From an uncultured bacterium (GTDB taxonomy: Bacteria; Planctomycetota; UBA1135; UBA2386), in NCBI GenBank assembly GCA_937952215.1, contig CALFZH010000060.1, positions 194,464-258,463 on the forward strand: a DNA stretch of 64,000 bases. Direction: 5' to 3'. The stretch's first letter is position 1. Every line of letters begins with the position of its first letter. The position numbers and the translations under genes are program-made. Positions 1 to 64,000 of the stretch are shown piece after piece. The notes beneath the pieces are model-generated. The model was not told where the DNA came from and did not search any database. It was given only the letters and a program-made list of their open reading frames with translations.

Positions 1-999
1 ATCATGCTCGACAACCCGTCGCAGTACAACTCCTACACCACCGAGATGGTGAAGGGAGTCATCCTCGGCATGCGCGCGGCGTCGAACGACCGCGGCTGCG
101 TCGCGGTGGTGTTCACCGGCAGCGGCGACAAGGCGTTCTGCACCGGCGGCAACACCGTCGAGTACGCCGAGTACTACGCCGGCCGTCCCGAGGAGTACCG
201 CCAGTACATGCGGCTGTTCAACGACATGGTCACGGCGATCCTGCACTGCGACAAGCCGGTGATCTGCCGCGTGAACGGCATGCGCATCGCGGGCGGCCAG
301 GAGATCGGCATGGCGTGCGACTTCTCGATCGCCAGCGACCTGGCGCGGTTCGGCCAGGCGGGCCCCAAGCACGGCAGCGCGCCGGACGGCGGCAGCACCG
401 ACTTCCTGCCGCTGTTCGTCGGCATGGAGAAGGCGATGGAGAGCTGCACGCTCTGCAACCACTGGAGCGCCCACAAGGCGCTGCGCATCGGTCTGCTCAC
501 CGATGTGGTGCCGGCCCTGAAGGTCGACGGCAAGTTCGTGGTCAACCCGACGGTGATCACGGACCGCTGGCTCGACGACAAGGGCCGCATCGTGCACGGC
601 GAGTTCAAGACGGGAGCGGAAGCGAAGGCCGGCAAGGAACTGCTGGCGCGCGGCACGGTCGACCTGTCGCTGCTCGACCAGGCCGTCGACGGCATGGTCA
701 CGTCGCTCGCGATGACGATGCCGGGCTGTCTCAGCAAGACCGTCGAGAGCGTGCGCAAGCACAAGCTTGCGCACTGGGACAAGAACCGCGAGACCAACCG
801 CGCCTGGCTCGGACTCAACATGATGACGGAGGGCCGCGCCGGCTTCCGCGCCTTCAACGAGGGCAACAAGGAGTGCCGCGAGCCCGACTTCCTGCTGCTG
901 CGCCAATTGCAGGCGCGGGGCGACGCCTGGGGCGAGCCGCTGACCGAGGCGATCCTGTGGCGTGCGCACGGCAGGGCAACCGCCGAAGCGAAGCAGTGA
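1..999 (+). CDS. oah: 6-oxocyclohex-1-ene-1-carbonyl-CoA hydrolase (Oah/BamA-type ring-cleaving crotonase), 5'-truncated by the window edge
   Basis: ORF 4..999 has a crotonase fold. It carries the BamA/Oah-like stretch NSYTTEMVKGVILGMR...FCTGGNTVEYAEYYAGRPEEYRQYMRLFNDMV and lies directly upstream of dch-bcrCBAD. Full-length proteins are about 380 aa, so the N-terminus lies outside the window. Confidence 0.8.
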   Translation: MMLDNPSQYNSYTTEMVKGVILGMRAASNDRGCVAVVFTGSGDKAFCTGGNTVEYAEYYAGRPEEYRQYMRLFNDMVTAILHCDKPVICRVNGMRIAGGQEIGMACDFSIASDLARFGQAGPKHGSAPDGGSTDFLPLFVGMEKAMESCTLCNHWSAHKALRIGLLTDVVPALKVDGKFVVNPTVITDRWLDDKGRIVHGEFKTGAEAKAGKELLARGTVDLSLLDQAVDGMVTSLAMTMPGCLSKTVESVRKHKLAHWDKNRETNRAWLGLNMMTEGRAGFRAFNEGNKECREPDFLLLRQLQARGDAWGEPLTEAILWRAHGRATAEAKQ

Positions 1000-1012
1000 C
1001 CGGAGGCCTGCC

Positions 1013-1789
1013 GTGACCGAGCCCGTCCCGTCCCCGTTGCGGATCGAGAAGCGCAGCGAGCACCTCTGGTTGCTGCGCCTCGACCGACCGAAGGCCAACG
1101 TCGTCGATGCGGCGATGACGCAGGCGCTCGACGCCGCGTTCGCTGCGGCCCGCCGCGCGCCAGCACTGCGCGCCATCGTGCTCAGCCATGCCGGCCCGCA
1201 CTTCTCGTTCGGCGCGTCGGTGCAGGAGCACCTGCCCGAACACGTCGCTGGCATGCTGCGCGCGTTCCACGGCCTGTTCCGCACCATCGCCGCGGCCGAA
1301 GTGCCGGTGTTGGCTGCCGTGCGCGGGCAATGCCTCGGTGGTGGCCTCGAACTGGTGACGTTCTGCCACCGCGTGTTCGCCGCGCCCGACGCCAAGCTCG
1401 GCCAGCCGGAGATCTCGCTCGGCGTGTTCGCGCCGGTTGCGTCGCTGCTGTTGGCCGCGCGCGCCGGGCGCGCCGCCGCCGAGGACCTGTGCTTGTCCGG
1501 CCGTTCACTCGGTGCCGAGGAGGCGCTGCGCGTCGGCGTCGTCGACCAGATCGCCGACGACCCCGAAGCCGCGGCGATCGCCTACGCCGAGCACCACCTG
1601 GGCCGGCATTCCGCCAGCAGCTTGCGCCATGCGGTGCGGGCGGTGCGAAGCCGGTTCCAGCGCGACTTCTTCGCCGACCTCGACGCGCTCGAACGCGCCT
1701 ACCTGCAGGAGCTGATGGCCACCGCCGACGCCAACGAGGGCATCCAGGCATTCCTGCAGAAACGCGCCCCGCAATGGAGGCATGCATGA
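1013..1789 (+). CDS. dch: enoyl-CoA hydratase family, probable cyclohexa-1,5-diene-1-carbonyl-CoA hydratase
   Basis: In ORF 962..1789 a GTG at 1013 is preceded by GGAGG. The N-terminus is crotonase-like (LWLLRLDRPKANVVDAAM...GGGLELV), and the roughly 258-aa size and position between oah and bcrC fit dch. The stop overlaps the bcrC ATG (ATGA). Confidence 0.65.
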   Translation: MTEPVPSPLRIEKRSEHLWLLRLDRPKANVVDAAMTQALDAAFAAARRAPALRAIVLSHAGPHFSFGASVQEHLPEHVAGMLRAFHGLFRTIAAAEVPVLAAVRGQCLGGGLELVTFCHRVFAAPDAKLGQPEISLGVFAPVASLLLAARAGRAAAEDLCLSGRSLGAEEALRVGVVDQIADDPEAAAIAYAEHHLGRHSASSLRHAVRAVRSRFQRDFFADLDALERAYLQELMATADANEGIQAFLQKRAPQWRHA

Positions 1790-2949
1790 CCCTCGACTCC
1801 CTGCTGCGACGCGCCGAGGATCTCTATCGCGACCTGCGGTTCACCGCCGTGCACGAATGGAAACGCCGCACCGGCGGGCTCGCGGTCGGCTTCCTGCCGG
1901 TCTACGTGCCGCGCGAGTTGCTGCACGCCATGGGGGTGTTGCCGGTCGGCGTGATGGGGGCGGGTGACGACCTCGAGATCATCCGCGGTGACGCCTACTA
2001 CCAGAGCTACATCTGCCACCTGCCGCGCAGCGTCATCGAGCTCGGCCTGAACGGCGCCCTCGATTGCCTCGACGGCATGCTGTTCCCGGCCACCTGCGAC
2101 GTGATCCGCAACTTGTCGGGCATGTGGATGATGCAGTTCCCGGGCAAGTACTCGCACTACCTCGATGTGCCGCAGGACTTCGCGCCGGACATCGGCGGCG
2201 CGTTCTACCGCCACGAGCTCGAGCAGATCGCCGAGGCGCTGACTGCCCGGGGCGCCCGCCCGCTGACCGCCGCGGCCCTGCGCGCGTCGATCGCCGCCTA
2301 CAACACCCACCGCGAACTGGTCGAGGGTCTCTACACGCTCCGCCAGCAGCAGCCGTGGTTGGTGCCCACCGGCGAACTCTACCTGCTGCTGCGCGCCGGC
2401 TGCGTGCTGCCGGTCGAGGAGCACACCGCGATGCTGCGCGAGTATCGCGCCGCCGTCGCGGCCGCCGCCGACCGCCGGCCGATGGACCAGGCGCGCGTGC
2501 TGCTCACGGGTTCGTTCTGCGAACAGCCGCCGCTCGGTCTGATCAAGACGCTGGAACGCTCCGGCTGCTACATCGTCGACGACGACTTCGTGCAGGTGCA
2601 TCGCTGGATCCGCGGGGCCGTGCGCGCCGATGGCGACGACCCGCTCGGCGACCTGGCGCTCGCCTACCTGCGCCAGGGCATGCCGAGCGCCATCCGCTAC
2701 ATCGACGACGGCAAGAAGGGCCAGGACCTGGTCGACCGCGTCGAGCACTCCGGCGCCGAGGGCGTCATCTTCTGCGCGCCGAGCTTCTGCGACCCGGCAC
2801 TGCTCGACCAACCGATGGCGACCGCTGCCGTCGAGCGCGCGGGCATCCCGTGGACGGCGTTCAAGTACGCGGAGAACACGGGCCAATTCCAGGTGATCCG
2901 CGAACAGGCCGGCACCTTCGCCGACTCGATCAAGCTTTGGAGCGAATGA
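1786..2949 (+). CDS. bcrC: benzoyl-CoA reductase subunit C (BcrC/BadD, HgdB family)
   Basis: An internal ATG at 1786 of ORF 1330..2949 gives MTLDSLLRRAEDLYRDL...GFLPVYVPRELLHAMGVLPVGV, typical of the BcrC/2-hydroxyacyl-CoA dehydratase D-component. The product is 387 aa and the stop has an ATGA overlap with bcrB. Confidence 0.85.
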   Translation: MTLDSLLRRAEDLYRDLRFTAVHEWKRRTGGLAVGFLPVYVPRELLHAMGVLPVGVMGAGDDLEIIRGDAYYQSYICHLPRSVIELGLNGALDCLDGMLFPATCDVIRNLSGMWMMQFPGKYSHYLDVPQDFAPDIGGAFYRHELEQIAEALTARGARPLTAAALRASIAAYNTHRELVEGLYTLRQQQPWLVPTGELYLLLRAGCVLPVEEHTAMLREYRAAVAAAADRRPMDQARVLLTGSFCEQPPLGLIKTLERSGCYIVDDDFVQVHRWIRGAVRADGDDPLGDLALAYLRQGMPSAIRYIDDGKKGQDLVDRVEHSGAEGVIFCAPSFCDPALLDQPMATAAVERAGIPWTAFKYAENTGQFQVIREQAGTFADSIKLWSE

Positions 2950-4250
2950 CCATGAGCAATCCCGTCGTCGCCGCCAGCGCCGCCGCCGCCGCCAAGGACA
3001 AGAGCCAGGAGCGGCAGAAGGCGATGATCGCCGACCACTTCCACAAGCTCGCGATGGCCCCCGACCTGGGCCAGAAGTGCGCCTACACGTTCGTGCCCGG
3101 CAACCTGACCGAGCTGCTCGGCTCATTCGGCGTGCTGCCGGTGTTGCCGGAGATCAACGCCCTGCAGTCGGGCATGCGCGGCAAGTCGCGCGACTACATC
3201 GGGCTCGCCGAGAAGCTCGGCCACAGCGAGGACGTCTGCACCTACGTCAAGTGCGACATCGGCATGCTGAAGTCGGGCAACGTCGGGCCGACCGGCGAAC
3301 GGCTGCCGAAGCCGGATCTGCTGCTGCTGTCGTACACGGGCTGCTTCACGTTCCTGAAGTGGTTCGAGCTGTTGGCGCAGGAGTACGACTGCCCGTGCGT
3401 GATGCTGCACGTGCCCTACCAGGGCGATGGCGTCATCACCGACTCGATGCGCCGCTACGTGGTCGACCAGCTGCGGAAGAAGGTGATCCCGGCGCTGGAG
3501 AGGATCTCCGGCCGCGCCTACGACGAGGACCTGCTGAAGCGGCAGCTGGCGCTGTCGGCGAAGGCCGAGGACGACCTGGTCTGGGTGCTGGAGAGCGGCA
3601 AGAGGCGGCCGTCGCCGATCGACGCCTACTTCGGCGGCGTCTACTACATCGGTCCGATCTTCACCGCCTTCCGGGGAACCCAGGAGGCGATCGACTACTA
3701 CCAGGAACTGCGCGGCGAGATCGAAGACCGCATTCGCCAGGGCAAGGGGCCGATCATCCCGGACGGCGAGCTGCAGGAGGAGAAGTACCGCGTGGTCGTC
3801 GAGGGCCCGCCGAACTGGACCAGCTTCCGCCAGTTCTGGCAGATGTTCACCGACGAGGGCGCGGTGGTCGTGGCCTCGACCTACACCAAGGTCGGCGGTG
3901 TCTACGACAACGGCTTCCGCCACGACCCGAGCCGTCCGTTGGAGTCGCTCGCCGACTACTGCATGGGCTGCTACACGAACCTGAACCTGCCGACGCGTGT
4001 CGCCATGCTGGCGAAGTACGTGAAGGAGTACTCGGCCGACGGCTTCCTGATCAACTCGGTGAAGAGCTGCAATTCGTTCAGTGCCGGCCAACTGATGATC
4101 CTGCGCGAAGTCGAGCAGCGCACCGGCCGGCCGGGCGGGTTCATCGAGAGCGACCTGGTCGATCCGCGCTACTTCTCGGCGTCGAACATCAAGAACCGCC
4201 TCGAGTCCTACTTCCAGATGATCGCGCAGAAGCGTGCGGGAGGCAGCTGA
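2946..4250 (+). CDS. bcrB: benzoyl-CoA reductase subunit B (BcrB/BadE)
   Basis: An internal ATG at 2946 of ORF 2064..4250 gives MTMSNPVV...CAYTFVPGNLTELLGSFGVLPVLPEINALQ...SVKSCNSFSAGQLMILREVE. The product is 434 aa and follows the gene order bcrCBAD. Confidence 0.85.
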   Translation: MTMSNPVVAASAAAAAKDKSQERQKAMIADHFHKLAMAPDLGQKCAYTFVPGNLTELLGSFGVLPVLPEINALQSGMRGKSRDYIGLAEKLGHSEDVCTYVKCDIGMLKSGNVGPTGERLPKPDLLLLSYTGCFTFLKWFELLAQEYDCPCVMLHVPYQGDGVITDSMRRYVVDQLRKKVIPALERISGRAYDEDLLKRQLALSAKAEDDLVWVLESGKRRPSPIDAYFGGVYYIGPIFTAFRGTQEAIDYYQELRGEIEDRIRQGKGPIIPDGELQEEKYRVVVEGPPNWTSFRQFWQMFTDEGAVVVASTYTKVGGVYDNGFRHDPSRPLESLADYCMGCYTNLNLPTRVAMLAKYVKEYSADGFLINSVKSCNSFSAGQLMILREVEQRTGRPGGFIESDLVDPRYFSASNIKNRLESYFQMIAQKRAGGS

Positions 4251-4251
4251 C

Positions 4252-5568
4252 ATGCGCATCGAGTTCTGCGTCGGCATCGACCTCGGTTCGACCACCACCA
4301 AGGCGGTCGTGCTCGACCCGGACCGCAAGGTGCTCGGACGCGGCATCACCAACAGCCGCAGCAACTACGACGTCGCTTGCAGGGTGTCGCTCGGCGAAGC
4401 GCTGATCAACGCGCGCTTCGCGCTGATCGACGGCCGGCTGGCCGCGGCCGCCGTGGCGCCAGACGAACGCCAGCGGCTGCTGCAGGCCTTCGAGCTGCGT
4501 TTCCGCGAGCAGCAGTATCGCAGCCAGTTGCGCGCGCTGGGCGAGCGCCTGCACCACCATGCCCGCCAGCAGGCGCTCGGGACGAGCACCGGGAAGGCGC
4601 TCGACACGATCCTCGGCCGCATGACCGACGAAGCTGGCGAACTGTTCCAGGTCGGCAGCTCACGCAAGAGCGACTTCTTCCGCGACCTCGCCGGCAGCCG
4701 TTACGTCGGACTCGCCGAGGGCCTGGCCCGCGACGGGCAGCACGCCTTCGACCCGCTGGTCGGCTTGTTCGACAAGGCGATCCTCGAGACCGAGAACTCG
4801 ACCGAAGCGGTCGGCACCTTTGCCGAGCATGCGCGGCAGGCGATGGTGGCGATGCGGGCGGGGGCGCTGCAGCAGGCCGTCGACGCGGTGGCGGCGATCG
4901 ATCTCGTGCAGCGGCTGTGCGTCGGCACCGGCTATGGGCGACAGCGGTTGCCGTTCCCGGAGAAGCTGATCCGCAGCGAGATCCTCTGCCACGGGCTCGG
5001 CGCGCACACCATGTTCCCTCGTACGCGCACCGTGCTCGACATCGGCGGCCAGGACACGAAGGCGATCCAGATCGACGAGCAGGGCATCGTCACCAGCTTC
5101 CAGATGAACGATCGCTGCGCGGCTGGCTGTGGTCGTTACCTCGGCTACATCGCCGACGAGATGAACCTCGGCCTGCACGAACTCGGTCCGATGGCCGGCA
5201 AGGCGTGCCGCACGGTGCGCATCAACTCGACCTGCACCGTGTTCGCCGGCGCCGAGCTGCGCGAACGGCTGTCGCTCGGCGAGAAGCGCGAGGACATCCT
5301 GAGCGGTCTGCACCGCGCGATCGTCCTGCGGGCGATGTCGCTGTTGGCGCGTTCGGGCGGCGTGCACGACGAGTTCACCTTCACCGGCGGCGTGGCCAAG
5401 AACACCGCCGCCGTGAAGGCGCTGCGCGATCTCGTCGCCGAGAACTACGGCGCGCGCACACTCAACATCTCGCCGGATTCGATCTACACCGGGGCGCTGG
5501 GCGCGGCGACGTTCGCCTGGCGCGAGGTGCAGCGGCAACAGGAAGAAGCCGTGGAGGTGGCATCGTGA
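4252..5568 (+). CDS. bcrA: benzoyl-CoA reductase subunit A (BcrA/BadF, ATPase)
   Basis: MRIEFCVGIDLGSTTTKAVVLD (acetate/sugar-kinase-like BcrAD_BadFG ATPase fold) plus IGGQDTKAIQIDEQG...NDRCAAGCGRYL. A GGGAGG lies upstream of the ATG at 4252. Confidence 0.85.
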   Translation: MRIEFCVGIDLGSTTTKAVVLDPDRKVLGRGITNSRSNYDVACRVSLGEALINARFALIDGRLAAAAVAPDERQRLLQAFELRFREQQYRSQLRALGERLHHHARQQALGTSTGKALDTILGRMTDEAGELFQVGSSRKSDFFRDLAGSRYVGLAEGLARDGQHAFDPLVGLFDKAILETENSTEAVGTFAEHARQAMVAMRAGALQQAVDAVAAIDLVQRLCVGTGYGRQRLPFPEKLIRSEILCHGLGAHTMFPRTRTVLDIGGQDTKAIQIDEQGIVTSFQMNDRCAAGCGRYLGYIADEMNLGLHELGPMAGKACRTVRINSTCTVFAGAELRERLSLGEKREDILSGLHRAIVLRAMSLLARSGGVHDEFTFTGGVAKNTAAVKALRDLVAENYGARTLNISPDSIYTGALGAATFAWREVQRQQEEAVEVAS

Positions 5569-6431
5569 AGCCCGACGAACCGTTGTGGGCGGCCGGCATC
5601 GACGTCGGCAGTTCCTCGATCAAGGTGGCGATCCTGCAGGACCGTGGACCGGCGGGAGCGACCTTGACCGCCCGGGTGGTCGAGCGGCTGCGCCGGCGCG
5701 ACCCGTTGCAGGTCGTCGAGGGGGCCCTGCAGCAGGCGCTGCAGGCCGCCGGCCTGCGCCGCGGGCAAATCGACTACGTCGCCACGACCGGCGAAGGCGA
5801 GAAGGTCGAGGACCGCACCGGCCATTTCTACGGCATGACCACGCATGCGCGCGGCGGCCTGTTCCTGGACCCGGCGGTACGGGCGGTCGTCGACATCGGC
5901 GCCCTGCATGCGCGCGCGGTGCTGATGGACGACCGCGCCAAGGTGCTCGGCCACCGCATGACCAGCCAGTGCGCGTCGGGTTCGGGGCAGTTCCTCGAGA
6001 ACATCTGCCGCTACCTCGGCGTCACCATCGACGAGATCGGGCCGCTGTCGCTGACCGCCGACAAGCCGGAGACGTGTTCGTCGATCTGCGCGGTGTTGGC
6101 CGAGACCGACGTCATCAACATGGTGTCGCGCGGCATCTCGATCCCGAACATCCTGAAGGGCATCCACCTGTCGATGGCTGGCCGCTACGTGAAGCTGCTG
6201 ACGTCCGCCGGGGCTCGTGGGCCGGTGCTGGTCACCGGCGGTCTGTCGCGTGACCGCGGCCTGCTGCGGGCGATGACCGAGTCGGCGGCCGAACAGAAGG
6301 TCGCGATCGAAGTGCGGAGCCACGACGACTCGGTGCTGGCCGGCGCGATCGGCGCCGCGTTGTGGGGCGCGTTCCGCGCGCGCAAGCTCGCGGCGAAGGG
6401 CGTGCCGCTCACCACCGGAGTCGCCCGATGA
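5565..6431 (+). CDS. bcrD: benzoyl-CoA reductase subunit D (BcrD/BadG, ATPase)
   Basis: A GTG at 5565 overlaps the bcrA stop (GTGA). The sequence WAAGIDVGSSSIKVAILQD...SQCASGSGQFLENICRYLG is the second BcrAD_BadFG ATPase. The product is 288 aa. Confidence 0.85.
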   Translation: MKPDEPLWAAGIDVGSSSIKVAILQDRGPAGATLTARVVERLRRRDPLQVVEGALQQALQAAGLRRGQIDYVATTGEGEKVEDRTGHFYGMTTHARGGLFLDPAVRAVVDIGALHARAVLMDDRAKVLGHRMTSQCASGSGQFLENICRYLGVTIDEIGPLSLTADKPETCSSICAVLAETDVINMVSRGISIPNILKGIHLSMAGRYVKLLTSAGARGPVLVTGGLSRDRGLLRAMTESAAEQKVAIEVRSHDDSVLAGAIGAALWGAFRARKLAAKGVPLTTGVAR

Positions 6432-7150
6432 CGACCGCCGTGGCCTTGTCGCTGGCGGGCCGCACCGCGGTGGTCAGCGGCGGCAGCGGCGGCATCGGGC
6501 GCGCCGTCGTGACGCTGCTGCAGCAGGCCGGCGCCGCGGTGGTCAGCATCGACCGCGACGGCGCTCCGCCGGTGGGCGGCGCCATGAACCTCTGCGCCGA
6601 CCTCGGTGACCCCGCGTCGGTCGCGGCCCTCGAGCCGCGACTACCGCCCGTCGTGCATGCGTTCGTCCATTGCGCGGGCATCACTCGCGACGGCGTCGCC
6701 TGGAAGTTGCCCGTGGCGGACTGGGAGACCGTTCTGCGCACCAACCTCGACAGCGCGTTCCACTTGACGCGCCTGCTGACGCCGCGCCTGCGTCGCACCG
6801 TCGACGGCAGCGTCGTGCTGCTGGCATCGATCAACGGCGAACGCGGCAAGTTCGGCCAGTCGAACTACGCCGCCAGCAAGGCCGGCTTGATCGGTTTCGG
6901 CCGCAGCCTCGCGCGCGAACTCGGCGCCTTCGGCATCCGCGTCAACAGCATCGCCCCGGGTTGGATCGAGACGCCGATGACGGCCACCTTGCCCGACGAA
7001 CACCGCCAGCGCGCGCTGGCCGAGACCGCCCTCGGTCGCCTCGGCCGTCCCGAGGACGTCGCCGGCGCCGTGCTGTTCCTCTGCTCCCCGTTCGCCGCCC
7101 ACGTGACCGGCCAGGTGCTGCGCGTGGACGGCGGCCAGCTCACCGCCTGA
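6428..7150 (+). CDS. short-chain dehydrogenase/reductase (FabG-like)
   Basis: The ATG at 6428 overlaps the bcrD stop (ATGA). The sequence has TAVVSGGSGGIGRA (TGxxxGxG), a YAASKAG catalytic Y-x3-K, and a C-terminal GQVLRVDGG. Confidence 0.8.
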   Translation: MTTAVALSLAGRTAVVSGGSGGIGRAVVTLLQQAGAAVVSIDRDGAPPVGGAMNLCADLGDPASVAALEPRLPPVVHAFVHCAGITRDGVAWKLPVADWETVLRTNLDSAFHLTRLLTPRLRRTVDGSVVLLASINGERGKFGQSNYAASKAGLIGFGRSLARELGAFGIRVNSIAPGWIETPMTATLPDEHRQRALAETALGRLGRPEDVAGAVLFLCSPFAAHVTGQVLRVDGGQLTA

Positions 7151-7162
7151 CCAGGAAGGCCC

Positions 7163-7618
7163 ATGGATCTCGAACACGACCCCGTGCTGGTGCGCAACCT
7201 GCGCCCCCGCGACCTCGACGCCGTGATCCTGCTCGACAGCAAGATCACCGGCCGCAAGCGAACCGAATACTTCAAGACCAAGCTCGCCCAGGCCCTGTCC
7301 GACACCGGCATCCAGGTCTCGCTGGCGGCCGAAGTCGACGGCCAGTTCGTCGGCTTCCTGTTGGCGCGCGTCTACTACGGCGAGTTCGGCGCCACCGAGC
7401 AGAGCGCGGTGCTCGACACGATCGGCGTCAACCCGAACGTGCGCGGCAAGGGCGTGGGCCGCGCCCTGCTCGATCAACTGCGCGGCAACCTGATCGGTCT
7501 CGGCATCCGCGCGCTGCAAACGGAAGTCGGTTGGCGGGACCTGGACCTGCTGGCGTTCTTCCAGCGCAGCGGCTTCCAGCCGTCCGGCCGCCTCTGCCTC
7601 GACCTGCCGTTGAGCTGA
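7163..7618 (+). CDS. GNAT family N-acetyltransferase
   Basis: 151 aa. NPNVRGKGVGRALLDQL matches the acetyl-CoA-binding R/Q-x-x-G-x-G/A motif. Confidence 0.7.
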   Translation: MDLEHDPVLVRNLRPRDLDAVILLDSKITGRKRTEYFKTKLAQALSDTGIQVSLAAEVDGQFVGFLLARVYYGEFGATEQSAVLDTIGVNPNVRGKGVGRALLDQLRGNLIGLGIRALQTEVGWRDLDLLAFFQRSGFQPSGRLCLDLPLS

Positions 7619-7702
7619 CGAGGCGCCTCGCCGACGAAGCCAGCGCACCGCGTCGCTTGCGGCGGTGCACTGCGCGCAGGCTTCCCGGGACGGATCCCTT
7701 GG

Positions 7703-7771
7703 CTGTGCTCGGGCCGAGGACTCCCTGCGGTCGGGTCGTGGAACAGTGCGCCCTCGACCCGCCGAGCACAG
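7703..7771. terminator. nested GC-rich inverted repeat between convergent genes
   Basis: CTGTGCTCGG (7703-7712) pairs with CCGAGCACAG (7762-7771). An inner CGGGTCG (7732-7738) pairs with CGACCCG (7755-7761). The repeat lies immediately 3' of the minus-strand stop at 7772. Confidence 0.3.
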
Positions 7772-9094
7772 TCAAGAGATCAGTCTCCAGGCCACCCGGT
7801 ATCGCCAGGCGGCGCGAGCCAACCATGCGAACAGGACGGCGAAGTCCGCTGCCAGCAGCAACCCTGCGCCCGTGGTGAGGGTCGGCAGGAACGTCGCGGC
7901 AACCAGTGCCACGCCGGCCGCCAGGTGCAACCCGACCTGGGCATGGGCGATGCGGTCGGACAGGAAGTGCGCCATCGCGGGCACCTGGCCGGCCGGCTTG
8001 CCGGCGTGGACCGCCGCGCGTTGCAGGTGCAGGAAGGCCAGGAAGGGCACGATCTTGGTGAGCATGCCGATCAGGATCGTGCCGAGGCCACCGACGCCGA
8101 ACAGCACGCCGACGGGCAGTTCGACGACGAACCACCAGCCGACGGTCGAGGCGCTGGGCCAGCCGGCTGCCACGGCCACGACCACCAGGGCGACGACGAT
8201 CGCCGACAGCCCGCCCTGCCAGGCCAGCACCGCGGCATCGCGCCGGCGCCGGCGCCGGCGCCGCAGCAAGTCCAGACCGGCCAACGCGAACCCACCGGCA
8301 GCCAACGCCAGGATCACACAGCCGATGGCCGACCATGGTCGCGGCAACACCATCAGCACCAGCGCCAGCACGTGCAGCCTGGGCAGCCATTGCGCCACGC
8401 GAGCAGCGAACGGCGGCGTGACGTGGAACATCGGCAGCACCTGCTGGGCCACGCCGAAGATCAGCAGCAATCCGAGACCCGCGCCCGCCCAGGCCGCATG
8501 CACGTTGGTCCAGGTCCGGTACGCGAACTGCACCGCCGGCCAGGCGGACGCGGCCGCCATCCAGATCCCGAGCCCGATCCCGGCGACGCCGGCGAGCAAG
8601 GCGAGGCGAATCGGTCGCAGGGCCGGGGCGCGACTGCGCGCGACGCGCACGGCCACCGCGCTGCCCAAGAGCAGGCCGGCGACTCCGAGCAGCACGACGG
8701 CGCCCTGGAGCCAGTTCGGTGACTGGCTTCCGAGTCCGACTGCAAGGCACGCGGTGCCACCGGCCAACGCCGGATGCACCAGGTGCGCCAGGAGCCTGGC
8801 GCGCGGCAGGCCGCCACCACCGAGCACCGGCACGACCTGGAACAGGGCGCCCGCCATCACCATGCCCAACACGCCCAGGGTCATGAGGTGCGTCACGGCG
8901 AGGAACTGGGGCATCCACCGCGAGCTCACGGCCGGCGCCCCCGACCAGGCCAACAGCCCGCCGCCGACGACGCCGAACAAGGCGGCCGTCAGGAAGAAAC
9001 GCAACGGCACCGAGAACGGCGGCAAGCCATCCGCACTCGGGCCACGCCCGACTCCCTCGAGCGCGACCGCGGCTGCCAACGGCAGGGGCATCAT
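7772..9094 (-). CDS. polytopic inner-membrane protein, tentatively NnrS-like
   Basis: An internal ATG at 9094 of ORF 7772..9319 overlaps the DUF2249 stop (ATGA). The product is about 441 aa with about 12 hydrophobic segments. The N-terminus VPLRFFLTAALFGVVGG resembles the NnrS FRPFFL start, and the genomic context is hemerythrin plus DUF2249. Confidence 0.45.
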   Translation of the reverse strand: MMPLPLAAAVALEGVGRGPSADGLPPFSVPLRFFLTAALFGVVGGGLLAWSGAPAVSSRWMPQFLAVTHLMTLGVLGMVMAGALFQVVPVLGGGGLPRARLLAHLVHPALAGGTACLAVGLGSQSPNWLQGAVVLLGVAGLLLGSAVAVRVARSRAPALRPIRLALLAGVAGIGLGIWMAAASAWPAVQFAYRTWTNVHAAWAGAGLGLLLIFGVAQQVLPMFHVTPPFAARVAQWLPRLHVLALVLMVLPRPWSAIGCVILALAAGGFALAGLDLLRRRRRRRRDAAVLAWQGGLSAIVVALVVVAVAAGWPSASTVGWWFVVELPVGVLFGVGGLGTILIGMLTKIVPFLAFLHLQRAAVHAGKPAGQVPAMAHFLSDRIAHAQVGLHLAAGVALVAATFLPTLTTGAGLLLAADFAVLFAWLARAAWRYRVAWRLIS

Positions 9095-9321
9095 GGCGCC
9101 TGCCGCGGTCGCCGGCGGATCACGATCCGGAAGTCGCCTTCGAGCCGTTCGACGTGGTGGGTGAACCCGAGGTCGGCGAGAACGTCGTAGAGCGGGAAGG
9201 GCTCGCGACGATGCAGCAGCACCAGTTCGTCGTCGCCGCCGAGTTCGGCGATCGCCTGCAACGCAACCTCGAACGGACCCGGCGGGGCCAGTTCCCGGAC
9301 ATCGATCGTCTTCGTGCACAC
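9091..9321 (-). CDS. DUF2249 domain protein
   Basis: 76 aa. IDVRELAPPGPFEVALQAIAELGGDDELVLLHRREPFPLYDVL fits the DUF2249 pattern. Confidence 0.7.
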   Translation of the reverse strand: MCTKTIDVRELAPPGPFEVALQAIAELGGDDELVLLHRREPFPLYDVLADLGFTHHVERLEGDFRIVIRRRPRQAP

Positions 9322-9322
9322 G

Positions 9323-9778
9323 CTACGCCGACGGCGCCAGCGCCGACTGCAGTCGCGGGCGCAGTTCGCCGTGCTCGGTGGCCAGTACCTGGTCGCACAT
9401 GGGATAGAGGACCTGCTCTTCCTTCATATTGTGCTGCTGGATCAGCACCATCAGCGTGTCCGAGAGGTCCAGACAACGTGGGGAGTTCTTGGCGCGCACG
9501 GCCTCGGCCAGGGTATCGAGCAGACCGCGCATCTGGTCGTGTTCCATGCGCATCACCATGGTCGGACCACCGCGTTGGCCGGTTGCGCGTTCGAAGGCGG
9601 GGAACAGCACCTGCTCCTCGGCGAGCAGATGCGCCCGCACCGTTGCTGTGAACGTGTCGAGGGCATCGGTGGCCTCGGACCAACGTCCGTCCTGGGCTGC
9701 GGCCTCGAGAGCCGCCAGGTGCTCGTCGCAGCGCCGGTGATCGGCCGTCATGATTGCAGTCAGGGTCGGGTCGTGCAT
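9323..9778 (-). CDS. hemerythrin-like (HHE cation-binding) domain protein
   Basis: From ORF 9323..9868. DHRRCDEHL...HLLAEEQVLFPAFE...MEHDQMRGLL...HNMKEEQVLYP are typical H/E metal-ligand helices. The start is ambiguous, either 9868 or the MHDPTL ATG at 9778. Confidence 0.7.
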   Translation of the reverse strand: MHDPTLTAIMTADHRRCDEHLAALEAAAQDGRWSEATDALDTFTATVRAHLLAEEQVLFPAFERATGQRGGPTMVMRMEHDQMRGLLDTLAEAVRAKNSPRCLDLSDTLMVLIQQHNMKEEQVLYPMCDQVLATEHGELRPRLQSALAPSA

Positions 9779-9890
9779 GGGGTCGCTCGGCGGTGGCGTC
9801 GCGATGGCTCGGGCGCGCGGTCGGGCCCCGAGGGCGCGTGCGCCTCCGGAGCAACGTCGGCGCGACATCGGGATTGCACCGCGGTTCCGA

Positions 9891-10904
9891 CTATGGACGT
9901 GGCGGCACCGTGGCCGCGACTCCCGCGTGGCGCCGGCGCATCATCGCACGGGCGCGTGCCGCCTCGGCGGCTTCCCCGGTCGGCAGCAGACCGAGCAGGT
10001 GCAACGCCAGTTCGCGCATGCTGCAGCGGGCGTAGAGGACGTGCAGCGGGACGTCGTGTCCGAGCGTCGAGCGCACTTCCGCGAGCAGGTGGATCGCCTT
10101 CAGCGACGTGCCGCCGGCGTCGAAGAACCGGTCGGTGGCGGTGGCGCGGGATTCGCCGAGCACGCGGTGCAGGATCGCCATCAGGCGAGACTCCAACTCG
10201 GGGACCGCGTGACGGGCGGTGTCGTCGGTCGTCGCCGCGATCGGTTCCGCTGCATGCCGGTCCGGCTCGGCAGCGGTCTGCAGCACCTGGCCCGGTACGC
10301 CGACGATCGTCGCGCCGGCGGGAACGTCGGTGGCTACCAGCGTATTGGCGCCGACCGTGGCTCCGGCACCGATGCGCAGGTCGGGCAGCACCGATGCGTT
10401 GGACCCGACGTAGACCTCGTCCTCGATGGTGACGCGCGCGTTCAACACGGCGCCGGCCGCGATCACGCTGCCAGTGCCGACGCTGGCGCCGTGGCCGACC
10501 ACCGCGCCCATGAACACGACCACGCCATCGGCGAGGCTCGTCTCGGGGGACAGGATTGCCTGCATGTAGACGAGCACGCCCTGGCCGAGCACGCAGTACC
10601 GGGCGTCGACGCCGGGGTGCACGAGCGTCGCGAACGGCACGCCGCTGGCCGCGATGCGCCGGTGCACGGCGGCTCGTCCGGCGGTCTTGCGTGCGACGAG
10701 GTTGACGGCGGAGGAGTCGGCGGGCGCCTCGGCCAGCAATCGCAGTGGACCGACGATCGGAATGCCGAGCAGGGCAGTGCCATGCTTTGTCGGGTCGTCG
10801 TCGAGCAACACGATGCGATCCCACTGGCGTCGCGCTTCATTGCACTCGAGTGCCAGGCGCACGCCCTCGGAGTTGCCGGCCCCGCACAGGTAGAGCGTGC
10901 TCAT
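9891..10904 (-). CDS. NeuD/PglB-type hexapeptide-repeat acyltransferase fused to a C-terminal carrier-protein (PP-binding) domain
   Basis: An internal ATG at 10904 of ORF 9891..11756 overlaps the radical SAM stop. The N-terminus MSTLYLCGAGNSEGVRLALEC is NeuD Rossmann-like. LbH repeats follow (GVVVFMGAVVGHGASVGTGSVIAAGAVLNARVTIEDEVYVGSNASV). The C-terminus carries DRFFDAGGTSLKAIHLLAEV, the phosphopantetheine attachment motif. Confidence 0.7.
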   Translation of the reverse strand: MSTLYLCGAGNSEGVRLALECNEARRQWDRIVLLDDDPTKHGTALLGIPIVGPLRLLAEAPADSSAVNLVARKTAGRAAVHRRIAASGVPFATLVHPGVDARYCVLGQGVLVYMQAILSPETSLADGVVVFMGAVVGHGASVGTGSVIAAGAVLNARVTIEDEVYVGSNASVLPDLRIGAGATVGANTLVATDVPAGATIVGVPGQVLQTAAEPDRHAAEPIAATTDDTARHAVPELESRLMAILHRVLGESRATATDRFFDAGGTSLKAIHLLAEVRSTLGHDVPLHVLYARCSMRELALHLLGLLPTGEAAEAARARAMMRRRHAGVAATVPPRP

Positions 10905-11836
10905 GGCTGGCCAGGGGCGTCGGGAACGGCCGGCCGGATGCGCTCGGCGCTGCCGACCATCCAGTCGCGGCACGTGTGGCAGCGCTTGGGCAGTTCGCGG
11001 AAACGGTGCTGCAGGTGGAGCTCGCGGTAGGCGCCGAGCCGCGCCCACAGGTCGGTGAGCGATTCGTGCCAGGCGTTGCCGACGCCCTCCTCGCCCTCGG
11101 TGTCGCCGGGGCAGCGCGGCACGCGCCCATCCCAGAACACGTGCATCATCGTCACTGCCCACGGGCAGGCGATGCGTTCTTCGTCCGGCACACACAAGGA
11201 CGTGCCAAAGCGCCCGCCCCAACTCAGCATGTGCCGCGCCTTGACGGTGGCGCCGCGCGCATGCCAGTGCGCGCGGAAGGGCTCGAGTTCGCCTTCGTTC
11301 TCCGCCATCGAGATGAACTGCACCATGATCTCGGGGCCCGTGGTGCGCTGCTGTCGCGCCCGCAGCAGGTATTCCACGTTGCCGTAGACCACGTCGCGTT
11401 GCCCGCCGATGCGGATCTTCTCGTAGGTCTCGGGGCGGAAGGCGTCGAGCCCGATGACGAACTGGCTCAGCCCGGCGTCCAGCAGGGCATCGGCGATCGC
11501 GGGCGTCAGCAACATGCCGTTGGTGTTGAGGCACTGGGCCCGCAGCCCGACGGAGCGGCCGTAGGCGAGGCAGCGCAACAGCAGCTCGGGCTGCAGCAGC
11601 GGTTCGCCGCAGAACGAGAACCACACCTGCGTCTCGGGCGCCACCGCCGCCACTTCGTCGGCGCACTTCTGCCAGAGTGCGAACGGCAGCACGCCCTTGG
11701 GCCGCTGCATGGCCGGGTGGTGGCACATCGAGCAGCGCAGGTTGCAGTCGGCGCACAACTCGACCGCAAAGCGCGACGGGAAGGTGATCGGGCGCAAAGT
11801 GCGCTCGACACCAGGCAGATTGGGTTGCGAGAGCAT
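10901..11836 (-). CDS. radical SAM protein with Cys-rich C-terminal (SPASM/twitch-like) region
   Basis: An internal ATG at 11836 of ORF 10901..11971. CADCNLRCSMC is the CxxxCxxC motif. The C-terminus has CPWAV...RCPGD...CHTCRDW. Confidence 0.75.
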   Translation of the reverse strand: MLSQPNLPGVERTLRPITFPSRFAVELCADCNLRCSMCHHPAMQRPKGVLPFALWQKCADEVAAVAPETQVWFSFCGEPLLQPELLLRCLAYGRSVGLRAQCLNTNGMLLTPAIADALLDAGLSQFVIGLDAFRPETYEKIRIGGQRDVVYGNVEYLLRARQQRTTGPEIMVQFISMAENEGELEPFRAHWHARGATVKARHMLSWGGRFGTSLCVPDEERIACPWAVTMMHVFWDGRVPRCPGDTEGEEGVGNAWHESLTDLWARLGAYRELHLQHRFRELPKRCHTCRDWMVGSAERIRPAVPDAPGQP

Positions 11837-12219
11837 CGGGAAATTCCTGGAGAACGGGTCTCCGCCACGTGACTCATCGCGGGGGCGCCGGCCGGAATTG
11901 CACGTCTGCCATGATTGCAGGAAATTTTCGAGACACGCATCGGGTTGCACCAAAGCCACGCATTTGCCCAATCACCCATGCGGCCGATCGCTCGCGTCCG
12001 TCCGGCCAATAGCGACACCGACCCGAATTCGCCGGGTGTCGAAACGGGACGGATCGTTGGCCGGTCCTGGCTCGCGTGCGCGGCGGGATTCGCTGCTGGC
12101 AGGTCGCCGGGCGAGCCGACGGGCTCCGCGAGCGACGCCGTGCTGGCGTGGAGTCCATCGCATCGCGTGGCCAAGACGAACCGGTCGGGGCGCAATCACC
12201 ATCGCGCCGTGACACCGCC

Positions 12220-14475
12220 ATGAAACACGCCTTCGACCCGCTGCTGCCCTTCTGGTGCGTGTTGCTGCTCGCTGCCGCCGCGTGGGCCCAGGTGCCGCGG
12301 CCACCGGCGGCGCTGTATGCGGCCAGCTGCGCTACGTGCCACGGTCAAGATGGGCTCGGTGGCCACCCATCCTGGGTCGAACCGACGCGTGGGGCGCCGC
12401 GCATCGCCTATGGCTTCGCCGCGCCGAACCCCTACTTGGAGAACCTCTTCAAGTTCACGGTCCGGAACGGCAGCTGGTACGGAGCTGGCTTCATGCCGGC
12501 GATGCCGGCGTTCGGCCGCGAGATCCTGAGCGACCAGGAGATGGACGCGCTCGTGCGCTGGCTGCTCTACGCTCCCCCGGTGGGCGGGGCCAACATGCAG
12601 ACCGGCGTGCCGCCGCCGCCGCCGCCCGCGGGCCGCGAGATCGTGCTGGAGATCCTCGACGAGGCGCCCTGGTTCCGCGACGACGGCACCGACCTGGCGG
12701 ACCCGTTCGGCGACCGCCGGCGCGTCGTGCTTGCGCCTGGCGAGTACGTGAAGGTCGTCAACCGCGGCAAGACCTGGCACACGGTCAGCAACCCGGCACT
12801 CGGCGTCGACACCGGCTTCCTCGGTTGGGCGGACAACATCCAGGGCCAGGCAACCGGGTACTGCTACATCGATCCTGCATCGTTGCCGCCCGGCGCCAAC
12901 AAGTACTGGTGCAGCCTGCATCCCTACATGCAGTGCGAGATCGTCAGTCCCGGTGGCGCGGTTGCCGGGCTCACGCGTGTCAGCCGCCGGAGCATCCCCA
13001 GGCCTGGCGTGGCCGGCGTCGGCGAAGTCTGGGTCGGCCTGCAGACGAGGAAGAACCCCGGCGGCCCCGACGGCGCCGTCGAAGTCATCGATGCGGCGAC
13101 CTGGACGACGACCTTGATTCCCGGCGTCGGCAACAACCCGCACAATGGCTGGATCGGTCGTGCGCACGATGGCACAGCGGTGCGCCAGATCGCGGTGTTC
13201 GCGAATTGGCACGACGTCACCGGCACCGTGATCGACGCCGTGACCAAGACCGTGATCGGCAACGTGCCGCTCGGTGCCGCCAACGCGCACGTCATGACGT
13301 CGCCGGGGCTCTCCTATTCGTCGGGGGCGAACCGCTGGTTCGTCACCGTGATGGGCAGCAACAAGGTCGCCGAGATCGATCCGTTCACCGACCTGGCGTT
13401 CGGTCGGGCGACGCTGCCGGCGATGTCGCAAAGCGACGGATCGAACGGCCGGCCTGCGTTCTCTCCGCACGGCCTGTGGTTCCTCGACAACGGCAGCCAC
13501 TTCGTCACCGCCAACACCTACCCTGGGTCGTGTTCGCTGTGGTCGCTGACCCGACCGTGGTCGGATGCCGCAGGCAGGACCGGCATCGGGTGCGAGGTCG
13601 CCAGCAGCGGCACCGGCGGCTCGGCGCCGTTGGCGGCGTCGGTCTTCGGGTCGGTCGCGGGCCCCGGGCAGCCGTTCATCGTCTACACGAACAACGCCGG
13701 CACCCACGACATCAGCGTGTTCCGCGCCGACGCCACGCCCGGCGCCGAGTCGCTCACCAAGGTCGCCGTGCCGGCACCGCTCGGCAACGCCGCCGGCAAC
13801 CTCGCCTTGACCGACATGATGGCGATGCCGGTGCGTTGGGCGCACATGCCGATCCAGTGCGCGGTCAGCCCGCGCAACGGCAACGCGCACCGCCGCTTCA
13901 TGGTCGTCTGCAACAAGGCTTCCATGAACGTCAGCATCGCCGCGCTCGACGCCGGCGGCATGCCGACCGGCATCTACACGTTCCCGGCCGGGCTCGGCTG
14001 CCACGGCGTGACGTTCGGCCTGAAGAAGATGCCTCCCACGGCGCCGGGTCAGTTTCCACGCATCGCCTACCTCGCCTACGTGACCAACACGTTCGAGGAC
14101 TACGTCAGCGTCTACGACCTCGAACTGCTCGAGCAGCTGCTGTTGCTCGATGCCATCGGTCAGGCGCCCGCTGCATTCCAACCCGGTGGCGCCCAAGAGA
14201 CCGTGCTCGTCTCGGGCCATGCGCCGCTGACGTTGCTCGGCGTGCGTGCGATCGTGGTACCGTTGACGCTGTTCAGTCCCGATGCGCGTGGCCTCGTGCA
14301 CGTCGGCGACGTGCCGCTCACCCCGCCCGTGGTCCCGGGCCCGTGGGCCTACTTGCACGAGCATGTCTGGATCGATGTGCCTGGCTTCGGCATGACGCCG
14401 CTGGCGATGGAACTCGGTACGGGCACTGGTGCCATGGGCATCGTCGCGACGCCTCTACCGCCGCCCTGGCGGTGA
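12220..14475 (+). CDS. secreted tri-domain redox protein: class I cytochrome c, cupredoxin (amicyanin-like type 1 Cu site), and YVTN-type beta-propeller
   Basis: ATG at 12220 of ORF 12076..14475, with signal peptide LLLAAAAWAQ. CATCH at aa 37-41 and FMPAMPAF form the heme c site with its Met ligand. WHTV (His187) plus C231-S-L-H-P-Y-M237 match the amicyanin C-T-P-H-P-F-M copper site. The C-terminal ~470 aa has propeller-like repeats including AYVTNTFEDYVSVYD. Confidence 0.7.
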   Translation: MKHAFDPLLPFWCVLLLAAAAWAQVPRPPAALYAASCATCHGQDGLGGHPSWVEPTRGAPRIAYGFAAPNPYLENLFKFTVRNGSWYGAGFMPAMPAFGREILSDQEMDALVRWLLYAPPVGGANMQTGVPPPPPPAGREIVLEILDEAPWFRDDGTDLADPFGDRRRVVLAPGEYVKVVNRGKTWHTVSNPALGVDTGFLGWADNIQGQATGYCYIDPASLPPGANKYWCSLHPYMQCEIVSPGGAVAGLTRVSRRSIPRPGVAGVGEVWVGLQTRKNPGGPDGAVEVIDAATWTTTLIPGVGNNPHNGWIGRAHDGTAVRQIAVFANWHDVTGTVIDAVTKTVIGNVPLGAANAHVMTSPGLSYSSGANRWFVTVMGSNKVAEIDPFTDLAFGRATLPAMSQSDGSNGRPAFSPHGLWFLDNGSHFVTANTYPGSCSLWSLTRPWSDAAGRTGIGCEVASSGTGGSAPLAASVFGSVAGPGQPFIVYTNNAGTHDISVFRADATPGAESLTKVAVPAPLGNAAGNLALTDMMAMPVRWAHMPIQCAVSPRNGNAHRRFMVVCNKASMNVSIAALDAGGMPTGIYTFPAGLGCHGVTFGLKKMPPTAPGQFPRIAYLAYVTNTFEDYVSVYDLELLEQLLLLDAIGQAPAAFQPGGAQETVLVSGHAPLTLLGVRAIVVPLTLFSPDARGLVHVGDVPLTPPVVPGPWAYLHEHVWIDVPGFGMTPLAMELGTGTGAMGIVATPLPPPWR

Positions 14476-14478
14476 GTC

Positions 14479-15501
14479 GTGCCGCCCGGAGACGCGGCGT
14501 GTGCGCTGTGCGGCGGCGCGATGCGTCGCTGGTTGCAGGTTCCGTGTGATTGGCGGCGGCCCGGTCTGGCCGGCGCATGGAATCTGTGGTGGTGCGATGC
14601 CTGCGCCTTCGGCCAGGTCTGGCCGCGGCCGGCGCCGAGCGAGATCCCGGCCTTCTATGACCTGCGGCGGTACTACACGCATTCGACCGCCGAAACCGGT
14701 CGCGTCGAGGCGAGGCCGGGTTGGTCGGCGCGGCTGCTGATGGCGCTCGCCTGGCGGGCGGACCGGGGGGCGGAACCCGATGACAGCTGGTGGCACCAGC
14801 TGCCGCCGGTGGGGGCGCGGACGGCGTTGGAGATCGGTTGTGGTTCGGGTCAGAACCTGAAGCTGCTGGCGGCGCAAGGGCTCGAGGTCGTGGGCGTGGA
14901 ACCCGACGTTGCCGCCTGCGCGGCGGCGCGCGGGCGTGGCCTGCAGGTGTGGGCCGGTGTGGCCGAAGCGCTCCCCGCTCCGATTGTCGCGCGGCACTTC
15001 GACCTCGTGCTGCTCGCGCACGTGCTCGAACACTGCCTCGATCCGGCCGGTGCTCTGGGGCAGGCGGCGGCGCGCGTGGCGCCCGGCGGGCGCCTCGTCG
15101 TCGAAGTGCCGAACAGTGCGTGTGCGGGCCTGGCCTCGGCAGGGGCGGCCTGGCATTGGCTCGACGTGCCGCGGCATCTCAACTTCTTCACCCGCGCCAG
15201 CCTCGAGGCGCTGGTGCGGCGCATCGGCCTGGTCGTGGAGCGCGTGGAGTGGTGGGGCTATGCACGCCAGTTCCATCCCGAGTGGATCGCGACCGAGGCC
15301 GAGGCCGAGGCGGTGTTCGCCGGCCTGGCAGCGGCGGATGCCGGGCGGGTGGCGCGGCACCGGCGGCGCGCCTGGCGCCTGCTGGCGCGCACGCTGTTTG
15401 CTCACGCCGCGCGGCGCTACGACTCGCTGCGGCTGATCCTGCGCGCGGGCCAGCGTGCTGCCGTGGGGTCGGTGATGCGGCGACTTTCGACTCGCGACTG
15501 A
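14479..15501 (+). CDS. class I SAM-dependent methyltransferase with N-terminal Cys4 zinc-ribbon
   Basis: GTG start 4 nt after the upstream stop. It has CALCGG...CDAC and LEIGCGSGQNL (motif I), then GGRLVVEVPN. Confidence 0.7.
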   Translation: MPPGDAACALCGGAMRRWLQVPCDWRRPGLAGAWNLWWCDACAFGQVWPRPAPSEIPAFYDLRRYYTHSTAETGRVEARPGWSARLLMALAWRADRGAEPDDSWWHQLPPVGARTALEIGCGSGQNLKLLAAQGLEVVGVEPDVAACAAARGRGLQVWAGVAEALPAPIVARHFDLVLLAHVLEHCLDPAGALGQAAARVAPGGRLVVEVPNSACAGLASAGAAWHWLDVPRHLNFFTRASLEALVRRIGLVVERVEWWGYARQFHPEWIATEAEAEAVFAGLAAADAGRVARHRRRAWRLLARTLFAHAARRYDSLRLILRAGQRAAVGSVMRRLSTRD

Positions 15502-15593
15502 AAACCCGGTCGTGAGCCGGCGTTGCTCGGCGTGACGGTGGTGGTCCGCCCTCGGGCCGGGCTGCGCATCCGTGACTCGCTGGAGCGCCCTGC

Positions 15594-18500
15594 ATGAGCC
15601 ACCTCGCGCCTTCGGGTTCGTCTTCGTCCGCCCTGGATCGTCGCGGGTTCCTCGCCTTGATGATGACCGCCGGCGCTGGCTCGACCACGCTGGCGCAGTC
15701 CGCGGCGACGATGTCCGGCTTGCTCGATCCGGTGCAGATCGACAATCCGCTGGCGAAGTACCCCAATCGCGGGTGGGAGAAGGTCTACCGCGACCTCTAC
15801 CACTTCGACTCCAAGTTCACGTTCCTGTGCGCGCCGAACGACACGCACAACTGCCTGCTGCACGGGTTCGTCAAGAACGGCGTCGTGACGCGGATCGCGC
15901 CCACCTACGCGTTCCACGAAGCCAAGGACCTCGATGGCACACCGGCCAGCCGCCGCTGGGAACCGCGCTGCTGCCAGAAGGGGCTGTCGCTGGTGCGTCG
16001 GTTCTACGGCGATCGCCGGGTCCGTGGACCGATGGTGCGGCAGGGTTTCCTGCAGTGGGCGAAGGCCGGGTTCCCGCGCGATGGGACCACCGGCGCCGTC
16101 GACCCGAAGTACCTGAATCGCGGGCGTGAACCGTTCGTGAAGGTGAGCTGGGACGAGGCCAACGAACTGACCGCGCGCGTGCTGCTCGACATCGCGACCA
16201 CGTACTCCGGCGAGCAAGGGCAGCAGCGACTGCGGGCGCAGGGCTACGACGACGCGATGGTCGAGGCGACCAAGGGTGCCGGCACGCAGGTGCTGAAGAT
16301 GCGCGGCGGCATGCCTGCGCTCGGCTTCACGCGCATCATGGGGCTCTACCGCTTCGCCAACCAACTGGCGCTGCTCGACGAGAAGATCCGCAAGGTCGAC
16401 GCCGACCATGCGATGGGGAGCCGGTGTTGGGACAGCTACGCGTGGCACACCGACCTGCCGCCGGGCCACCCGATGGTGACCGGCCACCAGACCAACGACT
16501 TCGATCTGTGCAACGTCGAGCACGCGAAGCTGGTGCTGGTGTGGGGCATGAACTGGATCACGACCAAGATGCCCGACAGCCACTGGCTGACCGAGGCGCG
16601 GATGAAGGGCACTCGCGTCGTGGTCATCGCCTGCGAGTACAGCGCCACCGCGAGCAAGGGCGACGACGTGCTGATCGTGCGCCCCGGCACGACGCCGGCA
16701 CTGGCGCTCGGGTTCGCCCAGGTGATCCTCGCCGAGAAGCTCTACGACGAGCAGTTCGTGCGGCGCTTCACCGACCTGCCGCTGCTGGTGCGGCTGGACA
16801 CCGGCGAGAGGCTGCGCGCCGCCGACGTGTTCCCGGGCTACCAGAACGCCGAGCTGAAGAACCACATCGAGGTGCTGGCCGCGGGCGCGAAGCCGCCGAA
16901 AGCGCACCTGCAGGATCGGGAGTACGTCACGGCCGAGCAGCGTGCGGCCTGGGGCGACGCCGTGGGTTGGGACGCGGCGAAGAAGCAACCGGTCGCGATC
17001 ACCCGCGACATGATCGGCGTGCACGCCGATGCGCTGCCCGACGGCCTCGGGCTCGAGGTCGACGTCGAGGTGACGCTGGCCGATGGCAAGACGGTGCGCT
17101 GCCAGAGCGTGTTCACCGCCACGAAGCAACTGCTCGACGACAGCTACACGCCCGCGCAGGTGTCGAAGCTGACCTGGGCGCCCGAGGACGCGATTCGCGA
17201 AGTGGCGCGCGCGATCGCTGCGAGCCGCGGCGAGACCCTGTTCGCGATGGGCATGGGGCCGAACCAGTTCTTCAACAACGACCTCAAGGACCGCGCCGTG
17301 TTCCTGGTCGCGGCGCTGACGGGCAGCGTCGGGCGCATCGGCGGCAACGTCGGCAGCTTCGCCGGCAACTACCGCTCGGCGTGGGCGTCCGGCATCCCGA
17401 CGTTCACCACCGAGAACCCGTTCGACATCGAACTCGACCCCGCCAAGGCGCCGCGCACCCGCGTGTTCTACAAGGGCGAGAGCGCCCACTTCTGGAACAA
17501 CGGCGATCGCCCGCTGCGCTACGGCAAGGCCCTGCTCACCGGCAAGTCCCACGTGCCGACGCCGACCAAGTGCGTCGTGGTGAGCAACGGCAACTCGCTG
17601 ATCGGCAACGCCAAGTGGCACTACGACCTCGTCGTCAACACCCTGCCGAAGACCGAGTTCATCGGCGTCGCCGATTGGTGGTGGACGGGATCGTGCGAGT
17701 ACGCGGACATCGTGTACGCGGTGGACTCGTGGGCCGAGATGAAGGTGCCGGATGTCACGATCTCGGTGACCAATCCGTTCCTCTACACCTATCCGCCGAC
17801 GCCGTTGCCGCGCATCCACGATTCGCGGCACGACGCCGAGGTCATCGCCGGCATCGCCTCGGCGCTGGCGAAGCTGACGGGCGACCAGCGCCACGTCGAC
17901 ATGTGGCGGTTCGTGCCGGACGGCGGCATGCGGCCGTATCTGCAGCGCATCCTCGACCACTCGGCGGACATGCGCGGCTTCCGGATCGAGAATCTCGAGG
18001 CGGATGCGCGGCGCGGCGTGCCGGCGTTGGTGCAGACGCGCACGTATCCGGTGTGGAGTTCGTACGAATCCGTGCACGACAGCGTGCCGTGGTTCACCAA
18101 GACCGGCCGCCTCGAGTTCTACCGCGAGGAACGCGAGTTCCGCGACGCTGGCGAGAACCTGGTGATCCACCGCGAGCCGATCGACGCGACGTTCCACGAG
18201 CCGGCGGTGCTGATCGCCGACAAGCCGTCGCCGTTGCTGCGGCCGAAGACGCCGCAGGACTACGGCGCCGACGCGGCGGACCTGAGCCCCGACGCCCGCA
18301 TGGGGCGCACCGTGGTCCGCACGGTCGATGAACTGATCGCGAGCAAGCACCCGCTGGCGAAGGACGGGTTCCGGTTCATCTTCCACACGCCGAAGTACCG
18401 CCACGGCGCCCACACCACGCCGGTCGATCTCGACATCCTGGCCGCCTGGTTCGGGCCGTTCGGCGACGCGCGTCGCCACGACAAACGCTCGCCGTTCGTC

Positions 18501-19091
18501 GGCGAGGGCTACGTCGACATCAACCCGCTCGACGCCAAGGAACTCGGCATCGAGGACGGCGACTACGTGTGGATCGACGCCGATCCGACCGATCGGCCGT
18601 ATCGCGGCGCCAAACAGAACTCCGAACCGATGGGGTTCTCGCGGCTGATGAGCCGAGCGCGCTACTACCCAGGCACGCCGCGGGGCATCACGCGCATGTG
18701 GTACAACATGTATGGCGCGTCGTGGGGCAGCGTGCAGGGCCAGAAGACGCGGCCCGACGGGCTCGCCAAGTCGCCGCTCACCGGCTACCAGGGCATGTAT
18801 CGCTGCGGCAGCCACCAGAGCGCGACGCGCGCCTGGCTCAAGCCGACCTGGCTCACCGACTCGCTGGTCGCCAAGAACATGTTCGGCCGCCAGATCGGCC
18901 AGGGCTTCCAGCTCGACATCCATGGCGCCACCGGTGCCCCGCGCGAATCGTTCGTGCGCATCGCCAAGGCCGAGCACGGCGGTCTGGGCGGCAAGGGGCT
19001 GTGGCGTGGTGCTGCGCTGGGACTGCGTCCCACCTACGCCACCGAAGCGATGCAGAAGCACATCGACGGCGCCTACGTGAAGAAGGCCTGA
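15594..19091 (+). CDS. type II DMSO-reductase-family molybdopterin oxidoreductase, alpha subunit (Nar/Nxr-like), Tat-exported
   Basis: 1165 aa with twin-arginine signal [18 protein letters not shown]. The N-terminal FS0 motif C79-APN-D83-THN-C87...EPRCC aligns to NarG H-x3-C-x3-C...[18 protein letters not shown] aligns to NarG TRTPDAHFFTE, the Asp Mo ligand. Confidence 0.85.
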
Positions 19092-19126
19092 TCCCACCTC
19101 TCCAACGACAGCACAGGACCACGACC

Positions 19127-20257
19127 ATGGCTCGCGTCGAGAACCGGCAGATCGGCCGCCAGATGGACTACCCGTACGAAGCGCCGCCGCCCGAACGGCA
19201 AGTGGCCTACGTCTTCGACATCAACAAGTGCATCTCGTGCCAGACGTGCACGGTCGCCTGCAAGACGGCGTGGACGGCTGGCAAGGGCCAGGAGACGACG
19301 TTCTTCAACAACGTCGAGACCAAGCCGTGGGGCGGGTATCCGCTGGGTTGGGACGCGCGACTGCAGGAGAAGCACGGCGTCGCCGCGTGGGAAGGCGGCA
19401 AGCTGGCCTCGAAGACGGTGTTCGAGAACCTGGCGCCGGGGCAGCCGCCGCTGGGCCATCGTCCCACCGAGCCCGACTATGCGAGTCCCAACATCAGCGA
19501 AGACGACGTCGGCGGGGGCATGGCGGAAGGGGGCGCCTTCTTCTCGGGCCTGCACCCGATGTGGATGTTCTACCTCGCGCGGATCTGCAATCACTGCACG
19601 CTCCCGGCGTGTGTCGCGGCGTGCCCGCGCAAGGCCGTCTACAAGCGGCCCGAGGACGGCATCGTGCTCGTCGACCAGCAGCGGTGCCGCGGCTACCAGG
19701 AGTGCATCAAGGCCTGCCCCTACAAGAAGATCTTCTACAACATCATCGGCCGGGCCAGCGAGAAGTGCATCGGCTGCTATCCACGCGTCGAACAGGGCGA
19801 GGTGGCGCTGTGCGTCGAATCGTGCATCGGCAAGATCCGCATGCACGGGTTCCTGTCGACCAAGCAGCCGCCGCGCCAGGACAACCCGCTCGACTACCTG
19901 GTGCACTTCCGCAAGATCGCGCTGCCGCTGTATCCGCAGTTCGGGACGAGTCCGAACGTGTACTACATCCCGCCGGTGCACGTGCCCGACGCGTATCTCG
20001 AGCAGTTGTTCGGGCCGGGAGTCGATGCGGCGAAGGACCTCTACCGCAATCTGGCCAAGGACCGCGAGCTGCTGGGTTGCATGCTGCTCTTCGGATCCAG
20101 CAATCGGATCCTCACCCGCTTCGCGGTCACCGACCGCGAGGCGATCGGCTGGGACGTCGACGGCAAGGAAGTGACGCGCGTCCCCTTCACCGAGTCCACG
20201 TTCGTTCGCGAGGTGCACGATGTCCGACATGACGCCTTCCGCACCAACAGCCCCTGA
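19127..20257 (+). CDS. type II DMSO-reductase-family beta subunit (NarH-like four-cluster ferredoxin)
   Basis: ATG at 19127 of ORF 18569..20257. The cluster motifs are CISCQTCTVACK, CNHCTLPACVAACP, CRGYQECIKACP and CIGCYPRVEQGEVALCVESC. Confidence 0.85.
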   Translation: MARVENRQIGRQMDYPYEAPPPERQVAYVFDINKCISCQTCTVACKTAWTAGKGQETTFFNNVETKPWGGYPLGWDARLQEKHGVAAWEGGKLASKTVFENLAPGQPPLGHRPTEPDYASPNISEDDVGGGMAEGGAFFSGLHPMWMFYLARICNHCTLPACVAACPRKAVYKRPEDGIVLVDQQRCRGYQECIKACPYKKIFYNIIGRASEKCIGCYPRVEQGEVALCVESCIGKIRMHGFLSTKQPPRQDNPLDYLVHFRKIALPLYPQFGTSPNVYYIPPVHVPDAYLEQLFGPGVDAAKDLYRNLAKDRELLGCMLLFGSSNRILTRFAVTDREAIGWDVDGKEVTRVPFTESTFVREVHDVRHDAFRTNSP

Positions 20258-21224
20258 TCCCGGCCCTGGCGAAGCGCGGTGCCCACGCGGCCTCGCGACC
20301 CTGTTGATCGCCCTGATCGTCTCGCCAGTGCTCGTGGTCGCACTCGCACTGGGCATTCGTTGGTGGCAGACGCCGCCGGCAGTCCGCTCGTCGCTGCAGG
20401 GCGAGGGCGGGGTTCCCGACGACGCGGGCACGGCAGTGCCGACCATCGCCGTGCTGAAGATCGGCAGTGCCCTCGGCGCCCCCGATCCGGCCGCCTCCTT
20501 CTGGGCCGACGCCGTGCGCATGGATGTGATGATGATGCCGCAGAACATGACGATGCCGATGGTCGACACGCCCGGCGCCGAGGTGCTGGCGGTGGCGGCG
20601 GCGACCGACGGCGTCGATCTTGCCTGGCGGATCGAATGGGCGGACGCGACCCAGGACGCCACACCCGACGTCGACCGGTTCGGGGATGCGGTGGCGATCC
20701 AGTTCCCGCTGACGGAGGCCGCCTCGCCGATGATGGGCCTGGGCGGCAAGGTGCACATCCTGCATTGGAAGGCGATCTGGCAGACGGACATCGAGCAGGG
20801 GTTCCAGGACGATGGCGTGACGCATCCCAACACGTTCCATGCGCTCGCGTGGTTCGCGACGAGTGACGACCTGGCGACCGGCTACACCGACGAACGCTCG
20901 CGCGTGTGGCTGACCCATCACAGCGCCGGCAATCCGATGTCGAACTTCAGCCGCGAACAACCGGTGGAGGAGACCTTCGCCGCCGGGTTCGGCACGCTGA
21001 CGAGCCGCTCGTTGTCGCTCACGAAGGCCCGCGGTCGTTGGGCCGACGGACGGTGGTCCGTCGTGATCCAGCGTCCGCTCGCGCCTGCCGACGATCCGGA
21101 GGGATTCCGGCTCGCCGCCGGCGGCAAGAGCATGGTGTCGTTCGCCGTCTGGGGCGGATCGCTGGGGCACGTCGGCGGCCGCAAGATGTGGGCGAACTGG
21201 GTTCCGTTCGAAGTGCCGCGCTGA
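20220..21224 (+). CDS. type II DMSO-reductase-family gamma subunit (EB_dh/heme b domain) with N-terminal membrane anchor
   Basis: 334 aa with hydrophobic segment LATLLIALIVSPVLVVALALGI. This is followed by ...AWRIEWADATQD...DAVAIQFPL...GKVHILHWKAIWQ, as in the EbdC/DdhC/NxrC family. The start overlaps the beta 3' end, so the start choice is uncertain. Confidence 0.65.
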   Translation: MSDMTPSAPTAPDPGPGEARCPRGLATLLIALIVSPVLVVALALGIRWWQTPPAVRSSLQGEGGVPDDAGTAVPTIAVLKIGSALGAPDPAASFWADAVRMDVMMMPQNMTMPMVDTPGAEVLAVAAATDGVDLAWRIEWADATQDATPDVDRFGDAVAIQFPLTEAASPMMGLGGKVHILHWKAIWQTDIEQGFQDDGVTHPNTFHALAWFATSDDLATGYTDERSRVWLTHHSAGNPMSNFSREQPVEETFAAGFGTLTSRSLSLTKARGRWADGRWSVVIQRPLAPADDPEGFRLAAGGKSMVSFAVWGGSLGHVGGRKMWANWVPFEVPR

Positions 21225-21269
21225 AGTCTCGGGCCGCCCCTGACGCGGCCCTCGTCGAGGAGATCCCCG

Positions 21270-22001
21270 ATGTCCAAGCTCGCCGATCCGCTGCAACTGG
21301 TCGCGCAAACCGACCTGCTGTTGCTGTTCTCCAGACTGTGCGCGCGACCCACTGCCACACCCTTGGCCCACGTGCCGACGGCCGCTGCAGACCTCGCGAC
21401 CGTCGTGCGGTTGGCCGGGCTCGCGGAAGAAGCCCTGCCGGCGTTCACCGCCGCACTCGCGGCCGCCAGCAGCTTCGACCCCGTGGCCTGGCACTGTGAC
21501 TACGAGACCACGTTCGGCCCGAACACGGTCTGTCCGGTCTACGAAGCCGCCTGGGTTCGGCGCGAACGCGGGCCGTTGATGGCGGACATCGCCGGCTTCG
21601 CCAACGCATTCGGTCTGCAACTGCGGTCGGCCAGCGGCGAACGCTACGACCATCTGGCGGCCGAACTGGAGATCGTGGCGCTGATCCAGTTGATGCGGGC
21701 GTTGGCGCTGCAGCGCGGCGATGTCGAATCGGCGGCGATCGCCGAAGACGCCGTCGACCGCTTCGTCGCGGACCATCTCGGCGACTGGTTGCCGGGCTTC
21801 TGCGCCGCCCTGGCGCGACTCGAACCGCATCCGATCTGGTCGCCGTTGGCGGCGGCATTGGCGTCGTTCTGGGATCGCTGCTGCGCGTTGCACGGCTGGA
21901 CCCTGCAAGCGGTGATCGCCCCGCGCAACGTGCCGCCGGGCGAACGCGAGGCCGACGAACCAGCCTGTGGGATGTCGGGAGCTTGCGCCGTGGAGGCCTG
22001 A
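21270..22001 (+). CDS. TorD/NarJ-like molybdoenzyme maturation chaperone (delta subunit)
   Basis: 243 aa. YETTFGPNTVCPVYEAAW...DHLAAELEIVALIQLM...FVADHLGDWLPGF is a TorD-family pattern, and the position after alpha-beta-gamma fits. Confidence 0.7.
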   Translation: MSKLADPLQLVAQTDLLLLFSRLCARPTATPLAHVPTAAADLATVVRLAGLAEEALPAFTAALAAASSFDPVAWHCDYETTFGPNTVCPVYEAAWVRRERGPLMADIAGFANAFGLQLRSASGERYDHLAAELEIVALIQLMRALALQRGDVESAAIAEDAVDRFVADHLGDWLPGFCAALARLEPHPIWSPLAAALASFWDRCCALHGWTLQAVIAPRNVPPGEREADEPACGMSGACAVEA

Positions 22002-22066
22002 ACCGCGCCGCGCGTGCCCGCGCGCCCGTCCCGCCCACTCGTGGATCCATCGGCCCGTCCGACGCA

Positions 22067-23467
22067 ATGAAGACCATCATCGAGCCGTTCCGGATCAAGT
22101 CCGTCGAGCCGTTCCGCCTCACCACGCGCTCGCAGCGCGAGGCCGCGCTGCGGGACGCGCACCACAACCTGTTCTTGCTGCGGGCCGAGGACGTGATGAT
22201 CGACCTGCTCACCGACTCCGGCACCGGCGCGATGAGCGCTCGGCAATGGGCGGCGCTGATGACGGGTGACGAGAGCTACGCCGGCTGCAGTTCGTTCTAT
22301 GAACTGGAACAGGTGGTGCGCGACCTCACCGGCTATCGCCATGTGTTCCCGGTGCACCAGGGCCGCGCCGCCGAGCGGATCCTGTTCACACTCCTCGTCG
22401 ATCGCACCAAGGCGGTCCCGAACAACTCGCACTTCGACACCACGCGCGCCAACATCGAGTACCTCGGCGGCAGCGCCCATGACTTCCCCGTGCCGCAGGC
22501 CCGCGACCTCGGCCGGCCAGCACCGTTCAAGGGCGACATGGACCTCGACGCCCTGCGCGCGTTCCTCGACGCCGCCACGCCCGGCAGCGTGCCGCTCGGC
22601 ATGATGACGATCACGAACAACCGGATGGGCGGTCAGCCGGTGTCGCTGCAGAACCTGCGTGCCGTGGCCGCCGAGTACCACGGGCGCGGCATTCCGTTCT
22701 TCCTCGACGCGGCGCGCTTCGCCGAGAACGCGTGGCTGGTCCGGCAGCGCGAGGCAGGCCAGCAGCACCGGCCGCTGCGCGACATCGTGCGCGAAGTCTT
22801 CGAGCTGGCCGACGGCTGTCTGATCTCGGCCAAGAAGGACGGGCTGGTGAACATCGGCGGCATCCTGGCCCTCGACGACGATGCGCTGGCAGAACGTGCG
22901 CGCGAGTTGCTGATCCTGACCGAGGGCTTTCCGACCTACGGTGGTCTCGCCGGCCGCGATCTGGCGGCGCTGGCGCAAGGCCTGCGCGAGGTGCTGGACG
23001 AGAACTACCTGGCGTATCGCGAGGCGAGCGCGCGGTACCTGGCGGACGCGCTCGATCGGCTCGGCGTGCCGACCGTGCGGCCCTGCGGGCTGCACGCCGT
23101 CTACATCGACGCGCGGGCGATGCTGCCGCACATCCCGCCGTCGGAGCTTCCGGGGCAGGCGTTGTGCTGCGAGCTGTACCGCGTCGGCGGCATCCGGGCC
23201 GTGGAGATCGGCACGCTGATGTTCGGACGTACCGACCCGCGGACCGGGGCTGCCGTGCCTGCCGAGGCCGACCTCGTGCGGCTGTGTCTGCCGCGGCGGG
23301 TCTACACCCAGAGCCACGTCGACTGGGTAGTGGAGGCGTTCGCGGAGGTGATGGCCGGCCGCGAACGGCTGCGCGGGCTGCGGATCACGCACGAGCCGCG
23401 CTTCCTGCGCGCCTTCACCGCGCGGCTTGCGCCATTGGCCTGCGGCACGCCGGAGCCGGCGTCGTGA
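22067..23467 (+). CDS. tnaA: tryptophanase-like PLP beta-eliminating lyase
   Basis: ATG at 22067 of ORF 21983..23467. Matches include MKTIIEPFRIKSVEP, DLLTDSGTGAMS and SAKKDGLVNIGG (PLP Lys). Several stretches agree with E. coli TnaA rather than tyrosine phenol-lyase: FDTTRA, ARFAENAW, EGFPTYGGL and LPHIPPSELPGQALCCELYRVGGIRAVEIG. Confidence 0.8.
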   Translation: MKTIIEPFRIKSVEPFRLTTRSQREAALRDAHHNLFLLRAEDVMIDLLTDSGTGAMSARQWAALMTGDESYAGCSSFYELEQVVRDLTGYRHVFPVHQGRAAERILFTLLVDRTKAVPNNSHFDTTRANIEYLGGSAHDFPVPQARDLGRPAPFKGDMDLDALRAFLDAATPGSVPLGMMTITNNRMGGQPVSLQNLRAVAAEYHGRGIPFFLDAARFAENAWLVRQREAGQQHRPLRDIVREVFELADGCLISAKKDGLVNIGGILALDDDALAERARELLILTEGFPTYGGLAGRDLAALAQGLREVLDENYLAYREASARYLADALDRLGVPTVRPCGLHAVYIDARAMLPHIPPSELPGQALCCELYRVGGIRAVEIGTLMFGRTDPRTGAAVPAEADLVRLCLPRRVYTQSHVDWVVEAFAEVMAGRERLRGLRITHEPRFLRAFTARLAPLACGTPEPAS

Positions 23468-25071
23468 ACGCGGCGGCCGGCGCCCCGCCGCGGGACTACG
23501 GTCGCTGGCGTGCCCTCGTACTCATCCTGGTCCATGTGCTGATCGGTCTGCACATCGCCCACTGGCTCGTCGCCGGTCGCACGCTGGCGCCGCTCGAGTT
23601 CAACGAGGTGATGCACACCCTGGAACTGGGCCTGGTCACCGCGGGGTTCCTGTTGATGGCGACGGCCGTTCTGGCCACGGCGGTGTTCGGGCGCTTCTTC
23701 TGCGGCTGGGCGTGCCACGTGTTGGCGTTGCAGGACCTCTGCGTCTGGCTGCTGAAACGCGCCGGCATCGCCGCCAAGCCCGTGCGCTCGCGCGCGCTGC
23801 GCGTGGCGCCCTTCGTCGTCATGGGCTACATGTTCGTGTGGCCGCAGTTGGTCCGCTGGTGGCACGGGGATCCGCTGCCAGCGCTGCACATCGCCGGCAC
23901 CGAGCAGGCGTGGGCGTCGCTGGTGACGAACGACTTCTGGCGCAACCTGCCCGGACCGTGGATCGGGTCGCTGACGCTGGCGACGTGCGGCTTCGCGGTC
24001 GTCTACCTGCTCGGCTCGCGCGCCTTCTGCTTCGCGGGCTGTCCGTACGGCGCGGTCTTCGCCTTGGCCAGCCGGCTCGCGCCCGGCAGCATCCGCCTGC
24101 GCGGCGCGTGCAACGACTGTGGGCGCTGCACTGCGGCGTGCCAGTCGGGCATCTGGGTGCACGAGGAAGTGCGGCGGTTCGGGCAGATCGTCGACTCGAG
24201 GTGCCTGCGCGACCTGGACTGCGTCGCGGCGTGCCCGGAAGGGGCGCTGGCGTTCGGCCTCGGACGTCCCGCGGGATTGCGTTCGCTGGAGCGCGGCGGC
24301 AGCCGCCGGCCGCCGAACACCTGGACCTGGTTCGAGGACGTGCTGGCGGGCGCCACGATGCTGGCCGGCGTGCTGGTGTATCGAGGCCTCTACGGCGAAG
24401 TCCCGTTCCTGATGGCCGTCGGCATCGGCGCCTGCCTCGCCTGCCTCGCGGTGATGGCGCGACGCATGCTGGCGGGCGAGGACGTGCGGCTGCGCGGCCT
24501 GGAATTGGCGCGGTCCGGACGCCGCACCGGCATCGGCTGGATCGTCATCGCGTTGCTCGGTGCGGTCGCGGCGTTCACGGCGCATTCCGCAGTCGTTCGC
24601 TGGCACGAAGCCGCGGGGCTGGCGGCCTTCGAACGTGTGCGCGCGACTCTCGCCAGCGGCGGCAACCCGCGCGACGACCTGGCGGCGGCCCTGGACGCGC
24701 ACGATGTGGTGGAGCGTTGGGGGCTGAGCAACCCCGTCGACCACAGCCGTCGCCTCGCTTCGCTGCACGCATGGTCCGGTGCGCCGACCCGCGCCGAGCC
24801 GCACCTGCGCGGGGTGTTGGCCCACGCCGCTTCGGATCACGAAGCGCGCATGCGACTCGCCGCGGTTCTTGCCGGTGCCGGTCGGACGGCGGAGAGCCTG
24901 GCGGAACTGCGCGAGTTGGCGCTGGCACACCGTCGCGAAGCACTGGCCGAGGGAGTCCGGGTCGGTGCGGTGCGCGTTGCCGAACGGCTGTCGATGATGG
25001 CGCAGCAACGGGGGTCGGCCGCCGACCACGAGGCGGCGCTCGCCGTGATCGGCGAGTTGGGCGCCCGCTGA
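23464..25071 (+). CDS. membrane polyferredoxin (NapH/MauN-like 4Fe-4S protein) with C-terminal TPR-like helical region
   Basis: A GTG at 23464 overlaps the tnaA stop (GTGA). It has transmembrane segments, FFCGWACHVLALQD and FCFAGCPYGAVF (NapH-type CxxC), and two ferredoxin motifs, CNDCGRCTAACQSG and CLRDLDCVAACPEG. Confidence 0.7.
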   Translation: MNAAAGAPPRDYGRWRALVLILVHVLIGLHIAHWLVAGRTLAPLEFNEVMHTLELGLVTAGFLLMATAVLATAVFGRFFCGWACHVLALQDLCVWLLKRAGIAAKPVRSRALRVAPFVVMGYMFVWPQLVRWWHGDPLPALHIAGTEQAWASLVTNDFWRNLPGPWIGSLTLATCGFAVVYLLGSRAFCFAGCPYGAVFALASRLAPGSIRLRGACNDCGRCTAACQSGIWVHEEVRRFGQIVDSRCLRDLDCVAACPEGALAFGLGRPAGLRSLERGGSRRPPNTWTWFEDVLAGATMLAGVLVYRGLYGEVPFLMAVGIGACLACLAVMARRMLAGEDVRLRGLELARSGRRTGIGWIVIALLGAVAAFTAHSAVVRWHEAAGLAAFERVRATLASGGNPRDDLAAALDAHDVVERWGLSNPVDHSRRLASLHAWSGAPTRAEPHLRGVLAHAASDHEARMRLAAVLAGAGRTAESLAELRELALAHRREALAEGVRVGAVRVAERLSMMAQQRGSAADHEAALAVIGELGAR

Positions 25072-25078
25072 ACCGCGA

Positions 25079-25474
25079 TCAGTTCGGCGCGGCGAACGCG
25101 ACGACGTGGCCATCGAGGTCGGCGCAGTAGCCGGCGCGGTGCCCCCAGTCGCGCGCGCACACGGTGCTGAGCAGGCGGGCGCCCGCAGCGAGGGCCCGCT
25201 GCAGCGCCCGCTCCGGATCGTCGACGAGCAGGTAGAGCTCCGCCCGAGGTGGTGCTCCGGCCTGGGCCGGATCCACGATTGCCGCGCCGAGCAGGCGTCG
25301 GATGCCGGCGTTCGGCATCAGCCCGAGCACGGCGCCGGGCGCCAGTTCGAACTCGGTCATGCCGGGTACCTGCAAGCGCGGCGGGCGCTGCAGCACGGCC
25401 TGATAGAACGCCGTCGCGCGCCCCTGGTCGGCGACGAACCAGACGAAGTGAGCGGTGGCGACCATGCTCCACAC
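25079..25474 (-). CDS. VOC/glyoxalase-family protein
   Basis: 131 aa, with a small beta-alpha-beta-beta-beta pattern and C-terminal WGHRAGYCADLDGHVVAF typical of glyoxalase/bleomycin-resistance folds. Confidence 0.55.
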   Translation of the reverse strand: MWSMVATAHFVWFVADQGRATAFYQAVLQRPPRLQVPGMTEFELAPGAVLGLMPNAGIRRLLGAAIVDPAQAGAPPRAELYLLVDDPERALQRALAAGARLLSTVCARDWGHRAGYCADLDGHVVAFAAPN

Positions 25475-25605
25475 GTAGCGCCTCGCCAGGGCGCGATCGA
25501 GCCGGTGCTGCCCATCCCGCGTCGGATCGCTCCCGCGGTGCTGGCCCCTTCGCCGCCGCGCGCGTTCTCGTTTACACCCTGGGCGTGCCGAGCGTCCTCG
25601 ATCCC

Positions 25606-26301
25606 ATGCGCACCCTGCTCGTCTGCGTCGTGTTCGGTTCGTGCCAGGTCGGCGAACGGGTCGAACGCCTCGCCGCGGGCGGTTGCGAGCACGAACTGGT
25701 CTGGATCGATCCGGGCGATGGCGTCGATCGCGGGTTCTGGATCGGGCGGTACGAAGTCACCAACGCGCAGTTCGCGGTGTTCGTCGCCGCCACCGGCTAC
25801 GACGGCAGCGATCATCCGAGCTCGAAGCCGACGGAGCCGTTCCTGGCGCACTTCGAGAACGGACAGCCGCCGGCCGGCGAGGCGACGCATCCGGTCTGCA
25901 ACGTCAACCTGCACCACGCGCGCGCGTACTGCGCGTGGTTGTCGCAGTCGACCGGGCGGCGCGTGCGGTTGCCCCGCGATGCCGAATGGCAGCTCGCGGC
26001 GACGGGCGGTCAGCAGCGCGTCTACCCATGGGGGGATGCGTGGGATCCGACGCGGTGCAACTGGGGCGCGCCGGACGACGGTTTCGTCGCGTCCGCGCCG
26101 GTGGGTTCGTTCCCGAGCGGAGTGTCCACGACCAACGTGCACGACCTGGCGGGCAACATCTGGGAATGGACGCAGGAAGGCCACCTGCGCGGCGGACCGT
26201 GGTGCATGGGTGCGGAGTCGGTGCGCGTCGCCGACATCGCCGACGAGGACGACGATCGCGCCGACGACAAGTTCGGATTGCGCATCGTGGTCGAACGCTG
26301 A
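25606..26301 (+). CDS. formylglycine-generating enzyme (SUMF1/FGE) family protein, probable lipoprotein
   Basis: ATG at 25606 of ORF 25249..26301. Matches include LLVCVVFGSC (lipobox-like), GFWIGRYEVTNAQFAVFV, VRLPRDAEWQLAATGG, VHDLAGNIWEWT and GGPW. Confidence 0.75.
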   Translation: MRTLLVCVVFGSCQVGERVERLAAGGCEHELVWIDPGDGVDRGFWIGRYEVTNAQFAVFVAATGYDGSDHPSSKPTEPFLAHFENGQPPAGEATHPVCNVNLHHARAYCAWLSQSTGRRVRLPRDAEWQLAATGGQQRVYPWGDAWDPTRCNWGAPDDGFVASAPVGSFPSGVSTTNVHDLAGNIWEWTQEGHLRGGPWCMGAESVRVADIADEDDDRADDKFGLRIVVER

Positions 26302-26568
26302 GATCGCCGCGCCGGCGTGCGTGCCGACGACGAAGCGCGGGGCGAACGGCGAGTCGGGGCGACGCCGTCCAGCGGCGCCGATGCGGCGGCACGCCTCGCG
26401 GTGTTTGCGTGGCGAGCAGGCTCTGGCTAGGGTCGCCCGGCGCGCCCCGGAGGCCTCGCCATCGACGCCGAGCCCACTGCCTCTCCCGACTCTCGACTGC
26501 CGCGCCCGGCGGCGGCGCTGCGCGCGGCGCTGCGCGACGGCTACTCGTTCGCGGCCCTGCGCGGGGAC

Positions 26569-28224
26569 GTGCTCGCCGGCCTCGTCGTCGGCATCGTCGC
26601 GCTACCGCTCAGCATGGCGCTCGCGATCGCGACCGGCATGCCGCCGCAGAACGGCCTGTGGACCGCGATCGTCGCCGGCGCCCTGATCGCGCTGCTCGGC
26701 GGCTCGCGCGTGCAGGTGTCCGGGCCGACCGCGGCGTTCGTCGTGATCCTGCTGCCGATCGTCAACCAGCACGGTCCGGCCGGGCTGATGCTGGCGACGA
26801 TGATGGCGGGCGGACTGCTGTGCCTGATGGGGCTCGCCGGCCTCGGTCGCCTGATCCGCTTCATCCCGTACCCCGTGACGACCGGCTTCACCGCCGGCAT
26901 CGCCGTCGTCATCGCGACCGGCCAGGTGAAGGACTTCCTCGGACTCACGGGCGTCGAGCGCCACGAGCACTTCCACGAAGTCGTCGCCGACCTGCTCGCG
27001 CACGTGCACACCGTGAACTGGAACGACGCCGCGATCGGCATCGGCACGATGGTCCTGCTGGTGTGGCTGCCACGGGTCCTGCCGCGCGTGCCAGCGCCGC
27101 TGCTCGCGATCGGCGGGGCTGCGGTCGCCGTAGCCCTGCTGCGCCACCTGATCCCCGGCTTCGACGTCGTCACCATCGCGCAGCGCTTCTCGTTCGTCGG
27201 TGCCGACGGCGCCCAGGTGCCCGGCATCCCGCCGTGGCCGCCGCAGTTCGCCTGGCCGTGGGAGGCGTCGGGACCGAACGGCCGGCCGCTGCACCTCGAC
27301 TGGGACCTGGTGCGGCAACTGATGCCGAGTGCGATCGCGATCGCGCTGCTCGGCGCGATCGAGTCGTTGTTGTCGGCCGTCGCGTCCGACGCGATGTCGG
27401 GCCACAAGCACGATCCCGACGCCGAACTGCTCGCCCAGGGAACCGGCAACCTGGTGGCTCCGCTGTTCGGGGGCTTTGCGGCCACGGGCGCCATCGCGCG
27501 CACCGCGGCGAACGTGCGCGCTGGCGCGCGGTCGCCGATCGCGGCGGTCGTGCACGCTGCGTTCCTGCTCGTCGCGATGCTGACGCTGGCGCCGTGGCTC
27601 GGCCACCTGCCGCTGGCGGCGATGGCGGCACTGCTGCTGATGGTGGCGTGGCGCATGAGCGACCTGCGGCACTTCCGCCACGTGCTACAGACCGCGCCGC
27701 GCGCCGACGTGATGGTGCTGCTGACCTGCTTCCTGCTCACCGTCGCGTTCGACATGGTGATCGGCGTCATCGGCGGCTTCGTGCTCGCGTCGCTGCTGTT
27801 CCTGCAGCGCATCGCCGAGATGACCGGCACGCGGCTCGTGCGCGGCGAGCACCCGCAGCTGCGCACCACGATCCCGCCCGGCGTGCTGGTCTACGAGGTC
27901 GACGGGCCGCTGTTCTTCGGCGCCGCCGAGAAGGCGATGACGACGCTGCACACGATCCACCGCGAAGCGCGCGTCGTGGTGCTCGATCTCGAAGGCGTGC
28001 TCGTCGTCGACGCGACCGGCCTCGTCAACCTGCAGTCGGTGCTCGACCGGCTGAAGAAGAGCGCCATCCCGGTCGTGCTCACCGGCCTGCACCTCGAGGT
28101 GGGGCCGATGCTCGCGAAGGCGCACGTCGCCGAGGACGGCGCGACGCTGTTCTTCCGCAACGATCTGCAGGCCGGCGTGGAGTTCGCCGGCGAACTCGTG
28201 CGCAAGGCGAACGCCGGCCGCTGA
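26569..28224 (+). CDS. SulP-family anion permease with C-terminal STAS domain (N-terminus probably extends upstream)
   Basis: LAGLVVGIVALPLSMALAIATGMPPQNGLWTAIVAGALIALLGGSRVQVSGPTAAFVVIL aligns to the YchM/DauA N-terminal membrane core. A STAS-like C-terminus is present. See the finding on the missing canonical start. Confidence 0.8.
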   Translation: MLAGLVVGIVALPLSMALAIATGMPPQNGLWTAIVAGALIALLGGSRVQVSGPTAAFVVILLPIVNQHGPAGLMLATMMAGGLLCLMGLAGLGRLIRFIPYPVTTGFTAGIAVVIATGQVKDFLGLTGVERHEHFHEVVADLLAHVHTVNWNDAAIGIGTMVLLVWLPRVLPRVPAPLLAIGGAAVAVALLRHLIPGFDVVTIAQRFSFVGADGAQVPGIPPWPPQFAWPWEASGPNGRPLHLDWDLVRQLMPSAIAIALLGAIESLLSAVASDAMSGHKHDPDAELLAQGTGNLVAPLFGGFAATGAIARTAANVRAGARSPIAAVVHAAFLLVAMLTLAPWLGHLPLAAMAALLLMVAWRMSDLRHFRHVLQTAPRADVMVLLTCFLLTVAFDMVIGVIGGFVLASLLFLQRIAEMTGTRLVRGEHPQLRTTIPPGVLVYEVDGPLFFGAAEKAMTTLHTIHREARVVVLDLEGVLVVDATGLVNLQSVLDRLKKSAIPVVLTGLHLEVGPMLAKAHVAEDGATLFFRNDLQAGVEFAGELVRKANAGR

Positions 28225-28293
28225 GCGTTCCGTCGCTGCTCGTCGGTCGCTGGCGTGCCGAAGCAGCGGCGGGGCCGTAGCCTCTGCCGCGGC

Positions 28294-30006
28294 ATGACCT
28301 CGACGCCGCCGCCTGCTGCCCGCCGCCCGCGGTTGTTCGCAGGGTCCGTCGCGATCGCGATGGCGCTGCTGGTGCCGGCGGTCGTCGGGTGGTGGTGGGG
28401 AACGACAGCGAGCGGCCCGCGGCAGGCACTGCTCGCCCACGTCCTCTACTGGCTCATGCCGCTGTATCTCGCGCTCGTCGCCGTCGCCGCCTGGCGCTGG
28501 TGGCGCCTGCACGGGTCGAACGGCCGAACGAACTGGCGGCGCGTCGGTGCGGCCGCCGCGTTCGCCGCGACCCTCGCGGCAGCGACGGTCGTGGTCGTCG
28601 AGCCGCGGCAGCGCATGCAGTGGGACGAGACCACGCTGCTCGGCACCGCGCAGGGCATGCATCTTCACCGTGCCGCGCTGCTCACCGGCAGCGCCGTGCC
28701 GTTCGCCGGTGATCTCGTGCCGCTCGAGCAGACGCTCGACAAGCGGCCGCCGCTGTTCCCGTTCCTGGTCAGCGTGCTGCACGACGTGACCGGCTACCGG
28801 CCGGCGAACGCGTTCGTCGTGAACGCCATCGCCCTCGGACTCGCGCTGCTCGTCCTGTCTGTTGCCGCCGGCTGGCACGGCGGGGTGATCGCCGCGGCGA
28901 CGGCGCCGCTGCTGCTGCTGGCCACGCCGTTGACATCAATCGTCGCGACGTCGGGTGGGCTCGAGATGCTCGCCGGCGCGCTGCTGCTGCTGGTGCTGGC
29001 CCAGGCGCTCGCCGTCGTGCGCGAGCCGTTGGCGGTGCGCTTCGAGCTTCTGCTCGCCACGGGACTGTTGTTCGCTTCGGTGCGTTACGAGGCATTGCCT
29101 TTGCTCGGGCTCGTGCTCGGCCTCGTGGCCTGGCAGACGCGCGGGCGCTGGTGCTGCACGACGACCACCCGGTGGCTGTTGTTGCTGCTGCCGACGCTGC
29201 TGACGCCGCTCGTCCTGCTGCTGCTGCACGGGCGGCAGGACCGCTTCTACCCCGAGGCGAACGGCGAGCCGTTGCTCGCGTTCGCCCACTTCGCCGAGCA
29301 CCTCGGGCCGTTGCTGCGCGGCATGTTCGTTTGGGGCCCCGAACGCGCCGAAGTCGCCGAACTCGCCGTGTTGCCCTGGCTTTGCGTCGTGGCGTGGGGG
29401 CATCGCCTGCTGCGCCGCCGGACGTCGGCCTGCGATCTGCTGGTCGTCGTGCCCATCGCAGCGGCGACCGTGCTGACGCTTGCGTGGTTCTACGGAGACG
29501 CGCGCGAGGCGACGGCACAACGCTTGTACCTGCCGCTCGTGTGGTTCTGCGCGCTGTCGCCGCTGCTGCTCCTCGCTGGGGCGTCGCGCGGCGTGCGTCT
29601 AGGCGGCTTCGTGGTCGCCGCGGTTCTGGCGGTGGTTCGCGTCGACCTGGTGCGCCGCGATGCGGAAAAGCTCGATCACCCGGTGGCCCGGCTCACCGAG
29701 GCCGTCGAGCGCGTGCTGCCGCAACTCGGCGCCGATCGAGGCAGGACGCTGTTCGTCTCGTCGATCGCGCAGCATCTCGTCGTGCACGGCTACGCGGCCA
29801 TGACGCCGGTCGCGTTCTGCAATCGCCTGCACGAGGTCGAGGCGCTGCGACGGCAGGACAACGTGCGCGTGGTCTTCGTCATCGAGACGCCGCTCGATGC
29901 CGACCTGGATGCCAGCGTCCGCGCGCGGATCGGCGGCTTCCCCAGCGACGTGGTGCATGCGGCTTCGGCCGATTCTCCGCTGGTCGTGCGCCGCCTCCGG
30001 TTCTGA
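28294..30006 (+). CDS. PMT_2/ArnT-like (GT39/GT83) polytopic glycosyltransferase
   Basis: From ORF 28255..30006. It has many transmembrane segments and a periplasmic-loop motif, LDKRPPLFPFLVSVL, typical of the ArnT/PMT family. The start (28255 GTG or 28294 ATG) is uncertain. Confidence 0.55.
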   Translation: MTSTPPPAARRPRLFAGSVAIAMALLVPAVVGWWWGTTASGPRQALLAHVLYWLMPLYLALVAVAAWRWWRLHGSNGRTNWRRVGAAAAFAATLAAATVVVVEPRQRMQWDETTLLGTAQGMHLHRAALLTGSAVPFAGDLVPLEQTLDKRPPLFPFLVSVLHDVTGYRPANAFVVNAIALGLALLVLSVAAGWHGGVIAAATAPLLLLATPLTSIVATSGGLEMLAGALLLLVLAQALAVVREPLAVRFELLLATGLLFASVRYEALPLLGLVLGLVAWQTRGRWCCTTTTRWLLLLLPTLLTPLVLLLLHGRQDRFYPEANGEPLLAFAHFAEHLGPLLRGMFVWGPERAEVAELAVLPWLCVVAWGHRLLRRRTSACDLLVVVPIAAATVLTLAWFYGDAREATAQRLYLPLVWFCALSPLLLLAGASRGVRLGGFVVAAVLAVVRVDLVRRDAEKLDHPVARLTEAVERVLPQLGADRGRTLFVSSIAQHLVVHGYAAMTPVAFCNRLHEVEALRRQDNVRVVFVIETPLDADLDASVRARIGGFPSDVVHAASADSPLVVRRLRF

Positions 30007-30133
30007 ACGGCGGCACTGCGTTCGGCTTGCACGCGGTGCCCGACACCCTGCGTGGAACGAAGCCTCGTGGTGCGATGCGCGGTCGTTCGCGGCAGTCGAG
30101 TTACCGGGACTGGCGTCGGGCCTATCGGCGCTC

Positions 30134-31519
30134 ATGTTCCAGCCCTCGGTGCAGATCCAGGCGGCGTGCCTGCTTGGCGCCCTGGTCCTCGTGGCGGCAC
30201 CCCCGGTCGCGGCCCAGGATCTCGACGCCCTGAAGGCGCGGGTGCTCGAGGCCTGTGGTGGTGAGAAGCCGCTACCGAGCCGCGGTCGGATCCTGTCTGG
30301 AGACGTCGCGCGCGGCGACCTGGTCGTGATCCCGGCCCCCCTGGTACCGCTGCCCGTGCACGCGTGTCCCCTGTGCAAGCAGCCGATGGTGAACGTTCCG
30401 CTGTGGAAGGAACGCCCAGGCGTCGACTCGTCGGCCGAGTGGACGGCCCACGTCTGCGAACGCGACGAACTGTTCTTCGCCACGCAGCACGGCTTCCGAT
30501 GCCACGCGGAGTGCGGACCGTTCGTGCTGCCGCGTCCCGGCGAGAAGGCCGCGCGCATCGCCTTGCCCTGGGGCGCGCTGCCCGAAACGCCGGTTGCGCC
30601 GAGGCCGAAGAGCACCTGGCCGGTGCCGGACGGTTCGATGTGGACCGAAGACGCGCCCGACGGCCGGCTCGTCGTGCGCAATGCCCAGCGCACGCTGTTC
30701 CACGAACCCGCCGATGCCGGGAACGTCGCGATGGGCATGTTCGGCGACGCGTGCAAGGTCTCGCCGAGCGCACGTCTCGTCGCGTTCGCCCGATCGCAGT
30801 CGCCGCTGATCGTCGGCGATCTCGGCACCGGGGCCGTGCGCGCGCGGTTGCCGATGCGCGGCAGCAACGTAGTCGTCGTGGCGATCGCGCCGGACGGCGA
30901 CGAAGTCGTGTTCCTGGTCGCCGAAGCCGGACAGCAGACTCCGTCGTTGCGTCGACTCGACGTCGCCAGCGGCAAGGTGATCGAAGTGGCGCGTGGCATG
31001 GAGCACGGGCCGAGCGACATCCTGTTCGCCGACCGGGCGGAGCTGCTGATCACGGCCGCGCACTCGCATCACGGCGTCATCACCGCCTACGCCATGGGCG
31101 GCACGGCGCGACGTTGGCAGGTCACCGTCGATGGCACGTGGACCGGCTGGCGCAGCCACACGTTGTCGCCCGACCACAAGCGGCTGCTCGTGATCACGCG
31201 CGGCGGGCTGCACGCCGAACTACTCGACGTGGCGAACGGCGTCGTGGAACGAACCATCGACCTGAAGTCGATCGCGGGCCACAGCGGTGGTGCGGGCGCC
31301 GCCTTCACCGACGACAGCCGCCAATATGCGTGGATCACGAGCGATGGTCGGATCGTGCGCAGCAGCATCGCCACGCCCCGCGACATGCACGTGCACTTCG
31401 GCTGCGCCGGCCCGTTCGGATCGCTGCGCTGGGCCGACGAGGACCGCGGTCTGCTGACGACGGACGAGGAGGGCGCCCGGTTGTTCTGGCCGGTCGATCG
31501 CTTCCTGGCGCCGCAGTAA
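30134..31519 (+). CDS. secreted hypothetical protein, WD40/TolB-like beta-propeller repeats
   Basis: ATG at 30134 of ORF 29897..31519, with signal peptide ACLLGALVLVAAPPVAAQ. It has the Cys pairs CPLCKQ...CERD...CHAEC and repeated APDGDEVVF / SPDHKRLLV strands. Confidence 0.45.
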   Translation: MFQPSVQIQAACLLGALVLVAAPPVAAQDLDALKARVLEACGGEKPLPSRGRILSGDVARGDLVVIPAPLVPLPVHACPLCKQPMVNVPLWKERPGVDSSAEWTAHVCERDELFFATQHGFRCHAECGPFVLPRPGEKAARIALPWGALPETPVAPRPKSTWPVPDGSMWTEDAPDGRLVVRNAQRTLFHEPADAGNVAMGMFGDACKVSPSARLVAFARSQSPLIVGDLGTGAVRARLPMRGSNVVVVAIAPDGDEVVFLVAEAGQQTPSLRRLDVASGKVIEVARGMEHGPSDILFADRAELLITAAHSHHGVITAYAMGGTARRWQVTVDGTWTGWRSHTLSPDHKRLLVITRGGLHAELLDVANGVVERTIDLKSIAGHSGGAGAAFTDDSRQYAWITSDGRIVRSSIATPRDMHVHFGCAGPFGSLRWADEDRGLLTTDEEGARLFWPVDRFLAPQ

Positions 31520-31639
31520 CGACGTGGACGTGCGGCCGGGCGCGTGCGGTCGCCGGGGGATGACCGCGGGTCACGCTGCCGCCGTTCCCGCTGCGTCGGG
31601 GCTTGCCAGTTCGGTCCTGGCCCGCGACAACGCCGTGCC

Positions 31640-32239
31640 ATGCGCATCGCCGCCTTCGCCTTGCTGCTGCTGTGCACCGCCTGTTGGAGCCCGAGCTACT
31701 TCGCGCCGCGCGAGCACGCCGACGCGACCGCGCCGGGCGGCATGCCGGCCGCCAACTACGCGGTGCCCACCGGCGCGTCCGATGCGCCGCCGACCGCCGA
31801 GCTGCGGGTGTGGTCGAACGGCGCCAAGGCTCGCTTCACCGACGACAACCGGGAAGTGGTCGAACTGCACGTCGGCTTCGAGCTCGAGAACAACAGCGCG
31901 ATCCCGCTGCAACTCGACCTCGGCGCGATCGCCGTCGAGGAACTGGTGCTCGACGGCGTGCTGCAGAAGCCCCTCGTGCCGCTGCACATCGCCGGCGACG
32001 GCTTGTCGCTGCCGAAGACGACGGCGCGCGTCGATGCGATCTTCGAACCGGGAACGACCTATCCACGCCACATCGACGCGTTCGCGGTGCGTTTCCGCGT
32101 CACGGGCGACGGCCGCGAAATGCTGCACCAGGTGACGCCGTTCGGGCCGCACGTGCGGTCGTACGATCGGTACCACGACTCCGGGTGGGGTTGGGGCTGG
32201 GGCTTCGGCTTCGGTTTCGCGCACACACACTGGCACTGA
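31640..32239 (+). CDS. hypothetical lipoprotein with aromatic-Gly C-terminal tail
   Basis: ATG at 31640 of ORF 31544..32239, with lipobox LLLLCTAC. The C-terminus is DSGWGWGWGFGFGFAHTHWH. Confidence 0.5.
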   Translation: MRIAAFALLLLCTACWSPSYFAPREHADATAPGGMPAANYAVPTGASDAPPTAELRVWSNGAKARFTDDNREVVELHVGFELENNSAIPLQLDLGAIAVEELVLDGVLQKPLVPLHIAGDGLSLPKTTARVDAIFEPGTTYPRHIDAFAVRFRVTGDGREMLHQVTPFGPHVRSYDRYHDSGWGWGWGFGFGFAHTHWH

Positions 32240-32318
32240 ACGGCGCGCGGGCCGGAAGCCGAGCGGGGTGCCGCCGCCGGCCGCGGTGTTGCACGAGCCT
32301 CGGAGTTCCGGCAGCAGG

Positions 32319-32343
32319 TTGCCGTCGTGCGGCGTTTTTCTTC
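32319..32343 (+). terminator. weak rho-independent terminator candidate
   Basis: A short stem (TTGCCG / CGGCG) is followed by TTTTTCTT. This is the only T-run noticed in the window, about 80 nt after the lipoprotein stop. Confidence 0.3.
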
Positions 32344-32509
32344 GCCCTGGCAGCGGCCGACAGCAGCCGACGGCGAACGTCGTTCCGCAGCCGCTGGTTG
32401 CGCCGCGTATTGCCGCCGGCTAAGGGTTTCGCCCCGTTTTCGGCCGGCGCGCCCTGCGCGCGCGTCGCCGACCCTGACCGCCACCGAGAACCACCCCCTG
32501 CATCGATCC

Positions 32510-33241
32510 ATGACCGACCGAGAGCCAATGATCGAGGCCGTCGACCTGAGCAAGCACTACGGGTCGTTCGTTGCCGTCGATCGTCTGACGTTCACGATCC
32601 GCCGCGGCGAAGTCGTCGCCTTCCTCGGGCCGAACGGCGCCGGCAAGTCGACGACGATGAAGGTGCTGACCGGCTACCTGTCGCCGTCGGGCGGCCAGGC
32701 GCGGCTGTGCGGCATCGACGTCGTGCAGGACCGCGTGCGCGCCGCGCAGAAGCTCGGCTACCTGCCGGAGAACGGGCCGCTCTATCCGGAGATGACGCCG
32801 CGCGAATTGCTGACGTTCTTCGGTGAGGCGCGCGGCATGAACCGCGCGCAGCTGACGGAGCGAATCGCCTTCGTCACCAAGGAGTGCGCGCTCGAGGAAC
32901 TGCTCGACAAGCCGATCGGCACCTGCAGCAAGGGCCAGAAGCAGCGCGTCGGCATGGCGCAGGCCCTGCTGCACGATCCCGAAGTGCTGATCCTCGACGA
33001 GCCGACCACCGGCCTCGATCCCAACCAGATCCGGCACGTGCGCGAGCTGGTGAAGAAGCTCGGCCAGACGCGCACGATCCTGCTGTCGACGCACCTGTTC
33101 CAGGAAGTCGAGGCGATGGCCAGCCGCGTGCTGCTCGTCACCGACGGGCGGCTCGTCTTCGACGGCACGCCGGCCGAGTTCAAAGCCCGCGGCGGCGGCC
33201 AGATGGACAACGCCTTCCACGCCCTGACCCACCAAGCCTGA
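32510..33241 (+). CDS. ABC transporter ATP-binding protein (GldA-like, ABC-2 type)
   Basis: It has Walker A (GPNGAGKST), the signature CSKGQKQRVGMAQAL and Walker B (LILDEPTTGLD). Confidence 0.85.
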   Translation: MTDREPMIEAVDLSKHYGSFVAVDRLTFTIRRGEVVAFLGPNGAGKSTTMKVLTGYLSPSGGQARLCGIDVVQDRVRAAQKLGYLPENGPLYPEMTPRELLTFFGEARGMNRAQLTERIAFVTKECALEELLDKPIGTCSKGQKQRVGMAQALLHDPEVLILDEPTTGLDPNQIRHVRELVKKLGQTRTILLSTHLFQEVEAMASRVLLVTDGRLVFDGTPAEFKARGGGQMDNAFHALTHQA

Positions 33242-33255
33242 GACCCTCCACGACC

Positions 33256-33972
33256 ATGAACAAGAACGTCGTTCTCGCCGTGGCCAAGCGCGACCTGCGC
33301 AGCTGGTTCGGCAACCCCGCGAACTACGTGTTCATCACGCTGTTCGTCGGCCTCTCCTGCGCCGTGATGATGTGGAGCGGCGCATTCTTCACCAACAATC
33401 TCGCCAACCTCGACACGCTGAACGGCACCTTCCCGATCCTCGCCGGCCTGTTCGTCGCCGCGGCGACGATGGGCATGTGGGCGAGCGAACGCAGCCACGG
33501 CACCCAGGAACTGTTGTTCACGTTGCCGGCGACCGACCTCGAGCTGCAACTCGGCAAGTTCGCGGCCTACGTCGGCATCTACACGGTGTCGCTGGCGTTC
33601 ACGCTGATCCTGCCGCTGGTGCTCGTGTTCCTCGGCAACCCGGACCTCGGCCAGTTGTTCGCGAACTACGTCGGCTACTGGCTGCTCGGCGTGAGTCTGG
33701 TGGCGGTGTCGACGATCGGCACCCAGCTCACCGGGTCGGGAACGGTCGCGCTGCTGCTGTCGATCGTGTTGATCGCCGCCTACCTCGGCAGCGGCTGGCT
33801 GCTCGACTGGCTCGGCTTCCCGGGTTGGCAGGTGCACGGGCCGATCGGCCAGTTCCGCGAGTTCGCGCGCGGCATGCTGCCGGCGTCGGGCCTGGTGATG
33901 TTCGTCGGCATGACCGCGACGTTCTTCGCGTTCGGCCTGGCGCTGCTGTCGCGCCGCCACTGGCGGCGCACA
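33256..33972 (+). CDS. ABC-2 type permease (GldF-like); 3' end unresolved because no in-frame stop occurs until 35397
   Basis: ATG at 33256 of ORF 32884..35397. The ~236-aa six-transmembrane permease sequence ends at ...FAFGLALLSRRHW. Beyond this the frame becomes Arg-rich nonsense overlapping the GldG-like gene. Confidence 0.6.
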
Positions 33973-34000
33973 CGGCATCACGCGCTTCGCGAGCCTCGCC

Positions 34001-35896
34001 GTGGCGACGTTCGCCGGCACGGTGGTCGCGGTGTACGCGTTGCCGCGCATCGACGCGACCGTCGAGGGCATCCACTCGCTCGGCGCCGAGAGCAAGAAGC
34101 TGCTGGCGAGCCTGGACCCGCAGCGGCCGGTCTACGTGACGGCGTACGTCAGCGAGGACGTGCCCGAAGCGATCGTCTCGCAGCGCAACCTGCTGCTCAA
34201 CCTGATCGACCAGTTCGATTCGCTCGGTGGCGCTGCCGTCGAGAAGAGCATCGTGATGCCGCTGCCGTTCTCGCCCGAGGCGCGCGCGGCGGAGGCGAAC
34301 TTCGGCATCCGCCCGCAGCCCGTCGCGATGGAACTCGCCGGCGGCGGCATCGCGCGCAAGCAGGTGTTCCTCGGCTTCGTCGTGCAGTGCGGCACCGAGG
34401 AGGTCGTCAACCCGTTCGTCGATCGCGCCGTGCCGATCGAGTACGAGCTGATGCGCAGCATCCGCACGGTGTCGCAGGTCGCGCGCAAGAAGGTCGGCAT
34501 CCTCAAGACCGACGTCGAGTTCATGGGCGGCATGGACTTCCAGACCTTCCGCCAGAAGCCGCGGTGGGCGATCGCCGACGAACTGCAGCAGCAGTACCAG
34601 ATCGAGAACGTCGACGCCGACAAGGACTACCCCGAGGGCCTGGCGTGCCTCGTCGTGCCGCAACCGAGCTCGCTGCAGCAGGAGCAGATGGACCGCCTGC
34701 AGAACTGGCTCGCCGCCGGCAACCCGGCCCTGCTGCTCGAGGATCCGGCACCGCTCGATGCGTGGGGCACTGCGGCCGACGACCAGAAGGGCGGCATGCA
34801 GGCCCGCATGATGGGCGGCGGCGGACCGGAGAAGGGCAACTTCGCCGGGCTGCTGTCGTCGATCGGGCTGCAGTTCCGCGCCGGCGAAGTGGTGTGGGAT
34901 CTCAGCTACCGACGCTTCCCGGGCGGCGGGCTGCGCGAGGAGTTCGTGTTCGTGCGCGGCCCTGGCTTCGCGGCCGAGAGCCCGATCACGGCCGGCCTGC
35001 AGAACGTCGTCCTGCTGATGGGCGGCCACGTCGAAGCGCTCGCCAAGGACGGCTTCACGTTCACTCCGCTGCTGCGCTCGCGCGAGCCGGCGGTGACGCG
35101 CGAGCCGAACGGCATCGTGCGCAAGTCCGAGTTGTTCCAGATGGACTTCTTCGGCATGGGTCCGCAGATCAACCCGACCGCGCGCTATCTGCGCTCCAAC
35201 CGCGACCTGACGATCGCCGCGCGGGTGACCGGCAAGCCGGCCGAGGGCAAGCAGAAGGGCGTCGACGTGATCTACGTCGCCGACCTCGACCTGATCGGCA
35301 ACCAGTTCTTCCAGATCCGCCGGCAGATGACCGAGGCCGATCTGCGGTTCGACAACGTCACGTTCATCCTGAACTGCATCGACACGCTGGCCGGTGACGA
35401 CAGCCTGGTCGAGGTGCGCAAGCGCCGGCCGATCCTGCGCAAGCTCGACCGCGTCGAGGAAGCGCAGCGCGAGTTCGAGGACCAGTGGACCAAGGCCAAG
35501 GACAAGGCCGAGGAGGACGCCGGACTGGCGCTGAAGGAGGCGCAGGCGCGCCTCGACGAGGCGGTGACGAAGATCCGCGAGGACGCCTCGCTCGACGAGC
35601 AGGCCAAGGAGGTCAAGATCGTCGAGGAGCAGCAGGTGCAGAACCGCAAGCTCGAGAACGAGCGGGCGCTGATCGACCAGAAGAAGCTGCAGAAGCTCGA
35701 GGAGGCCACGCACGACCGTGATGCCGCGAAGAAGGGCATCCACGACCGCTACCGCGTGACCACGCTGTTGCTGAGCTTGCTGCCGGGCTTGCTGCTCGGC
35801 GTCGTGACGTTCGCGCGGCGCAATGCGCGCGCCGCGGCGATCGTGCCGGTGAATCGTCAGGCGAGCGGCCCGAAGGCCAAGGGAGGTGCATCGTGA
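34001..35896 (+). CDS. GldG-like ABC-transporter auxiliary protein with C-terminal coiled coil and transmembrane anchor
   Basis: RIDATVEGIHSLGAESKKLLASLDPQRPVYVTAYVS matches the GldG N-terminal pattern. The C-terminus is a Lys/Glu-rich coiled coil plus LLLSLLPGLLLGVVTF. The first canonical start (GTG 34001) falls inside the predicted N-terminal transmembrane helix. Confidence 0.65.
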   Translation: MATFAGTVVAVYALPRIDATVEGIHSLGAESKKLLASLDPQRPVYVTAYVSEDVPEAIVSQRNLLLNLIDQFDSLGGAAVEKSIVMPLPFSPEARAAEANFGIRPQPVAMELAGGGIARKQVFLGFVVQCGTEEVVNPFVDRAVPIEYELMRSIRTVSQVARKKVGILKTDVEFMGGMDFQTFRQKPRWAIADELQQQYQIENVDADKDYPEGLACLVVPQPSSLQQEQMDRLQNWLAAGNPALLLEDPAPLDAWGTAADDQKGGMQARMMGGGGPEKGNFAGLLSSIGLQFRAGEVVWDLSYRRFPGGGLREEFVFVRGPGFAAESPITAGLQNVVLLMGGHVEALAKDGFTFTPLLRSREPAVTREPNGIVRKSELFQMDFFGMGPQINPTARYLRSNRDLTIAARVTGKPAEGKQKGVDVIYVADLDLIGNQFFQIRRQMTEADLRFDNVTFILNCIDTLAGDDSLVEVRKRRPILRKLDRVEEAQREFEDQWTKAKDKAEEDAGLALKEAQARLDEAVTKIREDASLDEQAKEVKIVEEQQVQNRKLENERALIDQKKLQKLEEATHDRDAAKKGIHDRYRVTTLLLSLLPGLLLGVVTFARRNARAAAIVPVNRQASGPKAKGGAS

Positions 35897-37587
35897 ACGA
35901 CGTGATGAAGACCGCAGTGTGCGTCGGGGCGGCCGTCGGGCTGAGCCTGTTGGCGCTGTCGATGGGACCCAAGGCCCAGTCGCTCGAGTTGTTCTCCGAC
36001 CAGGGCGAACTGTTCTTCCCGGCGTTCACCGACCCGGCGCGGGTCGCCGAGCTCGAGGTCGTCGAGTTCCGCGAGGCGCAGGGCGCGGCGTACCCGTTCG
36101 TCGTCAAGCGCGACGACAAGGGTCGCTGGACGATCCCGTCGCACGACGGCTACCCCGCCGACGCCAAGGACCGCATGGGCAAGGCGGCGGCACTGGTGAT
36201 CGGCCTGAAGAAGGAGGCCGTCGTCGGCGACGAGAAGGGCCGGCACGCCGACTACGGGCTGCTCGATCCGCTCGACAGCTCGGCCGAGACCAAGGGCCGC
36301 GGCACGCGCATCACCATGAAGGACAGCGCCGGCAACGTGCTGGCGGACCTGATCCTCGGCAAGGAGGTCGAGGGCAAGATGCAGGTGCGCTACGTGCGTT
36401 CGCCCGACAAGAAGCGCATCTACCGCGCCAAGATCGACGGCGAACTGTCGACGAAGTTCGCGGACTGGATCGAGACCGACCTGCTGAAGGCGTCGTCGTG
36501 GGACATCGCCAAGATCACGTTCGACAACTACTCGGTCAACGAGCAGGGTCGGACGCTGCGGGAAGCGATCGTCGCCGGTGACAAGTACGTGCTCGCCAAG
36601 GACGACGCCGGCAAGTGGACGTTCGCCGGCATCGACGCCGAGAAGGAGGAGCCGAACGAGGAGAAGCTGCGCGAAATCGGCGACACGCTGGGCCAGATCA
36701 AGATCGTCGGCGTGCGGCGCAAGCCCGAGGGCCTGAACGCGCGGCTCGAGCGCGCGACCGGCATCGAGGCCCAGATGCTCGCGCGCAACCTGCAGGGCAA
36801 GGGCTTCTTCCTGGCGGGCGACGGCAAGCTCTACAGCAACGAGGGCGACCTGCTGTTCGAGACGAAGAAGGGCGTGCGCTACACGCTGCGCTTCGGCGAG
36901 GTCGTGCTCGGCGAAGGCGACGAGGTCACGTCGGGCATCGCCAATCCGAAGGACAAGCCCAAGGATGGCGAAGCCGCGACCAAGCCGGGCAACAACCGCT
37001 ACCTGATGGTCACCGCCGAGTTCGCCGAGGACTTGCTGGGCAAGCCCGCTGGTGCCCGGTTGCCGAAGGAGCAGCTCGACAAGCGCGCCGAGGCGCGCAC
37101 GCAGATCGAGGCGATCCAGCGGGCGGTCGAGGCCTTCCGCAGCAAGAACGAGAACAAGCTGCCCGAGTCGCTGGCGAAGCTGGCCGAGAAGCCGGCCGAA
37201 GGTGAGGCGCTGCTCGCCGAGCTCAAGAAGGACCCGTGGGGCAACGACTACGTGCTGTGGGTCCAGGGCGACACCTACGCGGTCGTCAGCTACGCCGACG
37301 GCGGCGCCGACGGCGGCGACGGCATCGCTGCCGACGTTCGCAGCGATCGCCTGCCGCAGGAAGACGAGCTGAAGAAGAACGCCGACGCGTGGGCCGAGTT
37401 CGACCGCAAGGTCGACGAGGGCAAGAAGGAGGCCGACAAGCTGAGCGCGCGCTTCGGGCCGTGGTACTACGTGATCGACCAGGCGCTGTTCACGAAGCTG
37501 AAGCCGGCGCGCGCCGACCTGGTCAAGCCGAAGACGCCGCCGGAAGCGCCGCCCGCGACGACGACGACCGGCAACGACGGCAAGTGA
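35893..37587 (+). CDS. DUF4340-like protein carrying an internal GspG (type II secretion pseudopilin) C-terminal-like domain
   Basis: A GTG at 35893 overlaps the upstream stop. It has an N-terminal anchor VCVGAAVGLSLLAL and the usual DUF4340 position after a GldG-like gene. Residues ~400-470, IEAIQRAVEAFRSKNENKLPESL...KKDPWGNDYVLWVQGDTYAVVSYADGGADGGDGIAADV, match the GspG core DPWGNPY...SLGADG..GG...DI. Confidence 0.55.
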   Translation: MNDVMKTAVCVGAAVGLSLLALSMGPKAQSLELFSDQGELFFPAFTDPARVAELEVVEFREAQGAAYPFVVKRDDKGRWTIPSHDGYPADAKDRMGKAAALVIGLKKEAVVGDEKGRHADYGLLDPLDSSAETKGRGTRITMKDSAGNVLADLILGKEVEGKMQVRYVRSPDKKRIYRAKIDGELSTKFADWIETDLLKASSWDIAKITFDNYSVNEQGRTLREAIVAGDKYVLAKDDAGKWTFAGIDAEKEEPNEEKLREIGDTLGQIKIVGVRRKPEGLNARLERATGIEAQMLARNLQGKGFFLAGDGKLYSNEGDLLFETKKGVRYTLRFGEVVLGEGDEVTSGIANPKDKPKDGEAATKPGNNRYLMVTAEFAEDLLGKPAGARLPKEQLDKRAEARTQIEAIQRAVEAFRSKNENKLPESLAKLAEKPAEGEALLAELKKDPWGNDYVLWVQGDTYAVVSYADGGADGGDGIAADVRSDRLPQEDELKKNADAWAEFDRKVDEGKKEADKLSARFGPWYYVIDQALFTKLKPARADLVKPKTPPEAPPATTTTGNDGK

Positions 37588-37617
37588 GCCCTCGCGCCGG
37601 CCGCTGCCGGCGCGGGT

Positions 37618-40161
37618 TCACAGCCGCAGCGTGTTGACGTCGCCGGGCCGCAGGCTCAGCGTCTCGCGCCCGACGTCGGCCCCGGCCTTGCGCAGCACCA
37701 GCACGGCCGCGGTGTCCGGAACGACGAACACCGGCGAACGCCCCTCGGCGAGCCGCAGTTCCGCCGACTCGCTGCGGCTGCGACCCTGGAACACGTTGAG
37801 GATCAGTGGCTGGCCGTCGCCGTCGAGCACGGCGATCGCATCGGCGCGCGCGGGATCCAGCAACTCGACTTGCACGTGCATGCGCACGCGGACTTCGAGA
37901 CGGAACTCGTGCGGTCGTCCGCCCGACAGGTCGAGCAATCCGCCGTTGTGGTCGCGACCCGGCTCGCTCGGAATGACGCGATCGCCCTCGAGCCGGAAGT
38001 AGGCCCAGGCCTTCGGCACCTTCGGCAACGTGAAGGCGCCGCGTTCGTCGGTCGTCGCGACTGCGGCGGCGCGTTCGTGTTGCGTGCGACCGGCCAGGCT
38101 CTGCGTGTCGATCTGCACCTGCACGCGCACACCCGGGACCGGCGTGCCGTCGCGGGCGACGACGACGCCCTTCACCTCGGCGAACAGGTGGCTCTGGTCG
38201 AGCACCAGCCGCACCCCGCGCGCCCCGGCGGGGACCGCATCGTGCTGGCACATCAGCAAGGTCTCGTGGTCGATGGCGCGCAGGCAGTAGGGGCGGTCCT
38301 CGAGGCCGTCCAGCGTGAACGTGCCGTCGGCGCCGGTGCGCACCCACGGCTGGCCGGCGGTGGGGGTCGTCCGCAGCACTTGCTGAGGGTTCTGCCCGGC
38401 GAACTCGCCGCGCTCGAAGCGGGCGCGAAGGTCGTTCATCGTCGGCAGGCCGCGGGCGATGCCCTCGACCAGCACCTGTTCGCGCGAATCGCACAGCAGC
38501 GTGGCGTCGTTGGGCCACACCACGATGCCCGGCAGGCCCTTGCCGTCCTGGTCGACGACGCGGCCATGGATCGCCAGCGGCGCCCCGCCGAGTTGCAGCA
38601 CGACGTGGCTTGCGAAGCCGCCGGCGCGGGCCAGGAATGCGCGCCGATGCCCCGCGGCGATGGCGGCGAGGCCTTCGCCGCGGCCGTCGTCGACGATCAC
38701 GAAGTTGCCCGCCTCGTCGCTGCGCGCGAGGGCGTTGCCGAGCCCGACCTGCGCACCGGCGACGATGCGCCCGTGGGCATCGACGACCTGACCTTGCACG
38801 GTGCCGGGCTTGCCCGAGATCGGTTCGAGCACGACCACGATCCCGGCTTCGTCGCGCATCGGAGCCGGCCGCCGCGCCGGCAGGTGGCCGGGCGCCGTCA
38901 CCAGCAGCTCGGCGCCGCGCACGGCGCCGGTGGTGAAGGCGAAGGCGCCGTCGGTGCTGCATGCGGTGGACACGTTGCGTTCACTCGCGGCGTCGCTGAC
39001 GTCGCGCAGGCGACTGCGCAGGTCGGCGGGCCAGACGACTTGCACGCTGGCGCCGGGCACGCGCGCCGCCGCGACGTCGCGCACGGATCCGGCGACGCGA
39101 ACGCTCGGCGCGACGACGACGAGCAGGGGCGGCGGGTTGTCGCCGGCGGGCACCAGACTCTCGAGGATCGTGAACAGGCCCGGATGGTCGGCAGTCGCGA
39201 CGAGCGGCTCGGCCATGGGCACCGCCACCACGAACGCGCCGACCGCGTCGCTCTTGCCGGCGACTTTGCCGACGCGCACGTCGATGCCAGCGGCGCCCGC
39301 CCCTTCGCTGTCGACCACACGACCAGCCACGGTGCGCGCTGACGGCGCCGGCGACGGCGGTGCCGTTGCCGGCTCGGCGGCAGGCGCAGCCACCCGTTCG
39401 CCCGGATCGTCGGAGTTGCCGAGTGCTGCGGCCGGGCGTTCCTCGGTGCCGCGCACGAGCGGTGGCGTCGGGGACGGTGTGTCCGGCGCGGCGTTCGGTG
39501 CCTGCAGACCGATCCACAGGGCGGCGAAGCCGACGACGACGATGGCCGCGGCGGCGGCGAGAGACTTGATGTTCATGGCGAGGATGGCGAGGGAAGGGGC
39601 GACTGCCGTGCTGCGCAGCACGGCGGGCAGCGGCAGCAGGGCCTGCCGCCAATCACGAGCTTCGGCGTCGGTGTCGAGGCGGCGCCGCAGTCGCTCGTGC
39701 GCGCGCAACAGGCGCGAGTGCACGGTCGCGACAGCGATCTGCAGGCGCAACGCGATGGCGCGCGGCGGCTCGTTCTCGAAGTAGCGCAGCAGCACGACGT
39801 CGCGGAATGCCGGTGGCAGCGCGAGCACGGCGTCGACGACGGCGCGATGGACGTTGGCGCGGACCAGCAGGTCCGTCGCCGTGGATGCGGCGGGGAGGGC
39901 GGTCATCACCGTGCGTTCGCGGGCCATGCGGCGGACGTCGCCGCGGCGCTGTTGGCGGACCAGGTTGTGCAGCACGGTGCGCATCCAGCCCCGCAGGTTG
40001 CTGGCATGCACCGGAGGCCGGCGCAACGCCTCGACGCACGCATCTTGGGCGAGGTCGTCGGCCGCATGGGCGTCACGCACCAACCCGCGCGCCAGGTCGC
40101 GCACCCAATGCGCTTCGCCGAGCAGTGCCTCCAGAGCGGGTGTCGGTGATGACGCGGACAT
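37618..40161 (-). CDS. ECF sigma-70 domain fused in one ORF to a transmembrane helix and a large extracytoplasmic region of CarboxypepD_reg-like repeats
   Basis: 847 aa. The N-terminal ~180 aa has sigma region 2 (DDLAQDACVEAL) and region 4 (FRDVVLLRYFENEPPRAIALRLQIAVATVHSRLLRAHERLRRRL). A transmembrane segment (IKSLAAAAAIVVVGFAALWIG) follows, then at least five repeats such as VAGRVVDSEGAGAAGIDVRV and VKGVVVARDGTPVPGVRVQV. Confidence 0.7.
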   Translation of the reverse strand: MSASSPTPALEALLGEAHWVRDLARGLVRDAHAADDLAQDACVEALRRPPVHASNLRGWMRTVLHNLVRQQRRGDVRRMARERTVMTALPAASTATDLLVRANVHRAVVDAVLALPPAFRDVVLLRYFENEPPRAIALRLQIAVATVHSRLLRAHERLRRRLDTDAEARDWRQALLPLPAVLRSTAVAPSLAILAMNIKSLAAAAAIVVVGFAALWIGLQAPNAAPDTPSPTPPLVRGTEERPAAALGNSDDPGERVAAPAAEPATAPPSPAPSARTVAGRVVDSEGAGAAGIDVRVGKVAGKSDAVGAFVVAVPMAEPLVATADHPGLFTILESLVPAGDNPPPLLVVVAPSVRVAGSVRDVAAARVPGASVQVVWPADLRSRLRDVSDAASERNVSTACSTDGAFAFTTGAVRGAELLVTAPGHLPARRPAPMRDEAGIVVVLEPISGKPGTVQGQVVDAHGRIVAGAQVGLGNALARSDEAGNFVIVDDGRGEGLAAIAAGHRRAFLARAGGFASHVVLQLGGAPLAIHGRVVDQDGKGLPGIVVWPNDATLLCDSREQVLVEGIARGLPTMNDLRARFERGEFAGQNPQQVLRTTPTAGQPWVRTGADGTFTLDGLEDRPYCLRAIDHETLLMCQHDAVPAGARGVRLVLDQSHLFAEVKGVVVARDGTPVPGVRVQVQIDTQSLAGRTQHERAAAVATTDERGAFTLPKVPKAWAYFRLEGDRVIPSEPGRDHNGGLLDLSGGRPHEFRLEVRVRMHVQVELLDPARADAIAVLDGDGQPLILNVFQGRSRSESAELRLAEGRSPVFVVPDTAAVLVLRKAGADVGRETLSLRPGDVNTLRL

Positions 40162-40310
40162 GGAACGAGCAGTGCCGCCAATGCGCGATCCTCGCCCGGA
40201 GATTCGCCTGGAGTCACATCAGGCGTGAATCCACCCCTGCGCCACCGACCGCAGCCCGACTGGCACGTATCATCCGCGCCTTCACCCCGACCCGACCCAC
40301 AGGAGTACCG

Positions 40311-41444
40311 ATGAGACGGACTGTTCTCGCCGCCGTGCTACTGCTGGCTCCGCCCGCATTCGTCGCCGCCCAAGCCGGCGAGACGAAGCCGGCGCCGAGC
40401 CAGCAGGACCCGCAGGCGGCCTACGACGAGCTGGTCACCGCCCTGAACAAGGCGATGAGCGATTGGCAGACCGAGGCGCAAGCCGCGATCGAGAAGGCGC
40501 AGAAGGCCGGCGAGGCCTTCCCGGCGATCGCGATGCAGCCGCCGACGAAGGAGTTCATCAGCCGCGCGCAGGAGCTCGCCGGCGCCTTCGAAGGCAAGGA
40601 CGACGCGGTGCGCTTCCTCGCGTTCATCGTCAAGAACGCGAGCAACGAGCGCAACGCCGTCCGGAAGGCCGTCGAGACGCTCGCGGCGAAACACGCTGGC
40701 AGCAAGGCGATCGCCGACGTGCTGCCGTTCCTGCCGATGGCGACGCGCTTTGGCGCCAGCAAGTCGGTGATGGCCCTGCTCGATCAGGTCGCTGCCGACC
40801 ACGCCGACGCCGACTGCAAGGCGCTCGCCATGATCACGCGCGGCACGCTGCGGCTGCAGCAGGCGCAGACCGACGAGCAGCGCAAGGCTGCCGAGAAGGA
40901 CCTGCGCGACGTGGCCGCGGTGACCAAGAACGCGGAGCTGCTCGCCCAAGCGAAGGACGCGCTGTTCGAGATCGAGAACCTGCAGGTCGGCTGCACGGCG
41001 CCCGACATCGTCGGCGTCGACGTCGAGGGCGTTCCCTTCAAGCTCAGCGACTACCGCGGCAAGGTGGTCCTGCTCGACTTCTGGGGATTCTGGTGAGGCC
41101 CCTGCCGGGACATGATCCCGCACGAGCGGTCGCTCGTGGAGAAGTGGAAGGACAAGCCGTTCGCGTTGCTCGGCGTCAACAGTGATGGCACCGACACCGA
41201 GGAAGGTCTGAAGAAGTACCGCGAGGAAGCGAAGACCATGGGCGTGACCTGGCGCAGCTTCCGCGACGAGGGCAGCACGCCGAAGATCAGCGACACTTGG
41301 CGCGTGCAGGGCTGGCCGACCCTCTACTTCCTCGATCACGAAGGCGTGATCCGCCACAAGGACGTGCGCGACGACGCGGAGATGGAGAAGGTCCTCGCCG
41401 AGATGATCGAAGCCGCGGAAGCGGCGGCGAAGGCGAAGAAGTGA
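40311..41444 (+). CDS. secreted TlpA/ResA-like thiol:disulfide oxidoreductase, predicted selenoprotein (U-G-P-C), Sec codon at 41094..41096
   Basis: The ATG at 40311 is preceded by AGGAG, and there is a signal peptide LLLAPPAFVAAQA. ORFs 39807..41096 and 41112..41444 are in the same frame. Read-through gives VVLLDFWGFW-U-GPCRDMIPHERSLVEKWKDKPFALLGVNSDG, the Trx-fold WCxPC site. Confidence 0.75.
41121..41138 (+). promoter_or_regulatory. candidate bacterial SECIS hairpin (7-bp stem, GGUC loop)
   Basis: CACGAGC-GGUC-GCUCGUG. The loop starts 31 nt after the UGA. The GGUC apical loop is the same as in the E. coli fdhF SECIS. Confidence 0.6.
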
Positions 41445-41453
41445 GTGCGGGCC

Positions 41454-41481
41454 GCGCGCGTCCCCGTCGTGGGGCGCGCGC
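41454..41481. terminator. GC-rich hairpin between convergent genes
   Basis: GCGCGCG-T-CCCC / loop GTCGT / GGGG-CGCGCGC, about 11 bp. It sits between the stop at 41444 (+) and the stop at 41493 (-). No T-tract is present. Confidence 0.35.
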
Positions 41482-41492
41482 CGGCGGCACCC

Positions 41493-41828
41493 TCAGTACG
41501 GACTGTCGAGCATGTCCCAGATGATCTGCTCGACGTCCGGCTGGCACTTGCCGGTCAGGCGCTGCACCGGCTCGCCCTTGCCCTCGATGTGCGCCGCGAT
41601 CGCCGGCAGGTCGCCTGCGGTGACCTTGCTGTAGAAGATCTTGTCCGGGTAGAGCGTGACGTTGATGCCCTGATCGCAGGCGCCGAAGCACGGGTAGCGC
41701 CGGATCTTGATGCGCTCCTCGTTCGGATCGAACTGCTTGATCAGGTCGCGCAGCTTGTCGAACACGTCGCCACTGCCTTTCTCGGTGCAGTCGCCGCCTT
41801 CGCAGACGTAGCAGAGTCGGTTGGTCAT
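41493..41828 (-). CDS. thioredoxin-like [2Fe-2S] ferredoxin
   Basis: Internal ATG at 41828 of ORF 41493..42107, 111 aa. The Cys ligand pattern is CYVCEGGDC...YPCFGAC. It lies downstream of boxB. Confidence 0.65.
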   Translation of the reverse strand: MTNRLCYVCEGGDCTEKGSGDVFDKLRDLIKQFDPNEERIKIRRYPCFGACDQGINVTLYPDKIFYSKVTAGDLPAIAAHIEGKGEPVQRLTGKCQPDVEQIIWDMLDSPY

Positions 41829-41959
41829 ATCGGCTCGAATGTCGGTTGCTTCGATCGGCCGCGCGAGGCGCGGTGCCGGCCGGGAGGGCGCCTTCGTGGC
41901 CGCGCGCACTGCCGGCCACCGAGGAGACGCCCGAGCCGGCGCGCGCGGTGCGCGGCGGC

Positions 41960-43378
<1,419 letters not shown>

Positions 43379-43380
43379 GG

Positions 43381-45003
43381 TCAGGTCCTCCTCCAGTCGA
43401 ACTTGGCGCTCTCGGGCGCGCCGTAACGTGTGAGTGCGCCTTCGTCGCCGGTGGCGTTCGGGCGCGTGAAGATCCAGTTCTGCCAGGCCGAGAGACGGCC
43501 GAAGATCTTGCTGTCGCAGTTCTCGGCGCCGCCGAACCGCAGCGACGCCTCCATGCCGGTCAGCGCGTCGGGCGACAACGACGAACGCTCCTCGATCGCG
43601 ATGCGCGTGTCGTCGCTCCAGTCGACCGGGTCGAGCAGGTAGGTGCAGAGTCCCTGCTCGTCGGCTTCGGCGGCGCCGAGCTTCGGCGCCTCCGCGGCCA
43701 GCCGCGCGCCCTGGTCGGGCTGCGCGAGGAAGCGGTTCTGCAGCCGCGTCAGCCCGTGGCTCATCGGCAGCGCCCCGGCACTCAGCGGACCGAAGGCGAA
43801 CGCGACCCGGTCGTCGTCGAGTGCGTAGACGCGATCGCAGGCGAGCGTCAACTCGAGGAACGCGCCGGCGGCGCAGGCTTGCTCGTCGACCATCGCGTAG
43901 GTCGAGCGCGCCATCAGGTCGAAGCGGCGCAGCGTGCGCGCCATCTGCAGCAGGATCTCGTTGCAGAGCCAGTGCGTGCGGTTCGCGAACAGGTCCTTCT
44001 CGACCGCGAGCAGCGCGTCGCGGTCGCCGCGCGTCCGCAGCACGACGAGGCCGACCTGCTCGTGATCGAAGCGCAGCTGCAGCAGCGCGTCGTCGAGTTC
44101 GCGCCAGCAGCGCAGCGCCCAGGCGGCACTGCCCGCACGTTCGTAGTCGGCGCCGGTCTTCGGCTGCGGGCCGCTCGGGCCGTGCACGGTCAACGTCGCG
44201 ACGCGCGTGGCGGCGGACACCTCGAGCTGCACGTGGGTCCAGGAGTACTTGTCGCCGTCCTGCTTCGCCTGGATGCGCTCCAGTTCGATGCCCTTGCTCG
44301 CCTTGGTCGGTTGCCGGCTCGCGAGTTCCTTCGCCCGCGCCGCCACCTTCTCGGTGAACTGCGACTTCGGCCAGATCGCGTCGACGAAGCCCCAGGCGAG
44401 CGCCTTCTTGCCGCGCAGGCCCTCGGCCATCGTGCAGAACACGTCGGCGCGGTCGCGGCGGATCTTGCGCTTGTCGACCAGCCGCGTGAGGCCGCCGGTG
44501 CCCGGCAGCACGCCGAGCAGCGGCACCTCCGGCAGCGACACCGCCGAGTTGTTGTCGTTGACGAGGTGGATCTCGTCGCACGCGAGCGCCAGTTCGTAGC
44601 CGCCGCCGGCGCACGCCGCGTTGATCGCGCAGAGCGCCGTGAGCCCGCTGTGCCGGCTCGCGTCTTCGAGCGACAGCCGCGTCTCGTTCGTGAACTTGCA
44701 GAAGTTCACTTTGAACGGGTGCGTGCTCTCCGCCAGCATCCAGATGTTCGCGCCGGCACAGAACGCGCGCTCCTGCGCGCTGCCGACGACGACCACCTTC
44801 ACCTGCGGGTGCTCGAAACGCAGCCGCTGGACAGCGTCGGCCAACTCCATGTCGACGCCGAGGTCGTAGCTGTTGAGCTTCAACTCGTAGCCCGGCTGGA
44901 AGGGGTGCGCCGGGTCGACGTTCATGCGCAGGTGCGCGGTGTCGCCGTCGATCTGCAGTTGCCAGTGCTTGTAGCTGCTCGGGTGGCGGTGGAAGTCAGT
45001 CAT
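43381..45003 (-). CDS. boxC: 2,3-epoxybenzoyl-CoA dihydrolase (benzoyl-CoA-dihydrodiol lyase, double crotonase)
   Basis: Internal ATG at 45003 of ORF 43381..45111, 540 aa. YKHWQLQIDGDTAHLRMNVDP...ERAFCAGANIWML...CAGGGYELALACDEI. It sits 2 nt upstream of boxB. Confidence 0.85.
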   Translation of the reverse strand: MTDFHRHPSSYKHWQLQIDGDTAHLRMNVDPAHPFQPGYELKLNSYDLGVDMELADAVQRLRFEHPQVKVVVVGSAQERAFCAGANIWMLAESTHPFKVNFCKFTNETRLSLEDASRHSGLTALCAINAACAGGGYELALACDEIHLVNDNNSAVSLPEVPLLGVLPGTGGLTRLVDKRKIRRDRADVFCTMAEGLRGKKALAWGFVDAIWPKSQFTEKVAARAKELASRQPTKASKGIELERIQAKQDGDKYSWTHVQLEVSAATRVATLTVHGPSGPQPKTGADYERAGSAAWALRCWRELDDALLQLRFDHEQVGLVVLRTRGDRDALLAVEKDLFANRTHWLCNEILLQMARTLRRFDLMARSTYAMVDEQACAAGAFLELTLACDRVYALDDDRVAFAFGPLSAGALPMSHGLTRLQNRFLAQPDQGARLAAEAPKLGAAEADEQGLCTYLLDPVDWSDDTRIAIEERSSLSPDALTGMEASLRFGGAENCDSKIFGRLSAWQNWIFTRPNATGDEGALTRYGAPESAKFDWRRT

Positions 45004-45245
45004 GCCGCGTCGTGGTGGGGTTCGGGGGCGAGGAGTCTGGGGATCGTCGCGCGGGGTTGCAAGCACGATAGAGCACTGTTCCGAGCCTGGAATATGCAGT
45101 TTATGGCACATCGCGAAGCCATGGCGCGCGGCGGGTCGGCGCGACCTGCATTGCGGCGAAGGCCACGCCGAGTCGCGCAGTGCTCGGCGCTCGCCGCGGG
45201 GCGTGCTTGTTCTGCCGTTCGCCCGTCGTTACAGCACAAGAGACG

Positions 45246-47366
45246 ATGACTGCCGCGAGTCGCAGCACTTGGCTCCTCGCCGTCACGTGGGTGTGCATCG
45301 TCGCCGGGGTCGCGCAACTCGCCGTGCTGTCGCAGCGCGTCGAGCGCACGCCCGACGAACTCAACTACCAACTCGCCGGCCGCGTTCTCGTCGCGCGGCA
45401 GCCGCTCACGCAGATCGAGGAGCGCTTCCAGGGGCCGTTGATCCTGGTGGGCACGCAACTCACCGACACGAAACCGCGGGCGAGCACCGACGACGCGCTG
45501 CGGGCCGCGCGCCTGGGCATGGTGGTGTTCCCGGCGGTGTTGATGGTGGTGCTGGCGATGTGGTCGGCTGCGGCACTCGGTGCGGTCGCCGGCGCCTGGG
45601 TGGCGTTCCTCGCCGCGACGAGTCCAGCGCTGCTCGCCTACGGTCCGCTGCTGTCCTCGGACGTGGCGTTCACCGCGATGGCGCTGCTGACCGCGGCCGC
45701 GCTCTGGCGCTGGCTGCGGGCGCCGGGTGCGGTGTCGCTGGTCGGCCTCGGCATCGCGGTCGGCGCCGTCGCCGCGACGAAGTACACCGCCGTGCTGGTC
45801 GTCGCTGCCGTCGTGCCGATCGCCGTCGGTGCCGTACTGCGCGGCCTTGCGCCATGGCCGGGCCGCGGTGCTGGTGCCGGCCTGCCGGCGCGCCTCGCCG
45901 GCCTCGCGCTCGCGTTCGTGGTCGTCGCCGGCGTCGCCCTCGTGACGCTGCATGCCGCCTACCTGTTCGCCTCGCCGCGCTTCGCCAGCGTCGCCGAGCC
46001 GGTCTTGCGCACGCCGTGGTTGCAGGCATTGGCGACGACCGCGCCGGCGAGTTGGGTGGTCGGGCTGCTGCCGGAGCCGTTCGTGCTCGGCCTCGACTAC
46101 GCGTCGGTGTGGGCGGGCGTGACCACGAACGGCACCTTCGGCGCCACGCGCGGCAACCACTGGGCCTACTACCCCCTGACCGTGGTGTTCAAGACGCCGC
46201 TGGTGCTGCTGGTCACGGCAGCGCTCGGCCTCGTCGTCGCGGCGCGCCAGCGCGACCGGCTCGGGTACTGGGCCTGCGTGTTGGTGCCGCCGCTCGCCGT
46301 GCTCCTCTTCTGCAGCGCGACGCGCGCGCTGCAGATGGGCGTGCGCTACGTGCTACCGGTGGTGCCGGCGATGTGGGTGCTGGCGGCGGTGTTCCTTGCG
46401 CGGCCCTGGCGCCATCGGCGCCTGCAGGTCGCCACGGCCTCGATCGTGATCGCGGCGTCGCTCTTCAACGTCGTCACGGGGTGGCCGCACTTCGTCGGCT
46501 TCTTCAACGTGCTCGCCGGGGGGCAGGCCGGGGGCTGGCGCCTCTGCGCCGACGGCAACTGCGATTGGAACCAACGCGTCGTCTCGGGGCGTGACGCGCT
46601 GCTGGCCCGCCACACCGGCATCGCCGTGATCGGGCCGGGGCAGGGGCCGCGGTTGGGTCGCGTCGCGGTCGAGGTCAACACGCTGCTCGAACCGGACCCG
46701 TTCGACAGCGGCTCGATCTACCACTGGCTGCGCCGGTTCGAGCCTGTCGACCACGAAGGCGCCTCGTGGTTCTTGTTCGAGGTGACGCCGGAGTCGTTCG
46801 CGGCGGCGAGCGCGGCCGGCGACCCGCGCGCCTCGACCGACCTGGCGCTCGCCTGGCTGGAGCGCGGCGAGTTCGACCGCGCGCGGGCGGCGTTGCCGTT
46901 GGCCGCCGTCGGCGAGCCGGCTGCCGTCGCCAGGATCCGCGGCATCGTCGAGAACGCGGCCATCGCCGGCAACGATCCCGCGCGCCGTGACATGGTGGCG
47001 CACGAACTCGAAGCCGTCGGCGACTTCGAACAGGCGCTGGCGTGGCTGGATCGCGGCAACCGCGCCAACCGCACACGCGTGTTCTGGCTGCACGTTCGCA
47101 TGGGCCGTCCCGGCGCGGGACTCGACTGGCTGGAAGCGCAGGGTGCCGACGGCTCGCGGACCACCGAGGAGGTAGTGTTGCTGGCAGCGATGCTCATCGA
47201 AGGCGCTACGGGTGCGGGCCTGCTGGCGGACCCGCGGCGTTCGCGCGAGCTCATGCAACGAGGACCCGCGCCGACGGCGGATTCGCCGTGGCGCGACGCC
47301 TGGAGCGAACTCGAGCGTCGCGTCGCTGCGGCGATCGAACGCGAGGCCTACTTCCGCGACAAATGA
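45246..47366 (+). CDS. PMT_2/GT39-like polytopic glycosyltransferase with C-terminal TPR-like domain
   Basis: From ORF 45180..47366. It has about 12 transmembrane segments, then a soluble helical repeat region (LALAWLERGEFDRARAAL...GDFEQALAWLDRG). Confidence 0.5.
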   Translation: MTAASRSTWLLAVTWVCIVAGVAQLAVLSQRVERTPDELNYQLAGRVLVARQPLTQIEERFQGPLILVGTQLTDTKPRASTDDALRAARLGMVVFPAVLMVVLAMWSAAALGAVAGAWVAFLAATSPALLAYGPLLSSDVAFTAMALLTAAALWRWLRAPGAVSLVGLGIAVGAVAATKYTAVLVVAAVVPIAVGAVLRGLAPWPGRGAGAGLPARLAGLALAFVVVAGVALVTLHAAYLFASPRFASVAEPVLRTPWLQALATTAPASWVVGLLPEPFVLGLDYASVWAGVTTNGTFGATRGNHWAYYPLTVVFKTPLVLLVTAALGLVVAARQRDRLGYWACVLVPPLAVLLFCSATRALQMGVRYVLPVVPAMWVLAAVFLARPWRHRRLQVATASIVIAASLFNVVTGWPHFVGFFNVLAGGQAGGWRLCADGNCDWNQRVVSGRDALLARHTGIAVIGPGQGPRLGRVAVEVNTLLEPDPFDSGSIYHWLRRFEPVDHEGASWFLFEVTPESFAAASAAGDPRASTDLALAWLERGEFDRARAALPLAAVGEPAAVARIRGIVENAAIAGNDPARRDMVAHELEAVGDFEQALAWLDRGNRANRTRVFWLHVRMGRPGAGLDWLEAQGADGSRTTEEVVLLAAMLIEGATGAGLLADPRRSRELMQRGPAPTADSPWRDAWSELERRVAAAIEREAYFRDK

Positions 47367-48142
47367 ACGTCCCTGCCCCGAACGCTGGTGCGCGACCGCG
47401 CGTGGTCGTCGTGATGCCGGCGTACAACGCCGCGAAGACCCTGGCCGCGACGCTCGCGGACATCCCGGCGGGCAGCTGCGACGAAGTGATCGTCGGCGAC
47501 GACTGCAGCCAGGACGACACCATCGCCGTCGCGAAGAGCCTGGGGCTGTTGGTGCTGAAGACCGAGCGCAACCTCGGCTACGGCGGCAACCAGAAGATGC
47601 TCTACCGGGCCGCGCTCGATCGTGGCGCCGACATCGTGGTGATGCTGCACCCGGACTACCAGTACGACCCGACGCTGGTGCCGTACTTCGTCGGCTTCGT
47701 GGAGCGTGGCGTCTGCGACGTGATCCTCGGCAACCGCATCCGTTCGCGGCGCGAGGCGCTGCGCGGCGGCATGCCGGTGTGGAAGTACCTGTTCAACCGC
47801 GTCCTCACCGTCGTGCTGAACCTCGCCTACGGAATGAACCTCTCCGAGTTCCACTCCGGCTTCCGTGTCTACCGGCGCGCGGTGCTCGAGAAGGTCGACT
47901 TCGAGTGCAACAGTGACGCCTTCGGCTTCGACGCGCAGTTCCTGGCGCAGGCGATCCACCACGGGTTCACCGTCGCCGACGCGCCGATGCCGGTGAAGTA
48001 CTTCAAGGAAGCGTCGTCGATCGGCTTCCTGCCGTCGGTGCGCTACGGCATCGACAACCTGCGCGCGGCTGCCGCGTTCACGCTCGCCCGGATCGGCTTC
48101 CGGTTCCGAGGTTTCGCACCGCGAGGCACCGTGCCGCGATGA
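47363..48142 (+). CDS. family 2 glycosyltransferase (polyprenol-phosphate sugar synthase-like)
   Basis: The ATG at 47363 overlaps the upstream stop (ATGA). VVVMPAYNAAKTL...VIVGDDCSQDDT...GYGGNQK...VMLHPDYQYDP is a GT-A DxD-type pattern. Confidence 0.75.
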   Translation: MNVPAPNAGARPRVVVVMPAYNAAKTLAATLADIPAGSCDEVIVGDDCSQDDTIAVAKSLGLLVLKTERNLGYGGNQKMLYRAALDRGADIVVMLHPDYQYDPTLVPYFVGFVERGVCDVILGNRIRSRREALRGGMPVWKYLFNRVLTVVLNLAYGMNLSEFHSGFRVYRRAVLEKVDFECNSDAFGFDAQFLAQAIHHGFTVADAPMPVKYFKEASSIGFLPSVRYGIDNLRAAAAFTLARIGFRFRGFAPRGTVPR

Positions 48143-49587
48143 AGCCGGCGCGCGGACTGGCGGTCGACGTCGCGATCGCCTGCGGTCTCGCCGCCGTCGT
48201 CGCCGCGCTCTACGCGTACACGGTGCTCGGCTGCATCTACGCCAACGACGGCGCGATGCTCGCGGACTGGACCGCCCTGCCCGAACGCGCCTACCGGCAG
48301 TACCACAACACGCTCTACCTGCCGATCGCCGACATCGTCGCCGCGGTCGTGCCGCCGGGGCTGCTGGGCCTGGACGGCGATCCGTTGGCGACGGCGAAGG
48401 CGACCAGCGTCGTCTGCATGGCGCTCGGCCTCGCGTTCGTGTTCGGCTGCTGCCGACTGCTCGGGCAGTCGCGCGCCGCCAGCGTCTTGGGCACGGCGTT
48501 GCTCGCGGTGACGCCGGTCACGTGGTTCTTCGCCGCCGCGATCGAAGTGCACGCGCAGCACTTCCTGGTCGTCTCGGCGGCGGCGTTCGTGACGTTGTTG
48601 CTGCCGTGGCGGCGCCCGGTGCTCGCGACCGCGCTCGCCGCGCTGGTCTTCGTGCTGCCGTGCATGTCGCACCAGACGGCGCCGGTGCTGGGGCCGGGTT
48701 GGGTGCTGCTCGCGCAGTGCGCGCGGCGGCGTTGCGCGCCGCCGCTGTCGTGGCGGGCGCTGGCCGGCGTCGGCGGTGCCTTCGTCGCCGCGATCGTGGT
48801 GGCGCACGTGCTGGTGCAGGCGATGCGCGGCGAGGGCCTTGCGCCCGATCCCGGCTGGGTCGCCTCCACGGCGCTCGGCTGGCGGCGCGCGTTCGTGTTC
48901 GGGATCGTGCGCGACGCGGTGGTTCTGCCGCTCGTCCTGCTGCTGCCGATCGTGCTCGTCGCTGCGTGCTGGCGGCGAGTCGCGATGGAACTGCGCGCGG
49001 TGGCCGCCGCGCTGCTGCTGCCGCTGGTCGGCAGTGTGCTGTGGTGGGGGATCGCCGAACGCGGCGGCTACCTGCTCGGGCCGATGTTCGTCGCCGCCGT
49101 GCTCGCCGCGGCGGCGTGGTCGGCCCTCCCGGCCCGCGCCGCCGTCGCGGTCGCGTTGGTGCTGCTGCCTGCCCAGGCGGTCTTCGGCTGGCGCGACGTG
49201 CGTGCCTTCGATGCCGCGGGCGCGCCGCTCGTGGACCGTGTCGTGCGCATCCGGGAGCACCTTGGCGAAACGGGCCTGCTGGTGTCGGCGAACGACAACG
49301 CGCCGAACGCGATCGCCTGGCTGCCGCGCGTCAACGAGATCAACCTGTTCCCGATGCTGGCGAAGCCGATCGGGCCGACCGAGGCCGTGCAGGCAGCGCA
49401 ACCGCTGCTCGAGATGGTCACTGCTGCTGGCCGGGCGCTGTTCGACACCAGCTGGCGATCGCGCACCGACCTGCCGGAGTACGTCGTGGCGGCACTCAGC
49501 GCGCTCGAGGCGAAGCTCCGCGCCGACTTCCGCGTGACGGAGCTGCCGGATCCGTCGTGGCCGTTCCTGCGGCTCGAGCGGCGTTGA
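48139..49587 (+). CDS. polytopic membrane protein, function unknown (possible glycosyltransferase partner)
   Basis: The ATG overlaps the GT2 stop (ATGA). The product is 482 aa with many hydrophobic segments. Confidence 0.4.
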   Translation: MKPARGLAVDVAIACGLAAVVAALYAYTVLGCIYANDGAMLADWTALPERAYRQYHNTLYLPIADIVAAVVPPGLLGLDGDPLATAKATSVVCMALGLAFVFGCCRLLGQSRAASVLGTALLAVTPVTWFFAAAIEVHAQHFLVVSAAAFVTLLLPWRRPVLATALAALVFVLPCMSHQTAPVLGPGWVLLAQCARRRCAPPLSWRALAGVGGAFVAAIVVAHVLVQAMRGEGLAPDPGWVASTALGWRRAFVFGIVRDAVVLPLVLLLPIVLVAACWRRVAMELRAVAAALLLPLVGSVLWWGIAERGGYLLGPMFVAAVLAAAAWSALPARAAVAVALVLLPAQAVFGWRDVRAFDAAGAPLVDRVVRIREHLGETGLLVSANDNAPNAIAWLPRVNEINLFPMLAKPIGPTEAVQAAQPLLEMVTAAGRALFDTSWRSRTDLPEYVVAALSALEAKLRADFRVTELPDPSWPFLRLERR

Positions 49588-49588
49588 G

Positions 49589-50701
49589 TCAGGCCCGCCG
49601 TGCCCCAGCGCGCGCACGATCGAGCGCCACCGCGCCGACGATGATCGCGCCGGTCGCGACCTCCTGCACCCAGTTGTCGAGGCCGAGCTTGGTGCAGCCG
49701 TTGTCGACGATCGTCATCACGAACGCGCCGACCAGCGTGCCGGCGATCGCGCCTTCGCCACCGGCCAGCGACGCGCCGCCGATCACCGCCGCGGCGATCG
49801 CCTTCAGTTCGAGCCCCTGGGCGGTGGTCGGGTCGCCCATCGACAGATACGCGAGCTGCAGCACGGCAGCGACGCCCGCGCACGCGCCGCCGACGAGGTA
49901 GCTGCCGAGTTCGGTGCGGGGAACGTCGATGCCCGAGAGGCGCGCGGCGTTCCGGTTGCTGCCCAGCGCCTGCACGTGGCGGCCGAACACCGTGCGACGC
50001 AGCAGCAGCGCGCCGACGACCGCGCAGCCGAGCAGCGCCCAGACGCCGGGCGGCAGGAACGTCGAGCCCGGCATCATCAGCCAGCGGATGTCGTCGTTGC
50101 CGGAGAAGTAGACCGGCTGGTTGCCGCCGAGCCCCTTCGCGAGACCGCGCAGCGCCCCCCAGAGTCCGAGCGTCACGATGAACGGCGACAGCGGCAGCGA
50201 CCAGCGCAGCCGCGCCGTCGCCAGCCAGGTCGCGGTGGCGGCGACGGCCGCGGCGGCGAGGCACGCGCCGGTCGCGGGCGTGTCGGCGCTCGTGACCAAC
50301 GAGACCACCTGCGCGGCGAGTGCGGCGGCCATCGCCGCGAGCACGAGGCGCCCCAGCGCCCCGGTGACCAGCGCGCCGATCGCGAAGCCGACCAGCGTGC
50401 ACGCGGTGATCGTCGCGGCGGCGGCGAGCGGCCAGCTCGCTCCTTCGCGCAGCGCGATGGCGCCGACCATCGTGCCGACCGCGACCGACGAGCCGACCGA
50501 GAGGTCGATGCCGCCGCCGACGATGATCCACGTCGCCCCGATCGCGGCGATGCCGACGACGGCCGTCTGCAGCAGCATCAACTCGTGGTTGGCCCAGCTC
50601 GTGAACGTGCCGCCGGCCGTCGCGGCGAACAGCAGCCACGTGGCGAGCAGGCCGAGCAGCGGGCCGCCGCTGCGCAGCAAGCGTGCCTTGCCGCCGGTCA
50701 T
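49589..50701 (-). CDS. sugar ABC transporter permease (RbsC/AraH family)
   Basis: Internal ATG at 50701 of ORF 49589..51466 overlaps the SBP stop. GGIDLSVGSSVAVG and RLSGIDV...AAVIGGASLAGGEG are family signatures. Confidence 0.75.
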   Translation of the reverse strand: MTGGKARLLRSGGPLLGLLATWLLFAATAGGTFTSWANHELMLLQTAVVGIAAIGATWIIVGGGIDLSVGSSVAVGTMVGAIALREGASWPLAAAATITACTLVGFAIGALVTGALGRLVLAAMAAALAAQVVSLVTSADTPATGACLAAAAVAATATWLATARLRWSLPLSPFIVTLGLWGALRGLAKGLGGNQPVYFSGNDDIRWLMMPGSTFLPPGVWALLGCAVVGALLLRRTVFGRHVQALGSNRNAARLSGIDVPRTELGSYLVGGACAGVAAVLQLAYLSMGDPTTAQGLELKAIAAAVIGGASLAGGEGAIAGTLVGAFVMTIVDNGCTKLGLDNWVQEVATGAIIVGAVALDRARAGARRA

Positions 50702-51660
50702 CGCAGCAGGCGCGCGATCGCCGGCTCGTCGGCGTTCGCCTTGGTCGCGATCACGGCGCCGGTGTCGACGACGGGCGGCACCGGCTTCTTCGCGAGCAGG
50801 TCCGCGAGCAGCTGCACCGAGAGTTCGCCCATGCGCCGTGGGTCCTGCACGACCAAGGCGTCGATCGTGCCGCCGCGCAGGGCTGCGACCAGCGGCGGCG
50901 AACTGTCGAAGCCGACGAACCGCACCTTGCCGGCGAGGCCCAGTTGTTCGAGCGCCTGCAGCATGCCGGCGGTCGCCGATTCGTTGCTGCAGAACACGCC
51001 CTGGGCGTCGCGCAGCGTGTCGGCGAGGTTGAGGGCCTGCGTCTTCGCTTCGCCGACGGTGGCGCCCGCGTAGCGGTTGTGCACGACGACCTCGAGGCCC
51101 GCCTGCTTGCATGCGGTCAGGAAGCCCGTCTCGCGCTGCTCGGTCGACGCCGAGCCGACCTGGTAGCGCAGCATCACGACCTTGCCCTTGCCGCCGAGCA
51201 GCGAGCCGAGGTGGGCGCCGGCCATCTCGCCGCCGCGCGTGTTGTCGGTGGCGACGTAGCTGGCGAAGTCCTCGCCGGGCACGCCGTTCAGCGCGCTGTC
51301 GAAGATCACCACCGGAATGCCCTTGGCGCGCGCGGCCGCGACCGCCGGCATCAGCGCCGTGTGGTCGAGCGGCGCCAGCGCCAGGCCGGCAATGCCCTCG
51401 CCGACGAACTGCTGCACGAGCTGGATCTGCTGCGCCCGGTCGTTCTCCTGCAGCGGCCCCTTCCACACGACGTCGACGCCCGCCGGTGCGGCGGCAGTCC
51501 GCGCGCCCTCGGCAACCGCCTGCCAGAACACGTGCGTCGTGCCCTTCGGGATCACGGCGACTCGCGGCTTGGCCGGCGCGCCGGGGGTCTCCGGCGTTGC
51601 CGGCGAGTCGCCGCAGGCGGTGGCGAGCAGCAGGAGTCCGAGGATCGGAGCGAGGCGCAT
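50698..51660 (-). CDS. periplasmic sugar-binding lipoprotein (RbsB-like, PBP1)
   Basis: Lipobox LLLLATACG. VAVIPKGTTHVFWQAVAEGA...QIQLVQQFVGEGIAGLALAPLD...IPVVIFDS. Confidence 0.75.
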   Translation of the reverse strand: MRLAPILGLLLLATACGDSPATPETPGAPAKPRVAVIPKGTTHVFWQAVAEGARTAAAPAGVDVVWKGPLQENDRAQQIQLVQQFVGEGIAGLALAPLDHTALMPAVAAARAKGIPVVIFDSALNGVPGEDFASYVATDNTRGGEMAGAHLGSLLGGKGKVVMLRYQVGSASTEQRETGFLTACKQAGLEVVVHNRYAGATVGEAKTQALNLADTLRDAQGVFCSNESATAGMLQALEQLGLAGKVRFVGFDSSPPLVAALRGGTIDALVVQDPRRMGELSVQLLADLLAKKPVPPVVDTGAVIATKANADEPAIARLLR

Positions 51661-51711
51661 CGTGGTGCGCCGGATGCTAGCGAGGGCGAGGTCGTGGGTC
51701 TGCGGGCTCGC

Positions 51712-52356
51712 CTAGGTCGCAGCGTCGTCGTTCGTCGCCGTGCGCCAGGCGCCGCTGCGCAGCAGCTCGAGTTTTTCCGCGAGCCTCGGCAGTGCGCGCT
51801 GGTAGCGCTTGCGCGCGGCTTCCTCGCTGACGCCGAACCTCTCACCCAGCTCCGGGAACGACAGCCCGTCCCAGTCGCGGCCGCGGATCGCCTCACGGTC
51901 GTCGGGATCGAGCAGTTCGAGGGCGAGGCGCAGCCACTCGCGCTGTTCGTCCGCGGCAGCGCGGGCCGGCGGCTCGGTTACCGAACGCATGGGCGCGTCG
52001 AGCAGCAGCACGGAGTCGCTCGGCAGCGCCCGCGCGCGGCGCGGATCGCGTCGCTGCCGATGCAGGTAGCGCACACGATCGATGAGGGTGTTCTCGATGA
52101 TGCGCAGCAGCAGTGCGCGGAACGCCGCCGGATCGTCGATCGCGAACCGCGGGCCATCCTGCAGCACGTCGACGAGCGTGCGTTGCACGAAGTCGTCGGT
52201 GTCGCCATCGGCGCGGGCCGCGGGCGAGAGTCGCTTGCGCACCTGGGCCGCGAGCCACGGCAGGTGATCGGCAACCAGCAGATGCAGTGCCTCCTGGTCG
52301 CCGCGGTGAACGCGCAGCACGCGCTGCGTGATGGTGTCGGGTGCTGGTGCGCTCAC
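51712..52356 (-). CDS. ECF-type sigma-70 factor (Ser/Thr-kinase-associated type)
   Basis: An internal GTG at 52356 of ORF 51712..52812 overlaps the kinase stop (GTGA). It has region 2 (DDFVQRTLVDVL) and region 4 (REAIRGRDWDGLSFPELGERFGVSEEAARKRYQRALPRL). Confidence 0.7.
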   Translation of the reverse strand: MSAPAPDTITQRVLRVHRGDQEALHLLVADHLPWLAAQVRKRLSPAARADGDTDDFVQRTLVDVLQDGPRFAIDDPAAFRALLLRIIENTLIDRVRYLHRQRRDPRRARALPSDSVLLLDAPMRSVTEPPARAAADEQREWLRLALELLDPDDREAIRGRDWDGLSFPELGERFGVSEEAARKRYQRALPRLAEKLELLRSGAWRTATNDDAAT

Positions 52357-55220
52357 GATCCCCCCAGGCGTTCGCGGAGTGCCTGTGCGTCGGCTCGCTG
52401 CAACAGGCTGGCGAACCGCCGATCGGCGAGCAGGCGACGGCCTTCGGCCCGCTGGACCTCGCCGATGCGCGCAAGGATGCGCACTGCCAGCGCCGCGCAC
52501 TGCTCCGCCAGTTCGCCCTCGCTCGCCGCGGCGGCGCGCGTCGCGCCTTCGGCGGCGAGTCGCAGCGTGGCGACCAGCGTCGGCGCGTGCTCGAGGGCGG
52601 CCGCGGCCGCCGCTGGCACCAGCGCCGCCCGCCCCAGCGCCCCGAGAGCGTAGGCGTGATGGCCGTGGTGGATGCCGAGGAACGTGCGTGCCTGGCTGTT
52701 CTGCGGCATTCGTGCCAGCGCTTCCTGCTGGGACTCGATCGCGCGTTCCGCCCACTGCGCCGCGCTCGCGAAGTCCCGCAGCTCGTTGGCGAGCGAGGCC
52801 AGGGCGTTGCACGCGACGCCGAGGTCGACACGGAAGTCGACGTGGTGGGGATGCTCGGTGACGAGGCCCTGCAGCAGCCCCGTTGCCTGCGTCAGCAGTT
52901 CGCGGGCTTCGTCGGCGTGGGTGTTGATGTCCGGGGCCATCATCAGGCTGGTCGCGAGCTGCATCGTCAGGTCGGCGCGCACGGCGTCGTCCATCCAGGT
53001 ACGCGGCACCGCCGCCGCATCGGCCGGAGTCGCGGCCGCGAGCGCCGGGCGCAGCAGGCGCGTGGCATCGGCGTCCTTGCCGCGGACGATCAGCAGCGAG
53101 CCGAGCACCGCTTGCGCACGCAGCTGCGTGCGATGCAGTTGGCGCGCGCCCGGGTATTCGCGCAGCAGCGTTTCAGCGGCGGCCAGCGCGTCGCGCAAGA
53201 CCTGTTCGGCGTCGGCCGGTCGTCGCTGACGCTGGAGGGCGGTGCCCAGCGCGACCCGAGCCTGCACCAGTTCGACGCCGAGCAGCGGTGTCGGCGGCAA
53301 CGCGGCGAGCTGCGGCACGAACTGCTGCAGACGCTCGAGCGCCTCGTCGGTGCGCCCGGTCGCCAGCAGCACGTGGCCGATCAGCAGTTCGTTGCGCACG
53401 CGCAGCTGATGCGCGTCGCCGTCGTCGGCGAGCTCGGGCCGGGCGAGCAGGGCTGCGGCATCGAGCAGCACCCGTTCGGCATCGCGTCGCCGATCGGGTT
53501 GATCGGCCAGCGCGCGTGCGCGCGTGACCAGCGTTTCGGCGTGCAGCAGCGCGAGGTCGGCGGTCGTCGGGATCGTCGCGTGCACGGCGTTCCAGTGCGC
53601 GAGCGCTCGCTCGAACTCCGCGTCGCCGCGCGCGGGCTCGAGCTGTTGTCGCGCGTGCAGTTCGCGCAGCAGCAGGCGGCCGGCCTGCAGCGCCCGGGCC
53701 GTGGGGGCCGGGTCCGGATCGGCGGCGAGCAGGGTGCTGGCGCGCGCACACGCGGCAAGGGCGGCGCGGTGTTCGGCGAGCTGGACCTGGATGCCGGCGA
53801 CGCGCCACAACGCGAGGGCAACACGGCGCTGGCGGCCAGGCTGGTTCGCACGCAGGGTCAGGAACTGCTCGCAAAGCTGCGCGACGGCGAGCAGCTGCGG
53901 CTGCCGACGGGTGCCGGGCTCGGGCTCCTGGTCGAGGCGTTCGCCGAGGATCGCGAGCGTCTGCTCGATGCTGCGGAAGGCGAGGTCCTCGGCTTGTGCC
54001 AGCACCACACGTTCGCGCTCGACCGCGGCGGCGGTCCCGTGCACGTGCAGCGCGTAGCCGACCGGAGCGCCGACGGCGACCAGCAGCGCCGTGGTCGCGA
54101 GCACGGCGCCGAGCCGGTGGCGGCGCAGCCACTTCGCGGCACGCGTGATCTGGCCGGGCGGGGTGGCGAGGATCGGCTCAATGCGCAGGAAGCGGCGCAG
54201 ATCGGCGGCGAGCGCGCCAACGCTCGGGTAGCGGTCGGCGGGGCGTCGCTCGAGTGCCTTGTGGCAGATCGTGGCGAGGTCGCGCGGCACGCCGCTCGCC
54301 ACCCGGTCGAGGCGCGGGAACTCGCCGACCTCGATGCGCCGCATCACCACGCGCGCGCTGTCGCCCGTGAACGGACGAGTTCGCGCCAGCAGTTCGTAGA
54401 GCACGATGCCGAGCGAGAACTGGTCGGACGCCGGACCCGCCGAGGCGCCGGTGACCTGTTCGGGGCTGCAGTAGTGCGGCGTGCCGAAGAACTCGCCGGT
54501 GCGCGACTGCGACAGCGCATCCGCCTCCTTCGCGAGTCCGAAGTCGAGCAGCCGCACGGCGCCGTCGCGGCCGATCATCACGTTGTGCGGCTTGACGTCG
54601 CGGTGCACGAGCCCTTGGTCGTGGGCGTGCTGCAGCGCATCGCCGAGGCGCGCGACGAGCTCGGCGATCTCGGCGGCGCGGCTGCAATCGGCCCGCACGC
54701 CGAGCCGGTCGTCGTGCATCGCTTCGTGCAGCGGTCGCCCGTCGACGAACTCCATCGTGTAGTAGTGGCAGCCGTGCGTCTCGCCGACCTCGTGGATCGG
54801 CACGATCCCGGGATGGCGCAGCCGTGACGCTGCGGCCGCCTCGCGGCGGAAGCGCGTGATCGAGCGCGCGTCGCCGGTGCGGTGCTCGGGCAACACCTTC
54901 AGGGCGACGCGGCGTCGCAGTGAGATCTGCTCGGCCTCGAAGACGATGCCCATGCCGCCGCGGCCGATCTCGCGCACGATCCGGTAGTCGCCGAAGGTGC
55001 GGCCCGGCGCGAGCAGGGCGTCGCTGGTGGTCCGCGGCGGTTCGTCGGGCTCGAACATCGGCACCAGCAACTCGCGCAGGTCCTCGTGTTCGCGCAGGAA
55101 CGCGTCCCGGTCGCCGCCGACGCGCTGGAAGCGCAGGAACGCGTCCATCGCCTCCGCCAGCCGCTGCAGCCGCAGCCCCTGTGCGTCGGGATCAGGTGTG
55201 GATCGTGGATCGAGGGTCAT
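52353..55220 (-). CDS. Ser/Thr protein kinase with transmembrane helix and long TPR-like C-terminal domain
   Basis: ATG at 55220 of ORF 52353..55514. Kinase motifs are IGRGGMGIVFEA, ALKVL, HRDVKPHNVMI, DFGLA and GTPHYCSPE. A transmembrane segment (AVLATTALLVAVGAPVGYAL) follows, then about 600 aa of helical repeats. Confidence 0.8.
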   Translation of the reverse strand: MTLDPRSTPDPDAQGLRLQRLAEAMDAFLRFQRVGGDRDAFLREHEDLRELLVPMFEPDEPPRTTSDALLAPGRTFGDYRIVREIGRGGMGIVFEAEQISLRRRVALKVLPEHRTGDARSITRFRREAAAASRLRHPGIVPIHEVGETHGCHYYTMEFVDGRPLHEAMHDDRLGVRADCSRAAEIAELVARLGDALQHAHDQGLVHRDVKPHNVMIGRDGAVRLLDFGLAKEADALSQSRTGEFFGTPHYCSPEQVTGASAGPASDQFSLGIVLYELLARTRPFTGDSARVVMRRIEVGEFPRLDRVASGVPRDLATICHKALERRPADRYPSVGALAADLRRFLRIEPILATPPGQITRAAKWLRRHRLGAVLATTALLVAVGAPVGYALHVHGTAAAVERERVVLAQAEDLAFRSIEQTLAILGERLDQEPEPGTRRQPQLLAVAQLCEQFLTLRANQPGRQRRVALALWRVAGIQVQLAEHRAALAACARASTLLAADPDPAPTARALQAGRLLLRELHARQQLEPARGDAEFERALAHWNAVHATIPTTADLALLHAETLVTRARALADQPDRRRDAERVLLDAAALLARPELADDGDAHQLRVRNELLIGHVLLATGRTDEALERLQQFVPQLAALPPTPLLGVELVQARVALGTALQRQRRPADAEQVLRDALAAAETLLREYPGARQLHRTQLRAQAVLGSLLIVRGKDADATRLLRPALAAATPADAAAVPRTWMDDAVRADLTMQLATSLMMAPDINTHADEARELLTQATGLLQGLVTEHPHHVDFRVDLGVACNALASLANELRDFASAAQWAERAIESQQEALARMPQNSQARTFLGIHHGHHAYALGALGRAALVPAAAAAALEHAPTLVATLRLAAEGATRAAAASEGELAEQCAALAVRILARIGEVQRAEGRRLLADRRFASLLQRADAQALRERLGGS

Positions 55221-55383
55221 CTGGCTGCAGGCGGGCGTTCCAGCATAGGTGCCGGGAGTCTTCGCGTTCTCGGGAAGCGCCGCGCCGGCGGCAAGCGGAC
55301 CACGATTCTGCGATTCGCCGGCTCGTCCGCTCCCGCGCGGGTGCGGCGCTCCAGCGGGGGTCTTTCCTTCCAACTCGACCCCG

Positions 55384-57657
55384 ATGAACCTGAACCGAAC
55401 TTGCCGTGCCGTGGCCGCGACCACCGTCGTTGCCGCAGCGTCCTTCGCCCAACAACCTGCCGACGCCCTCGCGACCCCCGCGATCGGCCGAGGACTGGTC
55501 GTTCCCATCCACACGCAAGCCGACGACGGCGGCGTGCCCTATGGCCTGTGGGCCGGCGGCGACGACTACAAGGCGTCGTTCGACGGCGGCATGGTCTTCG
55601 TGCCGTACGGCGCGAGTGCGGGCCCGGCGCCGACGTGGTCGTGGCGGACGGCCAGCGCGCGCGTCGGCGAACTCGAACTCGTCACCCACGCGCCGCGGCT
55701 GTGCCACACCGACCTGCGGGCCGAGTACCACCTCGGCGGCGTGGTCGAAGCGTACGACGTGCGCGCCGACGGCCTCGAGCAGACGTTCGTGCTCGCGCAG
55801 CGGCCGGCTGCCGCCGGCGACCTGGTGATCCGCGGCGCCGTTGCCTCGGTCCTGCAACCGCTTGCCTCCGAGGCTGGCGGGATCGCCTACGTCGACGCTG
55901 GCGGCGCGGTGCGGGTGCACTACGGCGCCGCGGTCGCGATCGATGCGAACGGCCAGCGCCGGGCGATGGCGACGACGCCGGTCGCCGGCGGCATCGAACT
56001 CCGGCTCGATGCCGGCTGGCTCGCGTCGGCGGCGTTCCCGCTGGTCGTGGATCCGCTGTTGGTGCCAGTGGCGATCGCCAGCGGCACCACCATTGGAGCC
56101 GTTGACGTTGCGCACGACCCGCTCGGCACCAAGGGCCTGTGGTTCGCAGAGGTGCGAGCCGTCGGCACCGATACGGACGTGCGGCTGATCCGCACCGAGG
56201 ACGACGGCAGCGCGCCGTTCGCCGTCTACACGGATCTGTCGGCGAACTGGGCGTCGTTGGAGCCGAGCCTCGGCATCAACCGTCCGGCCGCGAGCACGGC
56301 GTTTGCGTTCACCCGCCACTTCTTGAACGACACGCGTGGCGTGCGTGTGCACGTGCACGACCGGCTCGACCTGGGTTTCGACGGCAACTGGGTGGCGATC
56401 CCGAACGTGGATGGCCGCAACCAGTGGCGCCCGTCGGTCGGCCATGAGCTGTCGCCGGTGTCGTTCACGTCGCTGCTGATCGCCTACCAGGTCGAGACGA
56501 CCGGGGCGTTCAGCAACATCTCGACGAGCGCGATCCACGCCGCCGAGTTTGCGTGCGGCGGCATCGGTTCGGTGGTGAGCCAGTTCGTCGTCAACGAGGT
56601 CGCCGGCGTCGACAGCGAGCGACCGAGCGTCGCCAAGGTCGCGATCGGGCCGACGCGAACCTGGACCGTCGCGTTCCAGCGCTACCAGCCGTTCGGCGGC
56701 GGCTTCACGTGGGACATCGGCCTGCGCCGCGTCGACGCGGCATGGGCAGTCGGCGCCGAGGTCGTGTTGCCGAACGTGCAAGCGTCCCAGCACGAGATGG
56801 CGCCGCAGCTCGCCGGCTCCGACGACCGGCTGATGGTGTTCTTCACCGCATCGACGCAGGCCGAGTCGGTCGCCAAGCCGAACGGCATCAACGGCCACCG
56901 GTTCTACGGGCAACGCATCGCCGGCAACGGCAACTCGGTGTCGTTCCCGTTCGGCGTGCGACTGCTGCAGAGCAACGGTGACGCGCGGCTCGAGCTCTCG
57001 GGAGCGGACTTCGACACGATCTCGCAGAGCCACTGGGCGCTGATGTTCCGCAGCAACGCGACCGAGACGCTCTACATGCGCGTCTACGGCTACCAGGGCA
57101 TCGAACTGAGCAGCGACAACATCGACGACCCGACCACGGGGCTCGGCACCAGCGTTCACGGCGGCGTCTGCTTCCAGGAGAACGAAGCCGAGTTCATCGC
57201 CGGCTATGGCATCGACGAACCCGGTGTCGGCTCGTACCTCCGCATGCGGCGCCGTGACTACCCGTTCACGCCGCCGCCCGCGACCAGCGGCAGTGCTTGC
57301 ACGTCGACGGTGCTCGGCTGGCAAGGAACGCAGTGGATCGGCAGCCAGCAGAGTGGCGTCACGTTCGCGAACGCCCCGGCCGGCTCGGCGACGGCCGTCG
57401 TCGTCGCCACGCAAACCGCCTTCCTGCAGATCTTCGGTGTCGATGGAGTGCAGGACGGCTGCTGGCTCCTCGTGCCGCTGGCGGGGCCGGACTTCCTCGG
57501 CGTGCTGCCGCCGATCCTCGGCAGCGCAGGAAACTGGACGCTGCCACTGCCGGACGGGCTCCCCGGCATGGCGGTGTACTTCCAGGGCGTGACCTACGAC
57601 CTGGCGACCGGGCTGCACACGAGCAGCTCGCGCCTGGCGGTCCTCCTCACGAAGTGA
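55384..57657 (+). CDS. large secreted hypothetical protein
   Basis: ATG at 55384 of ORF 55249..57657, with signal peptide AVAATTVVAAASFAQQ. The product is 757 aa with no motif I can recognise. Confidence 0.45.
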   Translation: MNLNRTCRAVAATTVVAAASFAQQPADALATPAIGRGLVVPIHTQADDGGVPYGLWAGGDDYKASFDGGMVFVPYGASAGPAPTWSWRTASARVGELELVTHAPRLCHTDLRAEYHLGGVVEAYDVRADGLEQTFVLAQRPAAAGDLVIRGAVASVLQPLASEAGGIAYVDAGGAVRVHYGAAVAIDANGQRRAMATTPVAGGIELRLDAGWLASAAFPLVVDPLLVPVAIASGTTIGAVDVAHDPLGTKGLWFAEVRAVGTDTDVRLIRTEDDGSAPFAVYTDLSANWASLEPSLGINRPAASTAFAFTRHFLNDTRGVRVHVHDRLDLGFDGNWVAIPNVDGRNQWRPSVGHELSPVSFTSLLIAYQVETTGAFSNISTSAIHAAEFACGGIGSVVSQFVVNEVAGVDSERPSVAKVAIGPTRTWTVAFQRYQPFGGGFTWDIGLRRVDAAWAVGAEVVLPNVQASQHEMAPQLAGSDDRLMVFFTASTQAESVAKPNGINGHRFYGQRIAGNGNSVSFPFGVRLLQSNGDARLELSGADFDTISQSHWALMFRSNATETLYMRVYGYQGIELSSDNIDDPTTGLGTSVHGGVCFQENEAEFIAGYGIDEPGVGSYLRMRRRDYPFTPPPATSGSACTSTVLGWQGTQWIGSQQSGVTFANAPAGSATAVVVATQTAFLQIFGVDGVQDGCWLLVPLAGPDFLGVLPPILGSAGNWTLPLPDGLPGMAVYFQGVTYDLATGLHTSSSRLAVLLTK

Positions 57658-57708
57658 CCGCGCGGCGACCGAGCTTGCGGCCGAGCCGCACGGCCGCATG
57701 ATCGCGCC

Positions 57709-58539
57709 GTGCGCATCGACGCCCACCAGCACTTCTGGCGCTACTCGGCGAGCCAGTACGGCTGGATCGACGCGCGCATGCAACGCATCGCGCGCGACTT
57801 CCTGCCGAACGACCTGGCGCCGAAGCTGGCGGCGAGCGAGGTCGACGGCTGCATCGCCGTGCAGGCGCGGTGCAGCGACGAAGAGACGACGTTCCTGCTC
57901 GACCTCGCGGCGGCGAACCCGTTCGTGAAGGCCGTGGTCGGCTGGACCGACCTGTGCGCTGCCGACGCGGCGGCACGCGTCGCGGCGCTGGCGGACGAAC
58001 CGTTGCTGCGCGGGCTGCGCCACATCGTGCAGGCCGAGCCCGACGACTTCCTGGCCCGCGCCGACTTCCAGCGCGGCGTGCGCTCCCTGCGCGCGCACGG
58101 GCTCGTCTACGACGTGCTGGTCTACCCGCGACAGCTCGGCGCGGCCGAAGCGTTCGTGCGCGCGCTGCCGGACCAGCCGTTCGTGCTCGATCATCTCGCC
58201 AAGCCGGACATCGCCGCGGCGCAGCGCGACGCCTGGGAACAGCCGTTCCGCGCGCTCGCGCGGCACCCGCACGTCGCCTGCAAGCTCAGTGGCATGGTGA
58301 CCGAGGCGAAGTGGCTCGCGTGGCGCCCCGACGACTTCCGTTGGTACCTCGATACCGCACTCGACGCGTTCGGCGAGGACCGCATCCTGTTCGGCTCCGA
58401 CTGGCCGGTGTGCCTCGTCGCCGCCGCCGACTACGCGCAGGTGCACGACCTGCTCGCGCACTGGGCCGAACGGCTCGGCCCGGTCGCCCGCGCCAAGCTG
58501 TTCGGCGGCAACGCCGCGCGCATCTACCGCATCGCATGA
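57709..58539 (+). CDS. amidohydrolase_2 family (fuconolactonase/LigI-like lactonase)
   Basis: MRIDAHQHFW (metal-binding HxH), FVLDHLAKPD and ILFGSDWPV. Confidence 0.7.
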   Translation: MRIDAHQHFWRYSASQYGWIDARMQRIARDFLPNDLAPKLAASEVDGCIAVQARCSDEETTFLLDLAAANPFVKAVVGWTDLCAADAAARVAALADEPLLRGLRHIVQAEPDDFLARADFQRGVRSLRAHGLVYDVLVYPRQLGAAEAFVRALPDQPFVLDHLAKPDIAAAQRDAWEQPFRALARHPHVACKLSGMVTEAKWLAWRPDDFRWYLDTALDAFGEDRILFGSDWPVCLVAAADYAQVHDLLAHWAERLGPVARAKLFGGNAARIYRIA

Positions 58540-59510
58540 GCACCTACTTCGTCACCGGCGCGCTCGGCTGCATCGGCGCCTGGGTCTGCAAGCACCTGGT
58601 CGAGCGCGGCGACGTGCCGGTGGTGTTCGACCTCGGCGGCGAGGCGCGCCGCATCCGCGACGTGCTCGACGCCGACGCGTTCGCGCGCGTGCGGTTCGTC
58701 GCCGGCGACATCACCGACCTCGCGGCGGTGCGCGAGGCGGTCGCCGCGTGCCGACCGCGCGCCATCGTGCACCTCGCCGGACTGCAGGTGCCGTTCTGCC
58801 GTCAGGATCCGCCGCTCGGCGCGCGCGTGAACGTGCTCGGCACGATCCACCTGTTCGAGAGCGCGCTCGCAGCCGGTGTGAACCGCGTCGTCTACGCGAG
58901 CTCGGCGGCGGTGTTCGGCCCGAGCGAGGACGACGGGGTGCCGGTGGCCGAGGCTGCCGCGGGCGCGCCGATCACGCACTACGGCGTCTACAAGCAGGCG
59001 AACGAAGGCACCGCGCGCGTCTACTGGCTCGAGAAGAAGCTGAGCAGCGTCGGGCTGCGCCCGCTGACGGTGTACGGCGTCGGCCGCGACCAGGGCATGA
59101 CCGCCGGTCCGACCACGGCGATGAAGGCGGCGGTGGTCGGCCGCCCGTACACGATCGCGTTCTCCGGACCGACCGACTTCCACTACGTCGCCGACACCGC
59201 CGCCGCGTTCGTCGCCTGCGCGGATGAAGGCGAACCCGGCGCGCACGTCTTCAACCTGCACGGCGACACCGTCGACGTCGCCGACGTCGTGCGCGCGATC
59301 GAACACGAAGTGCCGGCGGCGCGCGGGGCGATCCGCGTGCAGGGGCCGCGCATCCCGATCCCGCCCCATCTCGACGACCGGGCGATCCGGGCGGCGTACC
59401 CGCGGCTACCGCACACGCCGTTGGCGACCGGCGTGCACGCGACGATCGCGCGCTTCCGCGAACTGCACGCCGCTGGCCGGCTCGACACGCGCGATCTGCC
59501 GGCGACCTGA
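58536..59510 (+). CDS. NAD-dependent epimerase/dehydratase (extended SDR)
   Basis: The ATG at 58536 overlaps the upstream stop (ATGA). It has YFVTGALGCIGAWV (GxxGxxG) and a YGVYKQANE Y-x3-K motif. Confidence 0.75.
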   Translation: MSTYFVTGALGCIGAWVCKHLVERGDVPVVFDLGGEARRIRDVLDADAFARVRFVAGDITDLAAVREAVAACRPRAIVHLAGLQVPFCRQDPPLGARVNVLGTIHLFESALAAGVNRVVYASSAAVFGPSEDDGVPVAEAAAGAPITHYGVYKQANEGTARVYWLEKKLSSVGLRPLTVYGVGRDQGMTAGPTTAMKAAVVGRPYTIAFSGPTDFHYVADTAAAFVACADEGEPGAHVFNLHGDTVDVADVVRAIEHEVPAARGAIRVQGPRIPIPPHLDDRAIRAAYPRLPHTPLATGVHATIARFRELHAAGRLDTRDLPAT

Positions 59511-59554
59511 GCGCCGCGCTGCGCGAGGCACGCAGCACCGTCATACTGCGCGCC

Positions 59555-60133
59555 ATGCCGTTCATCCGTCAGGTCGAGGACCACGAAGCCGGCAGCGAAG
59601 CGCGGCGCGAACTCGACGCGGCGCGCCAGCGCGCGGGCCGCGTCTGGAACATCGTGCGCATCATGACGCCCAATCCGGCGGTGCTGCGCGCGTCGATGGC
59701 GCTCTACCGCGCGGTGATGTTCGGGCCCTCGCCGCTGTCGCGTCGGCAGCGCGAACTGCTCGCGGTCGTCACCAGCCGGGCCAACGGCTGCGTCTATTGA
59801 CTGCGGGCCCACGCGAACGACCTCCGTGCCGAGGTCGTCGACCTGGTCGATGACGGCGCGCGCGACGCGTGGGTCGACGCGGTGGCGCGCGACTGGCGGA
59901 CCGCGGCGCTGAGCCCCGTCGAGCGCGCGTTGTGCGCGTTCGCGGACAAGCTCGCGCGCGCGCCGGCGGCGAACGGCGTCGCCGACGTCGACGCGCTGCG
60001 CGCGGCGGATCTCGACGACGTCGCGATCCACGACGCGACGCAGGTGGTCGCCTACTTCGCCTACATCAACCGCATCGCCAACGGCCTGGGCGTCGAGCTC
60101 GAGACGTTCGTGCGGGCCTGGGGCGCGGTTTGA
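59555..60133 (+). CDS. AhpD/carboxymuconolactone-decarboxylase-family peroxidase-related protein, predicted selenoprotein (C-V-Y-U), Sec codon at 59798..59800
   Basis: ORFs 59555..59800 and 59882..60133 are in the same frame. Read-through gives ...RELLAVVTSRANGCVY-U-LRAHANDL..., the AhpD-family N-x-C-x-Y-C-x3-H motif with the second Cys encoded by TGA. The combined length of 192 aa is typical for this family. Confidence 0.75.
59817..59838 (+). promoter_or_regulatory. candidate bacterial SECIS hairpin (8-bp stem, CGUGCC loop)
   Basis: ACGACCUC-CGUGCC-GAGGUCGU. The loop starts 24 nt after the UGA and contains GU. Confidence 0.55.
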
Positions 60134-60191
60134 GCGGCCCACGCTGGCGGCGGGGCTGGATCCGGCGCGCGCCATCGGCTTCAACCCGTGC

Positions 60192-61376
60192 ATGCTGCAC
60201 GTGCTGTTCGTCGTCGTCGCCTGCGCTGGTGTGTCGGCCCAGGATCCGCCGCGGGAGCCGTCATCCGTGACGACGGCCGAAACCGGGTTCCTGACGCGCA
60301 CGATCGACGTCGCTGGGACGGAGCGTCGCTACGTCGTGTACGTGCCGGCGGGCTACACGCGCGAACGCGACTGGCCGCTGCTCGTGTTCCTGAACGGCAT
60401 GGGCGAGTGCGGCACCGATGGCCAGCGGCAGGTCGAGGTCGGCCTCGGGCCGGCGATCCGCGCCGAGCCGGAGCGCTGGCCGTTCGTGGTGGTGTTCCCG
60501 CAGAAGCCCGACAAGCCTTCGCAGTGGAGCGACCACGAGGCGCTGGTGATGGGCACGCTCGCGGCGGCGGAGAAGGAGTTCCGCATCGATCCGCGGCGGC
60601 GGTTGCTCACCGGGTTGTCGCAGGGTGGCGCAGGAACGTGGGCGCTCGGCGGCAAGCGCGCCAAGGTGTGGGCCGCGATCGCGCCGGTGTGTGGCTACAA
60701 GACGCCGGCGTTCGATGGGGCGGCGCTGAAGGCGATGCCGATCTGGGCGTTCCACGGCGATGGCGACAAGGTCGTGCCCGTCGGCCAGTCGAAGGAGATG
60801 TGCGAGGCGGTCGAGCAGGCGGGCGGGTCGCCGCTGCTCACGCTCTACCCCGGCGTGGGCCACAACTCGTGGGACCGCGCCTACCGCGAGTCCGGGCTCG
60901 CCGAGTGGTTCTGCGCCGTCGCCAACGAACCACTCGGCGCGCGGCTGCTGGCGATGCCGGAGACCCTCACCGCCGTCACGATCACGATCGCGCAGCGGCC
61001 AGCGGCGTCGGCATCGAGCGCGCCGCGGACGACGCGGCTCGCGGTGGCCGGCACGACGTGGGAATGGGACCTGCCGACCGGAATGGAGGGGGCGCTGCAG
61101 GGCGGTGGCGGGACGACGGCTGCGTCGTGGCAGGACAGCAAGAAGGCCAAGCTGGTGCACGAGGTGCTGCGGTCGCTGCAGCGAGCCGGCGCGTTCGACG
61201 CACGTTCGCCGGCGGCCGTCGACGACCGTGTCGCCGGCACGCGGCTCGACGTCGTGCTGCGTGGTCCGGCCGGCGAGTGGAGCTTCTCGCGTCACGTGGC
61301 GGCCGACGTACCGCAGCACGGTTCGTTCGCTGCCGCGATGCAGCGCGTCACCGACGCGATCGCCAACGCCCGCTGA
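60192..61376 (+). CDS. secreted alpha/beta hydrolase (esterase/PHB-depolymerase-like) with C-terminal unknown domain
   Basis: Signal peptide VVVACAGVSAQ. It has a GLSQGG nucleophile elbow, FHGDGDKVVPV and GVGHNSWD, giving a Ser-Asp-His arrangement. Confidence 0.65.
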   Translation: MLHVLFVVVACAGVSAQDPPREPSSVTTAETGFLTRTIDVAGTERRYVVYVPAGYTRERDWPLLVFLNGMGECGTDGQRQVEVGLGPAIRAEPERWPFVVVFPQKPDKPSQWSDHEALVMGTLAAAEKEFRIDPRRRLLTGLSQGGAGTWALGGKRAKVWAAIAPVCGYKTPAFDGAALKAMPIWAFHGDGDKVVPVGQSKEMCEAVEQAGGSPLLTLYPGVGHNSWDRAYRESGLAEWFCAVANEPLGARLLAMPETLTAVTITIAQRPAASASSAPRTTRLAVAGTTWEWDLPTGMEGALQGGGGTTAASWQDSKKAKLVHEVLRSLQRAGAFDARSPAAVDDRVAGTRLDVVLRGPAGEWSFSRHVAADVPQHGSFAAAMQRVTDAIANAR

Positions 61377-61385
61377 CGCGCCGCG

Positions 61386-62639
61386 TCACTTCCACCCGTA
61401 GACCCAGTGCATCGACGGCGCCACCGGCGGCGCGTCGGCCGGCGCGAGTTCGAACGCGAAGGCCAGCGGTGCCGGGCCGAAGTCGTCGTCCCGGCCGTTG
61501 AACTCGGTGGCGCCGCGGCGTTCGCCGATCGCCAGCAGCTGGAACGTGGTGAACACGCCGCGCGCACGGTCGAAGCGCGCAGCACCCAGCAGCTTGCCGT
61601 CGTAGCCGAGTTGCTGTTCCGAATGCGGGCCGTAGCCGCGCGTTGCCCAGGTGCCACTGCGCTGGATGCGCACCTTGCCCTCGAGCAGCAGCATCTGGTT
61701 GTCGCCGTCGAGCGCATCGCACGTCAGCGTTAGCGCCGCCTCGACGACGTTCTCCGGCTGGTGCGCGAACGTCTGCCCGCGCACGTTGTCGACGAAGTGC
61801 GCGCGAACGAACCGCTGCAGCAGCGCTGCCGGCATCGCCACCCGCGCCCCGAGTTCGGCCGCGGGCACGAAGCTCGCGACCTCGGCGCGGCGGAACCACG
61901 CGTGGTCCTGGTTCCACGCCGAACCGCGCCAGCCCGGCGTCGCCTTCACGCGCGAGACGTCGCGGCTGTAGGCGCGCAGCACCAGACCGTCGGCCGGGAA
62001 GTGGCGCTCGAAGCGTTGGATCGCCGTCGGATCGAGCGCGGGGGCGGCGCCCGACCGCTGCTCGCGCGGCATCGCCTCGAACTTCGCGAGCGCCTGCTGC
62101 AGCATCTTCGCCATCTCGCCGGCGTCGCGCGTGTTGATCGACGCGAGGAAGGCGCCGGTCGCGGTCACCGCGTAGATGCCTTGGCGCGTGTTCGACGGCT
62201 TGGTGCGTCCGCCGTAGTGGCCCTGTTCGCAGAAGCCCTGGAAGAAGCGGCACTCGGCGTCGCTGTCGCGCTGCAGCCGGCTCACCTCGTCGGCGACGGC
62301 GACGAACCGCGCCGCCAGCGCCTGCACCGCGTCGTTCGACCAGACGGACCGTCTGGCCGCCACGCCGTTGTTTCAAGTGCAGGCCAGCGGATGGCCGTTC
62401 ATCGCCCACAGCAGGATCGGCTTGTCGGCAGCCTGGGCGGCGACCACGCCCTCGCCGAGCGTGCCGAGCCACGCGATGCGCCGCCAGGCGAGTTCGTCTT
62501 CGCTCGGCACGATCTTCAGCCACAGGGTGCGGAAGGTGGAGTCGTCGAGAACCGGCACCGGCTCGGCCTGCGCCAGGGCCGCGCCGATCGCCAGCGCGAA
62601 CGGGAGTGCGTGCATCGCCGGAGTCGCCATGCGCGGCAT
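61386..62639 (-). CDS. secreted thioredoxin-fold protein fused to an unrecognised 325-aa domain, predicted selenoprotein (C-T-U), Sec codon at 62373..62375
   Basis: ORF 61386..62363 and the C-terminal 85-88 codons of ORF 62373..63341 are in frame, separated by TGA plus 3 codons. The N-terminus has a signal peptide (MPRMATPAMHALPFALAIGAALAQA). This is followed by ...AADKPILLWAMNGHPLACT-U-NNGVAARRSVWSNDAVQALAARFVAVADEV, a beta1-loop-alpha1 pattern of the Thioredoxin_7/DUF255 type. The start is 62639 or 62630. Confidence 0.6.
62338..62358 (-). promoter_or_regulatory. candidate bacterial SECIS hairpin (8-bp stem, GGUCC loop)
   Basis: On the mRNA strand: GGCCAGAC-GGUCC-GUCUGGUC. The loop starts 22 nt after the UGA and contains the GGUC motif. 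Confidence 0.55.
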
Positions 62640-62742
62640 GGTAACTCGGGCTTCGCGACAACTCGCGGCGCGCGCGCTTTCGTTCTGGCCAGGGCAGGAG
62701 CGCATCGGAATGCGGCTGGTCGCTACGATCGCGCGCCACCCG

Positions 62743-64000
62743 ATGACCTCGCTCTCGTCGTCCCCTCGCCCGCTCACGCAGTGCGCCGTCGTCGTCTCCG
62801 CCAAGGACAACGTCGCGATCGTCAAGACCGGGCTCGTCGCTGGCGATCTCGTCGCATTCTCCGACGGCTCGAAGCTCGTGATCACCGGCGAAGTGACGCC
62901 CGGCCATCGCTTCGCCACCCGCGCGATCCCGGCCGGACAGTTCGTGCTGCAGTACGGCCAGCCGATCGGCACCAGCTCGGGCATCGCCGCAGGCGACCCG
63001 ATCAGCCACGCCAACATGCGCAACGAGGTGCCGCTCGTGCGCGACCTGCCGGCGACGCTGCACAACCCGCCGCCCGTTCTCGTGCCGCCCGCGACGCGCG
63101 CGACCTTCCGCGGCTTTCGGCGCGAGAACGGCCGTGTCGGCACGCGCAACTGGGTTCTGATCGTGCCGACCAGCATGTGCAGCAGCCACGAGGCGGCGCA
63201 GATCGCGATGATCGCCGAGTTCACGCACTGGAGCCGCGCTCGCTTCCCCAACGTCGACGGCGTGGTGGCGCTGCCGCACAACAAGGGCTGCGGCTGCAGC
63301 GACGGCAGCAACCTCGACGTGATGCTGCGCACGCTCGCCAACTACGCCGACCACCCGAACGTCGGCGGCGTCCTGTTCATGGACCTCGGCTGCGAGAAGA
63401 CGAACCTGACGCTGGTCGAGAAGTACCTGAAGCAACGCGGCGGCCTGTCGACGAACAAGCCCGTGCATTGGCTCGGCGTGCAGGAGTGCGGCGGCACGCA
63501 GGGCGCGATCCAGAAGGGCCTCGAGCTCGTCGTCGAGATGCTGGCGATCGCCAACACCGCCACGCGCAGCGAGGTGTCCGCCGAGCACCTGACGCTCGGC
63601 GTCAAGTGCGGCGGCAGCGATGGCTTCTCGGGGCTGTCGGCCAATCCGGCACTCGGCCACGCGGCCGATCTGCTGGTGCAGAACGGCGGCACGGTGCTGA
63701 TCACCGAGATCCCCGAGTTCTGCGGCGGCGAGCACCTGTTCGCGGCGCGCGCGAAGGACCTGGCGACCGCGCGCCAGGTGTTCGAGTACGTCGACTGGTA
63801 CAAGGGCTACGCGGCGAAGTTCGGCACCAAGCTCGACGACAACCCGAGCCCGGGCAACGTGAAGGGCGGGTTGCTGAACATCACGATCAAGTCGCTCGGC
63901 GCGATGGCGAAGGCCGGCACGACGCGCGTCGAAGGGTGCACGCCGTACGCGCAACCGCCGAGTGCGCACGGGCTGCACCTGATGCAGGGGCCCGGCTACG
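62743..64000 (+). CDS. altronate/galactarate dehydratase family (UxaA/GarD; SAF domain N-terminus), 3'-truncated by the window edge
   Basis: This gene is absent from the ORF track because it has no stop in the window. My translation is MTSLSSSPRPLTQCAVVVSAKDNVAIVKTGL...GFRRENGRVGTRNWVLIVPTSMCSSHEA...LPHNKGCGCS...GVKCGGSDGFSG...NITIKSLGA. An alternative in-frame ATG is at 62710. The start coordinate was hand-indexed. Confidence 0.7.
   Translation, partial: MTSLSSSPRPLTQCAVVVSAKDNVAIVKTGLVAGDLVAFSDGSKLVITGEVTPGHRFATRAIPAGQFVLQYGQPIGTSSGIAAGDPISHANMRNEVPLVRDLPATLHNPPPVLVPPATRATFRGFRRENGRVGTRNWVLIVPTSMCSSHEAAQIAMIAEFTHWSRARFPNVDGVVALPHNKGCGCSDGSNLDVMLRTLANYADHPNVGGVLFMDLGCEKTNLTLVEKYLKQRGGLSTNKPVHWLGVQECGGTQGAIQKGLELVVEMLAIANTATRSEVSAEHLTLGVKCGGSDGFSGLSANPALGHAADLLVQNGGTVLITEIPEFCGGEHLFAARAKDLATARQVFEYVDWYKGYAAKFGTKLDDNPSPGNVKGGLLNITIKSLGAMAKAGTTRVEGCTPYAQPPSAHGLHLMQGPGY

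Follow-up and report, generated by a model that had tools for sequence, protein, structure and literature searches.

A candidate family of exported thioredoxin-like selenoproteins, split by gene callers at an in-frame UGA

Two adjacent genes called on the minus strand of a 64-kb stretch of DNA (the whole stretch that was analysed, here termed the window) are one gene, for a 417-residue protein predicted to be secreted. As judged from comparison of orthologous sequences, UGA codon 89 almost certainly encodes selenocysteine (Sec), at the active site of a thioredoxin-like domain. The combined reading, of a single gene for an exported selenoprotein from an uncatalogued family, is held with high confidence. 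The gene is laid out as follows.

61386..62639, minus strand: complete gene of the proposed selenoprotein (starting with ATG at 62639, with Sec-UGA as codon 89 and a TGA terminator at 61388-61386; 417-aa product).
62373..62375, minus strand: in-frame UGA, codon 89, presumably read as Sec, in the invariant context W-A-M-N-G-H-P-x-x-C/Q/S-T/V-U-N-N-G.

One gene interrupted by an in-frame TGA

As the initial annotation had described, two minus-strand open reading frames (ORFs) lie in a common frame, with only TGA (62375-62373) and AAC AAC GGC between them. The upstream ORF (62373..63341, minus strand) ends in ...KPILLWAMNGHPLACT; the downstream ORF (61386..62363, minus strand) starts at GTG and encodes 325 aa. 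That a gene caller would report this GTG-started protein had been anticipated, and the public gene calls at the locus are indeed an 88-aa and a 325-aa protein. Taken literally, these calls describe an 88-aa secreted protein with an ordinary TGA stop, followed by a 325-aa protein initiated by re-initiation or coupling. All public gene callers annotate the locus in this way, and in the window the GTG follows the TGA by 9 nt. Such an arrangement is nonetheless highly improbable. The TGA occupies one alignment column at 82/82 orthologous loci (Planctomycetota and Armatimonadota), where the same layout of a gene with an in-frame TGA is repeated, although the true terminators of those genes are mixed (TAG 35, TGA 34, TAA 13). 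About 85 codons upstream of the TGA are conserved in frame as coding sequence, and conservation continues downstream. Homologues do not begin at the GTG-equivalent codon, which is GTC, ATC, GTT, GTA or CTA at many of the loci, so that the GTG is no conserved start. Continuous homologues with Cys or Trp are known, and the modelled thioredoxin fold would need its first strand from the upstream piece.

Because the terminators are mixed, with TGA ending 34 of the 82 orthologues as well as the window gene itself, TGA has not been reassigned, and a global reassignment was ruled out. The stop codon itself, and nothing further, speaks for a pseudogene or for a sequencing or assembly error. Against either stand an identical TGA in 82 independent assemblies, purifying selection on both sides of it and a lack of frameshifts, and the probability of such an origin is negligible.

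The gene is monocistronic. On one side lies an altronate-dehydratase-like gene in divergent orientation, on the other an esterase-like gene in convergent orientation. Across the 82 loci nothing recurs in the neighbourhood apart from this gene and its own antisense and alternative-frame ORFs. The surroundings therefore offer no operon clue and indicate neither reductant nor substrate.

Homologues without the TGA

Homologues running continuously across the position, with Cys aligned to the UGA, had been proposed as a check on the joined gene. Four were found (P0055, P0086, P0124 and P0244), of which the first three keep the motif EQGH[YF]xGR...[TS]RQG; it is gone from P0244. The few remaining homologues without a TGA have W, R, A, S or D at the U column, the Trp being encoded by TGG in one case. 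In the R, S, D and A variants the motif is lost or degraded. Since these residues occur in some homologues, the residue at this column is not indispensable for folding.

The hairpin downstream of the UGA

A hairpin of the bacterial SECIS (bSECIS) type follows the UGA.

62337..62359, minus strand: bSECIS-type hairpin (nt +17 to +39, with the U of UGA as 1; 16-23 nt downstream).
62357-62350 / 62346-62339, minus strand: hairpin core stem (+19..+26 / +30..+37).
62349-62347, minus strand: apical loop G27-U28-C29, inside GGUC.

The 8-bp hairpin originally noted, GGCCAGAC-GGUCC-GUCUGGUC, is present as described, starting 14 nt after the UGA and with a GGUC-containing loop 22 nt after it. In the SECIS of Escherichia coli fdhF, the G-U of the loop is the contact for SelB. 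The window hairpin resembles this element as an in-ORF hairpin directly after the UGA, with G-G-U-C in the apical loop and G-U exposed; it differs in having no evident bulged U and in a loop that can close to a GUC triloop. Drawn in the latter way, it satisfies the bSECIS constraints quoted in PMC13188914 Fig. 2A, with a 3-nt loop starting G-U, a 10-bp stem, a spacing of 23 nt and a folding energy of -15.5 kcal/mol. A further likeness to the fdhF element is this spacing, which falls within the bSECIS consensus of 16-37 nt.

The same rules are passed at 68/82 family sites, compared with 12% for control in-frame positions within those genes; the other 14 orthologues fail the test in its strict form, with no mismatch allowed. 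In the orthologue alignment, 85.2% of hairpin cells are paired, compared with 26-47% in shifted registers, and pair 26-30 covaries (GC 35, AU 15, GU 8). Codon choice within the hairpin departs from that elsewhere in the same genes at synonymous sites: AGA/AGG make up 76% of Arg codons versus 6%, GCC usage is 98% versus 38%, and GTC usage is 96% versus 45%. At the level of the aligned sequences, these patterns show that the SECIS-like hairpin is maintained at synonymous sites and is under RNA-level selection. Whole-segment folding energy is not significant against dinucleotide shuffles (z = -0.34 for 81 nt, -1.65 for 60 nt) and is weak against synonymous recoding (mean z = -0.7); the pair-level and codon-level tests were preferred because these whole-segment tests are weak. 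The SECIS search suggested with the initial annotation was thus divided in outcome: the bSECIS rules hold, whereas an Rfam scan of 61000-63000 (E <= 10) returned chance-level matches only and none to the bacterial SECIS models.

With the invariant TGA, the Cys-aligned homologues and a hairpin that follows the bSECIS rules, the sequence comparisons favour the initial proposal of a candidate selenoprotein with UGA at a redox position.

Selenocysteine use in the window and lineage

The window contains three presumed Sec genes in 64 kb, which points to a Sec-rich genome. The other two belong to known families: an AhpD-like gene with an in-frame TGA in a CxxU motif (TIGR01926, 144 bits) and a TlpA-like gene (AhpC-TSA/Redoxin) with an in-frame TGA in a UxxC motif, W-U-G-P-C. 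Both have bSECIS-compatible hairpins. None of selA, selB, selC or selD lies within the 64 kb; a regex scan for SelB and SelD motifs gave zero matches, and ARAGORN reported no tRNA-Sec. The single ARAGORN call, a 94-nt 'tRNA-Ala', lacks Rfam support and probably represents a false positive. For Planctomycetes, complete selA/B/C/D sets have been documented (PMC4807772); together with the two window genes of known families, this lends indirect support to Sec decoding in this genome.

The absence of Sec machinery genes from the window, together with the TGG codon of the Trp homologue, could be taken to mean that the hairpin stimulates programmed read-through in which a standard amino acid is inserted instead of Sec, such as Trp through near-cognate decoding. 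This is very unlikely. The position is that of a nucleophilic Cys, and Cys occupies it in four continuous homologues, three of them with the full active-site motif; Trp would not function at a redox site; and in its loop G-U and its spacing the hairpin is as expected of a bSECIS, like those of the two window genes of known families.

Predicted signal peptide and thioredoxin-like domain

The N-terminal part of the joined protein comprises two features.

62565..62639, minus strand: signal-peptide-like N-terminus, aa 1-25, MPRMATPAMHALPFALAIGAALAQA|EP, read directly from the sequence.
62049..62552, minus strand: thioredoxin-like catalytic domain (Thioredoxin_7 / AGR / DsbD-gamma type), approximately aa 30-197, spanning the UGA.

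A signal-peptide-bearing N-terminus had been claimed from the start, and a hydrophobic h-region recurs in 89% of 80 orthologues (10-aa Kyte-Doolittle mean >= 2.0). Residues 1-25 are disordered in the AlphaFold2 (AF2) model, with pLDDT about 50. The protein is probably exported via this signal peptide.

Structure prediction of the joined protein had also been recommended. With X placed at the U position, AF2 modelled the chain as one compact protein (pLDDT 93.7, pTM 0.90). Strand beta1 (75-80) precedes the UGA, and helix alpha1 (91-98), beta2 and beta3 follow it; the UGA residue sits after beta1, at the N-terminus of alpha1, and aligns with Cys461 of E. coli DsbD-gamma. Foldseek related the joined model to AGR2/AGR3 (prob 0.99-1.0, TM(target) 0.60-0.64). 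Sequence similarity is fainter. A profile search of PDB sequences gave marginal matches only, to DsbD-gamma (E = 0.09) and AGR3; Pfam Thioredoxin_7 (PF13899) matched aa 56-116 at 12.7 bits (E = 0.14), below its 27-bit gathering threshold, and did not match any of nine full-length homologues scanned.

The initial annotation had described a thioredoxin-fold domain with a C-T-U motif, fused to an unknown 325-aa domain. The fold around the UGA is upheld by the AF2 model and Foldseek; the domain, in the model, is not confined to the 88-aa segment and extends across the UGA to about residue 197. C-T-U was rejected as the defining motif. A Cys two residues before Sec (-2) is present in 73/82 sequences (89%) and absent in 11%, being replaced in nine (Q in 7, S in 2). 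Three residues after Sec (+3), 82/82 sequences have Gly; three residues before it (-3) stands Ala or Gly, and no second redox Cys lies at that distance (UxxC/CxxU) in any of the 82. The motif is instead read as U-N-N-G, since the DsbD-gamma/Thioredoxin_7 alignment matches Sec to the leading Cys of CxxC and the invariant Gly to the second one. Conserved motifs of the domain are U89-N-N-G92, E138-x-G-H-Y-x-G-R145 and T151-R-Q-G154. A GPx-like catalytic tetrad, suggested by the order U...Q...W-N, was not adopted: the W-N-Q-D motif falls outside the thioredoxin fold in the model.

The closest comparison is with the DsbD-gamma and AGR2/AGR3/ERp18 group. These proteins have the same fold, carry their redox residue at the point after beta1 where alpha1 begins, and are extracytoplasmic, as predicted here; in AGR2/3 (CxxS), as in the present family, a resolving Cys at +3 is absent. 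The family differs in having Sec rather than Cys as its nucleophile, with the motif U-N-N-G; in an invariant NGHP loop, EQGHYxGR and TRQG in place of W-C-x-x-C and a cis-Pro; and in fusion of the domain to a 220-aa beta domain, similarity remaining below the Pfam gathering score. The UxxC selenoproteins (TlpA/redoxin-like; 'Trx-like 2' of DsbD-gamma type, cd02953; Trx7/PDZ, NF041199) likewise are secreted thioredoxin-fold proteins in which Sec falls within the CxxC region and a bSECIS hairpin lies inside the ORF. Unlike this family, with Gly at +3 and a new C-terminal domain, the UxxC/CxxU proteins of these types keep a resolving Cys and match Pfam or NCBIfam. PF13192 did not match the joined protein (E <= 10), and no sequence relationship was found behind the shared C-x-U spacing. 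A vicinal selenenylsulfide formed across that spacing is chemically plausible.

The C-terminal domain

61389..62048, minus strand: beta-rich C-terminal domain, aa 198-417 (220 residues), with no PDB, Pfam or NCBIfam relative found.

A 325-aa domain that could be placed in no family had been reported. Its C-terminal part does match no family; the unplaced portion is the 220 aa from 198 to 417. Modelled alone by AF2, this domain reaches pLDDT 96.2. Foldseek against the PDB, with the whole model or the C-terminal domain alone, found no credible relative of it (best E = 0.05, prob <= 0.16, TM <= 0.23). Neither Pfam nor NCBIfam gave a match above threshold to the joined protein, and Pfam had none over the C-terminal domain in the nine full-length homologues. 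Conserved motifs are N243-x-D-x-x-W248, D284-x-V-R-G-Q289 and G372-x-R-x-G-x-T378-x-x-N-x-R383.

Family size and prior descriptions

Clustered at 50% identity, the family numbers at least 1,554 clusters across two phyla. Sec forms dominate, and Cys forms make up only a few percent of family representatives, which argues that selenium is functionally required. The claim that the family is new agrees with the comparisons made. NCBIfam release 20.0 (June 2026), all NF04xxxx selenoprotein models included, contained no family matching at E <= 10; as a positive control, the neighbouring AhpD-like gene retrieved TIGR01926 and NF041238. A catalogue of 119 selenoprotein families (May 2026) has none with the U-N-N-G motif or this architecture, and no prior description was found in the literature.

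A genuine selenoprotein might still have been described under a name not linked to this family. Two published entries lend themselves to such a reading: a split 'hypothetical' selenoprotein of planctomycete P1 with a Rhodopirellula sallentina Cys homologue and a SECIS (Kim et al. 2016, PMC4807772 Table S9), and an 'Unknown' family, without Cys homologues, in Table 2 of the GOS survey. Set against the NCBIfam and catalogue results, and against NCBI and JGI homologues that are all 'hypothetical protein' and all truncated at the TGA, an earlier description is unlikely. The family appears to be absent from the selenoprotein catalogues and domain libraries compared. Because the gene is split by every gene caller, annotation has missed the family.

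Proposed mechanism and significance

A mechanism can be proposed from the sequence, the model and established SelB biology. (i) When the ribosome reaches UGA codon 89, the hairpin loop (G-U-C in GGUC, 23 nt downstream) would recruit SelB-GTP-Sec-tRNA(Sec). (ii) Selenocysteine would be inserted at codon 89 in place of termination. (iii) After cleavage of the signal peptide, the mature protein would consist of the thioredoxin-like domain and the tightly packed new beta-rich domain. (iv) Sec, at the start of alpha1, would stand in for the nucleophilic N-terminal Cys of CxxC, with the invariant Gly at the resolving position; the enzyme is most likely a single-selenol oxidoreductase. (v) The selenolate would attack an oxidized substrate, which may be a peroxide, a disulfide or an oxyanion-type compound. 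(vi) Resolution of the selenenic or selenenylsulfide intermediate thus formed could come from Cys87, which 89% of members have, or from an external thiol. The substrate site is probably formed by a His/Arg/Gln/Asn cluster (NGHP, EQGHYxGR, TRQG) together with the C-terminal domain.

More tentatively, the family may represent an almost obligately Sec-dependent class of exported enzymes, widespread in Planctomycetota and Armatimonadota. Such a class, a possibility somewhat short of even, would join a U-N-N-G single-selenol site without a Cys at +3 to a beta-rich domain without a solved relative, and would carry out an extracytoplasmic redox reaction (e.g. peroxide or oxyanion reduction) outside the known thiol oxidoreductase families.

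The finding would add to the bacterial selenoproteome a large family that annotation systematically misreads as two hypothetical proteins, and that is a useful test case for selenoprotein-aware gene callers. Its active site is unusual, with U-x-x-G in a DsbD-gamma/AGR-type fold next to a confidently modelled domain without a structural relative, and it may offer a defined entry point toward new extracytoplasmic selenium chemistry.

Gene layout

The gene comprises two minus-strand ORFs in a single frame. As the initial annotation described, they are separated only by TGA and AAC AAC GGC, the sequence running TGA, AAC AAC GGC, GTG.

Features of the gene
62639 to 61386, minus strand: joined frame of 417 codons, from ATG 62639 to TGA 61388-61386, open when the TGA at 62375-62373 is read through
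stop TGA 62375-62373, minus strand: upstream ORF, ending ...KPILLWAMNGHPLACT
start GTG 62363, minus strand: downstream ORF, 325 aa as called, in the frame of the upstream ORF
nt 18-25, minus strand: hairpin 5' arm, GGCCAGAC (U of UGA = nt 1)
nt 26-30, minus strand: hairpin loop, GGUCC
nt 31-38, minus strand: hairpin 3' arm, GUCUGGUC

Searching with the joined sequence returned 288 relatives, nearly all of about 325 aa with their first residue directly past the TGA-equivalent, the form in which gene callers had been expected to report the protein. The 88-aa N-terminal piece retrieved 106 proteins, about 80-100 aa long, terminating at the TGA-equivalent. These complementary sets are the signature of a caller-split gene. 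An exhaustive profile search yielded 1,554 cluster representatives (E <= 0.001). The flanking genes encode a convergent secreted esterase/peptidase_S9-like protein (60192-61376, plus strand, 394 aa) and a divergent altronate-dehydratase-like protein with GD_AH domains (62743 onward, plus strand). Neither is a conserved neighbour of the orthologues elsewhere.

Conservation of the UGA codon and its hairpin

The hairpin with a GGUCC loop proposed downstream of the UGA is present, and RNAfold gives it a 10-bp stem and a GUC triloop. For 70% G+C sequence, the 60-81 nt around it fold with unremarkable energy (z = -0.34 and -1.65), and the hairpin region has no Rfam match. The single sequence is therefore not decisive, and comparative data are required.

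A genomic scan limited to a single genome for each species gave 171 loci. The best 80 of the 171 were kept; these are mostly from Planctomycetota, with Fimbriimonadia/Armatimonadota also represented. With the window gene and one JGI contig, all 82 loci carry TGA in one identical alignment column and conserve the upstream frame over about 75-100 codons. The context is K-P-[IV]-L-L-W-A-M-N-G-H-P-[LM]-[AG]-[C/Q/S]-[T/V]-U-N-N-G-[VI]-x-x-R-[RQ]-S-V-W, in which W-A-M-N-G-H and U-N-N-G are invariant across the 82 sequences. The true terminators of the same genes are mixed (TAG 35, TGA 34, TAA 13), so a preference among stop codons does not explain why codon 89 is always TGA. Reassignment of TGA is ruled out, since it genuinely terminates 34 of these 82 genes. 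Nor do the homologues share a GTG start: the upstream frame is conserved and the restart codon is not, the caller 'start' being GTC, ATC, GTT, GTA or CTA at many loci.

In the gap-free alignment of the 82 sequences, pairing holds in 85.2% of the cells of helix 19-26/30-37; moving the register by 1-3 nt lowers this to 26-47%. Covariation is seen at pair 26-30 (GC 35, AU 15, GU 8), and G27, a loop residue at a wobble position, is at least 90% conserved. Because the codons that make up the hairpin (A-R-R/Q-S-V-W) are themselves conserved, codon choice there was compared with the remainder of the same genes.

Use of pairing codons at the hairpin and elsewhere in the same genes
nt 19-21, Ala: GCC, 98% at the hairpin versus 38% elsewhere
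nt 22-24, Arg: AGA/AGG, 76% at the hairpin versus 6% elsewhere
nt 31-33, Val: GTC, 96% at the hairpin versus 45% elsewhere

Pairing and codon usage together show selection on the hairpin at the RNA level. Published bSECIS rules (PMC13188914 Fig. 2A) specify a loop of 3-9 nt with G in its first two positions, a stem of 4-16 bp, a spacing of 16-37 nt and <= -7.5 kcal/mol. The window hairpin conforms to them (-15.5 kcal/mol). Under a strict implementation with no mismatch allowed, 68/82 family sites pass, against 12% of the 4,555 in-frame positions of these genes taken as controls. In most of the 14 failing sites the first Arg codon is CGN; in several of these, Gly (GGC) or Ala (GCG) replaces Ser following the Trp codon, a candidate source of alternative outer pairing. 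Given the TGA and hairpin criteria and established knowledge of fdhF-type elements, codon 89 would be decoded by the standard bacterial SelB/SECIS route.

Homologues lacking the UGA codon

Continuous homologues are rare. Four, the proteins P0055, P0086, P0124 and P0244, place Cys at the U column, and four others have R, A, S or D. The motif E-Q-G-H-[YF]-x-G-R...[TS]-R-Q-G is retained in P0055, P0086 and P0124, lost in P0244, and lost or degraded in the R, S, D and A forms. This distribution suggests that the motif and Sec/Cys work jointly. One orthologue, P0031, has TGG (Trp) at the Sec codon, verified in DNA (Logan ERR14373513 contig L001, 2034-2036); possible explanations are recent mutation, an inactive allele and sequencing error. 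P0031 retains the downstream hairpin (CCAGACGGUCGGUCUGG) and every flanking motif. P0156 (MBI2930353.1, 1541 aa, from a Planctomycetota MAG) is a Ser/Thr protein kinase with Kelch repeats whose C-terminal part, an extracellular tail, is a Sec-less version of the entire two-domain module bearing Asp in the U column. The scaffold may have been co-opted for sensing or ligand binding as well.

Protein architecture and proposed chemistry

The N-terminus is organized like a typical signal peptide (...ALPFALAIGAALAQA|EP), and 89-99% of orthologues have a hydrophobic N-terminal segment. AlphaFold2 models the joined chain (123 aligned sequences) as one compact protein (pLDDT 93.7, pTM 0.90). The thioredoxin-fold layout suggested around the UGA is borne out in this model: strand beta1 (residues 75-80) precedes the UGA, and helix alpha1 (91-98), beta2 (113-118), beta3/beta4 (154-168) and alpha3 (173-189) follow it, so that the fold is incomplete without the upstream ORF. 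Foldseek matches this domain to AGR2/AGR3 (prob 0.99-1.0, TM(target) 0.60-0.64). Sequence-profile matches to DsbD-gamma and AGR3 are weak, and that to Pfam Thioredoxin_7 is below threshold (E = 0.14). When the DsbD-gamma alignment is extended gap-free over the columns omitted by the profile, U89 aligns with Cys461 (first and nucleophilic of the CxxC cysteines) and Gly92 with the resolving Cys; the defining motif is therefore U-N-N-G. The C-T-U motif first proposed is only partly conserved, as Cys87 occurs in 73/82 sequences.

The C-terminal domain (220 residues) is predicted to consist of long antiparallel strands (pLDDT 96.2). It could not initially be placed in any family, and this still holds: the window protein has no Pfam or NCBIfam match, the domain has no Pfam match in any homologue tested, and no credible relative was found in the PDB (best E = 0.05, prob <= 0.16, TM <= 0.23). 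The protein would act as a single-selenol oxidoreductase with Sec at the exposed alpha1 N-terminus. Oxidized selenium would be resolved by Cys87 or an external thiol, and substrate bound by a His/Arg/Gln/Asn-rich pocket and the new C-terminal domain. Gene neighbours are not conserved across the 82 loci and give no clue to substrate.

Relation to known selenoproteins

The gene is of a known kind, a Trx-fold selenoprotein with an in-ORF SECIS. The joined protein matches zero NCBIfam models at E <= 10; as a positive control, the neighbouring AhpD-like gene matches its selenoprotein models. The joined protein likewise fits no family among the 119 catalogued in May 2026 (PMC13188914) or those of the GOS survey. 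Public homologues are all truncated and all named 'hypothetical proteins'. An unnamed 'hypothetical' split selenoprotein of planctomycete P1 (PMC4807772 Table S9), known here by description alone, could be the same family. These comparisons indicate that the family is new, and the conserved TGA, Cys-aligned homologues, hairpin and fold support the selenoprotein interpretation first proposed.

Probable selenocysteine decoding in the genome

No selA, selB, selC, selD or tRNA-Sec was found within the 64-kb window. An unusually long ARAGORN call (5690-5783, minus strand, 94 nt, 'tRNA-Ala(GGC)') is probably spurious; the stretch resembles G+C-rich coding sequence and yields no Rfam tRNA at E <= 1. 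Scanning the window for in-frame TGAs beside Cys identified two more genes of known selenoprotein families.

Additional selenoprotein genes in the window
59555-60133, plus strand: AhpD-like gene ('peroxidase-related enzyme'), TGA 59798-59800, motif C-V-Y-U
about 40317-41444, plus strand: TlpA/redoxin-like thiol:disulfide oxidoreductase gene, TGA 41094-41096, motif F-W-U-G-P-C

The AhpD-like gene, which callers split into an 81-aa CMD ORF and an 83-aa one, belongs to a known selenoprotein family: with U replaced by C, its product reaches 144 bits against TIGR01926 (cut-off 81.8), the match spanning the TGA. Its candidate SECIS has the stem CGACCUC/GAGGUCG and a loop from nt 28. The TlpA/redoxin-like product has a signal peptide and an AhpC-TSA match of 62.7 bits that spans the TGA, downstream of which lies the hairpin CACGAGC-GGUC-GCUCGUG with a GGUC tetraloop. 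Both hairpins are bSECIS-compatible. Complete Sec machinery is documented in some Planctomycetes (PMC4807772), and together with these two genes this provides strong indirect support that the genome decodes Sec. With three Sec genes in 64 kb, its selenoproteome may be large.
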